A DNA stretch of 63,978 nucleotides, filler included, from Craspedostauros australis (lineage: Eukaryota), in assembly GCA_030167865.1 (NCBI GenBank). It is 19 parts of 19 records of this genome, joined end to end, with 100 filler letters (N's around TTAATTAATTAA, not from the genome) between each part and the next. Parts side by side here need not be neighbours in the genome. Positions count along the whole stretch, not along the records: positions 14,652 to 16,837 come from JALAGF010000572.1; 18 more parts are not named here. One strand, given 5' to 3'. The translations under genes and the position numbers were made by a program. This document shows positions 1-63,978 of the stretch, in pieces; the stretch's first letter is position 1; the number at the start of each line of letters is the position of its first letter. The notes beneath the pieces were generated by a model. That model had not been told where the DNA came from and did not search any database. It was given only the letters and a program-made list of their open reading frames with translations.

Positions 1-173
1 GGGGGGGGGTGGGTTGGGGGTGAGCGGCAGATCGTTCGCGGGCATGGCGGATGGAACGTGTGTAATGGGGGGACCGCTGGCACCAACACAGGCAGACAGA
101 CAGACAGTAGCACGGAAGAGACACATACTGTGGAGCCATCATGTCATGTCGCATCATGCGCTGCCGCTGTTTG

Positions 174-2219
174 TCACATCAGACAGCATTGCGGGCCTGC
201 CATCGCCTTCGCTTCGTTGTGCTTACATGGTGAAATGCCAGAGCTGGGACCGTGGCCAACCTGTGCGCTTCGGCGCGATGCCTGCTCCGTGATCATCTTG
301 AGGAATTCTGGCTTGAAACCGACAATGTCGCTGATGATGTGCTCGATGTCGCGGAATCTGTGCAGGACAGTTCTTGGGAGGTCGGTCTTGGCTCGGGCCC
401 AATCCTCGCCGCATGTGTACTCGGGAGCCTTTCGTTTGCGGGAATTGTGACTTCGTCTGGATTGCTCGATCTCGCGTCTGGTGGGTGGGACCGGCTTTCT
501 GCCGGATCCATCGCGGTCTAACGCTGGTTCTTGCTTGACGGGGGCGAGAGAGGCATTTTCTGCACCCGGGCCACCGCTGCCGTCGTCCGCGGACTGTTGG
601 ATGGCCTTGGAGTTGTTGGTGCTGCTATTGTTTTCGTCATTATTGTCGATTGCTTCGGCCTTGGCGGCAGTTTTCTGCTGTGCCGTCCAGGCATCCTCCA
701 GCTCCTTGGCTTTGTGGCGCACGTGCTGCGCGAACGGATGCTCCACGACGCGGTAAAAGAGCATGTAGGCTTCTGCATTCGTGACCTCGGCCAGCGACGC
801 GACCGTCACCCTGGCATCGTCCATCTTCCACCATTCGTTCTTGACTACGTTGCGGACGTAGGCGATGTAGTGACCGGAGTGAGAGTTCTTTCCGGCGTGG
901 ACGATGACGGCGAAGAGCCTGCAGAGGTTGTTGGAATGCTTCTTCTGCAACTCTGGCGTCAGGTAGGGGTTGAGATCGAAGACTGGATCGAAGCGAGCAT
1001 GGCCTTCAATCTTCGCAGATCCTGATCGTCCTGTGAGCATGTCGATTTCGGACGATCGGCCGCTGCGTCTGGACGTTCTGTCTCCGAGTCTTGCGGAGCC
1101 CTTGTTGTCACCGTACCGGAAGCGCTTGAGGTGAAGGGTGAGGATGGGTGGGATGGAGGCCAGGCGGCTTTGTTTCGTCGCCTTCCCCAGCTTGCCGCAC
1201 TTCTCACATTTGTAGGCGGCGTCCAGGGCCTCCGCCTTGGCGAATCGTTGGAGGGCGGCGGAGACATCGGTGAGCTTGTACATGGCATCGGGGTTGGTGT
1301 AGGACACCTCGAGGCCGATGTCCTCGATGGGATCGAGAGTCGAGCTCGTGGCCTTGCAGTGTTCGCACGTGACCTGCGACTCGATCTTGCCGCGGAAGAG
1401 CTGGAAGGGGTATTCATTGTCGACGGGAGGTTTGGTGTCGCCTTGTTGCGACGATGAGGAGGGAGAATTTTGCTGTTCTTGCTTGATGCTGTTCCTCGTC
1501 ACTCGTCGCTCGGGGGTCGACTTTTGCGGCGTTGAGTTTTCACTTCCATTTTGAGCCGCATCGCCTTCGATCGTGGATCGCGCTTCATTGCAGCTGCGTT
1601 GCATGGCATCGATGAGCAGACGAAGGAACTCGTGCGAGTCCTCTTGGACGCCGAGCTTGAACCACGGAGCGACATGGTCTATGAAGCCATGCACGAAGGT
1701 GGAGGGCGATACGGGCTTGTCCTTGAACGGAGCAGGAGAATGGACTCTTCGCAGATGCCTCTCGACTTCGCACAACGTGCAGAACTTGCGCTCATGAGTT
1801 GTCGATGTGGGCGATGATGCGTTGGTTGGACTTCGCTTGGCGGACGCGGAATGAGAGCGCCTGGATTTACGGGTTGGCTTGACATCCTCCTCTTCCTCGT
1901 CCGCCACCATGCCAAGCGGCGACGATGAAGGCGATGTGCTGTATTTGGCATTCTCCGCGAAGATGGGGCAGGTGGAGTGATGCGGCTCTGCGTCCATTGC
2001 CAAGCACAGCTCAGGTGCGTGTGCCAAGGCCTGAAGCACGGCGTTCATGTAACATGTGTTGCCAAGATTGGCGACAGGCCGCGCTACCTCTCTGTTGGGT
2101 GGACCTCTTGCCATTCCGCCAATGCCATTGCTGCTACCGTTGCTGTTATTATTCGTCTCTGAAGAGGCCGGGGCAGGTGAAAGGTCGCGTCCGCCGCTGG
2201 TTTTGCTGGATTGTGTCAT
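174..2219 (-). CDS. Ubiquitin-specific protease (peptidase C19, USP36/42-like). The true 3' end may be spliced off at a GTAAGC donor near 226.
   Basis: Cys box NLGNTCYMNAVLQAL, QEDSHEF motif, zinc ribbon CEHC...CEKC, LHLKRF, His box HAGKNSHSGHYIAY, WWKMDDA, AYMLFY. Confidence 0.93.
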   Translation of the reverse strand: MTQSSKTSGGRDLSPAPASSETNNNSNGSSNGIGGMARGPPNREVARPVANLGNTCYMNAVLQALAHAPELCLAMDAEPHHSTCPIFAENAKYSTSPSSSPLGMVADEEEEDVKPTRKSRRSHSASAKRSPTNASSPTSTTHERKFCTLCEVERHLRRVHSPAPFKDKPVSPSTFVHGFIDHVAPWFKLGVQEDSHEFLRLLIDAMQRSCNEARSTIEGDAAQNGSENSTPQKSTPERRVTRNSIKQEQQNSPSSSSQQGDTKPPVDNEYPFQLFRGKIESQVTCEHCKATSSTLDPIEDIGLEVSYTNPDAMYKLTDVSAALQRFAKAEALDAAYKCEKCGKLGKATKQSRLASIPPILTLHLKRFRYGDNKGSARLGDRTSRRSGRSSEIDMLTGRSGSAKIEGHARFDPVFDLNPYLTPELQKKHSNNLCRLFAVIVHAGKNSHSGHYIAYVRNVVKNEWWKMDDARVTVASLAEVTNAEAYMLFYRVVEHPFAQHVRHKAKELEDAWTAQQKTAAKAEAIDNNDENNSSTNNSKAIQQSADDGSGGPGAENASLAPVKQEPALDRDGSGRKPVPPTRREIEQSRRSHNSRKRKAPEYTCGEDWARAKTDLPRTVLHRFRDIEHIISDIVGFKPEFLKMITEQASRRSAQVGHGPSSGISPCKHNEAKAMAGPQCCLM

Positions 2220-2764
2220 GGCTCAATTATTGGTGGGATGGTGTATGAAGTAGAGTAGAGCACTGTACAGTCGCAGAGTACGTAGTAATTGTATCGTCCA
2301 GTGTCGTCCAGTACCCTGTTGTTTGTTGTTGTTGTTGTCGTTGTTTGTTCGCAAAATGTGAGCGTGTCGTTTCCGTCTCCGTGGCACGAGTATCGGTGCT
2401 GACGCGCCTGGCGGGTGGAGGTTGTGGGTGATGTTCGGTCGCAACGAGATTGGGGCGAGTGTGTGAGCGCAAGAGAAGGAACAGAATTGCGTGTTCTGGT
2501 GTGCACGTTGCTTCCTTTGCGGTGTCGTGTCCCAGAGCCAATGCCCTTCGTTGCTTTTTGGTGAAACGTGACAAGACTTTGGTGTTCTCAGAAATGTCGC
2601 CAAGTTTTGCGCCACTTTGCCTTTCCTGAGCGCAAACGATCACTGTGCAGGTATGTCTGTGGATGATGGATGTGGCGGCACAAAATCGATGTCAGAATTG
2701 GGTGTTGACTGTGCCGACGTCCCGGGTTCGACAGAGTTCCTTCGCTGTGCCGTCCTGATCGTTG

Positions 2765-2820
2765 CCACAGGTCTGCCACAAGTCTACGACAAGTCTACGA
2801 CAAGTCTGCAACCAAGTCTG
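2765..2820. repeat. Short 11-bp tandem repeat (~5 imperfect units of CGACAAGTCTA) upstream of the USP gene
   Basis: ccacaggtctg ccacaagtcta cgacaagtcta cgacaagtctg caaccaagtctg read directly. Confidence 0.6.
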
Positions 2821-4653
2821 ATTCCACGAGTGGAATGGAGCGGGCCGCACGAGGTACGAGCGCTCTGCGAATACTCACGATCACAAAACTTCCCCGAGCA
2901 GCGTCGTCGATGTGATGCTCGTCGTGCCAATAAGCGCGGAGTGCGGTGGAGGAGGACTGCGCTGCACTGCACTGCCAGCACTCCGACTACGTTGCTGGGA
3001 GTAATCGCCGGCTCTTCGCCTCGTTGTCTGTTGTGCGGCGATGTATCGTGCTCGTGCGGGATGGCGCGAATGTGGTGATGGAAGGCAGAGCAGAGTCTTC
3101 CTACTGTGCTGCCAGTCTTCTCCACCGTCGATGTCTTGTGAGATGCTTGCAACAATCACAAGGACCAAGCATGCCACGTATGGTGCATCGCTATTGTCGT
3201 GTATTGTATTCTATATCGCTCTGTAACTGCTGGTACAAGTGCAGTGGTGGGTATGTTAGCGAGTGTGACCCAGAGACTGATTGGGAGACTGTGATTAGAG
3301 GTGTGTGGAGGTGTGTGTCTGGGAATGCGATTGTGTGACCGCGGAAAGGTGCTCGTTGTCACACCTCGTTCCACGCTGTGGAGGACCTCGTGGTGATTGT
3401 TGCGTGGAGCAACGAAGAGAGAGAGGCAGCTTCTGCAGCCACAAAATCTCGGTTTCCTCTTCTGTGTTCCTCGTTTTGTCTTGTGGTGTTGTGTGTTTGG
3501 GTGTTTGGGTGTGACCCACTGTTGGATGGTCGCCGCACAGAATGATTGCCAAGCGCGAACAGTGGTGGGAACCAACCAATTGAGCGGACTGTGACGACCC
3601 ACAACTCTGCCGCATCCTTCGTCGTTGTCGAGGCACAGCGATCAGCTGCACCGCGTTTCACATCCCAACAAACCAGCCCCAACCACGACAAATGGCGTCA
3701 CCAAGAACAAGAGGGAGAAAACTGGGCAAGACACAAAGAGGAACACAACAAGAGAGAGGTCACAAGAATTGATGCCATTTGGGGTTGTCTGTTTCGTGGA
3801 CGTACATGCGGACAGAGACACCAAGCAGACAAATACGCAGCACTTGATTGGCCCGTGACATGCGGAAGCGTTCTTGCTCGACGTCTGATGTCGTCATGCG
3901 GAATTCACCCTCCGGTGCCGGCCGGTGCGCGATCCGAGAAGAAGCGAGACGAAAACAGAAGCCAGGTGGATTCGATGGACTCAATCTCTTCAGTCATGGC
4001 TGTAGTGTATGACAGGAGTTTAGAGATATGTGCTTTCCCCAATTCAGGATCTGCCCAGGACATCGGCATCGGTAGCCATGAACATGACACCCCTGTGGCA
4101 CAGACGTGGAGATGGTGTCAAGGATGTAGAGCCATCCAATCTGTCCAGACACAAGAATGATTGAGATACTCTTGGCACACTCGGCTCTCCAAATCATGTT
4201 GATGCCGTCGTCAAAAGTCTATCCTATGTACTTTATATAATACTAGTTACCGCTTTGAACTGTCATCACTTCCGGGAGAGAGGCACCCCAAGTGTTCTCA
4301 CGCGATGACGACGTTGATGAAGTCGTTGGTTGGTGGTGGTTTGGTTTCGCTGCTTGGGTGATTGCACCGAGGGGTTAATGGTGGCGTGGGCTGGCTGTGC
4401 CACGCCTTGTTGTACTTGTACCACAGATACTTGTTGTGGGCGTTTCCTTGCTTCTTGCTGTGCAAATGCGTTGGTGGATGTCGCTGCGCTCTTCCGACAC
4501 CTGATCCTCTCTGCTTGAATGGATGTCAAGCAGATTGGACCAAATGACATGGGTTCATCTCACAGAGGTTGCGGGAACAGATGGGAAATTAGGAAGCGCG
4601 CGTCTCCATCCAGAGTGCACACGATGTTGCGCAAGTAAACAAAGGGGATGAGC

Positions 4654-5392
4654 TTACTCGTCAACGAGTGGTGGGGCAAGGTAGAGAATCAAGGCGGCGA
4701 GTCCGAGGATTCCGAAGACTGGGAACAAGTATCCTCCGAAGTCACTGACGTTGGAGGCGACCAGCTGCGAGGATGCGGCAGCGTTGGAGGCAGAGAAGTC
4801 AGCCAGGTTCTCCATCATGTTGACCTTTGGTGCGGTCTGGGAGACGAAGGCTGGGGAAGACACTGCATTTCCAAGCGTCGAGCGTTGAGTGTGGATATTG
4901 TTGGTTTTCGTTCGAACGTGCGAGCAGTATTGGACAATTGAATGAACGGAGGTGGGGTTGTGTGAGATACATATTGGCAGAGCAGAGCATGATGCGTTTG
5001 CTCCAGTTATCGCTTCGCGCCAATTTAGGACACCTCATCGTCACTGGGGCATGCTGATGTGCGAAACACGCAGGAAGTGCCATGTGCAAGGGGTTCTGGC
5101 AATCGGCGGCCCCTCATGTCATGCCATGTTCATGAAGACGCAGCATGGGGAAAGTTGGCAGTTGCAACAGCGCCCACCGGCACTCCGGAGACAACGCCAC
5201 CGACGGACTATCCGCCGACTTTCCATGCCTGCCTCTGTCGTGCAAGAAGATGTCTATTCTGCTCGACACAGGGATCATGTGCACGATGCGCAACGTTGGA
5301 AGCACCTTCGACTCACGGGCTTGTCCAGCTGGGGCGACGAAGGCCTGGGCGGCGACGACGACGAGGGCGAGGAAGAAAAGGACACGGGACAT
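4654..5392 (-). CDS. Small (94 aa) nucleus-encoded plastid-targeted single-TM protein; exons 5392-5317 and 4862-4654
   Basis: Exon 1 MSRVLFFLALVVVAAQA|FVAP is a signal peptide plus ASAFAP-type motif. GTGAGT donor at 5316 and CAG acceptor at 4863 join in frame (phase 1) to ...SSPAFVSQT...LVASNVSDFGGYLFPVFGILGLAALILYLAPPLVDE*. Confidence 0.8.
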
Positions 5393-6302
5393 GGTTGCTG
5401 TATTGACTTGTTACGTGATGATCGGTTTGTGTGTGCACGAGGCGGTCGGAGATTGGGCTGTGCGAATGTCGATTGGTGGTTTCGATGGGTGCTGTCAAAA
5501 GCGATGGAGTCGATGCTGCTCAACGAGCAAATCAGCCAGTCGGTACGAGTAACGTAACGTCACCGTGTATCTCTCCACTTCGTGATGTCAGCCAACCCGT
5601 AGCACCTGCATCCAAACAACACAAAGGCAGGCCATTCATCCTCGTGTACCAGTACGAGTACTATCAGGCGGTGGCACACCACCAAGAACCGCGGCAGAGC
5701 GCGAACACAAGCACGAGTAACGTGTGAAGTCCTCTCCGACACACACTCTGTGGCGACACGTACGTGTGTGGCAGCTCCCTTGCTCTCACACAAAACACCA
5801 ACAATGCACCCCACAAACAAGGCGCGCAGATGCTGTCAAAATTGAAGCGCCGATCTTTCGTGTCGCTGGGCATCAACGTTGCGATCTTTCCTGTCGAAGG
5901 ACGGACTGTGAATGATGTGTTCTTCAACTTGTTGGTCGAACTGGTCCAGGGCGGTTTGAGCAAGACTGGTATGAATCAATCGATCCGTCCTTGCGCATGT
6001 ACGTGCAGATGCCGACCGCACAAAACAGGCCGCAGCCGCGATTCATGCGACTGGGTTGTGCCCAAAACACAAAGCCAACCAAAAAAGCACGCAACAACAA
6101 CAGACAGCAAGAAAAGCGGAGGAAATCCAAACAGCATCGCCACGAGCAGCAGCACTCTGGGCCGTCCCCGTGTTGCCGGCAAGATGTGGCTGTCACACCT
6201 GCAACACATCCGTATCCATCCGAAACACATTCGCAGTGTATCCTTACTCGTACCATCGTGTGAACAAGCAAGAGCGAATCTCAAGAGAGAGGCAGAGGGA
6301 CG

Positions 6303-7985
6303 ATGGCGACCTTCCCAGTTCCCTTCGTGGTATCGAATCCAGGCTCTTGGGGACCACCAGAGGGTCTGGACGATGCCAATCCAAACGCGCCATCCACCAG
6401 CGGCGTTGCCAAATTCTCGGAGCTTCCGTACGCACCGTTCGGGCGTTCCGACAGGCTCGGCCGCGTGGCTGATGTGTCCGGGCGCGGCGGACCTCCGCAG
6501 TACGGAAGGTACGGCAGATACGACCGCAACAACATGTACAACAAGAGACGCGAGGAGCCCAGCGAGGAGGAGAAGGCAGAGTCCTTCCAGCTCGTGGACA
6601 CCGCCAAGGTCGCCACCACGAAGCGCTTCGTCACGCCAGCGGCCAAGAAGAAGATGCAGGCGCAGCGCCTGCGCCAGATGAACGCGCGAAAGCAGCAATC
6701 CTCCGTGCAGCCGAGCGCGAAGGATGTCATGCAGCTGCGCAAGGGCGGCCGCGGTGGTGGCAGAGGCGGACGTGGGGGGCGCGGAGGCCGTGGTGGACGC
6801 GGCCGCGGAGGCAGAGGATACCGCCAGTTCAACCGCGTGGACCGCCAGCCTTCCGTGGCTGTGCAGGACACCTGGGAGAAGGTGGAAGAGCTCGACCTGG
6901 CCAAGCTCGCCAAGGGACTCGCCACCAGCTCCGACACGCCCACGGCAGAGGATCTTCTGTGGTGCGGATTCCTCGACTCCTACAAGGACATCTACGACAA
7001 GGCCACCGCACGTGCGCCAGCCAAGCTGCGACGATCCAACAGGGAGTTCTTCGCCGTCACCACCACCGACGATCCGATCCTGGAGAGGTTTGCCATCGAC
7101 GGTATGGGCCAGGTCTTCGTCACTGATACGATTCTGTCCCACCTCATGACCTGCACGCGCTCGGTGTATCCATGGGACCTCGTCATTCAGAAGCTGCCAG
7201 GCGGCACCATCTTCATCGACAAGCGCGACAATTCGCCGTTCGACTTCCTCACGGTCAACGAGACGTCGTCCAACCCGCCCAAGTCCGACGATGGCATCAA
7301 CACGCCCGAACGACTCGGAATTGAGGCCACCCAGATCAACCAGAACTTCTCGCAGCAGATCGTCGACAAGGCAAGCCGCAAGTCGTTTGACGTGGACAAC
7401 CCATTCTTCGACGAGGATGATCCAGATGCCACGGCAGCGGCAAGCATCGGCTTCCGGTACAGAAAATTCGCCCTCGATGACGAGACGGTGCTCGTGTGCC
7501 GTACCGAGCTCCACGGTCTGGTGAAGAAGAAGCAGTACATGACAGCATTCGCCCTCAACGAGTACGCGCCGCCGACCACTCCAAACGCCCCCATTCCAAG
7601 CTGGCGCGCCAAGATCGACAATCAGCGCGGTGCCGTCCTGGGCAACGAGCTGAAGAACAACTCCTTCAAACTCGCCAAGTGGACCGCCCAGTCGTTGCTG
7701 GCAGGTGCCGACCAAATGAAGATCGGCTTCTGCTCGCGCACATCGCCCAAGGACCCCAACAACCACCAGATCCTGGCGACGCAGTTCTACAGACCTAAGG
7801 ACTTCGCCGCCCAGATCACCCTCAACGAAGGCCAGATGTGGGCCATGATCCGAATGTTCATCCAGCTGGTCAAGAAAAAGGACCAGGGCAAGTACGTCCT
7901 CATGCGCCAGCCCAACAAGGCCATCCTCACCATGTACAAGGTCCCAGACGACACTTTCGACGACGACGATGAGGATGAGGAGTAA
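6303..7985 (+). CDS. EIF3D: Eukaryotic translation initiation factor 3 subunit D
   Basis: N-terminal WGP and [26 protein letters not shown] tract, [55 protein letters not shown]; strong codon bias. Confidence 0.96.
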
Positions 7986-9166
7986 GAATGTAAGCAGAGT
8001 GCTCTGCATACTAAAGTAGCATGACAGAGCATCCGCAGCGCATGCCGTTAGTCAACCAATGGAAGCATGCTATGTATTCTACGAGTAGTGCCCATAAGTG
8101 TTCCAATACTCTCTCTTGAGACTTCTTGGCTTTGCTTGCTTTCCAGCGCTTGATCCTCTTGGTTTGCGCGCTGTCCAGAGACGCATGATTGTCCCAGTGA
8201 GGTATTAGACATATTTTCTTTCGGCGTCTTCTTTGAGTGGCATGGTCTGTATCATTCGCTCGAGGTGTCCTCATTCTCCGTCCATTTCCCATGTCCATGT
8301 CTGCTACGATCACACATGAAGTCCAGTGCTGAAGGTTCGCAGCCAAGTAGTCGAAGCACGCACAGCCCGCAACAGCCAAAGTGAACGCGATAACACAGAT
8401 GCTCTCCGGAAAGATACGACGATATGAGAACATCCAAAAGCAGAGGAATACGCAGACGCCCCACCTCCGCCGAGGACAAGCACAAGGTCGGCATCGAGGT
8501 TCAGTCTGAAATACATACATATAATATAATAATACATCGCATGGAAGTGAAAGTTGTGTTATGGCACAACGTCCACAGAAGCCGGCTGCAGGTAGTTCTA
8601 GTGTGTCCTTTATTGCGGAGTCAATTTGTCGCAGTCAAACGTGGATAATATCATTGTAGAATTAGGGTGTTCCATTTTAGATCAGATAATCAATACTATC
8701 GTGTAGTGCGTCCGCTTTTTGTAGTCTTGTGAAGGCTGCATTGATACGCACGTTTGACCATACAAAGCCATGTGGCATATTTAAGTCAGTCCGTCACACG
8801 TAGTGAAGCCAACAGTAGCGAAATATCAGGCTCATCCTGACCCGTCCGTCGACCGTTTTCTGTGAAGCCGCGATCGACCCGTTTTTGGCGCCATTGTTGC
8901 AACGCGAAACTCTTCATGGAGATGTCACCACACCACGCGACGCTCTGGATTCGTCATTGGCTTGCGTCGTCTTCGTCGGTCTGTTGGTTGCGTGTTTGCT
9001 GTTGTTGCCTTGTGATGATTCATCCGTCTGTGACTTCGGAATGCCCTCTCAATCTCTCAAGAATGAGAGAACGACAGACAGAGAGCATTCGTGGATCGTA
9101 CTTCACATACTCGTGCATTCACATCCATACTATTATACAACCAGTAACCCCTTCCTGTCCGTCGTG

Positions 9167-10192
9167 ATGGCGGCGACGAACGCAAGCACAGATGCGACTG
9201 CGGATACGTTCGATGAAGCCCAGCAGTTCGATGCATTGGAGCGCAAAGTTCAAGAGATCGAGGCATTAGAGGCCATCTACGATGGAATAGCAGGCGATGG
9301 GGGAGGCAAAGGTGACGATGGAGATGATGGAGAGGATGATGATGCCGTGCGATTCATCCTCAAATCAGGGCATCACTGGGATGTGTGTCGATCCATTCAA
9401 CAACAGCAGCGGCAGGATCAGGACCATGATCAAGACCATGACAAGCAATCCTTGACAACACCAACTCATCAAGGCTGCGAATATGCCAACACATCATTGG
9501 ACATTGAATTTCAGTCCTCGCGGCGACAAAATAGAATTCAATTCCATCTGCCCATCCATTACCCCTTGGTCTCGGCACAGCCCACGGTCCTTCAGATCGA
9601 AGGTTGGACACGCAAGGATCGGCAGGCGCTGCAATTGCGGTTGCAATCAACCGCACGCGAGTTGGTCGGGATGGAAGCGATCTGGGAATTGAATCAGCAG
9701 TTCCACGAGCAGCTGTTGGAACATCAGCAGGAGGCAAGCCTGGAAGGCAGCGAAACGACCCATCTGGACAGTGTCACCATCACACGCACGCGATGCTGGA
9801 TATGGGTTCATCACATTGTGGACAAGGGCCGATGCAAGGACATCGTGCGCGAGGCGAAGGATTCGGGATTGCATGGGTATCTGAAATCGGGATATCCTGG
9901 CATCGTGGTGGTGGAAGGTCCGACGACGAGCGTGGAGGAGTATGTGTCCTGGGTGAAGGGGAACAAGAGCCGTCCCGGTGGATTTGGTCGCAACTGGGGA
10001 CACCATGTGCGAGGAGAAGTACGGATACCGTCGGAAGTCTTGCCGCGGCCGTTCGCACAGCTGGGAGATGAGCTGCGTGCACTGGCGGAGAAGTGCAAAT
10101 CGGTAGGGCTGGGAGATGAGTTCTTGGCATACGTGATGCAGCACACAAAGAAAGGCACCGATGACGATGACGGTGATGAGAGCACGAACTGA
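9167..10192 (+). CDS. RWD-domain + DUF1115 protein (RWDD2-like)
   Basis: QEIEALEAIY and LPIHYP (RWD) followed by RCWIWVHHI...LHGYLKSGYPGIVVVEG (DUF1115-type). Start placed at ATG 9167. Confidence 0.8.
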   Translation: MAATNASTDATADTFDEAQQFDALERKVQEIEALEAIYDGIAGDGGGKGDDGDDGEDDDAVRFILKSGHHWDVCRSIQQQQRQDQDHDQDHDKQSLTTPTHQGCEYANTSLDIEFQSSRRQNRIQFHLPIHYPLVSAQPTVLQIEGWTRKDRQALQLRLQSTARELVGMEAIWELNQQFHEQLLEHQQEASLEGSETTHLDSVTITRTRCWIWVHHIVDKGRCKDIVREAKDSGLHGYLKSGYPGIVVVEGPTTSVEEYVSWVKGNKSRPGGFGRNWGHHVRGEVRIPSEVLPRPFAQLGDELRALAEKCKSVGLGDEFLAYVMQHTKKGTDDDDGDESTN

Positions 10193-10548
10193 AAGCGAGC
10201 GTACCTACTAGAGTTTCATGGTGCATCCCTTCCATCTCATCCAATTGGATTCGCCACCTGAACATATGACTGGAGCACTACGTATTTTATGCATTTTTAT
10301 ACAACGAATGGCTCCAGAGTACCATTCGTTGTCGTCATTGTTCTGATGTATCCCCGCTATACGTGTCCTTGGTACGACTAGTGACAGGTCGATGCCAAGA
10401 AGATTGTTCATCCAGCGTGTGTGCTTTCATTCCTTCGGATGCTTACGTCGCACCTGAACATGTACGGCCGGGGTTGCGAGAAGTGCTCAATTCCTAGTCT
10501 CCTTGATGGACGTTCTATTCCGCCCCCTCCGTCTGGCTCTACCCAATC

Positions 10549-12625
10549 CTAACCCATTTGTCCGAGCGGCACGGATCCAACACCTGCGCTTGGCGGAAGT
10601 GTAACAGCCTCGAGCGATGCATCGTGTTGGTTGTTGCTGTTGTCGAGCAGCATGTACTCCGATAGAATGCCGCGGACTTGGGTCTGCATGTTGCGGCGGG
10701 TTCGCTGGTGGTAGACGACTCCAGCTGCACCCAGTGTGCCAATCAGAGCAATCACGGAGACGAAGAAAGTGGTGTGGGAGATCGGCTTTTGCGATGCGGG
10801 GATGGGGTCAACGATCAGCACTCCGTCATCGTCGGCGTAGCCATACGCGTCTCCTCCCTTCGGGTTTCCTCCACCGTCTCCATCTACTTCATTGATGCAT
10901 TGCTCTACATTCGTGCGGTAACGACAATAAATGCAAACACGAGGGAGTGATTCGGCGGTGAATCGTGAGCAGATGTCCCCGAGGATCTCCTCCGCGATGA
11001 ATCTTCCTTGGAACATCCTCTTGTTGACATACAACGATGGTATGGCAACGAGGCTCTTCCTTTCGGCAAGCTCCATCTCGGCTTGGAGAATTGTATTTTC
11101 GATGTTTGCATCAAGTCCACCAGAATGGGACATGCATTCGTCGATGGCTCTCCCGTCAACACCAGCGATTTCCATAGCGCCGGTGATGCAGTCATCATCC
11201 TTGAAGGATTCCCCGGTGCACGTTGTGGTGAATTCATTGACATACTTCCACCATCGGAAGCCATTGTCAACGCTTCCATAGTTCCTCCAGATACAAAGCC
11301 GACGGAGAGTCTCAGCCATAATGCTGGCGCCCTGAATGACCCCATTCTCATAGTAGTAGTATGCCTCCAGGGAGCAGTATCGACCATGGTTTGTGCACAT
11401 GGTACTGCATTCGGGATCGCTGTCGGAGGCGCGGTCGCATAAGAACTTGGTCCCACTAGTCACCGACATGTGCGGGGTAAAGGTTGCGGACTCACCCAAC
11501 GCATTGACAAGGCTGCCGAGTAAAGGTTCGGGAGGCACATTGCCCATGCCGCCAAGGGTTGGAATTGTCCAGAACTCAACGTCCACATGGTCATGAACGT
11601 CCGGTGCGGACCACGACATCTTGGCTCGGACGGGGAAATCCTCAGTGAGAAGGCGCTTCCACTGATCGGCGTCTTCCTTCAGCATCATGAAAGACGGGAT
11701 CCCAACGTCCCCACCGGAACCATCATCCCCCATGTCTGGCTCGTGTGCTTCGCACCCGACATCATCTGAGAAGCAGCTGCTTCCTGAGGAGCACTGGCAG
11801 ATGTTGTCGGCGATCAGCACGGCACTGGCACCTGAATACTGGGCATTCCGCACCTTCCTCACGAAGGAACAGCCACCCCGGTCAACCATGAGGATGAAAG
11901 AGGTTCTGGTAGGAAGTGATCCATGTCCATCATCGTCTGGGCTTGGCCAAATACGTGCGTCACGATTGATGCTGCGATCGCACATGGGATCATCAGTGTA
12001 GTACACGGGCTGCTCCATGGATCCGATGGTTGGGGTCCAGCCGAATTGGGCATCCGTGTGGTTGTATCCACCTGACATCCTCAAGTTTTCGGGATACTAT
12101 GCAACGATTGGCGTGTCGACATGCATGTTGAAAATAGTAATAAGACGAAGAGGATGAGGATGATATGGCGTTGTTGCATGATATAGTACGATGTGCTCAT
12201 ATGGATTAGGGTCGCACTGAGGATACGTACGCACAAGTACTCCAGGTAGAGCCAGATGATGCCGCCCCTGCCCTGCTCTGGCGTAACCGCACATGGCATA
12301 CGAGCTGCATAGTCGTACGGGTAGGGCAATAGGCACCCTACCCATGGAGTGCAGAGCTGCGCATTCATCCATGCGGTGACATATGCAGACACGAGCTCCA
12401 GACACTGGAGATGCTATCAAGATGCGCGGCAAGGCATCGTCCCAGTACAAGTACAAGCACATCACATCCGTGCACTCTTCGAGAGTAGAGCACGATGTTC
12501 GATGGTGCACTCACCGTGGCTTGCAACCGGCTTTCTGCATTCACGTTGAGGTTGACGTTGGTCGCGCAGTGCAGCGTGCTGACCGCAAGGCCGAACGCGA
12601 GCTTTCCAAATCCATTGAAGCGCAT
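10549..12625 (-). CDS. Vacuolar sorting receptor-like protein (PA domain, thioredoxin-like region, TM, YxxPhi tail); exons 12625-12515 and 12096-10549
   Basis: Signal peptide in exon 1; GTGAGT/TAG intron restores frame. VDRGGCSFVRKVRNAQ..GASAVLIADN (PA), CTNHGRYC, ETLRRLCIW, TM, tail QVRGILSEYMLLD (plant VSR IMAQYMPLD). Confidence 0.9.
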
Positions 12626-12689
12626 GTTGGTACTGCCTGCTTTGCTCTGCTCTGCTCTACTTTGCTCGAATCGGATCGACTCGGATCGA

Positions 12690-12789
12690 NNNNNNNNNNN
12701 NNNNNNNNNNNNNNNNNNNNNNNNNNNNNNNNNTTAATTAATTAANNNNNNNNNNNNNNNNNNNNNNNNNNNNNNNNNNNNNNNNNNNN
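12690..12789. other. Artificial contig linker (N-run + TTAATTAATTAA + N-run), first of 18. Others start at 14552, 16838, 19132, 39751, 41227, 45167, 46961, 49136, 50799, 52233, 53583, 54908, 56272, 57582, 58978, 61125, 62866.
   Basis: Identical 100-bp structure with stops in all six frames, repeated between unrelated sequences. Confidence 0.98.
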
Positions 12790-14551
12790 GTGGGATCCTC
12801 CTGTAGTTTCTTCGAAATGGCATTGATGACCATCTCAGTGTTGGATTCACCTTGATCTTGGTTGGTTTCGGCGGTTGCCTTGAANNNNNNNNNNNNNNNN
12901 NNNNNNNNNNNNNNNNNNNNNNNNNNNNNNNNNNNNNNNNNNNNNNNNNNNNNNNNNNNNNNNNNNNNNNNNNNNCCCATCGACTGCATGTCCGGGCTTC
13001 GCTCGATGCTCCGGACCATGGTGCGAACGTTGATGTCGTCGCAACCGATGAGGTGGTTAAGGAGCGTGCGGCGTTGTTGCGCGTCGGAGACTTGTTGATC
13101 CGGATTAGTCGCCAGGAAATTCACGTTCGCGAATATATCCTGGATTTCCTTCACATAGGATCCCAGGTCCTGTCTGCTGGAGTTGAAATCGTGCACTCTC
13201 TTCATCAGAGAGTCGACCTCCATTCCTCTGATCCAGTCGTTGTCGTAGGTATTGAGGAGCTCATTCCAGAATAGGATACCGTCCTCGGTGAGGAGTCCTC
13301 TGGTGGCGAGTCCATGTGCTGGGCCGCCGGTGAAGACGGAGCATAGTCCCGCGAATAGGGTCCTGACGTCGCTCGCGACCTGTTCTGGAGAGGTAGTTGT
13401 TGGCACTCCTGTCACTGGATCGATGTGTTCCTTGATCGCGTGGATTCCTTGGGAATGGTATCGGTGCCGAAACTGATCGTTGATCAGGTACGCCATGTCG
13501 TTTCCAAGGAGATGAGCATGGATTTGGTGTTTCACCACTTGGAAGGAAGCCGCATCACTCGTGAACTTGACGGAGTCTGGGATGGGGCGTCGCTTCATTT
13601 GCTTGGCCTGGGCGATTGGTGGTTTGTTGTGGGTGGATCCTCGATGGGATGCGTGCCCGGATCCGCGTTGCCCGTGTTGGGCGTTCGGGCCCATGTTGTG
13701 TGAGTCATGCCTTTCGAAACCTCCATTGGGGTCGGTTGGGCGGTACCCATACGCGGGTGGTTGTGGTGGATACCCGGGGTGAGGGTGTCCCACGGGGGTG
13801 AAGGCTCCTTGTGGCATTGGAAAAACTCCGGCTCCATGGGGAAAATGGCCCATGGGGATAGGGATTCCAATGGGTGGGAATCCTCCTGGGTGGGTTCCGT
13901 GGTACATCGGAAGCGGTGGGCCATGAGGGAATTGGTTTCCCATGGTAGGGGAATGCCCATACGGGTTGCCGCCGTGGTGTCCATGGTTAATTGGGGGTCC
14001 ATGGTTGTCACNNNNNNNNNNNNNNNNNNNNNNNNNNNNGGGTGGGTTGCCGGCAGGGTTTCGGTTCACGGGTTCGTGCCCGTTGTTGCCTCGATAGTTA
14101 CCCACGCCGTGTGAGGCTGGTGTATCCGCAGTACCGTGGTAGGGATGCGGGTTCCGATCGTGGGGTGGACGGTTCCCGTCGTTTTCTGGGTAGTTCATCT
14201 GGGGTGCGTTGGTACCTCCTGGACCTCTGGTGGTTGTTTCAGGGGCGAAGGTTACTACGTTGGTGCCGGTTGGGTTGCGGTTGTAATCGCCGATCGTCGC
14301 GGGGTCTACGTTGGGGAAGAGTCGGTTCCGTCCCGTGGGGCCGCGGTTGTCGGGTACGTCTACGGTATCGTCGTTACCAGGGTGTTGGTCGTAGTCGGTG
14401 CCTGGTTCGGTATCTTCGTTGGGCGGAGTGGTGCCGCGGGTGTCGATGATCACTGGTGACGTGTTTAGTGATCCTTGCTTGGCGATGCTGGAGAGTTGGG
14501 TTTCGTTCTGGAAGTTGGGTGGGGTACGGTGCGGTGTATTCCCACCAAGCA
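12790..14551 (-). mobile_element. LTR retrotransposon gag-like ORF fragment (probably a diatom Ty1/copia, CoDi-type)
   Basis: Long open frame with a P/G/H-rich disordered N-terminus, then a helical capsid-like region (DGILFWNELLNTYDND, SDAQQRRTLLNHL). Short gap-ridden contig; no pol motif present. Confidence 0.5.
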
Positions 14552-14651
14552 NNNNNNNNNNNNNNNNNNNNNNNNNNNNNNNNNNNNNNNNNNNNTTAAT
14601 TAATTAANNNNNNNNNNNNNNNNNNNNNNNNNNNNNNNNNNNNNNNNNNNN

Positions 14652-16837
14652 ACCAAGGGCGGGCCCACTGAGAGTGGAGACCCACGCAAGGCGTGGAAGG
14701 CCCTTGAACGCATCTACGAGCAACGTACTGCGCCTATCAAGGCAAAGTTGTTGGCTCAACTCAACGGGATGCGGTTGAAGAAAGGCGAGCACCCAGACAT
14801 GTTCCTGACCGAGATGGAAGTGCTGCGTAATCGCCTCGGTAGTACTGGTATCAAGATAGATATACAACAGTACCACATGCTCGTACTCAACGCCCTCGGA
14901 AGGGAATACGAGACGGACGTGAAGCTCTTGGAGCTCAAGTTCGACGGTATGGAGGATACCATGACCCTCGAAGACATCCGCGAGGCTGTCAGTGCCACCT
15001 ACGACGGCCGACACCTCAAACTCAACGGCAACAGACGTGAGAGCAACAGTAATAAGGAAGAGACTGCATTCGCTGCAGTAGGAGGCTTCAAAGGTCACTG
15101 CCGCAACTGTGGCGCCTACGGCCACAAGAAGGCAGACTGCCGCTCCGCCCCCAAGAAAGGCAACGGCAAGAACAAGAAGAGTGGCCAAGGAGACAACAAC
15201 AGCAAGCCCAGGTTCAATGGGGAGTGTAAGTACTGCGGTAAGAAGGGACATAAGATCCTGCAGTGCTTCAAGCTGAAGGCAGCCATGAAGGAGGCAGACT
15301 CGGCCAACGTGGCAACTGATGGAATGGAGGGAAACAACGACGTGGCTCTTATGATGACAGATGAGCTAATTGTGTCCCCACCTCGGGAAACACGAACGAA
15401 TTGGAAAATGTGACCAACTTATGTGTGAACACAGACGAGGGAAAAACACGCGACATCGGAAGCAACAATCAATCCGACTCCAACGTAATGGAGGACGTCG
15501 CCTTTGCAGCCATCGTCGAACAGACTGACACATCTCCCATTGTTTCCTTAAGACCACACAACATCAACAACAAGATGAGCAACTCCAACCAAGGACAAGA
15601 ATCCTACTACGACGCAAGCCTCACCAACGAAGGGGCCACCGACACCGAAGACGTGGATGACGACATGGGCGATGCCAACCGAGGAGAAGCGGCACGTCGC
15701 CCTATCTTCAACTTCGCCCCAGAGCTCTCTCGTGTGGACCGCATGATCGGGAACTCAACAGGGCTCACCACCAACACGGCTTGGTGCCCTTTGTGCCTCA
15801 AGCGAGGACCACTCTACGCATGGTGCGTGGAATGCCCCCAAGTTCCTTTCTTCATCCAGCTCCACAATGAGCCAAGAGGGAATGTACCAACCAACGACGA
15901 AGAGCGCGCGGAACGACGTACCAGACTCGAAAGAGCTGGCTCCCTCCGCAATGCAGTTCGAGCATCGCTGAGCAACGTGCTCAAAGCCGATGATGTGCGT
16001 TGTGAGCTCGCCTTACTGTGCTACGACGCTGTGGCCACCCACAGCGGGGACCGCACTCCACTGATCGAGCCGCGCACAGTGTACTACAAGCTACACGAGA
16101 TCGGGATGATCACCACATTGAGTGTGTGTCGCAACCCGTGCAACATCAACAACAGTTTGGAATCTCGTCGCTTCGACCCCCTCCCCAGCGATCTGATTAC
16201 GCGCATGACCCACCATGCCGCGAACTCCATCCATTGGACCTATCATCAAGGTGACGGCGGAGTCCGAAACCCAAGTCCAGAGCACTGGGTGCTACCGATC
16301 TACTCTGAACAGTCAGAGCAACACGAAGTGGCAATGGTGGTCGGCAACACCGACAACGTCAGCGCAAGGCGCTCCTCCGTCGCACCGGACAATTACGAGT
16401 CCAACACCTGGTTGGGCGATTCGGGAGCATCGTGCCATCTCACCAACAACGATGAAGGGATGACCAACGTTCGCGTCTCCGATCAGAACGTGAAGATCGG
16501 GAGCGGACGCTTCCTCAAGGTGACCAAGGTGGGGGACAAGCACATGACCGTCATGCAAAGGAACGGAAGGAAGTACAACGTGGTGCTCAAGTCGGTGAAG
16601 TACGTGCCCAAGCTTTGGATTAATCTAATGAGCATCAACAAGGCTCTCGAGAGCGGATTCAACATCAGCAACCTCGGCGTCATCATGACTCTAAAGAAAG
16701 GCAAGGCGCGCATCAGCTTTGATCGCATCATGGCGACTCATAGCGGCTTCGTCTGCGGAGTGACCATGGTGAACAACGCCAAGGCCGACGACCAAGCTCA
16801 TGTTGGTGTGTCAACCGACGCACCAGTCGACATCAAC
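14652..16837 (+). mobile_element. Ty1/copia fragment: gag (14652-15413, two CCHC knuckles), then in the -1 frame an extra domain and aspartic protease (15365-16837)
   Basis: GDPRKAWKALERIY (UBN2-type gag), CRNCGAYGHKKADC, CKYCGKKGHKILQC, protease WLGDSGASCHL, LKSVKYVPKLWINLMSI. Confidence 0.9.
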
Positions 16838-16937
16838 NNNNNNNNNNNNNNNNNNNNNNNNNNNNNNNNNNNNNNNNNNNNTTAATTAATTAANNNNNNN
16901 NNNNNNNNNNNNNNNNNNNNNNNNNNNNNNNNNNNNN

Positions 16938-17969
16938 AGCGCTATGGAGTGGAGTGTCCCCATTGTTGTTTCGGACGTTGACATCGATATCAACACCAAT
17001 CCCATCCGACTCCATCATGTATCTGACTACATCGATGCGACCGAACCAACACGCGCCATGCAAAGGCGTGGAACCTTTCTTGTTCTGTTTGTTGATGTAA
17101 GCGTCAACGTTGACATGACTCGATTGCACCAAGTGTTTCAGCGCATCGGGTCGTTCGCTCCAGCATGCGTGATGAATCAATGTGGAACCGTCATTGTCTT
17201 CCATGGTGATGGGCACTCGGCCAGATTCCAATAAATACTTCACGGTCTCAGCGTTGTCATGTCTGCAGGCACCATGAAGCACAGTCCGGCCTTTGTTGTC
17301 TTTGATATTGCCATCCACATCGATTCGATCGGACTCCATCAGATACTCAACAATGGCTTTGCGTCCATTCCAGCAAGCAAGGTAGAGTGGTGTTTGACCA
17401 CAGTTGGATTTTATGTTGACATCCACATCGAATTTCTTCGATTCCACCAAGTACTCAACGATGCTCTTGTGTCCATTCGAGCAAGCATGATGAAATGGCG
17501 TGCGCCCTTGCCTGTTTTGGAGATTGACATCCACATCGATTCGATCAGACTCGACCAGATACTTCACGATCTCCCTGCTTCCACGAGAACATGCATGATG
17601 AAATGAAGTGTCGCCGTACTTGTCTGCCGTATTGGAAGGGATGACTGCTTCGTCCGCATACGATTCGACCAGATCTTGAAGCTCTGTCAAGTTATGATTG
17701 ATGCATGCACGGTCCACCTGTCTGATCCACTCACAGACAGCCTCGTCACTGCGTATGGTACATTGATTCCATTGTGACGAAAGAGACGCATAGTTGGGAA
17801 GTCGAGGTTGAATTGGATCAGAGAAGGAAAGCACCAGCACCAGCATCAGCACCAGTGTGAGTGACAAGGACCATGATAATAGTACAACAAGGAGGCTCAT
17901 ACGCGTAGTCAGATTTGTGCACGACTCTCCAGAGACGCGGCCAAACCAAGCCAAGCCAATCCAAGACAA
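16938..17969 (-). CDS. Ankyrin repeat protein, 3'-truncated by contig end; start uncertain
   Basis: At least 6 repeats of G.TP(L/F)H.AC..G...IV.YL.ES (GDTSFHHAC, GRTPFHHAC, GQTPLYLAC, GRTVLHGAC, GSTPLHGAC). Confidence 0.9.
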
Positions 17970-20282
17970 CTCACGCTTCCAATTGACCGCTGGACATTTT
18001 GATCGTTGTTGGCGTGATGCTTTTGATCGTGTCTATGCTGCTGGTTGCGTGGGTGGCGTCGATTGGATGAATCACTCTCCAATTGTGACAAGGAGTGTAC
18101 CATGCCGTGCCAACGATCGTCTTGTGTTTCCTTGGACAACCTCGAATGGGCTGTGTGGCGAGCTGTTGTGACGGAAGAGACAGGATGATAAGCTGATCTG
18201 AGTGTTGTCGCATACGCCACACGACAACAATTCGCCGTGATGTTGGTCGCATGGGTGTCACCACATCACCAGTTGTTCCTTGCGCCATCGTTGGCGTCGT
18301 GGTGAGAATGGAGATGACAGAATGGAATTCTCACATCATCAGAAGCACAGTCACCATTTCATGTCAGTTGTCGACACCGAAGAATCCGAACATCAACAAC
18401 AAAGATCCAAAACAGAAGAACAACTCTCGTTTGTGGTGCTGTCCGATCCACACTGACCACCGACACATTGACTCTCAACTCGTATGCACATCTCCATCTC
18501 CATCTCCACCTCCATTCGAATGGTCGCAGTCACCACCATCCAAAGCTCACTTGATGCTGCACGCTCCATCATCTGCTGTCTTCATACCATACGCATACGC
18601 ATACTTGTGCACCCAACCGTCCAACCACTCAACCATCCAACCACTCAACGATCCTATCACCATCTGGAACCATCCAAGACAGGGATGAGTCGAATGAGCA
18701 ATGACATGTCGGTGGTTGGGATTGTTGACGCGCATCATGTTGTTGCTGCCATGCAACACGGGCTTTGATGGGTGCAAGGGAGTGGCCAACGGTTTCCATC
18801 CCCTCAATGGCAGCAGCACTGTTGGCAATGTTGCCAAGCCAGACACATGGATCTGCACAACTCCGCCAACTTCGGGTTTCGGTGTGATTATCCATGCGAG
18901 CGGCATCCTCCTGCGACCCCGAGCTGACAACAGAGGAAGGACACAAGCAGATCGATTCAGATGCGCAACTTCCACGCGAATTCGTGCACAGCGACGGTCT
19001 ATGGGAGAAGAGGATGGCGCACCATCACCCCAGGCGCATGATCCACTCATTCATGGAACGATGGAAGCGGGAGATGCACCAATCCAACTGAAAGAAGATG
19101 GACTTTGGAATGACGAAATGAGGATGAGTACNNNNNNNNNNNNNNNNNNNNNNNNNNNNNNNNNNNNNNNNNNNNTTAATTAATTAANNNNNNNNNNNNN
19201 NNNNNNNNNNNNNNNNNNNNNNNNNNNNNNNAGGTATCTTGTGCCCTAAATGAAGCGATATGATTGGTCGAGAGGCCCAGATTATGAAATTATGACCCTT
19301 ACAACCACCTCCACTGCGAATGGATTGTACGAGTATGTATCGGCATGGTACAAAGCGGCAGGAGGCAACCGCATGAAGGATTGGGTTCAACTTGCAGTAC
19401 GACCATTCATACGCCTCCGTTCGTGATGCATCTAACTTCTGGTGTCAACTCATGTCAGAGGTGAGACAGAGAGACGGAGCAGTTTAGCTCCTCTGCTTAA
19501 ATCCATTCCGAGACCCGGAGTATTTGTGCCACGCACAGTCACGAAGCGCGAACTCTGTTGGTAGTCCGGCTCTCCTCTCTCTCTCGGCTTGCACGATGTT
19601 GAGACAGAGAGAAGAAATACCAAATTTTACCAAGTTCTTTCTTGGGAGTGGGGTGCAGAACCTCTCCTTCCTTGTGTCCATGTCCGTTCCACGGGCCATC
19701 AAATGCGATGTGTCGGCGCGAAGACCTTCATCTCACTCTCCTACATTCTCCCCCTTGCGAGCAACAACATCTCAATTGACGCACGCTGCACCGATGAAGA
19801 AGTCCCAATAAATCTCAACGTGAAATCAGTGGCGATCGTGGTCACGAAAATGTCGATTCAAGTTCGACCCTCACAGATGAAGACTTTGGGTGGATTGGGC
19901 TGACGTTGCGAACCATTCCGATGCAACTCTTTTCCTCTCTGCGATCGATACTCCACGATGCGCATGCATCAACAGGTGCGTGTAGACAATCTGTCTGGTT
20001 TTCGTGTTGTGCCCCTGCAGAAGTAGAGCGAGCTAACTCTCGTTGCACGATGTATGGACAGGCACGCATCATGGGCTCAAAGCTGCTATACCGGTGGCCC
20101 TGTCTGTTGCCGGCCGAATGTATGAAATCTTTCTCAGAATACGAGTATTGGTGGATGGTTGGTACTCGTATCATCACCATCATCATCATCATCATCTGGC
20201 CATAATTTGACCATCGACCCAAACCAACACCTCAGCTAGACCGACCAAACCAAACCTTACGAGACCACCCACCAAATACAAC

Positions 20283-21041
20283 ATGATCATGATGACCTCC
20301 ACCAAGGCCTCGGCATCAGCGCTCTTCGTCGTTGCGATGGCTACCGCCTCGAATTCTTTCGCACATGCCAGAATACCGCGTGAAGATATCCTCGCAAGAT
20401 CGCTGGCCGATGCCGATCCTTCGCTGTTAACGCCACAGAACGTCCAAGACTTCGTCGAGTTCCAGATCGACTCATTCTACGGCAACTGCACAGACTTCTT
20501 GCATACCTTCGTGGGACCTCACTCCGGAGACCACAACATCATGAACACAGCTGAAAGTGGTGGAACTTTGCCGACAGAATTCGAGTTTTGCGAGGGTGGC
20601 GAGGATTGCCTCACGACACCTCAGCAGCTTCTCGAATTTTGCGGACCAGCTCCGGGCACCAGAAATTGGTTGCACACCGAATTGACGGTCTTCCCTGGAG
20701 CACGCCCTCGCAACAACTACGGCTTCATTACGTTCTCAGGCAAGCAGAGCGCATGCATCGACATCGGCCAGGACATCGGCTTCGGACCAGTCACACCTCT
20801 CTGCTTCGATTTCGTTGTTTCGGAGCGATTGCACGGCAACCCGGAAGCGATGTTCGGAGTCCAAGCGAGCCGTTGGGAGGCCTACTACATTACCTTCTTC
20901 GGGACCTGCCCTGGTTTCGAGAATGAATTGTTGGAGTGCAACGATGATGTCAGTGCTACCGGCGGCCCGAGCAGCACTCCCAGCAGCAGCCCTGTGAGCA
21001 GCTCAAGCGGTAGCAGCAGCAGCAGCAGCTCAAGCGACTAA
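20283..21041 (+). CDS. Putative secreted Cys-containing protein with Ser-rich tail, function unknown
   Basis: Hydrophobic N-terminus (ALFVVAMATASNSFAHA), coding-like codon usage, several Cys, C-terminal poly-Ser. Confidence 0.65.
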   Translation: MIMMTSTKASASALFVVAMATASNSFAHARIPREDILARSLADADPSLLTPQNVQDFVEFQIDSFYGNCTDFLHTFVGPHSGDHNIMNTAESGGTLPTEFEFCEGGEDCLTTPQQLLEFCGPAPGTRNWLHTELTVFPGARPRNNYGFITFSGKQSACIDIGQDIGFGPVTPLCFDFVVSERLHGNPEAMFGVQASRWEAYYITFFGTCPGFENELLECNDDVSATGGPSSTPSSSPVSSSSGSSSSSSSSD

Positions 21042-21711
21042 TTGGTTTGGCACAACAATTGTCTAGAGGGATCAAGTCAACAATCTACGAGCCGCCATAT
21101 GTGGCAACAATACAACTTTAGAGATCGACGGTGGCTTTGTCCTCGCAACATGAGAATGATCAATGTCTCCATCGTTTTCATGTTGCATTCGCCGCTCTCG
21201 TCGTATTGGAATGAGAGTTTACTGGGATGGTACACATATCACTTTCGCGCTGCTACGACCCCGCCGTGTCTTCTTTTGTATTCCTTCGCGAGACCTTTCA
21301 TAATGTAGTTGCCGACGATGGCATTGCATCCAATAACCGTCCATCTTTCAGCTCTTTAACGTGGACCATCCAAATGTAGCAACGAGAAACAGATCCTAAA
21401 ATGTTATGGTTCATCCAATGGGTAGGATGCTCGCATTACTCTCACAATGTTCTCAACTGTTGCACTACGACTATGTCAATTGTATGAATGTTCTTTGGTG
21501 CTGTGCTGCCAACTTCCGAGGCACTCTGTTCCCGACAATTGGGATGCTGCAATCACTCTATTGGCAGCCCAATTCTAGGCCAATGCGAGCAAAGGTAACG
21601 CCGTCTGTTCGTTCGACTGAATGGATGATGGAATCGAAACAGGCTTCGCCAGCATCACCTGACATGATCCTACCATACTCCACTGCGCTCTCTCTCTCTC
21701 TCTCTCTCTCT

Positions 21712-22662
21712 TTAGAAGACAAATTCGTTGCCTCCGGTGGGGAAGACTCCATCATCGTCGTCGTCATCGTCATCATCGTTATTATCGTCGAATTGACCTT
21801 TGGCTCCGCCGCCGCTGCTGCTGCTGCCACCACTGTCGTCCGAATTGTCAACGAAGAAGGACGGCCCACGTCGCTGCGCTCTACGTGCGTCGCCTTCCGC
21901 CTTGGTCTCCAAGATCTCGAATTCGCGCACGACGATCTTGGGAAGCATTCTGGGCTTGCCCGTCACCTTGTCCGACCACCGATCGATCCGCAGACTGCCA
22001 ATAACGCTCACACGCGCACCCTTGTCGGCGTACTTCTCGACGAACTCGGCCGTTTTGCCCCAGATCTCTAATCCGAACCAATCCGTCTCCTCCTGGCCGG
22101 ACTTGAGGTTCAAGGAGAGACGTTGGGCGGGAGCGTACTTACGCTTGACGGCGAGGTTTACGTTGACGACAAGCTTGCCATCGTCGAAGTACTTCGCTAC
22201 GGGATCCGAGCCCAACCGTCCTATCATAGTGACGATGTTGAGCCGCATGACGCGATCGTCCCATTTCGGCGGCACTTCGCTCGCGTTCTTCTTGTTCTTT
22301 TCCTTGACCATTTCCGCCAACTTTTCCAGTTGCTTTTTTTTCTCGCTGTCAGACAGTTTCGACTTCCGCTCACCGCCTTCAGCCGGTTGCGACTTCCACC
22401 CTCCGCCTTCACCCGGTTGCGACTTCCATCCGCCGCCTTCACCCGGTCGCGACTTCCACCCACCGCCTTCACCCGGTTGCGACTTCCACCCGCCGCCTTG
22501 CGTGTTCGCGAAGAGCTGAACCTGCTGCCGTCTCGATGCGTTGGCTGGCCCGAACGGCGATGCAGAATGCAACGTGGCAGTGTTCGCGGTGGACCATGCC
22601 AGGCTCTGGTCAATGCACCACAAGCTGATCACTGTGGCCAATATGATTGCAAATCGTCCCAT
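21712..22662 (-). CDS. ssb: Plastid-targeted bacterial-type single-stranded DNA-binding protein
   Basis: Signal peptide ending SLA|WST. OB fold LNIVTMIGRLGSDP...EETDWFGLEIWGKTAE...KGARVSVIGSLRIDRWSDKVTG. Acidic tail ending in F. Confidence 0.9.
   Translation of the reverse strand: MGRFAIILATVISLWCIDQSLAWSTANTATLHSASPFGPANASRRQQVQLFANTQGGGWKSQPGEGGGWKSRPGEGGGWKSQPGEGGGWKSQPAEGGERKSKLSDSEKKKQLEKLAEMVKEKNKKNASEVPPKWDDRVMRLNIVTMIGRLGSDPVAKYFDDGKLVVNVNLAVKRKYAPAQRLSLNLKSGQEETDWFGLEIWGKTAEFVEKYADKGARVSVIGSLRIDRWSDKVTGKPRMLPKIVVREFEILETKAEGDARRAQRRGPSFFVDNSDDSGGSSSSGGGAKGQFDDNNDDDDDDDDDGVFPTGGNEFVF
22360..22500 (-). repeat. 30-bp coding tandem repeat (~4.7 copies) encoding GEGGGWKSQP
   Basis: Plus-strand units gacttccaccc(t/a/g)ccgccttcacccggttgc repeat with a 30-nt period. 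Confidence 0.95.
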
Positions 22663-23321
22663 CGTGTCGAGTCGAGTCAAGTTGAGTCGAGTTGTCTCGT
22701 GTTTTGTCGTCTTGCTGATGTCGGCCGTGGGATAGCTACGGAAGTAAAAATGTGTCAGATGACTATTGGTATTCGTTCGAGTGGACACTGAGATGAACGG
22801 ATGAAGATGAAGATGACGATGGCGATGACAGCGATTGAGGCGATGAGGAAACCAACGTTCAAGATGGAGATGATGGCAAAGATCGCTCAACTTCTGCGTT
22901 TGTTGTGTCTGGCACACTGTGTGCGGCGTCGAACTCCAACTGGATCTTTGCCATTCCCCCAAAATCTTGAAGTTGTGTTGTGGTTGTTGACACGCCGTCC
23001 GTCCGTCTACCCGTCGGCGCTTCACATGCGAATCCTGAAGGGGCTACTTGAGTCCCCATCCTCCAAACACGAACCCATCGGGATTTTGGTCATCACAACC
23101 ACCACCCAAAACAAACGCTGAGCGCTCCTGTTCTTGACACCTGCCGAAGCGCATCTTTTGTCGAGGTTGGCACGCATGCGTTGTCCAAGCGTCATCCCTG
23201 AGTTCATCCCATCAGCCTTCGTTTCAATCAATGAAGCAAACAAGCGACCAACCATCTCCGCGAGACCATAAGGTTGCATCCATACACACCCAACAATCGT
23301 TCTCTCCCATCACGCTTCACC

Positions 23322-24164
23322 ATGTCACCTGCCATGACTCGTGGCTATCCCATGCGACCTCGCAGCATGACGCATCGCGGTCGGCAATCGCACAATGATT
23401 TCCATCTCTCGGATATCCACCACGCCGACTTGCAAGGATCGTCATCGTCAAGGCCGGACGCCACCACCATGATCGCCGTGGCCAGCGTCACGGCCGTCGC
23501 GGCGTACTGGATCCATTCGCAGTACATTGCGCAGTACGGGTGGGAAGGAACGCTGCGATACATCTGGGAAGGCCAGCCATTCTCCGATGAAATACAGGAT
23601 GCCCTGCATCGTCTCGACAAGGCCACCGTACGGCTCGCCAAGCAGGAAAGCTTGCTGACTTCGATGGAGGAGACGTTGGATCGGGCGCGGTTGGACTGCG
23701 TCGACAACTACCGGTACAGCAAGAAGCCGGGTTCGGACAGGATAGCGGACGCGGCGGAAACTGCGACCGTGGCGACGGCGGCGACTTCCATCACAAGCTT
23801 CAGCGCGGAGCAACAGCAGAAAGGAGCAGTATCGGATGATCCGTCTGCTTTGGGCCATGATGACAGTGATATCCACGACGACCCGGTGTCTTCGGACCGC
23901 AAATGCAGCAATGAGCATGTTGGAATACTGTGGGTGGCGTACTTTGCGGACAATGGCAACCTCGAAAAGCAGCTGGGCGGGCTCAGCTCCAGCCTCGACA
24001 AGATAGCGGCGTCAGTGGATTCCGTCATCTTGGGATCCTCCACAAGCCCCATGATACAAAGGCTGAAAGCTAGAAAGAAGGCGCTCTCGAAACAAGTTGT
24101 CATGGCCATGGAACGTACCGATGCAATGATGGCGTCCTTTCAAATTCTTGTGCAAAGTCAATGA
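23322..24164 (+). CDS. Hypothetical membrane-anchored helical protein with possible BAG-like C-terminus
   Basis: Open frame with a hydrophobic segment (MIAVASVTAVAAYW), coiled-coil, and LDKIAASVDSV...LKARKKALSKQVV..ME..D resembling BAG helices. Start uncertain. Confidence 0.5.
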   Translation: MSPAMTRGYPMRPRSMTHRGRQSHNDFHLSDIHHADLQGSSSSRPDATTMIAVASVTAVAAYWIHSQYIAQYGWEGTLRYIWEGQPFSDEIQDALHRLDKATVRLAKQESLLTSMEETLDRARLDCVDNYRYSKKPGSDRIADAAETATVATAATSITSFSAEQQQKGAVSDDPSALGHDDSDIHDDPVSSDRKCSNEHVGILWVAYFADNGNLEKQLGGLSSSLDKIAASVDSVILGSSTSPMIQRLKARKKALSKQVVMAMERTDAMMASFQILVQSQ

Positions 24165-24653
24165 AAAGGTTGTCATGTTTAGTCTACTCGTAGTATAGGC
24201 CGTAACAGGAGTAATGTACCATGCCCTCGTCTCATCCTTGGGCAGTTGAAAATTCCATGATGTACGACTATCGTTGCATGTCGCAATAATTTCCTCCAGA
24301 TTGCCGTCATCATGTCGTCTTGTTATGTAGAACCGTTTCGTTTGACAAAGCCATCTGAATTTGAAATAGTTTTGAGAAGGTCCCATTTCTTCCAATCAGA
24401 TCCATGGCAGAGCGCATCGACCCATCAAGGATGAACACATCAAGGCTGGGCAGACACAATTGCTTGGCACAACACATGTCCAATGACAGCCACAAATACA
24501 AACGAGGCACTCATAGAACGCAAAAAAGCTCAAAGTGAAACGATATCGCATTGCTACACTCCTTGAAACGTGCTTGACTTCATCAATTCCATCGTGTCTC
24601 TGCCTTCATCTCCTCTCTTTCCGCCCTTTCCTTCCTTTCTGCAGTCAGTGCAA

Positions 24654-25157
24654 ATGCAATCCCAATCAACCATGTCCGCCTTCTTTTTCCAAGATCTGTG
24701 GATGCGTTCCATCAAGCCAATGAAGCTCCAACGGAGTTTCTGCTGCGGTGTGGCGATCGGCTTGGGCATTTCCGTGGCGATACACCTCCAGGAGCACCAT
24801 CGCTGCGTACAACGCCGTGTGCTTCAAGAAATCGTCCCCCAAGCCTGGCAAACTCAAGCCAAGGCCATTCAAGTGATGCGTGGTCTCGTCGACGGACTAG
24901 TCTTGGCCGATGGTCATCCTTCGACGGACCTCGTCAGCGCCCGACTTCCGACACGCGTCGTGATCCATTTCCTTCACACACTGCTGGACCACAGTTCCGC
25001 ACTCGCGGATTGCGTCATCCGGCTCATGGCAAATCAGGGAAAGCTTAGAGCATGGGATGGCCCCGGCATCCCGTCCGTGCGGGACGTCCTCGCATCGTTC
25101 CGCGAAGACATGGATGAAATCCAGAACTTCCTGCACCTCTTCGAAGGTGAACCATGA
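24654..25157 (+). CDS. Hypothetical protein with one predicted TM segment
   Basis: Open frame convergent with DTWD1, hydrophobic FCCGVAIGLGISVAI. No recognised motif. Confidence 0.4.
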   Translation: MQSQSTMSAFFFQDLWMRSIKPMKLQRSFCCGVAIGLGISVAIHLQEHHRCVQRRVLQEIVPQAWQTQAKAIQVMRGLVDGLVLADGHPSTDLVSARLPTRVVIHFLHTLLDHSSALADCVIRLMANQGKLRAWDGPGIPSVRDVLASFREDMDEIQNFLHLFEGEP

Positions 25158-25245
25158 AGGGCATCATCTTGCGGGATATCGCACATCTCCGTCACGCCAC
25201 GCCACGCACATGTGATACACTAGTATACAGATGTGGGGGGACATA

Positions 25246-26196
25246 TCACTTGGGCTCCCGATATTGCCGTTGGATGCTCTTGCCCTCCTGCGTGAAGGGT
25301 GCCGGGCGTGCCTCCTTTTGACTCTTGACAGCAATCCACTGTCTTTGTAAACTAAACAGCCACATGAGAGATCGTACCAACGTCCGTGTCGATTCCAATG
25401 CCTCTTGCGCTGTCTGCTGATCGTCAATCGAAGCAGTCATAATATTCTTCTTGCGTTGCCGAGCAAGCGCGTGTGTCACATCGTGCGCAGCGTAGTAAAC
25501 CGCCTCCAACGTCGACACCATCCCGCGACCTGATCGATGCCACCTCCAGAAGTAGGAGTCCTCCGGGACCGTGGAAAGGTGAACTCTCGGCAGATCTTGC
25601 AGGGACGGGTGCGCTTGCAACGGCGCTGTGCGAGTCCATTTGCAATCCAGCACGACCAGTCGTCGAATGCGGGATGCCACTTCGGTGATCGGTCGCGAGT
25701 CGGGACTTGGGAACAGCACGAACGTGGTCGGGCCTGCACCATCGTCGTTGCAGTCGTCCGAATAATGTGGCAACTCCATCGATTCCTCCAGATCGAACAA
25801 TCGCACGGTTGGTGTCACAAACTCCGATGTTGTTCCTGCCGCCACTTCTGCGTTCTTGCTGCTCGTAGTCGCATTGTGCTTTTCCTCGTATTCCCGAATC
25901 GCCTTGTTCAGCACATGCAGCTGCACACCCGAGCTGGAGCCTTTTCGTTCCTTGACGTCGAGCAGAATGTCGACATGAAACGGAAGGGCATTCTCCGCCG
26001 ATCGGCACCATCCCTCCTGGGGAATCAGCAATCGATAGCATTTCACGCAGTAAAAGTACTGCGAACATCCGCAGCAATGCACGCGTTGCCAATCCGGATC
26101 GACCTTGGTGTCGTTCAGGTAGTCCACCAGAACCTGTTCCGCACCAACATCCTTGTGCGTAATCGTATCTTGGTGATCATCGTCCTGCGTGACCAT
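25246..26196 (-). CDS. DTWD1: DTW-domain protein, tRNA-uridine aminocarboxypropyltransferase (DTWD1-like)
   Basis: N-terminal C..C....YC..C, LPFHVDIL, FVLFPSPDS, LVVLDCKW (DXTW position), YFWR, STLEAVYY. Confidence 0.85.
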   Translation of the reverse strand: MVTQDDDHQDTITHKDVGAEQVLVDYLNDTKVDPDWQRVHCCGCSQYFYCVKCYRLLIPQEGWCRSAENALPFHVDILLDVKERKGSSSGVQLHVLNKAIREYEEKHNATTSSKNAEVAAGTTSEFVTPTVRLFDLEESMELPHYSDDCNDDGAGPTTFVLFPSPDSRPITEVASRIRRLVVLDCKWTRTAPLQAHPSLQDLPRVHLSTVPEDSYFWRWHRSGRGMVSTLEAVYYAAHDVTHALARQRKKNIMTASIDDQQTAQEALESTRTLVRSLMWLFSLQRQWIAVKSQKEARPAPFTQEGKSIQRQYREPK

Positions 26197-27290
26197 GTCT
26201 GCTGGTTGCGTGGGATGTCGGAAACCGCAATGACTAAAGTTGTTGTTGCCATCCTGGGGGTAGACGTACGTGTGCTGATACGTGGGCTTGTGGTTGGTTG
26301 GTTGGTTAGTTGATGGATTGAGGAGAAACGCGATTTGCCAGATGATTTTTGAAATGAAAGGAATAGTTAGTATTCCGTGTCTTCTGCACGTTGTCAGGAG
26401 GATGGTTTGTCCTTCAACCGGTTTTGACGCCGTTTGATGTTGAGAACAAAGCTGTATCAGACGATGGTGTAACTGTAGTAGACTTGAAGGTAAACTGGTA
26501 AGATTGTTTCTGATTGCTTGTTTTATGTGTTAAGCTTACTGTTGACAGAACGATCGAGTAAAAGGGCAGGGTTCATGCTATCGTGCTTGAGCCGTTTGTG
26601 TTGTACAGCAACATGTCGTAATGGTTCTGTACATACCCAGCTGTGCAGTAACCCCATCTGTAGAGCAGTACTTGATCCACGGGTGTGGATATGCTTCAAG
26701 ATGCTTGCAGGATTTGCAAGATGGTTAGCTGAACAGGTGGTGCAGTTGCATGAGCTGGAGGACGAGCAGAGTATGGATTGTGGTTCAACTATACACCATG
26801 CGCGCGGTAGTCTTTCATAACAGTATCGGGTTCGGATACCGGGTACCGTGTACGCAACGCGGACGATTGAGTCCCGAGTGGATCCCGGACCAAGTCTGTC
26901 CTAACTGGAATGGACATGAGCGAAGTGTCGCGATAACGTCTTTGTAACGTCTTCTGAACTTCGCGCCAAAAATTGTTGACGCGTGGAGTGGTTCGGAAAG
27001 GACTTCAACCACGGCGATGCACGAGAATGTGCCAAACGCAAAGTCAAAGGCAAAGCCACAAAGAGACAAGAAAACAAGCAATCATACAATCCACAACCCC
27101 CATCGTGGTTCGATTGTTCAACCTGTTTCGCAATTGTGTAACCACCCTGTGTGCCTTTGCCTGTAGCTGTGCTCTGACACAAAAGCAGACGCAGAGTACT
27201 GTCGAGGAATAGAGAGTATCCAAGAACCGAGGAAATCTGGAGAACACGCCGCGCTCCCAGCACGATACGCTGCTGGTGACATACCATACC

Positions 27291-30200
27291 ATGCCATCCA
27301 CCAAGATCCAAGCCAACAATCGATCACCGTCACGGAGACGGGGATCACCGCAGAAGAACCAGTCCACCCTGATATCCTTCTTCAAACCCGCCTCACCGAT
27401 ATCGAAAACCAAAGTCACCAGGAGTAGCACCAGGAGTAGCACCAGGAGCAGCAGCAGAAATAACGCTGGAAGCAACGTCAAGACATCGCAGCCCAAGTTC
27501 CGCGAAGGGACCCAGCTGATCAAGGTGAGTGAAGCTTGTTTGCATCCAGAATTTTCAGTTGTGTTGGGGTCGGGAGCATGAAAACGCAGTGGCTGCATTG
27601 TCGCCATCCTCTTCGATCGCGTGCGACGACATCTCACGCTCTCAAAATTTGCTGCCGACCTCTGCCACACCATCCCCAGAAATTCTTGTTGCCTCCGCAC
27701 AAAAGCGGGACTCGAAATCCATCCGCGGATTACATTCATGATCATGGCACCTGGGTGAAGGGCCACGTCCGCAAGGCCGAGCTGTGGCAGCATCCAACAA
27801 ACAACGGCGGCCGGAATGGAGATTCGTGGGAATATGAAGTGGAATGGGAGCACGCCGCAGCGAACAAAGACAGATTGAAGCAAGCAGAGGTTGAATTTGG
27901 ATGCAAGGCATTCCAGAATCTGAATCGGCCAGTTGCCAAGTACTTCGACGCTTCCGAGCTCTTCTACGGCAAAGTGATCAACGTGACACCGCCCCATCTC
28001 AGCGATACCGACGAAACGTACTTCCGCATCCAGTATGATGATGGTGATTCGGAAGATATGACAGGAGCGGAAGTCAAGCAACATGCTGACCTCTATGATC
28101 AAGAACAGAAGAGGACGAACCCGCCGAAGGAAGCCGCAGCTCGCGGCAAGAAACGAACGAGCGCGAGCGTGTCATCAGAGAAGACTTCCGCACCATCCCG
28201 CAAAAGCAAGTATCTCAAGTTGATGGCTTCCTACAACAACGACAACGAAGACAGTGGGAATGATGACGGTGCCGCGGGCAATGTCCAGGCTGAAGCAATG
28301 AAAGTTGATACTGGTCGACGTGCCAACAGCAGAGACAGCAAAACCACCGGTGGCAACAGCAACAGCAATGGCGACAGCAACAGCAGCAACAATGGCGACC
28401 ACAGCAGCGTCAAAACAGAGAGACGCAGATCATGTCGCTCAACCGCCAAGGCAATCAAATACACAGAGCACTTGCATTCGGAGGATTCCTCAGTCGAAGA
28501 CCCGCCCAGACCGCAGCGGCGAACCTCCTCCCGGACGACAGCAACGGCGACGACGACGACTCGCAAGAATTCTCGTGCAGCTGCAAGCAACCAACGCAAG
28601 CGCAGGCAATCCGCGGACGATTCTGACTCTTCTGCGTCCTTTCATAACGATGATGATCAGGACGATGACGATGATGAACTGATGATTGATGTTGCGAAGA
28701 GCGCGTCCAATGAACGCGCTGCTTCCTCAACGAAGACGGGAGCTGGCAAAGCATCGAACAGTCTTGGCGCTCGAAAGCCCAAGGCCAGCAATTCAAGAAA
28801 GACCACCAAGGCGACCAAAGCTTCCAAAATCAGCGACGGCAAGCCCAAGGGGAAGTCAAAAATGGCCGAGTCTTTTACACCACTGAACGCGCCGATCTAC
28901 CCTGGCCACTCACTTGAAACAATCCAAACGAAGTACGCATACCTCGATCCCTGTGGCATGGAGGCAACCGATGATATCTTGGACCGCGAGGTTGGTAAAC
29001 AGGTCGACAAAATTGGATCCCTGCTGAGCAGAGCGATCGGTAACGGTGCCATTGGCGGAGCCACCAATCCGCTCAAGCTGGGAACAGCCTGCAGCGGTAC
29101 GGATGCACCAGCTCTCGCTCTCACGATCGTCCAAGAGCAATGGGAGCTCCGGAAGCAGAAGGCACAGCTCGGCATCGAGCACGTCTTCAGCTGCGAGAAG
29201 GAGCCCTTCAAGCAGGCCTACCTGGCGCGCAACTTCGATTCCATCCTGTATCCCGACATCTGCAAATTGGGCCAGCCCGATCACACACCACGAGATGTCT
29301 ACGGCCGAACAACGCCCCTGCCGGACATGAATCTCTTCGTCGCAGGCACCGTCTGCAAGAATTTCAGTATGCTGCGGTCGAAGTGGCGGATCGATATTGA
29401 AGACAAGGGGGAGAGTGGCGAAACATTCATGGCTGCGACGGAGATTCTGTGGAAGGAGCAACCCGAAATGGCCGTTTTTGAGAATGTGGTCGGCGCTCCG
29501 TGGGTGAGTCATGCCATTCGTTGTCGTTGTCGTTGTCGTCGTTGATGCTCATTTTTTATGACCGTACATAGGTATGTGTGCAAACACCAACTCACCAGAA
29601 ACGCTCGGTCTAACACTTTCCCATCTCTCCGTGATCCCAAACCGGCGCCGAAACATCCATCTCATCCTTGGCACGCATGCTTTGCCTGATGATCGTGTTG
29701 ATACTTCGCAGCTCAAAATGCAAGAGTACATTACAGGTCGAGTAAAGCTCTCAACTGCTTCCGAAAACAAGGCGATCAAAAAGGACACGCGCAAGAAGAA
29801 CGAAAAGCTGTTGTTCGAACGGACCAAGCAGGGTCAGATTGTGGTCGCGGCGGTGCCGTCGACGTACGGCATTCGATGCTGCGCAGTTGTCGAGGGATTT
29901 TGCAAAGGGGAATCTACGACTGTATCCCCCATAACATGGCCGAAGGGAAAGTCCCAATCGCGGGACCAATGCGAACTGAAAGATCTGCTCCTTGCCAACA
30001 AGATCGCTGAAGAAGATATCCTCGTGTTCAAAACACCGTGCCAGTATCGCACTCAGATAGTGAAGGTCGACACCAAGGCATACGGCCTACCCCAGACACG
30101 CCAGCGTGTGTACATGTACGTTTGGAAGGTCAGGGACGACGACACCAACGACAATCTGGGGACGTACTGGCAAGCCATCGTGGAGCATCTGGAATCCCCA

Positions 30201-33200
30201 GTGCAGCATTCCCTCGATGCATTCATGCTGGATGACAACCACGATGTGATCCGAGTATTCCGCGAAGCGCTAAATGGACCACCCGGTCGCCAGACCAAAC
30301 GTGTCAACTTTCAAGAGCCAGACTGGTGGGCAGTGCACAGTAGTAACCGCGTGCACAACAAGTATGCTCGGAAGGGACTGGGTCTGGAGGACGAAGCAAG
30401 GTTCCTGACCAACTGGAAGGCATTTGGCGGGAAGCAGATACCGCTTCATTATTGGTTGGAGTACGTGAACTGCAACGGTGCACGAATCATTGACATGCTC
30501 GACATTCTCAATGCAGCCTGTTTTCGAGACGCAGAATCGCACGATCCTGGCTTCACCTCGTTCTATTGGAATGTGAGCCAGAACGTCTCCAAAGAGAAGC
30601 ATCGCGCTGCGACGCCAGGAAGTAAGTGCGGTGAATGAGCCTCTCTCATTTTAGGTGTTGCCTTGAATGCATGGAATGAGCTTGGGTGTGGACGTCAACT
30701 TTCGGCATTTGTCTTGTCGATGAAAGCGATTGAGATCGCGGAGAACAGAGAGCAAAGACCACAAATCAGAAACTGAGCATGCTGATGTTGCATGTGCCAC
30801 ATGCTTACCTTCCTCACAACTTGGATGTTCCTCTTTTATCGCTTTCGCACCGAAAATCGACCTTGCTCACTTGTACTCGTACGTTGGACTGCGCGCTTTA
30901 CATCGTCTGTGGTCTTCGGGTTTGGTCGATCCTCTCGTACCTTCGCTTGTTTCCTTTCACTGAATTCCCTTCTTCTGTTTCGCGCATGATGTGCTTTTCA
31001 GTCGCTGGTTGCATAACTCCAGGAGGCGACTTCCTGATCCCTCATCGTGGCCGCCCGCTCCTTGGATGCGAGAAGCTGCTCATGCAAGGCATTCCGTACT
31101 TCCGTTTGCTGCTGGGCAACGAGACGGAGGTGCAGCTCGGCGACCTGGCAGGCAACGCCATGAGTCTCACGGTCGTCTGCGCAACGATCTTGGCGTCGCT
31201 GACGTGTCGCCAGCTGCAGAAGGAATGTCCTGGTGGCAATCCCCAGGACATTCGAAATTACCTGAAGAAGAATTGCATGTTCGAAGACAGCTTGAAGAAG
31301 CAACAATGGGCTGACAAGGTGCCCCCGCCGCTATCCTCCAAGGCCAGTCTCCTCGTGCATCCAACCGCGAGCGAGGATGTTGCGATGCCTTTCGATGAAC
31401 TCTTTCGAGACCTGGCCGGCATGGCCGAGGAGGCAACGAAGTCCTCAATCTGGTGCACATGCGAATCAAGTGGCACAGTGTCGCGAGAATCCAAATTCTT
31501 GCAATGCAGGATATGCCGTGCCTCGTGCTGCCGCAACTGCATCAGCTCGCTTGCTGGATACAATGTTTCATCGCACGACACAACGGAAGTCGAACTATCG
31601 AAGGATGAGCACTGCCTGGCAGCATTCCAAACCAAACTGCGAGACAAAGTGCCAACGTCGCTCCAATTTGGCGAGGGCAGCCTCAACGAGATCGCGCAAA
31701 CGAACAATGACACCTTTCGTGTGAAAGGACTCGAGGCATACACTTTCAATCTGCATCAAATCAAGAGAGATCGGCGACGATGGACTGTCGTGTATTACGC
31801 CCGCGAAAATGGTGGCATCGGCGAAGCGCTGGCGGAGCTGCGCCTCATCGTCGGCGAATTGAGGCGTGAATCACTGCAGCACAACAGCGCGTGCCAGATG
31901 GGTGTTGCGGCAGAACTGGTGTCGTTCTTACCAGCGCGGACCTTCCCGTTGCGATTTGGACCACTGGGGCCATGCGCGAAGGTCGAGGTCCTCAAATTTG
32001 GTCCCACAACCTTGGCTGGAAGTGATTTCCATTGGCAACATCGAAGCGGCGATGTCGTGTTGGAAGCAACGGTTGAAGGGAGTGGGCACACACCTTCGCC
32101 CAGGAAGGAGGTGGGATTGATGGACAGCATCGAAGCAGATCTGAGGAAGACAGCAAAAGCCGGCCACAACAGAAAGAAGTTTGAATCCGCAGAATTACGA
32201 GGAGAGAGGAGGCGATGGCTGTATGCAGCGAATTGGCAAACGTGGCCTGCCTCTATCCACGTCAGGATCAACGATACAGATAAGTCTCGCCACGCTTCAA
32301 TTGCCGGCATTTACAACCGCACAGGCTGCAGGCAGTCGATCAATCAGTCAGCTCTCTGGGTGAAACAGGCTTCGGATGCAAGCAATGCCGACGGTGATGA
32401 TCATGACGGTGAAAATGTCGGAAATCCTGCACAGCAGGCCATGTACATCGTGATTCGACCTTGCGTCGACCGCACAGGCCCGGATGTCGCTGTCATCTCC
32501 ACATCGATCGATGCGTCCCATGATGCGTCAGTCGTCGCGGAGTTCCCTGCGACATGGCAACCCTGCGACGCTTTCGATCCAAAGCGGTATGCACAGAAGC
32601 TTGTATGCAGGAACTGGACGAGCAGCAAGCTCGTTCAATGCCTGGTACCGCCGTCTACATCCACCGCGGTGGCAGGCAGAAAACAATCAGACGAGCTGGT
32701 ATCGATCAAAGGTCTGTCCGCGATGGAGCTTGCGATGTTCCATCAGGCTGCTGGGTTGGCGACGGACAGGTGCGGGACTCCCGTGGAACTGTGCATGTCC
32801 CAAGGACAGCAGGCACAGAAACTTGTGCGGGTATTCAACACAGTATGCACGGCAAAGATCCTGAACCTGGCCGCCAAAAATCGATTGCCGTACGATGTCT
32901 CCAACACATCATGGATCGACTTGGAAGAGGACGTGGGGATGCGATTTGGGCACTGCGAAAAGACGATTCCGAGAAGGCCTGTCGAGCAATGGGTCTTTGA
33001 CAAGGAGCGCAACAGCTGGGAGCGCACAAGCGAACCGGATGCTGCAAGCCGCTACTGTACTCAGCTGCATGAGGCACCGAAGCCTTTTGAGTTTTGGTTG
33101 GACAGCGCCTCGAAGCAGCTCGTGGTCAAGTGCTTTCCCAAGGTCGTTGCGCATCATGCTGCCCACATGCTGATCAATTGCAGAGGGAAGCAGATCGAGA

Positions 33201-35644
33201 ATGGCGAGATTCGAGTGCGTGGCAAACTGTCGGATACGTCACTTCAGGACGACCCGGACATCAAGGCCTTCCGAGTCAAGAATTGCGACCACATGGAGAC
33301 CACGGATGTCGCTCTGAGCCACGGTCACGTGCTGTATCAACGCCAGCAGAAGGTTGTGACCCAGATGGTAAGAATTGAGAGCGGGGAAACGACTTTCACA
33401 GAGGAAGAGATGAGTGAGCATCAACTCGCGGGCTCGACAGGACTGAGCTTCATCGCCCAGGCAACGCGTTCCTCCAAGATCAGAGGAGGTGTGATTGCTG
33501 ATGCCATAGGTGCAGGCAAGACTGTGATCTCCATCGCAATTATCCTCCAGGGTATTGAACACGCGAGGAAGTCAAGGTCCGAACCATGCAAAAGTGGAGC
33601 GACTCTCATCGTCGTCCCCCCTGGACTCATCAAGCAATGGGAAAGTGAGATCCAGAAGTTTGCCCACCGTCTCAAGGTCTTGCCAATCTTCGCATTCGAT
33701 TCGTTGAAGAAAACATCGGTGAAACAACTGCTCGAGGCTGATGTGGTCATATGCCCCATCGATATTCTCGAATCGAAGGGTTACCTGGAGAACCTGACGC
33801 AGAAGGCAGGGTACTTGAAGGAGCTGGTTGAGAAGTCAAAGGTCTTGAAGGAGCTGGCCCAACCTGCGCGCGGTGGCATTCCTCGGGAGATCATACCAGA
33901 AATGCCACGATCAGTAGGCCAGGTCGAAATCACGGCAGCCCGGGGCAACTGGATTCCGTCCACCTCCACCGACCCCTACGGCGGAGGCAATCATTGGCAG
34001 AACCAACGCCGTCGCAACCAGTCCGCGCACTACACTTACATGTACGAGAATAGCGTCAAACACCTGCGCGAGCAGAAGTTCGGAGCATCCAGCAAGGGGA
34101 TCCCGTTGGAATACTTCGAATGGGAACGCATTTTCGTGGATGAGATCCATGAGAGCCTGTGTACCACCAAGGCCGAGGTCAGCACAGCGAAAGAAGCGTA
34201 CGAATTCAACAACACGTCCACGAAGGGGTTCTTCGCGGAGAAAAATCGAAGAGCTGGCCGAGAGCTGCTCGGTATCACCATGAAGGAGACGGCGAACAGA
34301 CCTCTGCGATGCCGCAATGCCATGTTTGGTCTCACGGTAAGTCACAGCGATTGAGAATGGGACCTCGAGAGCATCATCACTGCGTGGTTATGTGTGCTGC
34401 AGCGTGCTGGTGTGTCAGAAGAGAGATGGCTATGTTTGATGCGTCGTCAGCACTTCTTGCTTTGCCGTACCATTCGCGTGGCGTGTTGCTTTGGTTGGTT
34501 TGAAGCTTTCCCAATCGAGCTCGCCGTGCGCTATTCTCTGTGCAGAGGATTTTGTTTTCTAACTATTTCATAGTCGTGTGGCCGTGTGCCACCGCATTCC
34601 AATTGCTATTTCGCTTTCATCAACGCATACATCCACTGATATCACAATCCACCATTCAAAATCCACAACCTTCAGGGCACACCGCTGCTCGACAGCACAA
34701 GTCGCGTTTGCGAATTGGCCAACCTCATGGGCGGCGTGTACGTCACGGGTCTGTGGTCGCATTGGAGAAGGCTGGAGCGTGAATCATGCCGTGATATCTT
34801 CCTGATGAACTACCTCGTACCCAAGCAGTCACGTGAAACTCGCAAGGCAATGTACCGCAAGTCGCAGGACTACCTCGATGTCGCGTGCTGCCGGAACAAG
34901 GCAGATGATCAGATGGTCGGAATCAAACTGACCGAGATGGTGAAGCGCGTGCAAATGACGAAAGAGGAGGAAGAGATGTATCTGCGAAGTCAGAATGGAA
35001 TTCTGAAGGAGCAACGAGGTTTCTCAGTTGTGCCAACCGATTTTGATCCCAGCGCAGGCCATGACATCAGCCAGTTCTTGAGGCAGAACTCCAACATGCC
35101 CTGCCGTGGAAAGGAGCTGTCGAGGATCTGCGAGAGTATCCTGAAACGTCGACCGCAAACCAAGATCGTGGTCTTCTGCGATGGCAGGATCAACGCCAGC
35201 TTCCATGCCCAGCAGGCCCTGCAACGGGAAGGCGTGGAGTGCACATGGCTGGACCCGGAAGATACGGTGGAGAGGCGAAATGAAAAGATTTCATGGTACC
35301 AGGTGGCCGACGCCACCGAGGAGGATAAGGCAAGGCCCAGGATCCTGCTGCTCAATTTCGAGCACGCCGCAGGTCTCAACCTGCAAGCCGAGTGCAACAA
35401 CCTCATCCTGTACACTCCGCTGTACGTCGGAGAAGGTGGATCGAGCGGAGATCCAGTGACCGACGTCAGCACGGAACTCCAAGCCATTGGCCGCGTGTAC
35501 CGACCAGGCCAACCGCAACACGAGGTGCTCGTGTACAGAATCGAAGTCAGGGGGCCCAACGGCGAAGCCTGCCTGGATGATCACCTGATTCGGAGGAACA
35601 CCGATGCAGACACCAAAGCCGAGGCAACCAACTCCGGTGACTAG
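27291..35644 (+). CDS. DNMT5: DNMT5-family cytosine-5 DNA methyltransferase fused to a SNF2 ATPase (~2,420 aa); exons 27291-27524, 27680-29503, 29712-30621, 31002-34336, 34676-35644
   Basis: MTase motifs LGTACSGTDAP (I), FSCEKEPFKQAYLARNF, AGTVCKNFS (IV), ENV (VI), YGLPQTRQR (VIII), GCITPGG, DLAGNAMS (X). SNF2 motifs GGVIADAIGAGKT, VDEIHE, GLT|GTP, AAGLNL, QAIGRVYRPGQ. All four GT-AG introns keep frame and two rebuild motifs (ATPG|IAGC, GLT|GTP). Confidence 0.93.
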
Positions 35645-35942
35645 AATACTCCAGCAAGAATTGCAATCAACTTCGGGTCGAAGGAGCAATCCTATGTTAT
35701 CGCGTTAGGCTTGCACGTTACGCTATATGATAGTTAGAGCATTAAGCTAGTAACCGCGACATTCTGTGCCACAAAAGAACACTCTTAATTGTTCGTTACT
35801 TCTCGAACTTGTCCGTCAATCTTGCGTTTCTCCAACAACTCGTGACTTGAATCAGGAGACTTTCTGTTCCCGCTCAACGCAAGCCGTGGTCAGCCAGCGC
35901 CCTCTCTGGGTAAGGGACGCCGCGCACCGGCGAAACCGCATT

Positions 35943-36240
35943 GCACCGTCGATGGCCTAGTGCCCCGGTGTGGCTTTGGTATCTCCTATGCGCAGTTGCG
36001 GCCTTTTTAGTGGGTTCGAGTCCTACATAACCCAGTGCCTGCTACCCCCAGTGGCAGGTGACAGGTACCTACCCGGGCGAATCGGGGATGCGTATGACGT
36101 GTGGAGGTGCATCCCGCCTTGGCCGTTACAAGCCTCGGCATGGAGCCCTTTCGCTGATATGCTCTCCAATAGTTCGTGGCCCAGCTGCTCCGGTGGCCGA
36201 GGGTCTCAGGTTCACAGCTGACCGGTCGATGTCTTTTGCC
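35943..36240 (+). ncRNA. Candidate structured RNA or tRNA-derived SINE-like element (unassigned)
   Basis: A-box-like TGGCCTAGTG (35953), T-arm GTGGG-TTCGAGT-CCTAC (36010-36026), several GC-rich hairpins, T-run at the end. No complete cloverleaf. Confidence 0.3.
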
Positions 36241-36852
36241 TTTCCATTCCCTGGTGGAAAAATTGGCTTTTATAGGTTGAAGGAGACATCATGTCATCGG
36301 TCTAGGCTTGTACGTCACACTATGTGGAACGCTGGCGTATTGATTCGTTCGACCAAACAATGAATTCGGCGTTCCAATTTTCCTAAATCCAACTCGGGCG
36401 AACACGGGACAGGCAACTCGGGACTCGTGACAACCACACGACAAAACGAAGCCATCACGCAACGCCCCCAAACGCGGCGCATTTGCGATCTTTGTTGTTC
36501 TGGTGATGTTCTTGGCGTGGATGTTTTGTCGGAATCTTTCTCGCACCCATCGCATCATCTGCGCAGCCCACCTCTTGTTCGGCACAAATGGCATCGGAAA
36601 CACTGCTCACATCAACACAAGCACCATCGCACAAGCGAAGGAACGAGGCCCAGTTGGTTGGCCATCGCTGTCTGTTGGACCATCGCACTCATCTGCGGCC
36701 TTCGCGTTCCCGACAGTGTCTGCCACCATAGAGACCTCTTTTTCGTAGATCGTTGGCCACTCATCGGCTCCGCACCTTTTGTACCGTTTGCGTGACCGCT
36801 ATTCACGCATACACGCACAGGCACAAGAGAATACAACGCTCCAACGAGGAAC

Positions 36853-37821
36853 ATGTCGAGGATGGCGACTGCGACGGCCACGCGAAAGGACATCGCCATG
36901 CCGAACAAGACAGTACGATCCGTGAACGATTGGGTGGAATGCAGCTTCAGGCGCTGGATGCGGCGAGCCGCCTTCTACTGTCTCATCAATGGCTACATCA
37001 GCGCGATAGCGGCCGTCCATTCGATGCTCGCGTTGTGGGGACGAAACCACGGCGAATCCATGGAGCTCGTGGCGGTGTATGCAGCCAGCGTCATCCGTAT
37101 GATCGTCCCCATCCTCTTCTTTGAAGCGCTGATAGCGATGAAAGTGCCACGGATATCGGCGGAACAACCGCGCGACGATACCAGCTTCAAGACGCTGTGC
37201 CGTGTTCTCGTCACCATTTTCGTTTTCAATTCGGCCTTCGACGTGATGTTCATGAAGTACATCGTTCCCGCGCTGGGCGGGCTTGGAGAGGATAGCGGAG
37301 ATTACCTCGGCGAGTTCCTTTCCTTCATCCCCAAAAGCTTCACTGGTGAGATGGTCTTCGACTTCTTCCACTACTGGGGACACAGGATGTGTCATCAGAA
37401 TAAGTTCCTCTTTGCGATCCACAGCCACCATCACGACCATGTGCACTGCGGTCCGCGCAGTGGGATGGACATCCACCCTGCTGATTTCTTCCTCACCAAC
37501 GTCATCCCAGCGTCGATAGCCTTATTGGTGTGCAACGCGCTGGTCGGCGGATTCACGGAGTGGCAGTGGCATCTCTTCCTCAGCTACAAAACAGCAACGG
37601 AGATCGGTGGACACAGCGGGTTGAACTACAACGCCATGTCGTTTCCTCAATTCCCCATACTGCAATGGCATTTTGCAGACATACCCCTCTCGGTGGCCGA
37701 TCATGAATGGCATCACGTCAAGCCCACCAAGAATTTTGCGAAACGATTTGCCGTTTGGGACCGGCTATTCGGGACGTACGAAGAGCACAAAGCTAGTCAA
37801 AAGACGAAGAAATTGAGATGA
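36853..37821 (+). CDS. Fatty acid hydroxylase / sterol desaturase superfamily membrane enzyme
   Basis: Di-iron His boxes HYWGHRMCH, IHSHHH, GGHSG, HEWHH; NFAKRFAVWDRLFGTY; multiple TM segments. Confidence 0.9.
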   Translation: MSRMATATATRKDIAMPNKTVRSVNDWVECSFRRWMRRAAFYCLINGYISAIAAVHSMLALWGRNHGESMELVAVYAASVIRMIVPILFFEALIAMKVPRISAEQPRDDTSFKTLCRVLVTIFVFNSAFDVMFMKYIVPALGGLGEDSGDYLGEFLSFIPKSFTGEMVFDFFHYWGHRMCHQNKFLFAIHSHHHDHVHCGPRSGMDIHPADFFLTNVIPASIALLVCNALVGGFTEWQWHLFLSYKTATEIGGHSGLNYNAMSFPQFPILQWHFADIPLSVADHEWHHVKPTKNFAKRFAVWDRLFGTYEEHKASQKTKKLR

Positions 37822-37901
37822 CGCCGGCCATGCGAGCGTGTGGTAGATCAATACTCTGCAAACTGTCATAGTCTGTAATGGTAGATGAATGAGTTGCTAG
37901 T

Positions 37902-37935
37902 CTTCTTCTTCTTCTTCTTCTTCTTCTTCTTCTTC
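37902..37935. repeat. (TTC)n microsatellite
   Basis: About 11 perfect TTC units. Confidence 0.95.
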
Positions 37936-38156
37936 GATTTTATCGTGTTCTGTACGCCCGCTAATGGCGTTTATGTGGGGGATGGTCAATTGACTCGTTC
38001 CTTCTTTTCTTTGGTGCGGTGGGTCCATGCTCCCACCTTAGGAGTAAGTGTTCGAATGTGTATTATGGCGGAGAACTTCACACACCATTGGCCCACCAAG
38101 TTGAATCATCGATAGACGATTCTGTACGTATGACACGTACTCCTCGTGGATTGGAT

Positions 38157-39594
38157 CTAACGAAGACGACGTCCGTTCAGCTTCTGGCTGACGATCTCTT
38201 GGATGGCGTTGTCGCATCCGTCTTCGCCAACGAGGCGCTTCTTGAGCTTGGAGAACTCGTTGTTGGACACCACGCCCTGGCGGCGCAACAAGCGATAGTG
38301 ATCACGCAGGTCGTTGTCCGTATCGATACCCTCGCAGGAGTTGAATTCAATCTGAACATCCGACACAGTCGCTGTGAAGCCTTCGCCTGCGGAATAGGCA
38401 AACTCGGTGCGGATGCGCTCTGCATCAATCTGGGTACAGTCGGAACGGGACACAACGGGCATCTTCTCGACGCATCCGCACATGGGTGCACCCGGGACGT
38501 TGCGGACGTATCCACGCTGCACCAAGTGGTCGTACCTGGATTTTATGGGCATGCGTGGGATATGAGTGAGGAAGTGAGTGAATAAGTGAATAAGGGAGTG
38601 AAGAAATGAATGAGTGAGTGGGCGAGTCAATGGAGAGCATGCAGTGAAGTTGGAGGTGGAGTTCAATGCGGCAAACTGTAATAGTACATAGCAATACAGT
38701 CAGCGTGGCAGGATTCGCAGGATGTTGCCGCCACACTTACATGCTGACGAAGAAGAGGTTATTGCCTCGGAACATGTTGGTCGGATCAAACTCATCCTCG
38801 CTCCATGCGAAACCATGGCAGTGAGCATCGCCTTCGCCATCCTCGTCGTCACCGGGGAAGAGGGAGAGGCCGCTTTGCACTCTTGCGGCGACGGGAGCCT
38901 TGGACATGTCCATGTAACAGATATCGGTGTTGTCGTCCGGGTCGGCATCCTTGCACTCCTCTCCGTAGGGAGTCTCGCAGTTGCCGTTGTCGTCGCCGGC
39001 TTGACGGTCCTGCACCCAGCAGCACATGGCAGCACGTAGCTCGCAGTCTTCAAATGTCTCGATATCAAGACCGAGAGTGGTTGGCCATTGGATGACGCTG
39101 CTGCGTGCCTGCGTCTCGAAGACGTCGGTGACCTTCTGCCCGACGCCGGCTTCCAGATCGTACACTCTCTTTCCTTCCTTGTTCTTGGTCTGTCGGCCCT
39201 CGTTCCAGGTTGTGCCACCGTTGAAGAATTCTTCAACGAAGACATCGTTCTCCTCCGTGATGTCGATGAAATCGATGGTCTTCCCTCCCATCGACATGTG
39301 TGCCTCGAAGGCCATGTCGCAGAGGTCATTGACGGCCTCCTCGACTGAGTTCTTGGAGACTCCCAAGAGCAACGATAGCTCCTTTTCAACGGAGCGTCCA
39401 TCGCAGCGATCTCCTTGTTCATCGATGTAATCCTGGATCAGTTCTTCCACGATCTCAAAGTTGCACCCATCATTGGTGATGCGCGCGAGGCTGGTGACGC
39501 AGGGCTCGTTGTTGGCCAATGCCGAAACAACGCTGATGCTGGCGGTGGATACCAAGGCGACGGCAAGAAGGCTGGTTGGGATTGTCAATTTCAT
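38157..39594 (-). CDS. Secreted Cys-rich protein of unknown function (410 aa); exons 39594-38741 and 38535-38157
   Basis: Signal peptide MKLTIPTSLLAVALVSTASISVVSA; CELRAAMCCWVQDRQ, DNTDICY, HCHGFAW. GTAAGT/CAG intron gives NNLFFVSM|YDHLVQRGYVRNVPGAPMCGCVEKMP. Confidence 0.8.
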
Positions 39595-39850
39595 GTTGGA
39601 CGTATGTAGTTGCGTTTTGTGGGTGTGTGCGTGTGTGCGTGTGTCTGTTGCGAGTTGTGCTCGGATTGAGATTATGAGTACACCTCGCACCATTCATGGC
39701 CAGAACCAATGTTGGAACCATCAGATACCATGGCCCACTCCTTGCTCCTTNNNNNNNNNNNNNNNNNNNNNNNNNNNNNNNNNNNNNNNNNNNNTTAATT
39801 AATTAANNNNNNNNNNNNNNNNNNNNNNNNNNNNNNNNNNNNNNNNNNNN

Positions 39851-40760
39851 ATTCGGACGCAGCAGACCACGCTCTCGGATGCATCGTATTCAGCAGACTG
39901 CGCCATGAGGGCGAGATAGCTGAAGGAGCTCAACGAGATGCAATGAAGGAAGCAATGAGAGCTTCCCACCTACCCTGCAAGAATGGAGCTGCCTCATCAG
40001 CGCTCGGTCGATATGGAAGCCGAGATGGATGAGGAGCGAAGGAGGTCGCTGATGCTGCGCGTCTGTGCCCATGGCACACGCGACGCAATCGAGCACAAGC
40101 ATGCAGGCAGGGATGATAAGATGAAGAGAGATCAAGATCTACGCAGGAATGGGCATGGCCCATGATCGCGATCACATCAAGAGTGGTGCGAGGAGCAGCA
40201 ACGGAAAGCATCGAGATGATCACATGGCATTGATTGTCATCGCGTGATACAGACTCGAGTGCTGGCTGCGATTCCTACTGGGAGACGATCAAGATGGTAA
40301 GAATGCAATCTACCAGCCATCAATTGGCGACAACAACGAGAACAGCAACACAGGAAGTGTGTGCTTCGACGAGAAGGGAAAGCGCTGGAACAAGCTGGAC
40401 GGGAGGTCCCACCGCGCTTCGATCCCAGGGTCAATACGAAAGACGAGGAACAAGAGGTGTCCTCGCCATCGGAGAAGACGATGATTCAAGACACCCGCAG
40501 AGCCATGAGCCTCATCTACGACCGCCACCGTATCAAACACGGTTATAAGCGCGCACGAGGCAATGGCAGTAAGAGAGTGAGAGAAAGATGACACTGACAA
40601 CGGATCGGTCGGTTCAGGAGCAGATGTCCTAACCGCGATGCCCACGATAGTGAGATGAAGGAAGCCAGGTCGACCAAGGTCGCGACAGACGGGATGGATG
40701 ACATCGCTCTCATCGCAAACGACGAGCCGATGTCCATGCCCATCAACGAAAATGTGGTCG
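39851..40760 (+). pseudogene. Degenerate relic of the same Copia gag family as 14652-16837
   Basis: Stop-interrupted QQTAP..RAR*LKELNEMQ*RK...MELPHQR matches EQRTAPIKAKLLAQLNGMRLKK...MEVLRNR. MKEARSTKVATDGMDDIALI (~40655-40715) matches MKEADSANVATDGM..DVAL. Confidence 0.6.
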
Positions 40761-41326
40761 GCACCAAAATGTGACCAACATGAAATTCGTGGCCATCACC
40801 GAAATCGCGAACAACGACCAAAATGTGACCATGTGAAACTACACGATGATGCGCGACGACAACGCGATCACGAACAACATGGCACTCGTAACAATCAACA
40901 ATGATGGGGTTTCCGACTTCGACAGCGGAACACCAGTCAACGACTACGAGTGGACCAGGGAGGAGATAGCTGAGTACACTCCAGGAGTGTATAGCTACTA
41001 CGGGTCTACNAACGATNACGATGGAGTGGATCAACANACAACCCTTTTCATCCGAGAATGAAGAGGAAGACGGCAACGCCAACTACAATGAAGGCGAAAC
41101 GAGTGATGAGGAGCGCAGAGGACTGCACATTAATGCAGGTCTGATCTGCCTCTTGGCTCGATACTCGTTGAGCAGCATGGCGTCTGCCACCGATGTGCGC
41201 GTCGAGCTTTCGATGATCTGCTACGANNNNNNNNNNNNNNNNNNNNNNNNNNNNNNNNNNNNNNNNNNNNTTAATTAATTAANNNNNNNNNNNNNNNNNN
41301 NNNNNNNNNNNNNNNNNNNNNNNNNN

Positions 41327-44300
41327 AATCTGCACAGCTCCATCGATATCATCATCGTGGACCCGGATACTCGTGTACAGCGTCCAGACAACGTCACGGG
41401 AGAGATCTGGATCACCGGGGCCTCTGTGACCGCTGGGTACTACAATCAGCCACAGCTCACCGCCGAAACCTTCCAAGCTACACTCCAAGGCGATTCATCA
41501 TCTAATATGGACCGCAAGATGTACTTGCGGACTGGAGACTACGGGTTCTACCAAGATGACTATCTCTACATCTGCGGCCGCAAGAAGGACATCATCATCG
41601 TCAACGGTGTCAACTACTACCCGCAAGATATCGAGCACGCTGTCCAAGATGCATCATCTTCCGTCCGTCCAGGGTGTGTCGCTGCCTTCTCATCTGATGA
41701 ATCAGGCAACGATGGACAGCTCGAGATCGTCTTTGAGATCCGATCCAATCATGCAGACAATGCCGCAACTGTCTGTCAGGAGATCAGAAAGGTCGTGATT
41801 GAGCACATCGGATTGACACCTGTCACAATCGCAGCCGTCAAGGAACGCACCATCTCCAAAACAACAAGCGGCAAGATCCAGAGACGCCAAAATCGCCAAT
41901 GTCTTCGCGATGGAGACCAGAAAGCAATATTCAACTTCAGTGCAAACCCAACTCCAACCGCCCAAGTTGCACTGGATGGCGATGCCAAGTCATCGCCAAC
42001 CGAAACCATGTCGGCAAGGAATGCAGACCAAGACGAGGACCTCCAAAGTAAGACGTTCAATGAGATCATCAGGAACGCAACGGGATCGCAAGTCAAGGGA
42101 GGTGAAACGTGGGAGGACGTTGGATTGTCATCCATGGGGGAACTGGAGCTCCGGCAATCACTGTCAAAACGGTACAGCACCACCCTCCCTCCGAATTGCT
42201 TCGACATGTTCTCAACGCTCATGGATCTCGAAACATTCCTCGAGACATCGCACGGAGAACCACTCCCAACGCGTCTCCCGGCGCTCAAGAGACTCACCAG
42301 CATGCGCAACGAGAAACGGCTCTCCCAAACAACAGCCACTGTCATCCAGGTCATCGGCGTGCTCATCATCCTCTTCATGTTCGCTTTGCCCATCATTCCT
42401 GCCTACGGAATCGGCAAAGTCCTGGCCAACGACAATCGCACCCGCGTCGTCTTCTTCATCGATTCTTCGGCATTCATCTGGATGTGCTACCCGCTGGTGA
42501 TCCCATTCTGGATGATCATGCTCACGCTGGAGGTCATCCTGTCGAAGTGGATCATCATTGGCAGGTACCAAGAGGGATACACCAACCTCGTGTACTCCTG
42601 CTTTCTTCGATGGTGGTTCGTGGACCGACTGATGCACATGTGGGAAAACTTCGTCGGACGCTTCATCGTGGGCACACCATTGATGACAGCATTCTGCTAC
42701 CTCATGGGAGCAGATGTCCATCGTTCGTGCAACATCGATTCCTTCATTCGGGAGTTCGATCTGGCGAAAGTCGATGCCAACGCCTTGGTGAGCAAACCGA
42801 TCCGTTGCCGAATGTTCGGGGCATGGAAAGATGAACAAGGTCCCAGCTTGCGGTTCCGCAAGATCCAGGTGGGATCGAATGCCACGATCAAGGGCATTCT
42901 CAGTCCAGGCGTCAAGGTCGGTTCCAACTGCTATGTGCAGCACGTTTCTGTGCTGGCAGAGGGTGCCCAAGCACCGCCCAACACCGTCATCCGAGGCAAT
43001 CCTGGATATGTCGAAAGCGCGGAACCTGCAGCGGCAGAAGCGACAACGTCACAAGGCAGCAACATTATCAGCATTGACGGCAGCGACGATGGCGACAACA
43101 ACAACGACAGCGACGATCCGCAGCAAGCAGGTGCGAGTACAGCCGCAGACGTAGACGGAAACGTAACGCCAAACAACAACGATACCAGATGGGCCATCCT
43201 GGGTGGCATGAAGATGACATGGCTGCTCGTCGAGCTGTACATGACCTTCTGCTGCTTCCTCATTTCCAATATCTTGGTCCGCGACGACCTCCAAGACTGG
43301 AGATACTCCAAACTGCAATATTGGGCTGTATCCATCGGTCTGTCATCAGTGCTGCTGGTGATATCCAGCATCCTACTCAAGTGGGTGATGATCGGCAAGA
43401 AGAAACCGGGCCAAGCGAGCACCGGTATCTGGAGTGAATTCGCAGACTGGGCATGCGACTATCACTTCGACCGAGCATGCTTGATACTCTATGGTCTGAC
43501 CACCAATTCGATCATTTGGAACCTGGTCCACATGGCTCATGGATTGGACATCGATCTGCGATCAAAGATTTTCGGTGACAGCTTCCATCCATCCGAAGTC
43601 GACCTCATCACCATCCGACGATCGTTTGTATCCATCGTCACCTTCCACACCAAGGAAAACGGTAAATACGGGAGAGCCACGATCGAGGACAGCAGCATCG
43701 GGATGCTGACTACCTGCGCGCCGGGTGTGACAGTCCGCAACGCTTTGGTCTCGCCGCAGACACACATCACAGAGAGCATCATCCATCCAAAGCCCGATCC
43801 GCGCAACGAAAGAATATCAGATTTGAAATTGACCGGGATCATGGTGGCGAGCACACTGCTGTACGCTGTCACGCTGCTCGTTGCAGCAATCAGCTTCATC
43901 CCAGCCTTTGAGCTATGGATGCATGCCATCAAGCCGCAGTCATCAGTCGAGGCGGTCCCACTGGTGGTGCTATCGGTCATCATCCAGACCATCGTGTGGA
44001 CCATACTCTTGCGTGTGCACGCTTTGATCACATTCGCTGGAAGCAATGAGCGAACGACGCCATGGTGCTTGCCGCTGTACATGGTGTACCAATCATTCAC
44101 TTACTCCGTCCATAATTGGTCGCTGTATCCCATGCTCTGGGGAACACCGATGATCAACAGCGTTCTCCGCTTTCGCGGGGTCAACGTTGAAGGTCGCTTG
44201 CTGTACTTCGGCTTCCGCCTCTACGAGCCGACCTATGTCACCTTCGCGGATGGATGCGTCGTCGATGAGTGTTCAATCACTGGTCATAGCGGCATATTCT

Positions 44301-44506
44301 CTAAATTGACTTTGGGGAAGTCGTACGTCAGCGGAGTGTTGCATCAAAATTGCGCCGTCATGATGGCAACCAAGACGGCAGCAACCGCAGACGAAGCAAG
44401 GTTGGTTGAGCATGGGCCTCAGCATCTCCTCATGAACTCGGATGAATCGCTGGTTGGAGGACAAGCGGGAACCTCCAAGGAGATGATCCATTCAGACACA
44501 GCCTGA
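41327..44506 (+). CDS. 5'-truncated NRPS-like membrane protein: FAAL-type adenylation C-terminus, carrier (ACP/PCP) domain, three TM + hexapeptide-repeat modules (Pls/PosA, TIGR02353-like)
   Basis: GEIWITGASVTAGYY, YLRTGDYGF, GRKKDIIIVNGVNYYPQDIE, KTTSGKIQR; carrier motif DVGLSSMGELELR; KWIIIGRY..G, RWWFVDRL, IQVGSNATI...GVKVGSNCYV, KWVMIGK.KPG. Confidence 0.85.
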   Translation, partial: NLHSSIDIIIVDPDTRVQRPDNVTGEIWITGASVTAGYYNQPQLTAETFQATLQGDSSSNMDRKMYLRTGDYGFYQDDYLYICGRKKDIIIVNGVNYYPQDIEHAVQDASSSVRPGCVAAFSSDESGNDGQLEIVFEIRSNHADNAATVCQEIRKVVIEHIGLTPVTIAAVKERTISKTTSGKIQRRQNRQCLRDGDQKAIFNFSANPTPTAQVALDGDAKSSPTETMSARNADQDEDLQSKTFNEIIRNATGSQVKGGETWEDVGLSSMGELELRQSLSKRYSTTLPPNCFDMFSTLMDLETFLETSHGEPLPTRLPALKRLTSMRNEKRLSQTTATVIQVIGVLIILFMFALPIIPAYGIGKVLANDNRTRVVFFIDSSAFIWMCYPLVIPFWMIMLTLEVILSKWIIIGRYQEGYTNLVYSCFLRWWFVDRLMHMWENFVGRFIVGTPLMTAFCYLMGADVHRSCNIDSFIREFDLAKVDANALVSKPIRCRMFGAWKDEQGPSLRFRKIQVGSNATIKGILSPGVKVGSNCYVQHVSVLAEGAQAPPNTVIRGNPGYVESAEPAAAEATTSQGSNIISIDGSDDGDNNNDSDDPQQAGASTAADVDGNVTPNNNDTRWAILGGMKMTWLLVELYMTFCCFLISNILVRDDLQDWRYSKLQYWAVSIGLSSVLLVISSILLKWVMIGKKKPGQASTGIWSEFADWACDYHFDRACLILYGLTTNSIIWNLVHMAHGLDIDLRSKIFGDSFHPSEVDLITIRRSFVSIVTFHTKENGKYGRATIEDSSIGMLTTCAPGVTVRNALVSPQTHITESIIHPKPDPRNERISDLKLTGIMVASTLLYAVTLLVAAISFIPAFELWMHAIKPQSSVEAVPLVVLSVIIQTIVWTILLRVHALITFAGSNERTTPWCLPLYMVYQSFTYSVHNWSLYPMLWGTPMINSVLRFRGVNVEGRLLYFGFRLYEPTYVTFADGCVVDECSITGHSGIFSKLTLGKSYVSGVLHQNCAVMMATKTAATADEARLVEHGPQHLLMNSDESLVGGQAGTSKEMIHSDTA

Positions 44507-44764
44507 GGCCACAGGATGCAAGAACGGTGTCATACACGTACACCATGACGTCGAGAAGCAGAGGGCTGCGCGATCGAGAGATTGAGCTGCGATGATTGCA
44601 GTCAGATCGATACGTGCAGTGCTGTTGCCCTTCCAATCACAATACCATACGCACTAGTACGGGCAGCGCGGTAGCAATTATTCAAAGTAGCTTTGGAGTC
44701 TCCCGATAGACAATGTCTTCATGTTCGTCTACAAACGTGCGCGAAGATGGAGATAAGCCCTACT

Positions 44765-45166
44765 CTAGATGTTATCCTGACACAGTTTGATGAGCTCCTC
44801 GAAAGGATCTTCGGTACCTGCCGTCCCGCTCAATGCGCCCGTCAATGATGCCAGATGCACCGTGTCTATCGGTGCACGGTAGCTTGCCAATGGATCCTGT
44901 CGTATCTGCTGGTCCGTCTCAACCACACGAACGATGGGGATGTCGGTGGATGTGGACGACATGATGGTGCTGCGGCCTTGGTCGTTCATGGGAGCACTGT
45001 TTGGACTGTGTGCATTGTCGGCAGCATTCGAACCATCGGCATCCATCGTTCGCAGCTCCTCCCATTCGAAAAGCAGTGAATCTGTCTGATCGGACCATGG
45101 ATTGAAATCCATCAACCACACGCGGTCCTTCTTGTCGATGTAGACATCGAATACGTAGTTTTCGAT
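44765..45166 (-). CDS. CDC123: CDC123 (D123 ATP-grasp family), C-terminal fragment
   Basis: [38 protein letters not shown] matches the CDC123 C-terminal signature. Confidence 0.85.
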
Positions 45167-45534
45167 NNNNNNNNNNNNNNNNNNNNNNNNNNNNNNNNNN
45201 NNNNNNNNNNTTAATTAATTAANNNNNNNNNNNNNNNNNNNNNNNNNNNNNNNNNNNNNNNNNNNNTGTGTGTGTGTGTGTGCTAATGATGGATTTATGG
45301 GAGGAGACTGTCTCCGTTGTCACTCTTCAGAGGCGGAGGCTGCGGACGTCTGTCCTGCGTACGTATGCCAACANNNNNNNNNNNNNNNNNNNNNNNNNNN
45401 NNNNNNNNNNNNNNNNNNNNNNNNNNNNNNNNNNNNNNNNNNNNNNNNNNNNNNNNNNNNNNNNNNNNNNNNNNNNNNNNNNNNNNNNNNNNNNNNNNNN
45501 NNNNNNNNNNNNNNNNNNNNNNNNNNNNNNNNNN

Positions 45535-46960
45535 GCGTTGAGATCGGATGCGACGTCCTCGATAAGAATAAGATCCCGATCCACCCAGTCACTGACTGCG
45601 AAGGTTCGGATATCAATATGTCTCGAATTCCGTGTAGGCTGACTTGCATTGGCCATCATGCGTGCTCCTTGGTTGTCCTCGAAGATGAGAGTTGCGTGCT
45701 GCTGAGGCACCCCGATCTCATCGAGGATGGAGCGAAGCCACAGAGCCATGTGGCCAGCATCGCTGGCAGCAACAAATTCGGCTTCGGAGCTGCTGAGGGA
45801 CACGGTTGGCTGGACTCTGGTCTTCCATGCGACGGCAGCGCCGCCGAACATGAACACGATGCCAGTGACAGAGCGCCGATGTCGAATATCGGATCCCCAG
45901 TCAGCATCCACATACCCATAGACTGTGGAGAAACGGACCGTCGTGTGACCACCCACGTCATGTGAAACGTCCTCAGGCGGTGAAAGAGGTACGGGCACCG
46001 GGACATCAGGAAGGTCAAGCAGTGGCAACGGTCGCCAGTAGGTGATCCCAAGCTCTCGTGTGGCAGCTATGTAGCGGAAGAGGTACTTGACTGCCTCATA
46101 ATGGAGCTTGGCCGGGTTGATAGAGAACTGGCTGAGCTTCACCACTGGGAACGAAATGTCGGGACGGCAAGACACCATGGCCCAAATCAGCTCGCCGATG
46201 GCCTGTCGATAATTGAAAAATGTCGACTGCAGTTGCCGTCGCTCACCGTCAGTAGCCAGGACCTCAGCATTGTCCAGCTGCTTGATGTAACCATTGTCAG
46301 CACGCATGGGAAGTCGCTGTGACGACCGTAGATCTTTCCAACCATGCTTCTGCAGTACCTTGTTCAAATACGTAGTACAGTGTACCGTCACATGCGACCT
46401 TCCTTGCGTGAGGTCAAGCCCATTGTAGTGCGAGAAGAGCCCATGTCGAGTGATTGGTTGGTTGAGCTGCTTGTCGAGTAAGTCGCAGAACGCGATGTAG
46501 GTGCTCTGTCGGGCGGTGGCCACTGCGAAATCGTCGACCTGCCGCAAAATGTAGACGCGCTCGCTCTGAACGACCCCAGTGTAGAGACATGGAGCGTGGG
46601 TGGTTGACGTCAGGCCCATGCGGCGCATGATTCCATTGACATGAATGCTCCACTGCCAAGGCGCCTCAGGGTGACCTTGGAGGTTCTTGAGGACAGGCAC
46701 AACATGGCCACGCGGAATGGTAGCATCATGTTTGTGTTCCCACCACGAACGGAACTGATCGTCCACCTTCATGTAGTATCGCTGGGCGCTGGCTGGAGCT
46801 TCAGCAAATGCATTGGCAACATCAGCTCCAAAGATGAGTAGGCGCTGGACAGCGGCGATGGCCACAAGAATGCGGAATTCGGTGAGATCGGGCGTGGCAG
46901 CATACGTGTGACCAAATACACGGACGTTGCCTCCTCGGGTGGAACCATCACACACCGCGC
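45535..46960 (-). mobile_element. Ty1/copia (CoDi-like) reverse transcriptase + RNase H fragment
   Basis: GADVANAF, KNLQGHPE, RQVDDFAV, YRQAIGELIW, RPDISF, YVDADWG, RRSVTG, SSSEAEF, FEDNQGA, RHIDIR. Confidence 0.93.
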
Positions 46961-47060
46961 NNNNNNNNNNNNNNNNNNNNNNNNNNNNNNNNNNNNNNNN
47001 NNNNTTAATTAATTAANNNNNNNNNNNNNNNNNNNNNNNNNNNNNNNNNNNNNNNNNNNN

Positions 47061-49023
47061 CTGCAGATCCTGTGGCAGCGAATGCAGCTTCGATGTGATC
47101 AGATCAACCACGTTGGCGGCCATGTCGATCTCATCAGCTGCCCGTTGCCCATCCCATTCCCACTGCAACGTATGGATGTTGCGAGTCAGGACCTTGCGAC
47201 GGCGCAACCCTTCCAGTGCCTGCATCGTGTACAGCACATTGCCTTTCGTCTTGTCATGGAGCAACTTCGCTAGAGGAGCCGTTTTGATCGCATCTAATCG
47301 AAGCGACGATGCGAGAAGGTCCGCAGTTTGGGTGACAGTGAGATCGTCAAGCGGGATGTCATGGATGGTCTTTCCGTTGCTCTTCCATTGTGAGACGGCG
47401 GTGGTGAGCTGGTGCTTAGGATCGCTGTGTACCTCGTTGGATCGATATGACCCGATGATGAGAAGGTTGCGGATGGACGGATCGAGGAGGATCTCCGTGA
47501 TGAGTTTGAGAGATCGCTCATCGACCCATTGAAGATCTGTTGGTGAGCGGGCATATGTGTGTACATTTACAAACATGTATGGGGTAATGGGGTATGGGGC
47601 ATGAGAAGGTGAGAATAAGACAGCAGAGCATGATCCAGAGATGTACATTGTGGCATACTCATCGACAGATAGGTATTAGACATGCAGGTCAAGAAGATCA
47701 CAGATACCAATACGCTTCAACAGATACGGCACGGATGCGAACTGGGCGCGAACAACCGGATGCGGAATTGGTGCAGCATACATTCCTCTCACTCCCCGTT
47801 CACTCACCATCCAGATACAGCACGAGTGGACGACCATCCGTGCAGATGGCCTTGAGGATCACCTTGAATGTGTAAACGAGCTGAGCCCACTCCTTGCTTC
47901 TGGAGTTCGTGTTTGCAACCCCGTCAGCCTCAAAGATGCTCGCTGTACACATTGATCCAATAGCCAGCGATGCTTCGTCGCCCTGCATCTTTGCGTTCGT
48001 GTTGCTCCGGATCATGCTCCCGATACTCATGCTTCCCAAGCTCTGTCGGGTACCGTCCGCTGTCCCATCCTCCGGAGCGTCTCCCATCACAGCCGAGAGT
48101 CCCGGGATGACTCTTCGGACGAGGTCCTGCCGTCTCTTGTCCATCCTCCGACTCATCTTCATTCGGATTCGTTGGCACTCTGCATCATCGCCAGATGCCG
48201 CAAGGTTGCGGAAGAAGTGCGACAGGGCATCCGCAATGGCGGAGAGATTGCCCCCTGTATTGTACTGATCGTACTTTCCCTTCCCGTAGTGGCACGGATG
48301 AGAGTCCGCTCGTCGCTTCTTCTTTGCCGCACCCATGCCTCCTTCGCCAGTATCCGCACCTTCCTCTTCGTTTTTGACAGCAGGACTCGATGGGGTGCAT
48401 CCATCTGTGTTGAGCCGTGCGAGGAAGCGGTCCACCAACGCCGACTTGCCAGATCCGGAGTATCCATGAATCAGGACGATCTGGATGTCCTTGTTGTGGC
48501 CATTTCTGCTGGATGTCTTCAATGGTTTGCGGCAGATGCGGCCGTAGATGGAGTTCAATCGTTCTAGCTCGTCCTCACGTCCAACGAAGGTGCCGAAATG
48601 GATCTTGTTGTGGTGGAAAGCACCTGCCGGTGTGACTCCAGCATTTCCCTGAGCAGTTGCATCGCCACTAGTCTCTGCCAAGCAATCGTTCTCGATGTTG
48701 TTGTGGTCGCAGTTGCCGCTACCCTGGCCATCGTCGTCGTCGTCGTCATCATCATCATCATCGTTGACGTTATATATTTCATGTTTCGATTCGTCAACGG
48801 TGCTGCTGATGTTCTCGGCTGTGGTGACTGTGTTGTCATCCTCGAAGTCTTTGGTGGAGGTGCCGCCGACGAGTGATGACTTGCGTCTCAAGCGTTGGCG
48901 CGGTGACGACCTTGAATGCGTCGATGACCTCAAGTGCGAAGACCGTCTGTCCAACGGCGTCAACGATGGCAGAACTACAGACGCATCCGATCCGCGCTGT
49001 TTCCACATGCTAGATGTTGGCAT
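47061..49023 (-). CDS. STAND/AAA_16 P-loop ATPase (COG3899-like), 3'-truncated; exons 49023-47808 and 47536-47061
   Basis: FVGREDEL, Walker A GYSGSGKS, GKYDQ, Walker B PLVLYLD|DLQW rebuilt by a GTGAGT/CAG intron, IIGSYRSNEV, KTKGN. Confidence 0.88.
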
Positions 49024-49235
49024 TGATGATGATGCTGATGATGATATTGCTGCTGATGATGCCCGTTGTGAGCGTCCTCGTACTATACTCGTGCGTGGCC
49101 GAGTGGAGCTGGTGTGAGGTTGAACTCGCAGTTGANNNNNNNNNNNNNNNNNNNNNNNNNNNNNNNNNNNNNNNNNNNNTTAATTAATTAANNNNNNNNN
49201 NNNNNNNNNNNNNNNNNNNNNNNNNNNNNNNNNNN

Positions 49236-50798
49236 TTGGAAGAGCTGCAAGCACAGCTCGAGACAATTCGGACTGAAAACCTTCGCCTCCAAGAGGCAAC
49301 GTTGACAGCCGAAGCCAACGCTGAAGCAGCAAACATGGCAGCAGCCGTCTCCCAAGCCGCAGCTGACGCCATCACGGACCCCAAGCCAAAAGGAAGGAAG
49401 CGTCCGGACGACGACAGCGATGACGACGACGAAGACCTCACCACCAAGCCAATCGTCCCCATCATGGGTGGAATGAGCCAGCAAGGTCGCAACTGGGTAC
49501 CCTGGACAGCAGGCGAACCAAATGTGGATTGGACTGGCCTCAAGGAAGGGTCCCAAACTAGATGGACCCACGCCCAGCAGCAGAGAATCCTCCACAACGG
49601 AGCCGACTCTGCGAACCAAGCCAAGCGCGAAACTGGATTGACCGACAAGTTCAAGAAAGGTGGAAACATCCAGCAATTCATTCGGCTGGTACACAACCAC
49701 ATGAGCAAGACGGGACTTTTAACCATGGCATACATTGCCGACGACGCTGCAACCCCAACAATGGTATGCGTCCTCGACTCACCTGCCTCCTTCACCCTTG
49801 AAGACTCAATGAGGCATTTCGAAGCGTACCACGAGAAGTGGGACAACTACGACGTCCAAAACAACTGGGCAGCCGCCGCGTTCTTCCGCGACAGCCTTGA
49901 CCCAGTTCTCGAAGATCAGCTCATGAACCGAATCGAAAGGAAGTATCACAATCACTTCCTAACCCTCTTCATCGAATTCATGAATAGCATCACCGCCAAC
50001 TCGTTGGACGAGCAAGAAAAGATCGCCAAGGACATCCGTCAAGTCGACTGCTCTCAGTTCGCTGGTGAGAATGTCGGTGAAATGGCTGTTAAGCTTCGCG
50101 CCCTCTGCAAGAGCCTCGATGACGCTGGTCGCTTCGACCTCCATCTGCTCCGTAACATCCTCGACGCCTTCCTCCAGGCAGGCGGCAAGTTCCTCTCCGG
50201 TGAACAATACCGACGTCCTCTTTATGTGATGAAGGATGATCTTGAGACTATCCTCAAGCGTCTCCCCATATTCACGTACCAAGAAGCTCTTCCAAAGCTC
50301 GCAGCCAAGGACCTCACTTGGATGGCAATCTGCAACAAAGCGCAGGCTTCGTACGACAACGAAGTACGTGGAGATCGTTGGCACGCCATTAGACGCGTCA
50401 AGGACCGCAACGTCCCCAGGCAATCGTACTTCAACAACGTAGCCAAGCATCCAAAGGCAAACATCCTTGAGCAACACAAGGGTTTCGGAAGGAACAACGC
50501 GAAGAAGAAGAATCAACCAAGGAAGCCCAACAACAACAACGGCAATCGAAAACCGAACCAAGGTTGGGCATCCACGCCACCCAAAGCAGGTGAACCACAG
50601 CGCAAGCTTGTCTACGACAAGACGTTCATGTGGTGCGCGAAGTGTCGTCGTTGGCGTCTTTCGCATAACACCGAGAGCCATCAAGACAACTTCAAACCGA
50701 AAGGTAAAGGCAACAACAACGCCAAGCCTGACCACCTCGTCGTCGACATGGCCGCTTGGACCTGCTTAACAGCCACCGCTAGCCAAGACGAAAAGGAA
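49236..50798 (+). mobile_element. LTR retrotransposon gag ORF fragment with CCHH-type knuckle (CoDi-like)
   Basis: Contig-spanning open frame; FAGENV capsid-like motif; basic N/K-rich region; WCAKCRRWRLSHNTESH; paralogous to 62966-63978. Confidence 0.7.
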
Positions 50799-51278
50799 NN
50801 NNNNNNNNNNNNNNNNNNNNNNNNNNNNNNNNNNNNNNNNNNTTAATTAATTAANNNNNNNNNNNNNNNNNNNNNNNNNNNNNNNNNNNNNNNNNNNNCG
50901 AATCTTTCACGGAAGGTGCTGAATTGCCTGATCTGCCGCATCGAGATCCGGTCTTGCGATCAGAGGAATTGGATCGGAGTTGATCCATTGCTTTGCACGA
51001 GTTGCTGCTGCTACACCAGCGAACGCAGAGCCAAACAGAGACGCATCGCTCTCCTTCCTTCCTTCCTTCCTTCCTTCTCTGGAACGTCAGCACCAACACT
51101 TCAATCTCACCAGCAAGTTGACCACCAAGTGGAACAACAGTCGTACAGCATCATAGCAACAACATCGGCAACCTCATAACTTCTCAATCATCCACATCCA
51201 CTGCTACATCCACTGCTACATCCACCAGAACAGGACAGCTCCGCTAGGATAAAAAGAAGTAGCAGCAGCAGCAGTACC

Positions 51279-52232
51279 ATGCCAACCCACCATGGCGCTG
51301 TTCCCAGAAGCAGCAGAACAGTGGCCTCCTCCTCATCGTCCGGCAACAAGTCGATGTCGCTGTCGCCAGGCAAGCTGAGGAAGAACGTCCAACGCCTGCT
51401 CAACCGCAGTCCGCAGCAGAAGAAGGAATCCAGATCAAGCAGATCATCCAGAACGGACATGCCAGCGACCCTGCCTCTCAACGAGGAGACTTCCACAACT
51501 TCATCGCAACCAGACACGCAGCGCAGACGATCCCGATCCTCCGGAGCCGCACCAAGGCAACGCACGGACTGTCCCAGCCGCAACCGATCCACCTCCGCGG
51601 ACAAGAGCCGGCGGCCGGGTGAGCCCAGGCCCTTGCGCCGACGCCTCAAGAGAACGAGCACATCGAAGCAGCAGCAACCCGAGCTCGATAGCAACACCAG
51701 CGTGGCAGGCAGCGAGACGACGGCCACCACGGCATCCACCTGCAGCACGTACGCATCCAGTGACAGCCGATCCACGTCTCGACCCAGAGTGCGCTTCAGC
51801 GAACCCGGTCCCACGCAGCGCCGCAGCACCACGCAACGACGTGTGGGACGCAGGCAGCCGCCGCAGCGGTTTCATTCCGATTCTTTGACCGTGATGCAGC
51901 AGCANNNNNNNNNNNNNNNNNNNNNNNNNNNNNNNNNNNNNNNNNNNNNNCAACCACAGCGACACCACCCATCCGCCATGATGGGACGTCGTGCGGTGCC
52001 TCATCGCGCCCATTCCGATCCGCGTCAGCTTCAGCAGCTGCAGCAACAGTACCACATGCACAACCGCGCCCATCCTGCAAACCAGATGAGACCCCGTCTG
52101 CCACCGCAGCACTTCAGAAACGGTCCCCCGGTCATCAACGATCCGCGTTGCGCGCAGGATTACGGACAGGTGTACCATGCGAATCTCGACAATGCCATCG
52201 GTGAGTACGATGTCTACAACCAATACGCGCAC
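51279..52232 (+). CDS. Low-complexity S/R/Q-rich hypothetical protein, partial
   Basis: Open frame running to the contig end with poly-Q next to a gap; no recognised domain. Confidence 0.45.
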
Positions 52233-52332
52233 NNNNNNNNNNNNNNNNNNNNNNNNNNNNNNNNNNNNNNNNNNNNTTAATTAATTAANNNNNNNNNNNN
52301 NNNNNNNNNNNNNNNNNNNNNNNNNNNNNNNN

Positions 52333-53582
52333 GGACCAACTAGCGGACCCACATCCGGACCAACTAGCGGACCAACATCCGGCCCAACTCCACAGCCAAC
52401 ATCCCAGCCAACAGCCAGTGCTGCACCAACCAACTGCGTTGATCCAGATGGCGCCAAGTTCGTCAAGTCCACCGATGCTTCCTACACTGCAGACCCCAAG
52501 CCAATCATCCTCACATTCGAGAGCGACGATGCAACACTCGTTGAGTTTGACTTCATTCAGAACATCATCAACGGGGTCATCCCGCATGTCTTCATCAAGT
52601 ACCGCAAGTCCGAGACTGGTATCAACGAATGCGCTGAGTTTGCAAATGTCGGAGAGAACACTCCGATCTCACTTTCTGCCGAGTGTGTGGACATGTCCAC
52701 GAACGTGGTGATCTACATCTACACTGGCGATGACTTTGCCAGTGAGAACTGCGAGGCATGCAGCCTTCCAAGTGATGACGGCGAAGGTGGCTCAGGCAAT
52801 CCAGACAACTTTGCTGCGTACTACTTCGATGTTCCATGCAACACCGAGTGTATCGAGCCAACGGCTGCCCCAACTTCGGCGCCGACCTCTGGACCAACAT
52901 CCGGACCAACAAGCGGCCCAACATCCGGACCAACGTCGGGACCAACCAGTGGACCAACATCCGGACCAACCTCTGGACCAACTTCAGGACCAACATCTGG
53001 ACCAACCTCGGGACCAACCAGCGGACCAACCTCTGGACCAACATCTGGACCAACATCTGGACCAACTAGCGGACCCACCTCTGGACCAACCAGCGGGCCA
53101 ACGTCTGGACCAACCAGTGGACCTACTTCCGGCCCAACCTCTGGACCAACTAGCGGACCAACATCTGGACCCACCTCTGGACCAACCAGCGGGCCAACGT
53201 CTGGACCAACCAGTGGACCTACTTCCGGACCAACATCCGGTCCAACTAGCGGACCAACATCTGGACCAACCAGCGGACCTACTTCTGGACCAACTAGCGG
53301 ACCAACATCCGGACCAACTAGCGGCCCAACTTCGGGACCAACCAGCGGCCCAACATCTGGACCAACCTCGGGACCTACTTCGGGACCAACCTCTGGACCA
53401 ACTAGCGGACCAACCTCTGGGCCAACGTCTGGACCAACTAGCGGACCAACCAGTGGCCCAACCTCTGGACCAACTAGCGGACCAACATCTGGACCAACCA
53501 GCGGACCAACATCCGGACCAACCAGCGGACCTACTTCGGGACCTACTTCTGGACCAACTAGCGGACCAACATCCGGACCAAC
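52333..53582 (+). CDS. Internal fragment of a mucin-like extracellular protein: Cys-rich globular domain flanked by PTSG tandem repeats
   Basis: Frame open across the whole contig: GPTS repeats, then a ~140-aa domain (NCVDPDG...ECAEF...AECVD...NCEACSLP...YYFDVPCNTEC), then PTSG repeats. Confidence 0.8.
52882..53582 (+). repeat. 12-bp coding tandem array (~58 PTSG units) with synonymous variation
   Basis: Ser codons vary among tct/tcc/tcg/agc/agt while the peptide is invariant; a ~60-nt block recurs 96 nt apart (53071 and 53167). Confidence 0.95.
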
Positions 53583-53682
53583 NNNNNNNNNNNNNNNNNN
53601 NNNNNNNNNNNNNNNNNNNNNNNNNNTTAATTAATTAANNNNNNNNNNNNNNNNNNNNNNNNNNNNNNNNNNNNNNNNNNNN

Positions 53683-54907
53683 CTCAGGAAGCTCATCCTC
53701 AGAGAGACCAACGACAAAGGCAAGAGGATCTTTCACAGCGTGGACCGCGCAAGAGGAACAGACGACCAAGTCGTGGCCCACTCCTTTCCTGAATACCAGG
53801 AGGAGGCCAAGCACTACATGAGTCTGCTACCGGCAATCGCGCGCCACAAAGTGGGAGAGAAGGCCGAGAAATGGTTCAGCCCCGAGGTGTGGATNGCCAG
53901 TCTCAACATCGTGCATGACCCGGCCACCAACGATTACACATCCCCAGANGTCCACAATCTCGAAGACATNGCTGACGAAGAATTCCCGGCCAGTGTGATA
54001 ATCACCAACATCCCGGACATGATGCCCACCACTCATCGACCAGCAGCCCTCGACAACAGAAGCCTCTTCAACCCCAACTCCACTGTCGGCACAACCAACC
54101 GGTCCATCGATTCTGCCTACACAGTAGCCCCCAGGAAGGAGACCGACAGCCACCAGAGTGATCCAGAGCCATCAACGAGAGCCCCACACCACGATTCCGC
54201 CAGCCCCGAAGGGATACTCCGAACAGGCACCGACACAAGATACAGTCAGCAGCAAACCCGGGAAGCCCAGCTACTGGCACAGGTCCAAGCACTCCGAAGG
54301 GAACTCGGCAAGCCTAACGGCGAACCCCCGCAGCCNAATGGGGGACAGTCGCCATGATAGTCAGCCGCATGCGGGCACAGTCCAGCCCGAACCGCAACGG
54401 ACCCACCAATGCCGGAATCTCGAGATCGGATGATTCGACCGGCCAACACCACCACCTGGGGCACCAGACCAACGACAAGCCAACCACACAAATCAGGATT
54501 GCCACCCTCAACGCAGGCGGCATTCCACCAGACAAAACCGACCCAAAAAATGATGATCTGTGGCAGACCATCAAGCAGCATCAAGTGGATGTACTCCTGC
54601 TGACAGAAGTGGGTATCAACTGGAGCAAGACACCCACAGATGCAACCTTGTGCCGCAGAGCAGAACAGCACCTGAAGATGACGAAAACGAACACAGCGCA
54701 CTGCCAAACCCAGTCCAACAGCCCGAGACAATGGGGAGGCACAGCGATTGTTGTGCATGGGAAGATAGCTGGCCGAGTACTCTCGCGCGACAGCGACCCT
54801 GAGAAATGCGGCAGATGGGCAAGCGTCCTTCTCCAAGGAAAGCATGGCATCAAAGTACGCACAGTCGCAGTGTACATTCCCACCAAATCCACACAGACCG
54901 CGGGAAC
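53683..54907 (+). mobile_element. Non-LTR retrotransposon (Ambal-like LINE): end of ORF1 (to 54357) and start of ORF2 APE endonuclease (from 54354)
   Basis: IRIATLNAGGI, DVLLLTEVGINW, QWGGTA, DPEKCGRWASVLLQGK are APE motifs of this LINE type. Confidence 0.8.
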
Positions 54908-55007
54908 NNNNNNNNNNNNNNNNNNNNNNNNNNNNNNNNNNNNNNNNNNNNTTAATTAATTAANNNNNNNNNNNNNNNNNNNNNNNNNNNNNNNNNNNNN
55001 NNNNNNN

Positions 55008-55600
55008 GAGATCCAGATATGGTCCAAGAGATGCTCTGCCAGCTGAGGAGTTGGAGCAACATGGACAACATGGAGCCAAGAGCACCAACGCAAATCCAAG
55101 AAGCAGTCAATGCCCAACAAGTGATCGGATGGGGTATGATGGTGCGTGGGCGCTGGGCGAGGCAGTGGAGGACAATACAGGAGTCCGTGATGATGGAGGA
55201 AGAGCTCCCAATGAAGCCAGCNNNNNNNNNNNNNNNNNNNNNNNNNNNNNNNNNNNNNNNNNNNNNNAAGCCATGGGAAGCGCGCAACCGCGTGCTACAT
55301 GACCAGGATGGACGCAAGCGCGCGGCAGCCCAGGAAAAGAAGTATGAGCCAAGGTGAACGAGCAATGGGCGATCGGAGGCAGAGGTATCCTGGCCACAGA
55401 CCAAGCCCTCATGACGAATGTGGCAAGAGTGGAGGTGGTGAGGTGGCCAGTGGATGCTCAGAGCCGGTGAGTGAAGCATGTGCAAGCAGCACGGATAAGG
55501 GCCTAGGCAGTTGAGCAGCAACAACGTGCAGCAACGCAGGAGAGAAGAGGAGTACGCCAAGGACTCACACACGCTGTGAGAGTGCAGTGACGAGAAATGG
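55008..55600 (+). mobile_element. Degenerate 3' end of an Ambal-like LINE ORF2
   Basis: AVNAQQVIGWGMMVRGRWARQWRTIQ...WEARNRVLH is the typical C-terminal motif; the frame then breaks. Confidence 0.7.
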
Positions 55601-57681
55601 GTCTGCGCAAACGACGGTTATACGGGGCCTTGGGAGGAAGGGCGAACAAGCAACAATATGGAGCACGGATCAGTGCATGAGGTTTGTGAAAGAGCATAGC
55701 AGGCGCAAGTTGGATGCTCAGTGCGGTATGTTTGATGGCCCATGGTGCTGACAAATCGTGGTAGGCTAGGCACTGAGAGACACAGGGAAGTCGTTTCAGC
55801 GCAATCGGCCCTAGGCTCGTTGTAGACGGCCAACACTAAAGCCTTCAAGGTAACTTTGTACACGGAGGACATTCAGTGACTTATTATTGTTCTTGTTAAC
55901 ATGAATAAGAAGATGTACATATTTGATAGCAGGACGGCAATCAGATTCATCCAGATTCTGGCAACAAATATGGCCGCCAAGAATGCAGTCACCACCCCAC
56001 ACGTTAGTTTCTGCCAACCAAAGGGGGATCATTTGACAATGGCACGGATGCGCACACCGGCAAACATGATATGCTTCTCTTGTATGTATGCCTCATGTGG
56101 TCTTAGAACTGAACTCCGCACAGGAAGGACATTCATGCCTTCGATGGTGCGAGCTCTTGCCTGCGACCCTGTTTGCGGCGGGGATGGGCTGAGTGTTGGA
56201 AGTCCAAATCTGGGAAGCACAAGTGTGAGGACAAATGAAGGAGCATCCCTTTTGATTTGAAGCGATACGGANNNNNNNNNNNNNNNNNNNNNNNNNNNNN
56301 NNNNNNNNNNNNNNNTTAATTAATTAANNNNNNNNNNNNNNNNNNNNNNNNNNNNNNNNNNNNNNNNNNNNCTTTGATCCTCTTGGATCATCTTCCTAAT
56401 TTTGTCTTGGGTCTGAAACCCGCATCACATTTTCCGAATTCTATCGAGTAGTTTTCTTGGATCTTTCNNNNNNNNNNNNNNNNNNNNNNNNNNNNNNNNN
56501 NNNNNNNNNNNNNNNNNNNNNNNNNNNNNNNNNNNNNNNNNNNNNNNNNNNNNNNNNNNNNNNNNNNNNNNNNNNNNNNNNNNNNNNNNNNNNNNNNNNG
56601 CCAATAGAGGTTGCAAGCTGATTGTACGAGATTGGCTGGTCATGACGCACATCAGGCACACAAGGAGAACAGCACAGCACAGCGCATCACCAGTCATTGA
56701 CGCGCAGCACGGCGCAGCGCACCACAGAACGGCATGGACAACACAGGAGGATGGTCACAAGGTGCCTTGTACCATCTACTTTTTCCTTTGTGGGAAGGTC
56801 ACAGTCATTCTACATTGTTGTACAAGCAATGGCTACAAGCAGCAGCGAAACAGGAGGAACTTGTTTGAGATGCGCTGTGTTTCCTCTGTCAACTTTGTGA
56901 GGAGGATTTTGTGCCTCCGCTGTATCGTTGTGGAATGGATTTGCAATTCGGGACTCGCAAAGTGTTCTCATTGATGGGCACATTCGGTAGAATTGTGATT
57001 AATCTCCATGGCCCCCAACAGCAAAAACTGTTTGAGAACACCAAACACAACACAACGACACGACAATGGAGAAACACAACAAAACTCCTCAAGCGCCGTC
57101 GAACGGCATCGACGGCACTGCAGCAACCAGCGGTCCATTGCAAGATCCGAGGGCATAGGCGGAACCGCCATGTAAATATTGGTGGATGAGCGAGAGGGTG
57201 ATGCCGGAGTGGTTGATTTGGGGCCGTGGCAGGCCCACGCGCAAGCGACACGATTCAGAGGAACATCTGCTCGTTGGATATGGTCTCTGCCTGGAATGCA
57301 CAGGCCATTCCAACGACTATTGATGAGCAAGACGCATCCAAGAGGATACGATGAAGATGCACACGAAGTTTGAGGGTCGGGGGTGGCCTGGAAGGTGCCC
57401 TCCGCAAGAAACAAGTGGAGGGCAAGAGTTTTTTGGTGGGTGGCGGCGGACACACCACGTGACTTCGCTCGTGATGGGTGCCATTGGCAAGTCACCCAAA
57501 TCGCAAAGCCACCCATACAAGATGTGTTCGGAATCAACTCAAGATGACCAGGGCGGAGCCTTCTCCACGGATACGGTCTGTNNNNNNNNNNNNNNNNNNN
57601 NNNNNNNNNNNNNNNNNNNNNNNNNTTAATTAATTAANNNNNNNNNNNNNNNNNNNNNNNNNNNNNNNNNNNNNNNNNNNN

Positions 57682-58977
57682 GGCGTCGTACATGTCGCCG
57701 ATCACCATGGCTAGTTCATGCGCATGGTTGTACCCGTAGATAGGCAACTCGTCGAACATGTGCCCATCGCGCACGCCGTTATTCGATGGATGGTGAATCC
57801 AGAGCAGGCGATCCGCGGCCATGGCGCTCATACGCGAGATCAGATTCTTCGGGAGTGGCGGGAGACGATTCTCCTCAAGCAAATCGTTGATGTCGATTGC
57901 CTTGCTCGCCACGTCGTATGCGCCCATCACGCCGATGGTCATCAGCATGAAGTACACACTCCGCACTTCCATGCGGTTCTCGTCGATGCCTTGGTATGCC
58001 TCCATCGCGTCATAGCAAATGAGCGAGAGGTCGGAGCGAACGTCGTTCGCAGGCATCACGTTGGACAGCGAGCACCTCACTGCATAGGGAGGAGTGTCGC
58101 TTCCAAGGATTTGGCGGCGTTGGAGCTTCTCAGCTGGAGTCACAGGCACGTCTCCCTTTGGTCCTCCTGGGATGAGGATCAAGAATGGACAGAACGGGCA
58201 GTCAATACACCATGAGAACAACGGCCCTTTGGTCAGGCACAGTGGGCACCACGCGTTGTCGTTGTCGCGTCGAGACGCAATCTCGATCAACCCGTCCAAG
58301 TAGGAGCGGATGGGGCGCACGTTGTAGATCGGCTCTGGTCGCCTTGCTGAGGCCGTCGCGTGGAGGTCGATGCCGGGCATCGCGATCTCGTTGCTTTCGG
58401 TTTCGTCAGCTTCGCTCTCATCAGACGAGAACAAGTTGTCGCTCATCATGCGCTCCGCGTGGACTTGCGGTCCGTAGTAACCGTAGTCGTTCGGGCTGCG
58501 AATCCCAACCACTTCGATCGATCCCTCGTCGTTGCTGTTGTTGGTCCCGTTGTAGAACCCTGCGGCCAAGTCTCCATCGACGACCATGAGAGCCATGTCC
58601 TCCATGAGGTTTTCGATGTTGCTCTCCGTGTCGTGGGTGCGTATTGTCACGATTTCGTGGTCGGTGAGAATTTGTTTTTCGCTCACATTTTTGATGTTGC
58701 GCGCGATTTCTCCATCTTCCGCGATTTCGTGACACAACATCACATCATCGACGGTGATCAGCGCGACGTCGTCCATGCCGTCCATCCCGTCGGTAGCCAC
58801 ATTGGCTGAGTCTGCGTCCTTCATCGCTGCTCTCAACTTGAAGCANTGCACGATCTTGTGGCCTGTCTTGCCACAGAACTTGCACTTGCCGTTGAAGCCT
58901 CCGGCGCTGAAGTTGCCGTTGTTGCGGTTGCCATTGCCGCGGTTGCCGTTCTTCTTGGCGCCACCGCCTTGCTTGCC
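57682..58977 (-). mobile_element. Second, divergent Ty1/copia of the 14652 family: zinc knuckle followed in frame by the extra Cys4 domain
   Basis: FNGKCKFCGKTGHKIV.CFKLRAAMKDADSANVATDGM, then AWCPLCLTKGPLFSWCIDCP...; colinear with 15200-16345. Confidence 0.85.
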
Positions 58978-59077
58978 NNNNNNNNNNNNNNNNNNNNNNN
59001 NNNNNNNNNNNNNNNNNNNNNTTAATTAATTAANNNNNNNNNNNNNNNNNNNNNNNNNNNNNNNNNNNNNNNNNNNN

Positions 59078-61124
59078 AGGAGGTCCAAGACAGCCCAGTC
59101 GCCGACGACTGGAAGATGCAATGGCTGCGTGAAGCCATCGCTCCAGACAACGACCTCTGTCATGCTCTCGACGACGCCGACGCTCTCCAAACCAACATGA
59201 GCCTCACCACCGGCAAGATGGACTTCTCGTTGGACTTCGATGCCTTCCTCGGCATTGTGCGTCGTTCCGCGCAACGCAACGACTTGCGCAACCCGCGCAA
59301 CAAGACGAAGCGCAGGATCAACAACACCAACAAGGACAACGAGAAAGGCGGAGACAACGCCAACAAGAACAAGACCGGAACCCTCCGCATCCCGGATGAC
59401 GAGTGGAAGAAGATGACCTGGCCTCAGAAGAAAGCGCACATGGAGGCGCGTGGCCAATGGGACCCTTCCAAGAACAAGAGCAAGAACAAGTCCCAGCGTC
59501 AGGCCAACAAGACCGCTGGCACTGACAAGACCTCATCGGGATCCTCTTCTGGGGAGACCGGTACCAAGACAAGCGCTGCCCCCGGTGACGCTATCAAGCG
59601 TATGCTGGCAAACACACAGACCAGCAAGAGTGAAGAGATCACAGTCGATGGTAAGGTCTACCGCGCTGTGAACATCACTGACATTCGCTACAGCTTCAAC
59701 AAGGCAACCACCGACATGTCTGGCTCCCTAATTGATAGTGGTGCGAACGGGGGTCTCGCAGGAGACGATGTCGTGGTCCTGGACAGGACCGGACACACCG
59801 CTGACATCAACGGGATTGGCGATACCACGATCGTCAACCTCGACATCGGTACCGTGGCTGGCCTCGTCATGTCGACTGAAGGGCCCATCATCGCGAAGTT
59901 CTACCAGTATGCCATCCATGGGAAAGGCAAGACAATCCATTCCTCCAACCAACTCGGAGCGTTTGGGTTGGATGTGAACGAGCGTCCAAGCAGCCTACCA
60001 GGTGGTCGCCAATCCATCATTGTGCCAGACGGACACATCATCCCTCTTGCGATCCGACAAGGCCTGTCGTACATGGACATGCGTCCACCCACAGCCAAAG
60101 AGATGGACACCTATCCGCACGTTGACTTCACAGCGGATGAGGTTTGGGATCCATCCGCACTCGATCAAGAAACCCTGACGGCGGAACAGTCACTCGATGA
60201 AGTTTCTGAGGAAACTTTCGAATCTCAGGACGCCCTTAAGGTTTCCAAGACCAAGAAACTCGGTGAGATGACAACACCGGTTACCATCCAACGTACGCCA
60301 ATCGACTACGAGGCGCTCCGCCCGCGGTTCGGTTGGATCCCCGCTCTACGCATCCGAGACACACTCCGCTGTACCTCCCAATGGTACCGCTCTTCCGAAC
60401 GTTTTGCGATGCGCAAGCATTTCAAGACAAGATTCCCGGCAGCCAACGTCAACCGTCTCCACGAGACAGTGGCGATGGACACACTCTTTTCCGATACACC
60501 AGCACACAATGATGGTGTTCCAGGACATGGTGGGTGCACCATGATACAGATCTACGTTGCTGTGGACTCTCGCTTCACTGCTGGATTCCCGATGGCATCT
60601 GAGAGGCAGGTCTCCAGCACTTTTCAGGAGTTCATCCGGCGCCATGGAGCTCCGGACCTCCTGATGTCTGATAATGCGAAAGCAGAGATCGGATTCAAGA
60701 TGCAAGACATCCTCCGGCAATACGCCATTGCTGACCACCAAAGCGAGCCCGAGCATCAGCACCAGAACGCCGCTGAGCGACGCATCCAGGACATCAAGCG
60801 GATGACCAACGGTGTCATGGACCGAACGGGCACCCCTGCTCGCTTCTGGTTGATCTGCACGATGTATGTCATCGTCCTCTTCAATCACCTGGCACAACAA
60901 ACTGCAGGCAACGTCACACCGATGCAGGCTGCCTATGGGCATCGTCCTGACGTGAGCAAGTTCATGTGCTACCACTGGTGGCAGCCAGTGTACTACCGAG
61001 TCGAGAAGCCTGGCTTCCCCAGCCAGTCTCGCGAGCGCAGGGGACGCTGGGCGGGACCGTGTCTCCACAAGGGAGATGATCTGACGTACTGGGTGCTCGA
61101 CGACGAGACGCAGCAGCTCCTCCC
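59078..61124 (+). mobile_element. CoDi-like Ty1/copia gag end - protease - integrase fragment
   Basis: Protease LIDSGANGGLAG; integrase RKHFKTRFPAANV, VAMDTLFSD, LMSDNAKAE, SEPEHQHQNAAERRIQ; PR-INT order is copia-type. Confidence 0.9.
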
Positions 61125-61224
61125 NNNNNNNNNNNNNNNNNNNNNNNNNNNNNNNNNNNNNNNNNNNNTTAATTAATTAANNNNNNNNNNNNNNNNNNNN
61201 NNNNNNNNNNNNNNNNNNNNNNNN

Positions 61225-61388
61225 AACATGGTAATCAACAAAACCATTGAAATCATTTTCGTCAAATCCGAGCAGAACACAAGCGACGGATTCACCAAGA
61301 ACATCAAGACCGACTTGCAACGAGAGCATGAAAATTCGTACCTTGACACATCAAGAACATTCGAATGACCGAATGCACACAGGAAGGG
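61225..61388 (+). mobile_element. Copia RNase H C-terminus (stop at 61368) and polypurine tract AGGAAGGG (61381-61388)
   Basis: IEIIFVKSEQNTSDGFTKN...*, then a purine run immediately before TGTCGA. Confidence 0.8.
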
Positions 61389-62152
61389 TGTCGAGATGTA
61401 CATACGTGTATATGTCAAGATGTACATGTATATGTGCATCGTTCACCTGCTATTCTCTTATACATGTATGGACGGTACAACTACATTTGTGTCGATAATA
61501 TGCTGTAATTTGGCAAAATCACAGTGGAAATGGAACACAGAAACATGAGGAGAATTTCTGGAGGAAATTTGCAATCAACGATTTCTGAGAGAATCAAGAA
61601 TATCGTCCGTCCATCCATCAATGGTACCAAGAGAATCTCAAGGTACTTCCCAACTAAACCTCAGATGACGATATCATCTGACAGGCTACTGCATCACCAA
61701 TGGAACGTGACATCTGGAGAGCAGAAGGACGCCTACTGACGTCGACAGGATGTCATCGTGTCACCACATCGACATCTGTCTCCAAGTCAGAGCAGGAGGC
61801 AAAGATCCGATGACCGAAGAGCATCAAGATCATGGATACGGGAGATGAACTTCAAATGGTAAGTACTCATGGAGTAGGAACCAGTAGTAAATGAATGGAG
61901 TGTCGAATGTGGAGTACGCATCGAACACGGAGTATCATGTAGCACGAAGTGCACGATACTGAGACTGAGACAGAGAGAGAGAATACGAAGAGCAGCGAGA
62001 GAGCATCTCGCATACCAACACTCATAGTTGGGTCAGGAGATCAAATCTACGAGACAGATTGAAGCGCCAAGAGCATTGGGCAAGAGAACGGGCATACACC
62101 GAGAGGATCGGAGTAGCCAAGTAATGAAATAGCAAACAAACGACTATCAACA
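61389..62152 (+). repeat. Probable 3' LTR (TGTCGA...TCAACA); right boundary tentative
   Basis: Begins with TG directly after the PPT; imperfect terminal inverted repeat TCAACA at 62147-62152; no coding signal. Confidence 0.55.
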
Positions 62153-62965
62153 ACACCATCTTCCACGATCGCAGGCTTCCGTGAGCGGAACTTGCCAACA
62201 GCATACACTTGTGTCCTGTGCGACATCATGCACGAACTGCAGCACCAACAACAACAAGCTGACTGTCGCAGTACGCTCCACTTCATCAAGTTGGATTCGA
62301 GCCCTTCCAGCCAGGCACGACCCCCGTTGGGTCCACCACCATTTCCCACGCAGCTCCTTCCACACCAACGAAACCAATGAACGCGGAAACCATCTGATCG
62401 GCAATGACGACCACGACGATGCCAGCGGTGGCTGGACCATCTTCTTCATGTCGCATTGGCCAATGATGCTGCACAGTAGCGTACCTTATGCCAACCAGGA
62501 TCATCTGCAATTCATGCACAGAAGACCATGCGTATCTTGCGGTTTAGCCAGACCGTGCTGTGAACGACACAGGAGTGCATGGACCAGTATGCCGCATGGA
62601 TCAGCAAAGGTGACAGTGAAGGCATGCCGGACGCACCATTGAATGAATGGATCATTAATTGCTCAAGTTCCTTTGACACAGTTTCTATCCTAATGACTAT
62701 TCTGACGATTAGGTTTATCCATCAACTCAATTCCGCCATGCGTTCACTTCTCGAAGACTTCTGTTATGGTATGGCATGGTGTGGCACTTCACTCCTCTTC
62801 TTCAGCAGCGCCGTCCGTCTCAACCACTTTGGATCAATTGGTTCTCATTGAGCGGACGAGGTCCANNNNNNNNNNNNNNNNNNNNNNNNNNNNNNNNNNN
62901 NNNNNNNNNTTAATTAATTAANNNNNNNNNNNNNNNNNNNNNNNNNNNNNNNNNNNNNNNNNNNN

Positions 62966-63978
62966 CCCATCCCAGCTCGGCAAGGGGACCAAACGGCCGC
63001 CGAGCAAGAAGAAGGCGACCTCGCCCAAGGCAACACCGGGGATGCCAACAACCCACCGAACCCTGGTGAAACCGAGGGAACCGCAGGACGCGAAGGGAAC
63101 GTAGGCAACCAAACTGGATCCACTGGAGGTGCCTTTCCTTTCGACGCCGACGAAGACCCCATCGGACCCGGAACCACGTACGTGGCGTACGAAAGCGAAG
63201 ACAAGCCAGAGAAGCCCATCATGGGTGGCCTCACCAAAGCTGGTCGTCACTGGGTGCCCTGGACGGGAGGGAAACCAAACGTCGAGTGGACTGGCCTTGC
63301 GGAAGACGCAGCCACGTCCTACGACAGCTCCCAACAGCAGCGTGTCCTCCACAACGGCTCGGACTCCAAGAACCAACCGGAGCGGGAGAAAGGCATCCGC
63401 CCTCGCTTTCGGATCGGAGACAACCGTCAGCGCATGCTGCGCCTCCTCAAGGATCACATGTCCACCGCAGGCCTCATCTCGATGACCTACATGAGGAGCA
63501 ACGAACACCCCGACGAAATGGTGTGCGTCCTCGACGCCCCAGGCAGCACCACCATCAGCCAAGCCACTGACCACCATGATGCCTATCGCCACTTGTGGGA
63601 TCGATACGACAAGCAGAACAACGCATCTGCTGCTCGATTCCTCCGCGACAGCCTTGACCCTGACCTCGAAGACCGCCTGATGAANCGCATCAAGCCGAAG
63701 TACCAACAAGACTTCAACGTGATTTTCACCGAGCTCATCAAGAGCATCACGTCAAGCTCGCTNGACAAGTACGCACGGCTCCAAGAGAAGGTCAGAAAGA
63801 CCACGCCCCAGAAGTTTCAGGGAGAGAACATCCAAGCAATGGCTGACGCTCTCCGCATCATGTGCAAGGAACTTCAAGATGCCGACCAGTTCGAGATCTC
63901 GCTCCTCCGTACCATGACAGACAACTTCTTCATGGCAGGAGGCAGAACCACGTCAGGAGAACGATACCGTCATCGAAT
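62966..63978 (+). mobile_element. gag ORF fragment paralogous to 49236-50798 (open to window end; absent from the ORF track)
   Basis: PIMGGLTKAGRHWVPWTGGKPNVEWTGL...QQQRVLHNG...MVCVLDAP...WDRYD..NN..AARFLRDSLDP...FQGENI aligns with the 49236 ORF. Confidence 0.75.

Follow-up and report, generated by a model that had tools for sequence, protein, structure and literature searches.

A predicted accessory domain between nucleocapsid and protease in Copia retrotransposons of Craspedostauros australis

Introduction

Retrotransposons are major drivers of diatom genome size. The polyproteins of Copia elements usually follow the order Gag, protease (PR), integrase (IN), reverse transcriptase (RT) and RNase H (RH), and few additions to this plan are known. 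The window analysed here, a stretch of 63,978 nucleotides from the C. australis assembly GCA_030167865.1, is made of small contigs joined by N spacers, and one of these contigs (14652-16837) carries a Copia fragment in which Gag and PR are far apart. The second zinc knuckle ends near 15266 and the PR motif starts at 16409, in agreement with the gap of ~380 codons reported in an earlier note on this DNA, which placed in it a Cys4 and helical domain shared with a second element. This raises the question of what the inserted segment is, whether it is maintained by selection and what it could do for the element.

Copies A and B of the domain

Both copies were found at 15689-16345 (copy A) and 57691-58350 (copy B), with the motifs quoted for them present. 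They are unlinked fragments, and their features are as follows.

14655..15410, + strand: copy A gag fragment with the C-terminal part of the capsid and two CCHC knuckles (Retrotran_gag_2, E 1.4e-10; zf-CCHC; translation)
about 15099-15140 and 15225-15266, + strand: the two CCHC knuckles of copy A (zf-CCHC, translation)
15365..15413, + strand: overlap of two frames in copy A, with a one-base frame break nearby that is private to this copy
15365..15688, + strand: linker of copy A, acidic and fast-evolving, with a hydrophobic A-F-A-A box (putative protease site)
15689..16345, + strand: accessory domain of copy A (219 aa), with a confident model for residues 11-186
15785..15835, + strand: CxxC-x3-G-x5-CxxC ribbon of copy A, from the alignment of 24 copies (putative metal-binding site)
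15986..16243, + strand: helical core of copy A, ~85 aa, Rad51-NTD/NusA-AR/SAM-like in the predicted model
16322..16342, + strand: H-E-V-A-M-V-V box 3' of the copy A domain (putative protease site)
16409..16783, + strand: Copia aspartic protease of copy A, in the same frame as the domain (Pol_BBD, E 4.1e-15)
57691..58350, - strand: accessory domain, copy B, with its Cys4 ribbon at 58198-58248
57682..58977, - strand: copy B fragment with knuckle (58843-58884), linker and domain in one open frame (translation)

The two domains are colinear and 42% identical (BLASTP E 4e-56 over 322 aa, linker included). Copy B had been described as having an intact frame, and it is indeed open from knuckle to domain apart from one N codon; its contig ends upstream of the protease. 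The gag part of copy A (14655-15410) and its ORF for domain and protease (15365-16837) lie in different frames, separated by a one-base break in the linker. Since this break is absent from 17 sister loci, copy A appears to be a defective copy or to contain a sequencing error. One of the 17 loci has a frame break of its own at another place, and a programmed frameshift was ruled out, as the breaks are private to single loci and differ in position.

The window also contains a DNMT5-like gene with Tudor, C5 methylase, SNF2 and helicase C pieces (27533-35644, + strand), a fragment encoding an AMP-binding, phosphopantetheine-site, hexapeptide-repeat protein (41327-44503, + strand), and tandem 12-bp and 30-bp coding-type repeats (52333-53582 and 22344-22499).

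Occurrence in the C. australis genome

The genome contains 157 matches to the domain, and no internal stop was found in 125 of the 150 matches listed. A total of 69 distinct domain-bearing contigs were inspected, and all proved to be Copia or Copia-derived: in 55 a gag knuckle and/or a protease lies beside the domain, and 14 are members of a non-autonomous lineage with an internal deletion, whose sequence matches the pol and LTR of a full element. No host-gene copy was present among these 69 contigs (about 80 matches lie outside the inspection), which speaks against an ordinary host gene captured once.

Near-complete copies consist of one ORF of 1746-1982 aa encoding gag, two knuckles, acidic linker, domain, PR, IN, RT and RH, and in the proteins P0006 and P0007 the Pfam order is Retrotran_gag_2, zf-CCHC, Pol_BBD, SH3_retrovirus, RVT_2. 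By the pol order PR-IN-RT-RH behind gag, the host elements are Ty1/copia LTR retrotransposons. LTRs were found at two loci, as ~750-bp direct repeats starting with TG and 95-97% identical in L035 and as repeats 91-95% identical in L046; the short contigs of the window itself show none. With duplicate loci retained, domain and PR share a frame at all 51 loci where both could be placed, and knuckle and domain do so at 33 of 39. The copies fall into about six subfamilies, with domains 29-47% identical to that of copy A. Tandem repeats of the domain within single contigs were treated as scaffold overlaps around N gaps.

Several other features of these loci were recorded. The internally deleted lineage (L051-L064) is multi-copy and has stop codons in common; its members lack PR and the beginning of IN, which were removed at one shared junction. 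It was amplified after decay, and L059 retains an LTR-like repeat. A palindromic 12-mer lies directly after the 5' LTR in L035 (about 1960-1975) and L059 (about 4620-4635), at the place expected for the tRNA primer site. A 1676-aa Copia ORF of another type (L047:1-5028, + strand) stands tail to tail with a domain-bearing element. Silicon transporters, which mark the host as a diatom, are represented by 92 matches in the genome; so many are unusual and may reflect expansion of the family or the presence of several haplotypes in the assembly.

Sequence and predicted structure of the domain

The cysteine motif was given earlier as CxxC-x10-CxxC, a pattern that matched none of the copies; they are matched by the x9 pattern, and the motif is CxxC-x3-G-x5-CxxC, with nine residues between the pairs. 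The alignment of 24 copies has 20 invariant columns, including the four Cys and the Gly of this ribbon, and several Arg are at least 90% conserved within this group of copies (clade 1). The model has two short hairpins, and the ribbon with its four Cys is predicted to bind zinc. RanBP2-type fingers have the motif W-x-C-x2-C ... C-x2-C with a ten-residue spacer and a central Asn; this type was rejected on account of the nine-residue spacer with its invariant Gly and the absence of a zf-RanBP match.

When 16 distant members were aligned, no column was invariant and only one Leu reached 90%, the broadly kept positions being hydrophobic ones and an Asn. The net charge of the helical core ranges from -5 to +6. 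With so few conserved positions, none of them catalytic, and a charge near zero, the core is probably not an enzyme, and tight binding of nucleic acids is slightly disfavoured as well. Searches of Pfam with the 24 and the 16 members returned no match for the domain (no SAM or HHH family at E 1 or better), and PDB sequence profile searches likewise gave no match for it, nor any SAM/HhH-type chain. The segment therefore does not coincide with a copia gag or pol domain annotated in Pfam. A dUTPase was rejected likewise, with no dUTPase match in Pfam or fold searches.

Short hydrophobic boxes of the A-x-x type are seen repeatedly at both borders of the domain and are putative protease sites; the pattern was defined after inspection of the sequences, and one of 11 scanned proteins is without a box. 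This reading leans on the protease sites of Ty1.

An AlphaFold2 model built on the 24 related sequences has a pTM of 0.76 and is confident for residues 11-186. VIA-align comparison of residues 100-185 gave the C-terminal domain of AF1548 as the best match (Z 7.8, 1.8 A, 60 aa), followed by Rad51/RadA N-terminal domains (Z 6.4-7.5), among them 8xbw, whose title describes binding to the histone H4 tail (Z 7.0, 1.9 A), and by NusA-AR (Z 6.4), many SAM domains (Z 4.4-6.4), Hel308 (Z 6.2, 25% identity) and BAF (Z 4.3). A core of ~60 residues superposes at 1.8-2.7 A with 0-25% identity. Globins and channels, in a second list, reached 3.7 or less, below the SAM/HhH-type matches. Because all Z scores are under 8, a range in which according to the tool an arrangement can be a common one, the resemblance to the small helical domains of the Rad51 N-terminal, NusA-AR and SAM type is suggestive and is used as a working resemblance rather than as membership. 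No Foldseek match in the PDB and viral sets reached E 0.001. The N-terminal half folded alone was uninformative (pLDDT 55, one match at Z 2.1), and a homodimer prediction, run without alignment and with the fold uncertain, scored 0.00, a value that speaks neither for nor against a dimer.

Relatives outside the genome and a second Copia clade

A search with the whole polyprotein retrieved 85 Copia proteins outside the genome, and the distant relatives appeared by this route only. Two of the proteins are from Nitzschia inconspicua, and by kinship with these the hosts of the outside proteins are presumed to be diatoms. Among the 85, an HMM of the helical half first matched P0011 (E 8e-5) and, when iterated, converged on eight proteins, all with the core upstream of PR, while reversed-sequence controls reached a best E of 0.05-0.13. 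The CxxC-x9-CxxC pattern occurs in seven, again always upstream of PR, and four of them combine ribbon and core. In the other three (P0018, P0025 and P0059) homology of the helical region is unconfirmed, with a best E of about 1.0. The remaining four core carriers are without the ribbon, although two of these are N-terminally incomplete. Copies A and B thus have both a Cys4 site and a helical part, as the earlier note held, but the Cys4 site is not what defines the domain: it appears to be optional, and the ~85-aa helical core would be the older part. As 77 of the 85 relatives gave no match to the helical core, the domain seems dispensable in other lineages. Long knuckle-PR inserts without a helical-core match were seen in P0022, P0035, P0047 and P0019, the first two sharing a different, Trp-rich motif.

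Searches with the domain itself gave little. A word-based search among longer proteins confirmed none of 1016 candidates. HMMER with the 24-sequence profile against 1.84 billion representatives gave two weak matches, to a RING-like repeat and a Lys-rich repeat protein, both rejected; this blank was misleading, as relatives were found later via the whole polyprotein. The ESM Atlas gave no match above 0.78. A scan of metagenome contigs with the clade-1 profile gave 14 pattern matches, none confirmed, and the broad alignment has no stretch conserved enough for such a scan. A database search with the broad alignment returned nine proteins, three of them already in it.

The C. australis genome itself contains a second Copia clade (L071-L085), whose PR is about 40-47% identical to that of copy A. 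Its knuckle and PR are separated by 362-452 aa, which include a diverged helical core without a Cys4 ribbon. This clade was found through PR and is therefore independent of the domain search. In profile-profile comparison, the probability was 90% for clade 1 against the outside set, a value that is partly circular, and 70% for clade 2 against the outside set, with reversed controls under 0.5%. The direct match between clades 1 and 2 is weak (hhalign probability 2.9%, E 0.016), and the two appear to be linked only through the outside set. On the question whether the domain occurs only in the gag-PR position, PR lies downstream in all eight outside core carriers. The expectation that a copia PR follows the knuckle closely is half true for this lineage: among the 71 outside relatives with a knuckle, the linker has a median of 81 aa, being 60 aa or less in 34 and exceeding 190 aa in 18.

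A FastTree phylogeny of PR and IN, built on relatives other than the named CoDi6 sequences, groups both local clades with P0012 (support 99) and places the other carriers in a separate group. Because short-linker elements lie near both groups of carriers, the distribution would be due to an ancient origin followed by losses, or else to transfer.

Selection and allele pattern

By the uncorrected Nei-Gojobori method, dN/dS of the domain is 0.08-0.37 within subfamilies, far from the value near 1 that had been named as evidence against function, and the domain is under purifying selection there. Copies A and B give 0.42, with synonymous sites near saturation. The 133 of 276 pairs with dS of 0.1-1.5 have a median of 0.43 and reach at most 1.0; saturated between-subfamily pairs account for the high values. 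Values between subfamilies, where sites are saturated, are 0.26-0.85 and thus below 1, and no positive selection was seen. In the deletion lineage, the domain has stops and lost cysteines and a median of 0.51 over 21 pairs, consistent with relaxation, though short of 1 with the uncorrected method. The neighbouring linker gives 0.23-0.41 within subfamilies. Between subfamilies, the helical part is 31-40% identical, as compared with 70-80% for PR and 70-81% for IN.

In subfamily A, divergence at fourfold sites is highest in the domain, at 0.32, as compared with 0.12 for gag, 0.21 for PR and 0.06 for IN. The domain value lies above those of its two flanks in 27 of 32 pairs, which come from nine loci and are not independent. 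The same holds for all six pairs of subfamily E, with PR nearly as high. Since the peak extends into PR, most clearly in subfamily E (0.40 versus 0.38), selection may act on a site next to the domain. The synonymous sites of gag and IN diverge freely between subfamilies (pS 0.42-0.77), and low flank divergence is therefore likely to indicate recent ancestry rather than constraint. In AU tests on 11 loci of the assembled contigs, the domain alignment rejects the gag, linker and PR trees (p 0.0002 or less), and the PR alignment rejects the domain tree. The simplest reading would be that old domain alleles were recombined onto young backbones, a pattern that frequency-dependent selection at a nearby site would produce, although chimeric assembly of short, gapped contigs could create part of the conflict.

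Possible function of the domain

The segment is very probably a folded accessory domain with a SAM/HhH-like core and an optional Cys4 ribbon, encoded within the one Gag-Pol polyprotein of a Copia lineage of diatoms that is CoDi6-like. The accessory protein proposed earlier is hence retained as a selected domain carried by the element, though as a segment of the polyprotein and not as a free gene; the anti-silencing or targeting roles suggested with it are speculative. Translated as part of Gag-Pol, it would be taken into the particle, where the element's protease would free it at the hydrophobic boxes on both sides or leave it tethered. It could then serve, without catalysis, as a surface that recognises other proteins, either a host factor or those of sister elements. 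If rare versions are favoured, old alleles would persist and be moved by recombination onto young backbones. We tentatively prefer this reading, of a protease-released recognition module with allele-specific partners, while rating it a little short of an even chance. The more specific form, a balanced polymorphic specificity determinant that is exchanged as a cassette and sets co-assembly, restriction or escape from host defence, is unlikely as it stands.

A somewhat unlikely alternative, though the strongest rival, is that core and ribbon attach to cDNA or to nucleosomes within the pre-integration complex, as the Rad51-NTD or BAF do, and so protect the cDNA or steer integration. The top fold matches, mostly Rad51/RadA N-terminal domains and among them the histone-tail entry 8xbw, the Hel308 and BAF matches and the conserved Arg of clade 1 would fit such a nucleic-acid or chromatin binder. 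This is countered by the near-zero net charge, the absence of any basic residue conserved among distant members and of a Pfam HHH match, and the distance from integrase, with the protease in between; non-specific DNA binding, moreover, does not predict deep allele diversity.

It is quite unlikely that the domain serves as a pro-domain that regulates the timing of PR dimerisation in Gag-Pol, or as an assembly aid that scaffolds the particle, a folded counterpart of the retroviral transframe peptide. SAM folds often self-associate, and in every carrier the domain lies a short way upstream of PR, in frame at all 51 loci. Its tree is incongruent with that of PR, so the two have been freely re-paired, and close relatives manage with linkers of 34-60 aa and no domain.

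An anti-silencing factor that binds the DNA of its own family and counters host methylation, in the manner of the sequence-specific factor VANC (10.1101/2024.04.02.587720), would account for the fast divergence between subfamilies (30-47% identity versus ~70% in PR) and would have a possible counterpart in the DNMT5-like gene of the window. It is nonetheless very unlikely: the sequence and fold searches listed no factor of this kind, the domain is embedded in Gag-Pol instead of forming a separate gene, and the shuffling of alleles among near-identical backbones would uncouple them from family-specific DNA targets. Most improbable is a passenger, a captured host fragment or spacer retained merely to keep the frame open, for although the linker too has low dN/dS and most relatives are without the domain, the 20 invariant columns with four Cys, the confident fold, the retention across deep branches and the lack of a host-gene copy in the inspected contigs all oppose it.

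If the specificity determinant is real, it would amount to a self/non-self system inside a Copia Gag-Pol polyprotein. The nucleocapsid-PR junction would in any case gain a folded, uncatalogued module, with or without a zinc ribbon, in several diatom-type Copia branches. The peak of old synonymous diversity suggests that this site is one of conflict, whether with the host or between elements, and a small, probably soluble protein with natural alleles could offer a handle on the interaction between diatom retrotransposons and their hosts.

Comparison with known systems

The full-text literature gave no description of the domain, and neither did the available portions of PMC6317226, PMC3185560 and 10.1101/2024.04.02.587720; subscription papers, Repbase, GyDB and supplements (PMC2806351 Additional file 1) were outside its scope. 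As compared with Rad51/RadA N-terminal domains, NusA-AR, SAM and AF1548, the core superposes, at Z under 8, and here carries additional N-terminal helices and the predicted zinc ribbon.

The closest Copia elements described are the diatom Ty1/copia families CoDi6.2-6.5, with tandem CCHC fingers (PMC2806351). They share the diatom host, the copia domain order and the tandem CCHC knuckles in Gag, whereas the accessible part of that source mentions no domain between knuckles and PR. The present elements appear CoDi6-like by the two CCHC knuckles of a diatom Copia Gag, the tree being one without named CoDi6 references. The N. inconspicua relative P0073 has a linker of 52 aa. Additions elsewhere in diatom elements include the chromodomain of CoDi-A integrases (PMC2774666). 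Sireviruses, too, are Copia elements whose Gag is greatly extended beyond the CCHC knuckle, and the extension is reported to bind the host protein LC8 (PMC2829016). In those plant elements it is a predicted coiled coil, as opposed to the compact, predicted globular fold seen here, which includes a Cys4 ribbon and shares the PR frame.

In position, the nearest parallel is the betaretroviral NC-dUTPase, an extra folded domain between nucleocapsid and protease that is proteolytically released (PMC4531489). It is an enzyme reached by frameshift, whereas the domain described here has no conserved catalytic residues and lies in a single ORF. For the allele pattern, the parallel is the gag exchange between Ty1 and Ty1' (PMC7055915), in which copy-number control is affected. 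That case concerns a capsid segment for which restriction was demonstrated, and the present one a separate domain known from sequences alone; in both, a divergent segment appears to have been transferred by recombination between subfamilies, in yeast with a specificity phenotype.

Follow-up and report, generated by a model that had tools for sequence, protein, structure and literature searches.

A canonical PIP box, the class of motif that docks on the replication clamp PCNA, followed by two Tudor-type reader modules at the predicted N-terminus of a diatom DNMT5 points to maintenance methylation coupled to PCNA, a reading that is strongly supported by sequence comparison. The window, i.e., the whole 63,978-nt stretch of Craspedostauros australis DNA that was analysed, contains on its plus strand (27291-35644) a five-exon gene encoding a DNMT5 of the DNMT5b subfamily, in which a CG methyltransferase is fused to a SNF2 ATPase. 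The N-terminus of this protein would consist of a disordered basic tail with the PIP box, two Tudor-type barrels, and a long charged linker that connects them to the catalytic domain. Taken as a whole, the explanation that this DNMT5b uses a spliced first exon, carries a selected PIP box that docks on PCNA, and reads chromatin through its Tudor pair is probably correct; as to its parts, the analysis showed the motif with its enrichment and specificity across the family, Tudor-type folds, and the gene architecture, and from these we infer PCNA binding, replication coupling, a ligand of the Tudor pair, and the use of exon 1 as the most likely readings of the sequence. To our knowledge, diatoms and many fungi have no DNMT1, and the copying of CG methylation in these organisms relies on DNMT5. 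A conserved PIP box would provide a simple mechanism for recruiting the enzyme to freshly replicated DNA, and a single motif to mutate.

The DNMT5b locus and its first exon

Pfam domains DNA_methylase, SNF2-rel_dom, and Helicase_C were found on successive ORF pieces, which follow the same order as in full-length proteins of other diatom DNMT5 genes. The gene thus has the arrangement that defines DNMT5, a single polypeptide in which a C5-methyltransferase precedes the N- and C-lobes of a SNF2 ATPase. In exon 2 (27680-29503), a disordered linker of acidic and basic character separates the two Tudor-type modules from the beginning of the methyltransferase domain, and the start of the DNMT5-specific region and the methyltransferase N-lobe lie at 28862-29503; this family anchor matches DNA_methylase and is 63-69% identical to diatom relatives. 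The methyltransferase domain continues through exon 3 (29712-30621) and ends in exon 4 (31002-34336), which also encodes a middle region and the SNF2 ATPase N-lobe (SNF2-rel_dom, E 2e-15), and exon 5 (34676-35644) provides the Helicase_C lobe and the stop codon. When joined, exons 2-5 comprise 7038 nt with a single, terminal stop. An identical protein was absent from the homologue search results, in which identity reached at most 63-69% in conserved parts. Assignment to DNMT5b is based on the N-terminal Tudor match and on a FastTree phylogeny of 62 rows, in which the window protein falls in a clade with Fragilariopsis cylindrus 212855 (P0014). The gene is not the P. tricornutum DNMT5a locus of the literature, as a guide target and two qPCR primers published for the latter (PMC9998398, Supplementary Data 19) have 0 matches in the window when up to 2 mismatches are allowed.

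Exon 1 (27291-27524) has 78 codons, begins at the first ATG of the ORF 27213-27581, and encodes a basic tail rich in Ser, Arg, Thr, and Lys (17 S, 9 R, 8 T, and 8 K among 78 residues; net charge +16) with matches to 0 Pfam families. The original prediction had located a PIP box of the form Q-x-x-L-x-x-F-F in this short exon, and QSTLISFF (residues 24-31) was indeed found exactly there, at 27360-27383, downstream of the ATG at 27291; it matches the canonical pattern Q-x-x-[LIM]-x-x-[FY]-[FY] and fits the family logo described below. The two CDK sites claimed to accompany it are also present, SPSR at 27324-27335 and SPQK at 27345-27356, both matching the minimal-plus pattern [ST]-P-x-[KR]. However, in the family as a whole this pattern is not significantly enriched around PIP-like cores (8.2 versus 5.0 per 1000 aa, p 0.11), and the sites therefore carry no statistical weight.

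Considering splice consensus, reading frame, and AT skew, the mature mRNA most likely joins exon 1 to exon 2 across a proposed intron of 155 nt (27525-27679, GTGAGT...CCCCAG). The donor AAG/GTGAGT at 27524/27525 and the acceptor CCCCAG/A at 27679/27680 join in phase 0. The donor is a perfect consensus whose hexamer is the same as that of intron 2, and GTRAGT is rare on the plus strand of the 64 kb, where 4 of its 14 occurrences are donors of this DNMT5 gene. Only two in-frame acceptors are available to this donor, and the one at 27680 is the better (pyrimidine tract 0.75 versus 0.30). AT skew switches sign precisely where the borders are proposed, from +0.458 in exon 1 to -0.139 in intron 1, the remaining exons of the gene ranging from +0.13 to +0.27 and introns 2-4 from -0.19 to -0.26.

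It is unlikely, in our estimation, that exon 1 lies outside the DNMT5 mRNA and that translation begins at an ATG at 27578, within the proposed intron, or in another upstream exon, yielding a protein that lacks the PIP box. In favour of such a start, the ATG at 27578 shares the reading frame of exon 2, and the codon score of exon 1 is not decisive (0.068, compared with 0.123 for upstream non-coding DNA and a coding mean of 0.296 +/- 0.123). An orthologue-derived profile, which aligned only from the third strand of the first Tudor-like module onward, gave 77.7 bits for the spliced and 78.4 bits for the unspliced form, and because all values for spliced, unspliced, and exon-2-only forms lie between 77.7 and 79.1, it does not discriminate between them. 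However, the stretch from the rival start to the acceptor (27578-27679) has an intron-like codon score of -0.292, below that of about 96% of coding windows of the same size, and this adds to the donor consensus and the skew reversal in arguing against its translation; in addition, relatives show a basic tail with a PIP box preceding the Tudor region. Splicing of exon 1 to exon 2 is thus the preferred gene model. Since a short, motif-bearing first exon is easily missed by gene callers, PIP boxes are probably under-reported in annotated DNMT5 N-termini.

Recurrence of the PIP box in the DNMT5 family

A comparison of N-termini for conservation of the motif, suggested by the original prediction, was run on DNMT5 homologues and bore out the expectation. 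Among 203 N-terminal regions (53,699 aa) from three sets obtained by separate searches (75, 57, and 71 usable), 31 canonical motifs were detected in 31 proteins, whereas about 0.3 would be expected from shuffled sequences. The first set (75 usable of 105 N-termini) contained 9 canonical motifs (expected 0.20; 0 of 2000 shuffles reached 9). When Tudor regions were masked in this set, canonical PIP boxes were found in 7 of 49 non-fungal sequences (expected 0.03; 0 of 2000 shuffles) and in 2 of 26 fungal sequences (expected 0.04; 2 of 2000 shuffles). The replication set yielded 5 of 57 usable sequences (of 66), or 6 when a motif cut by the mask is counted (expected 0.036; 0 of 2000 shuffles), and the third set, drawn from 116 new proteins, 16 of 71 usable sequences (expected 0.057; 0 of 2000 shuffles). 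The pooled matches are specific in spacing and in sequence: the reversed motif occurs 0 times and four spacing variants 6, 4, 1, and 2 times, compared with 31 for the canonical form, and at position 1 Glu occurs 0 times, though 3.3 times commoner than Gln, while Asn, Lys, and Ser occur 4, 4, and 5 times, respectively. The 31 carriers represent 20 sequence groups, their motif falls among the N-terminal 45 residues in 20 cases, and the logo drawn from all 31 reads K-Q-[ST]-[ST]-L-[TS]-S-F-F-x-P-A-P-K. Thus, the PIP box is conserved with specific spacing beyond chance among DNMT5 homologues.

The carriers include the diatoms Cylindrotheca closterium and Fragilaria crotonensis as well as chytrid, basidiomycete, and ascomycete fungi, with DNMT5 proteins of Saitoella complicata and Rhizophlyctis rosea among the fungal ones. 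Near variants of the window motif open several DNMT5b N-terminal halves (MKQSTLSTFF, MKCKQSTLAGFFKP, and MKQPSLTSFF), one of which is from Fragilaria crotonensis, and three such halves have the same contig sizes as C-terminal halves inside the 9-row clade of the window protein. The order PIP box, first Tudor, second Tudor was also observed in two other proteins, P0040 and, from Cylindrotheca closterium, P0043. The distribution is patchy, the canonical form being present in only 31 of the 203 N-termini, and the nearest relative of the window protein in the N-lobe tree (P0107) lacks a PIP box at its N-terminus and shows only a non-canonical NTRIDDFF in its linker. A looser core, hydrophobic-x-x-aromatic-aromatic, was found in 17 of 49, 13 of 57, and 27 of 71 sequences by set, i.e., in about a fifth to two fifths. 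The canonical motif was detected in the DNMT5 ORF of 0 of 25 metagenome loci, none of which is a close relative. Non-canonical cores occur at metagenome loci L004/L005 and L016/L021 in the same uninterrupted ORF as the methyltransferase lobe.

Because short motifs may originate convergently, their recurrence shows selection for something without identifying the partner, and a conserved short linear motif could instead bind another protein that recognises FF-type peptides, or serve in import or turnover. The Rev1- and Mlh1-interacting motif classes offer candidate partners of this kind, and many family cores lack Gln at position 1 (e.g., MKKITSFF, APSIKGFF, and GKGIAAFF). We regard such a role as improbable, since strong Gln specificity at position 1 together with exact conservation of both spacings marks a motif as one of the PCNA class and not as one defined by FF only. 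PIP boxes are typically found at N-terminal, basic, and disordered ends, and the basic N-terminal tail that holds the motif in the window protein is probably such an end. Moreover, the family motifs are closely similar to peptides crystallised on PCNA, including those of DNMT1 (RQTTITSHF), Pol eta (MQTLESFFKP), p15 (QKGIGEFF), ZRANB3 (QHDIRSFF), and FEN1 (QGRLDDFF) (PMC7225939).

Binding to PCNA might also lead to destruction rather than recruitment, with the motif acting as a PIP degron through which DNMT5 would be removed by CRL4-Cdt2 in S phase. The canonical core and its basic surroundings are compatible with this reading, which we nevertheless consider very improbable. PIP degrons require a basic residue at +4, a position occupied by Ser in the window protein and more often by Pro than by Lys among the 31 carriers. 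The degron is further characterised by a TD motif, i.e., T-D at positions 5-6 (PMC7225939), whereas the window protein has I-S at these positions and position 6 of the carrier logo is S, A, T, N, or G, with D being rare. Finally, a lone eight-residue pattern in one low-complexity tail would not be compelling in itself, with shuffles predicting about 0.003 canonical motifs per N-terminal region, but a chance match is already contradicted by the family counts, which shuffles failed to reach in every non-fungal set, and by the missing reversed motif, and is hardly credible. The preferred reading is therefore that selection has maintained a true PIP box as a short linear motif in DNMT5 enzymes, and that this motif most likely docks in PCNA's hydrophobic pocket.

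The Tudor pair and the linker

Two Tudor-type modules follow the basic tail, and an AlphaFold2 model of the pair built with alignment A1 has a mean pLDDT of 83.5 and a pTM of 0.72. The first (27722-27919) is modelled as four strands and a helix, compared with the five strands of an SH3-like Tudor barrel, with pLDDT of 72-88, except for a low first strand (52-58), and has no Pfam match. A Tudor-like segment had been anticipated here, drawn across the exon junction; the Tudor-like character is retained in the model, but the module is complete inside exon 2, and a strand reaching across the junction is thus not needed. In structural superposition with VIA-align, this module scores Z 6.5 against the first Tudor of the UHRF1 tandem Tudor (TTD; rmsd 2.6 A over 64 residues) and Z 6.2 against the SMN Tudor. 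The second module (27929-28117), predicted as the clearer of the two, was confirmed as such by a match at 27926-28081 to the Pfam PTM/DIR17-like Tudor family (PF21743, PTM_DIR17_Tudor; E 1.2e-7, 31.8 bits, above the cut-off of 27.2). Its model has a pLDDT of about 89-98 and scores Z 5.5 against the PHF1 Tudor and Z 5.4 against the RDM15 Tudor. All of these Z scores are below 8, the value taken as clear, and count as middling by the tool. For the pair as a whole, Foldseek returned 0 matches at E <= 0.001, and a sequence search against solved structures returned 0 matches at E <= 1. Further downstream, a linker motif at 28418-28501, composed of a basic run, [VI]-x-Y, and a Ser/acidic run, was recognised by eye in nearly all of the diatom DNMT5b N-termini inspected.

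Proposed role and comparison with known systems

Membership in DNMT5 implies ATP-dependent methylation of hemimethylated CG, which is predicted for the window protein. Docking on PCNA would concentrate the enzyme on newly replicated, hemimethylated DNA, and the Tudor pair most likely adds reading of histone methyl-lysine or of chromatin context. The proposal that DNMT5 is coupled to PCNA and a reader is strongly supported by the recurrence of the motif, its spacing, and its Gln-specific first position, whereas the contrast with fungi and the bounds of the first module call for correction, and the CDK sites, though present, add no statistical weight.

That contrast concerned fungal Dnmt5, which the original prediction had set apart as targeted through a chromodomain and H3K9me. 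Cryptococcus neoformans Dnmt5 (DNMT5a) is presented as the sole CG maintenance enzyme (PMC8566409, PMC13297926), targeted via a chromodomain and H3K9me independently of the replication apparatus (PMC13297926), and the 2026 review containing the latter account describes DNMT5 in general as acting independently of that apparatus (PMC13297926). By this description, the C. neoformans enzyme has the methyltransferase-SNF2 core in common with the window protein and differs in its reported targeting. However, other fungal DNMT5 proteins (chytrid, basidiomycete, and ascomycete) carry a canonical N-terminal PIP box, and the contrast fails as formulated; instead of having arisen in diatoms by convergence on DNMT1, the motif may thus be a trait of the whole family. 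We see about an even chance that the canonical N-terminal PIP box is ancient and common to the DNMT5 family, in diatom DNMT5b as in these three fungal groups, and tethers SNF2-coupled CG maintenance to PCNA at the fork as in DNMT1. If true, such a tether would contradict the current view of DNMT5 as independent of the replication machinery, and the recurrence of the motif in diatoms and fungi is a hint that DNMT5 enzymes act at replication forks.

Among diatoms, N-terminal Tudor, MBD, and HAND domains were reported for DNMT5b by Hoguin et al. 2023, and their Supplementary Data 4 lists F. cylindrus 212855, with which the window protein groups in the same subfamily, as a DNMT5b with an N-terminal LBR-Tudor (PF09465) (PMC9998398). 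A second Tudor-like module and a PIP tail are absent from the main text and from Supplementary Data 4, which covers Pfam domains only, and the terms 'PCNA' and 'PIP' each occur 0 times in the main text (PMC9998398). The combination of reader and PIP box had been thought undescribed for DNMT5; a PIP box in DNMT5 was not found in the searchable literature, but the N-terminal Tudor/LBR is already published (PMC9998398), and the new part looks to be the PIP box only.

DNMT1 resembles DNMT5 as a maintenance CG methyltransferase whose PIP box, read as a means of fork targeting, lies near the N-terminus in disordered sequence, as is probably the case in DNMT5; the DNMT1 PIP box has been solved in complex with PCNA (6K3A, PMC7225939). 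Some DNMT5 relatives carry DNMT1-like cores (QAKITNYF and TTKITSYF), whereas the window motif is of the Q-S-T-L-x-S-F-F type and lies at the extreme N-terminus. The catalytic architecture of DNMT5 is unrelated, being a SNF2 ATPase fusion that lacks RFTS, CXXC, and BAH domains, and PCNA binding is shown for DNMT1 but predicted for DNMT5. If true, two unrelated maintenance methyltransferases would use the same clamp.

The UHRF1 TTD is likewise a two-barrel reader in a maintenance-methylation pathway, and it ranked first in Foldseek (E 4.7e-3) and supplied the top VIA-align rows for the first module (Z 6.2-6.5, rmsd 2.6-2.9 A, 64-66 residues). However, superposition of the whole pair is poor (TM 0.32, rmsd 12.9 A), which implies that the two barrels are arranged differently relative to each other or that their arrangement is not predicted.

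A parallel in layout is offered by MSH6, in which an N-terminal PIP box is followed by a PWWP or Tudor reader and a long disordered linker to the enzyme, and whose human motif is nearly the same as that of the window protein. MSH6 is a mismatch-repair ATPase and not a methyltransferase, but the common order of an extreme N-terminal PIP box, a Royal-family histone reader, and a long disordered linker suggests a common route by which DNA-transaction enzymes may reach replicating chromatin.

The DNMT5b gene and its Tudor-type modules

The plus-strand region 27291-35644 forms one gene, in which Pfam matches on the ORF pieces follow the order DNA_methylase, SNF2-rel_dom and Helicase_C, and these pieces line up in order with full-length diatom DNMT5 proteins (40-65% identity). 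Alignments of DNMT5 proteins placed three plus-strand introns, each with a YAG acceptor, at 29504-29711 (intron 2, donor GTGAGT), 30622-31001 (intron 3, donor GTAAGT) and 34337-34675 (intron 4, donor GTAAGT), and exons 2-5 joined give 7038 nt whose only stop is the terminal one. A 62-row FastTree tree places the window in the same clade as Fragilariopsis cylindrus 212855, a DNMT5b with an N-terminal LBR-Tudor (Hoguin et al. 2023, Supplementary Data 4, PMC9998398). Protein homologue searches returned no protein identical to the window DNMT5, and identity with the P. tricornutum DNMT5a locus was ruled out by the absence of matches to three published oligos. The neighbouring ORFs encode a DTW-domain protein at 25246-26529 (-) (Pfam DTW, E 1.3e-13), divergent from DNMT5 and separated from the DNMT5 ATG by ~760 bp, measured from the end of the DTW ORF, and a fatty-acid hydroxylase at 36796-37821 (+) (Pfam FA_hydroxylase, E 2.4e-18).

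Exon 2 contains two modules, the second of which matches Pfam PTM_DIR17_Tudor above the curated cut-off. An AlphaFold2 model of 27680-28125, based on a 22-row alignment whose rows were picked for Tudor matches (mean pLDDT 83.5, pTM 0.72), contains two alike units, each of four strands and a helix. No match for the pair reached E <= 0.001 in Foldseek; the top rows (E 0.005-0.06) are nearly all tandem Tudors (UHRF1 TTD, 53BP1, SHH1 SAWADEE, SETDB1 and BAHCC1), with TM scores so low (0.25-0.35) that the relative orientation of the barrels is unmatched. VIA-align, on whose scale Z < 8 is middling, aligned module 1 with the first UHRF1 Tudor (Z 6.2-6.5, rmsd 2.6-2.9 A over 64-66 residues) and module 2 with the PHF1 and RDM15 Tudors (Z 5.4-5.5). 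On these scores, module 1 is 'Tudor-like' rather than a proven Tudor. It was originally predicted that a Tudor strand runs across the 27524/27680 splice junction, which is unnecessary in the model: module 1 lies whole within exon 2 (27722-27919), and its first strand mirrors that of module 2, albeit at low confidence. Such a strand thus gives no support to the junction itself.

A second conserved short motif was observed at 28418-28501 (+), in the disordered linker that separates the Tudor pair from the MTase domain: a basic run (often G-R-R-x-R) is followed by [VI]-x-Y and then by a Ser/Asp/Glu run. By eye it can be recognized in nearly all the diatom DNMT5b N-termini examined, including members of both subclades, as well as in a Triparma protein; in a few members the site takes the form of a PIP-like core (KITNYF, KITSYF or MITDYF).

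The first exon and its proposed splice junction

As originally predicted, the PIP box QSTLISFF lies at exactly 27360-27383, close to two CDK-type sites that fit [ST]-P-x-[KR], SPSR (27324-27335, +) and SPQK (27345-27356, +). The ORF containing it (27213-27581) has its first ATG at 27291, and the 78 codons from there to 27524 include 17 Ser, 9 Arg, 8 Thr and 8 Lys, with a net charge of +16. Whether this exon belongs to the DNMT5 mRNA depends on removal of a proposed intron 1 (27525-27679). Its donor, AAG|GTGAGT, has the same hexamer as intron 2, and GTRAGT occurs only 14 times on the plus strand of the whole window. Joining to exon 2 is in phase 0, and of two in-frame acceptors only that at 27680 has a pyrimidine tract (0.75 vs 0.30). 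AT skew is +0.46 in exon 1 and -0.14 in the proposed intron 1, compared with +0.13 to +0.27 in exons 2-5 and -0.19 to -0.26 in introns 2-4; only 1.4% of exonic windows of equal size have a skew as low as that of intron 1. The codon score of exon 1 (0.068) is no better than that of upstream non-coding DNA (0.123), and an orthologue-only profile gives similar scores to the spliced and unspliced forms.

Translation has to begin upstream of the Tudor pair because the next in-frame Met (28058) falls within the second Tudor module. Such a start could also be provided by an in-frame ATG at 27578-27580 (+), inside the proposed intron 1, which would yield an alternative N-terminus lacking the PIP box. 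The 34 added codons score -0.292 under a codon model of the same gene, which is intron-like (~96% of coding windows of matching size score above 0), and their AT skew is not exon-like. Taken together, these sequence features suggest that exon 1 is very probably joined to exon 2 in the DNMT5 mRNA.

Throughout 27291-35644, exons and introns are cleanly divided by AT skew, at +0.13 to +0.46 and -0.14 to -0.26, respectively, and this measure could aid exon calling elsewhere in this genome.

The PIP box across the DNMT5 family

Homologues were anchored at the start of the MTase N-lobe, and upstream sequence was taken if it was Met-initiated and comprised at least 40 residues. In set 1 (homologue searches plus the window), 75 of 105 regions were usable and 9 canonical motifs were found (expected 0.20), a number reached in none of 2000 shuffles. 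With Tudor masked, the 49 usable non-fungal regions contained 7 (expected 0.03; 0/2000 shuffles); the 26 usable fungal regions contained 2 (expected 0.04; 2/2000 shuffles reaching the observed count). Set 2, a replication on partial N-terminal halves collected once the hypothesis was already fixed, gave 5 motifs in 57 usable of 66 (expected 0.036; 0/2000), or 6 if one motif cut by the Tudor mask is included, and set 3, representatives at 50% identity, gave 16 in 71 usable of 116 new sequences (expected 0.057; 0/2000). Elsewhere in the set 1 proteins the motif is ten times less dense, with 7 copies in 139,469 residues. A looser core (hydrophobic-x-x-aromatic-aromatic) was seen 19, 14 and 28 times in sets 1-3 vs 1.7, 1.9 and 2.4 expected.

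Conservation in orthologues was a point to check in the original prediction; the 203 pooled N-terminal regions of homologues (53,699 aa) contain 31 canonical motifs in 31 proteins. The same regions contain no reversed pattern, 6, 4, 1 and 2 copies of variants with either gap off by one residue, and, for swaps at position 1, N 4, K 4, S 5 and E 0, though E is 3.3x commoner than Q. Twenty of the 31 motifs lie within residues 1-45 (median position 24), and the window motif closely fits the carrier logo, K-Q-[ST]-[ST]-L-[TS]-S-F-F-x-P-A-P-K. Loose single-linkage clustering reduces the 31 carriers to 20 groups; kinship inflates the raw count but cannot account for it. Among 31 carriers of PIP-like cores (four cores in folded parts excluded by hand), [ST]-P-x-[KR] occurs at 8.2 per 1000 aa no more than 20 residues from the core vs 5.0 elsewhere (p 0.11), and bare [ST]-P gives p 0.054, suggesting a trend at most towards enrichment of CDK-type sites.

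The motif was found in two named diatoms, Cylindrotheca closterium (P0043) and Fragilaria crotonensis (P0186), and P0043 and another homologue, P0040, share the window's order of PIP, Tudor 1 and Tudor 2. A group of DNMT5b N-terminal halves opens with MKQPSLTSFF, MKQSTLSTFF or MKCKQSTLAGFFKP; three of these halves have the same contig sizes as C-terminal halves placed in the window's 9-row clade and are probably close relatives. The motif also occurs in fungal DNMT5 (carriers including Amanita thiersii, Jaminaea pallidilutea, Saitoella complicata, a Dothideales species, Rhizophlyctis rosea with two proteins, Podochytrium, Cladochytrium replicatum, C. tenue, Rhizoclosmatium hyalinum, Cytospora mali and Tothia fuscella), and is therefore no diatom peculiarity. 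Several motif-less proteins are visibly truncated models (for instance, P0045 opens inside Tudor 1 of its sister P0043), so the observed frequency is a lower bound. P0107, the nearest relative of the window in the N-lobe tree, has only NTRIDDFF in the linker and no N-terminal motif, and canonical motifs are absent from the DNMT5 ORFs of all 25 metagenome loci. Motif position is subject to turnover.

Four metagenome contigs encoding DNMT5b relatives (L004 and L005, ORFs opening at 1109 and 346; L016 and L021, at 42 and 1355) carry the non-canonical PIP-like cores GKGIAAFF and SGSITSFF in an uninterrupted ORF with the MTase N-lobe, and in those organisms no splicing assumption is therefore needed to place the motif on the enzyme. 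Some DNMT5b relatives (P0004, P0036 and P0042) have a methyl-CpG-binding domain (PF01429) ahead of Tudor and beside a PIP-like core; thus, the N-terminal reader set is lineage-variable and the PIP-like element recurrent.

Proposed role and known PCNA ligands

At DNMT5b N-termini, LBR, Tudor, MBD and HAND domains have been reported and an analogy with UHRF1 discussed (Hoguin et al. 2023, PMC9998398); neither 'PCNA' nor 'PIP' occurs in the main text of that paper. No match for DNMT5 with the whole word PIP was found in the openly searchable full-text literature, and in part of that literature co-mentions of DNMT5 and PCNA concern DNMT1 or other uses of PCNA. Within this scope, a DNMT5 PIP box is apparently undescribed, as had been supposed.

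PCNA binding, the Tudor ligand and the in vivo role are inferred. Most likely, the PIP box would dock DNMT5 on PCNA behind the fork, the site of hemimethylated CG, with the Tudor pair supplying chromatin context and the SNF2 ATPase powering the known hemimethyl-specific reaction. The motif might instead be read as a PIP-box degron, which is disfavoured by the lack of T-D and of a basic residue at +4 in the window copy. For docking on PCNA, peptides of DNMT1, Pol eta, p15PAF, ZRANB3 and FEN1 have been solved on the clamp (table in PMC7225939), and the likeness of the family motifs to these peptides supports PCNA as the probable partner.
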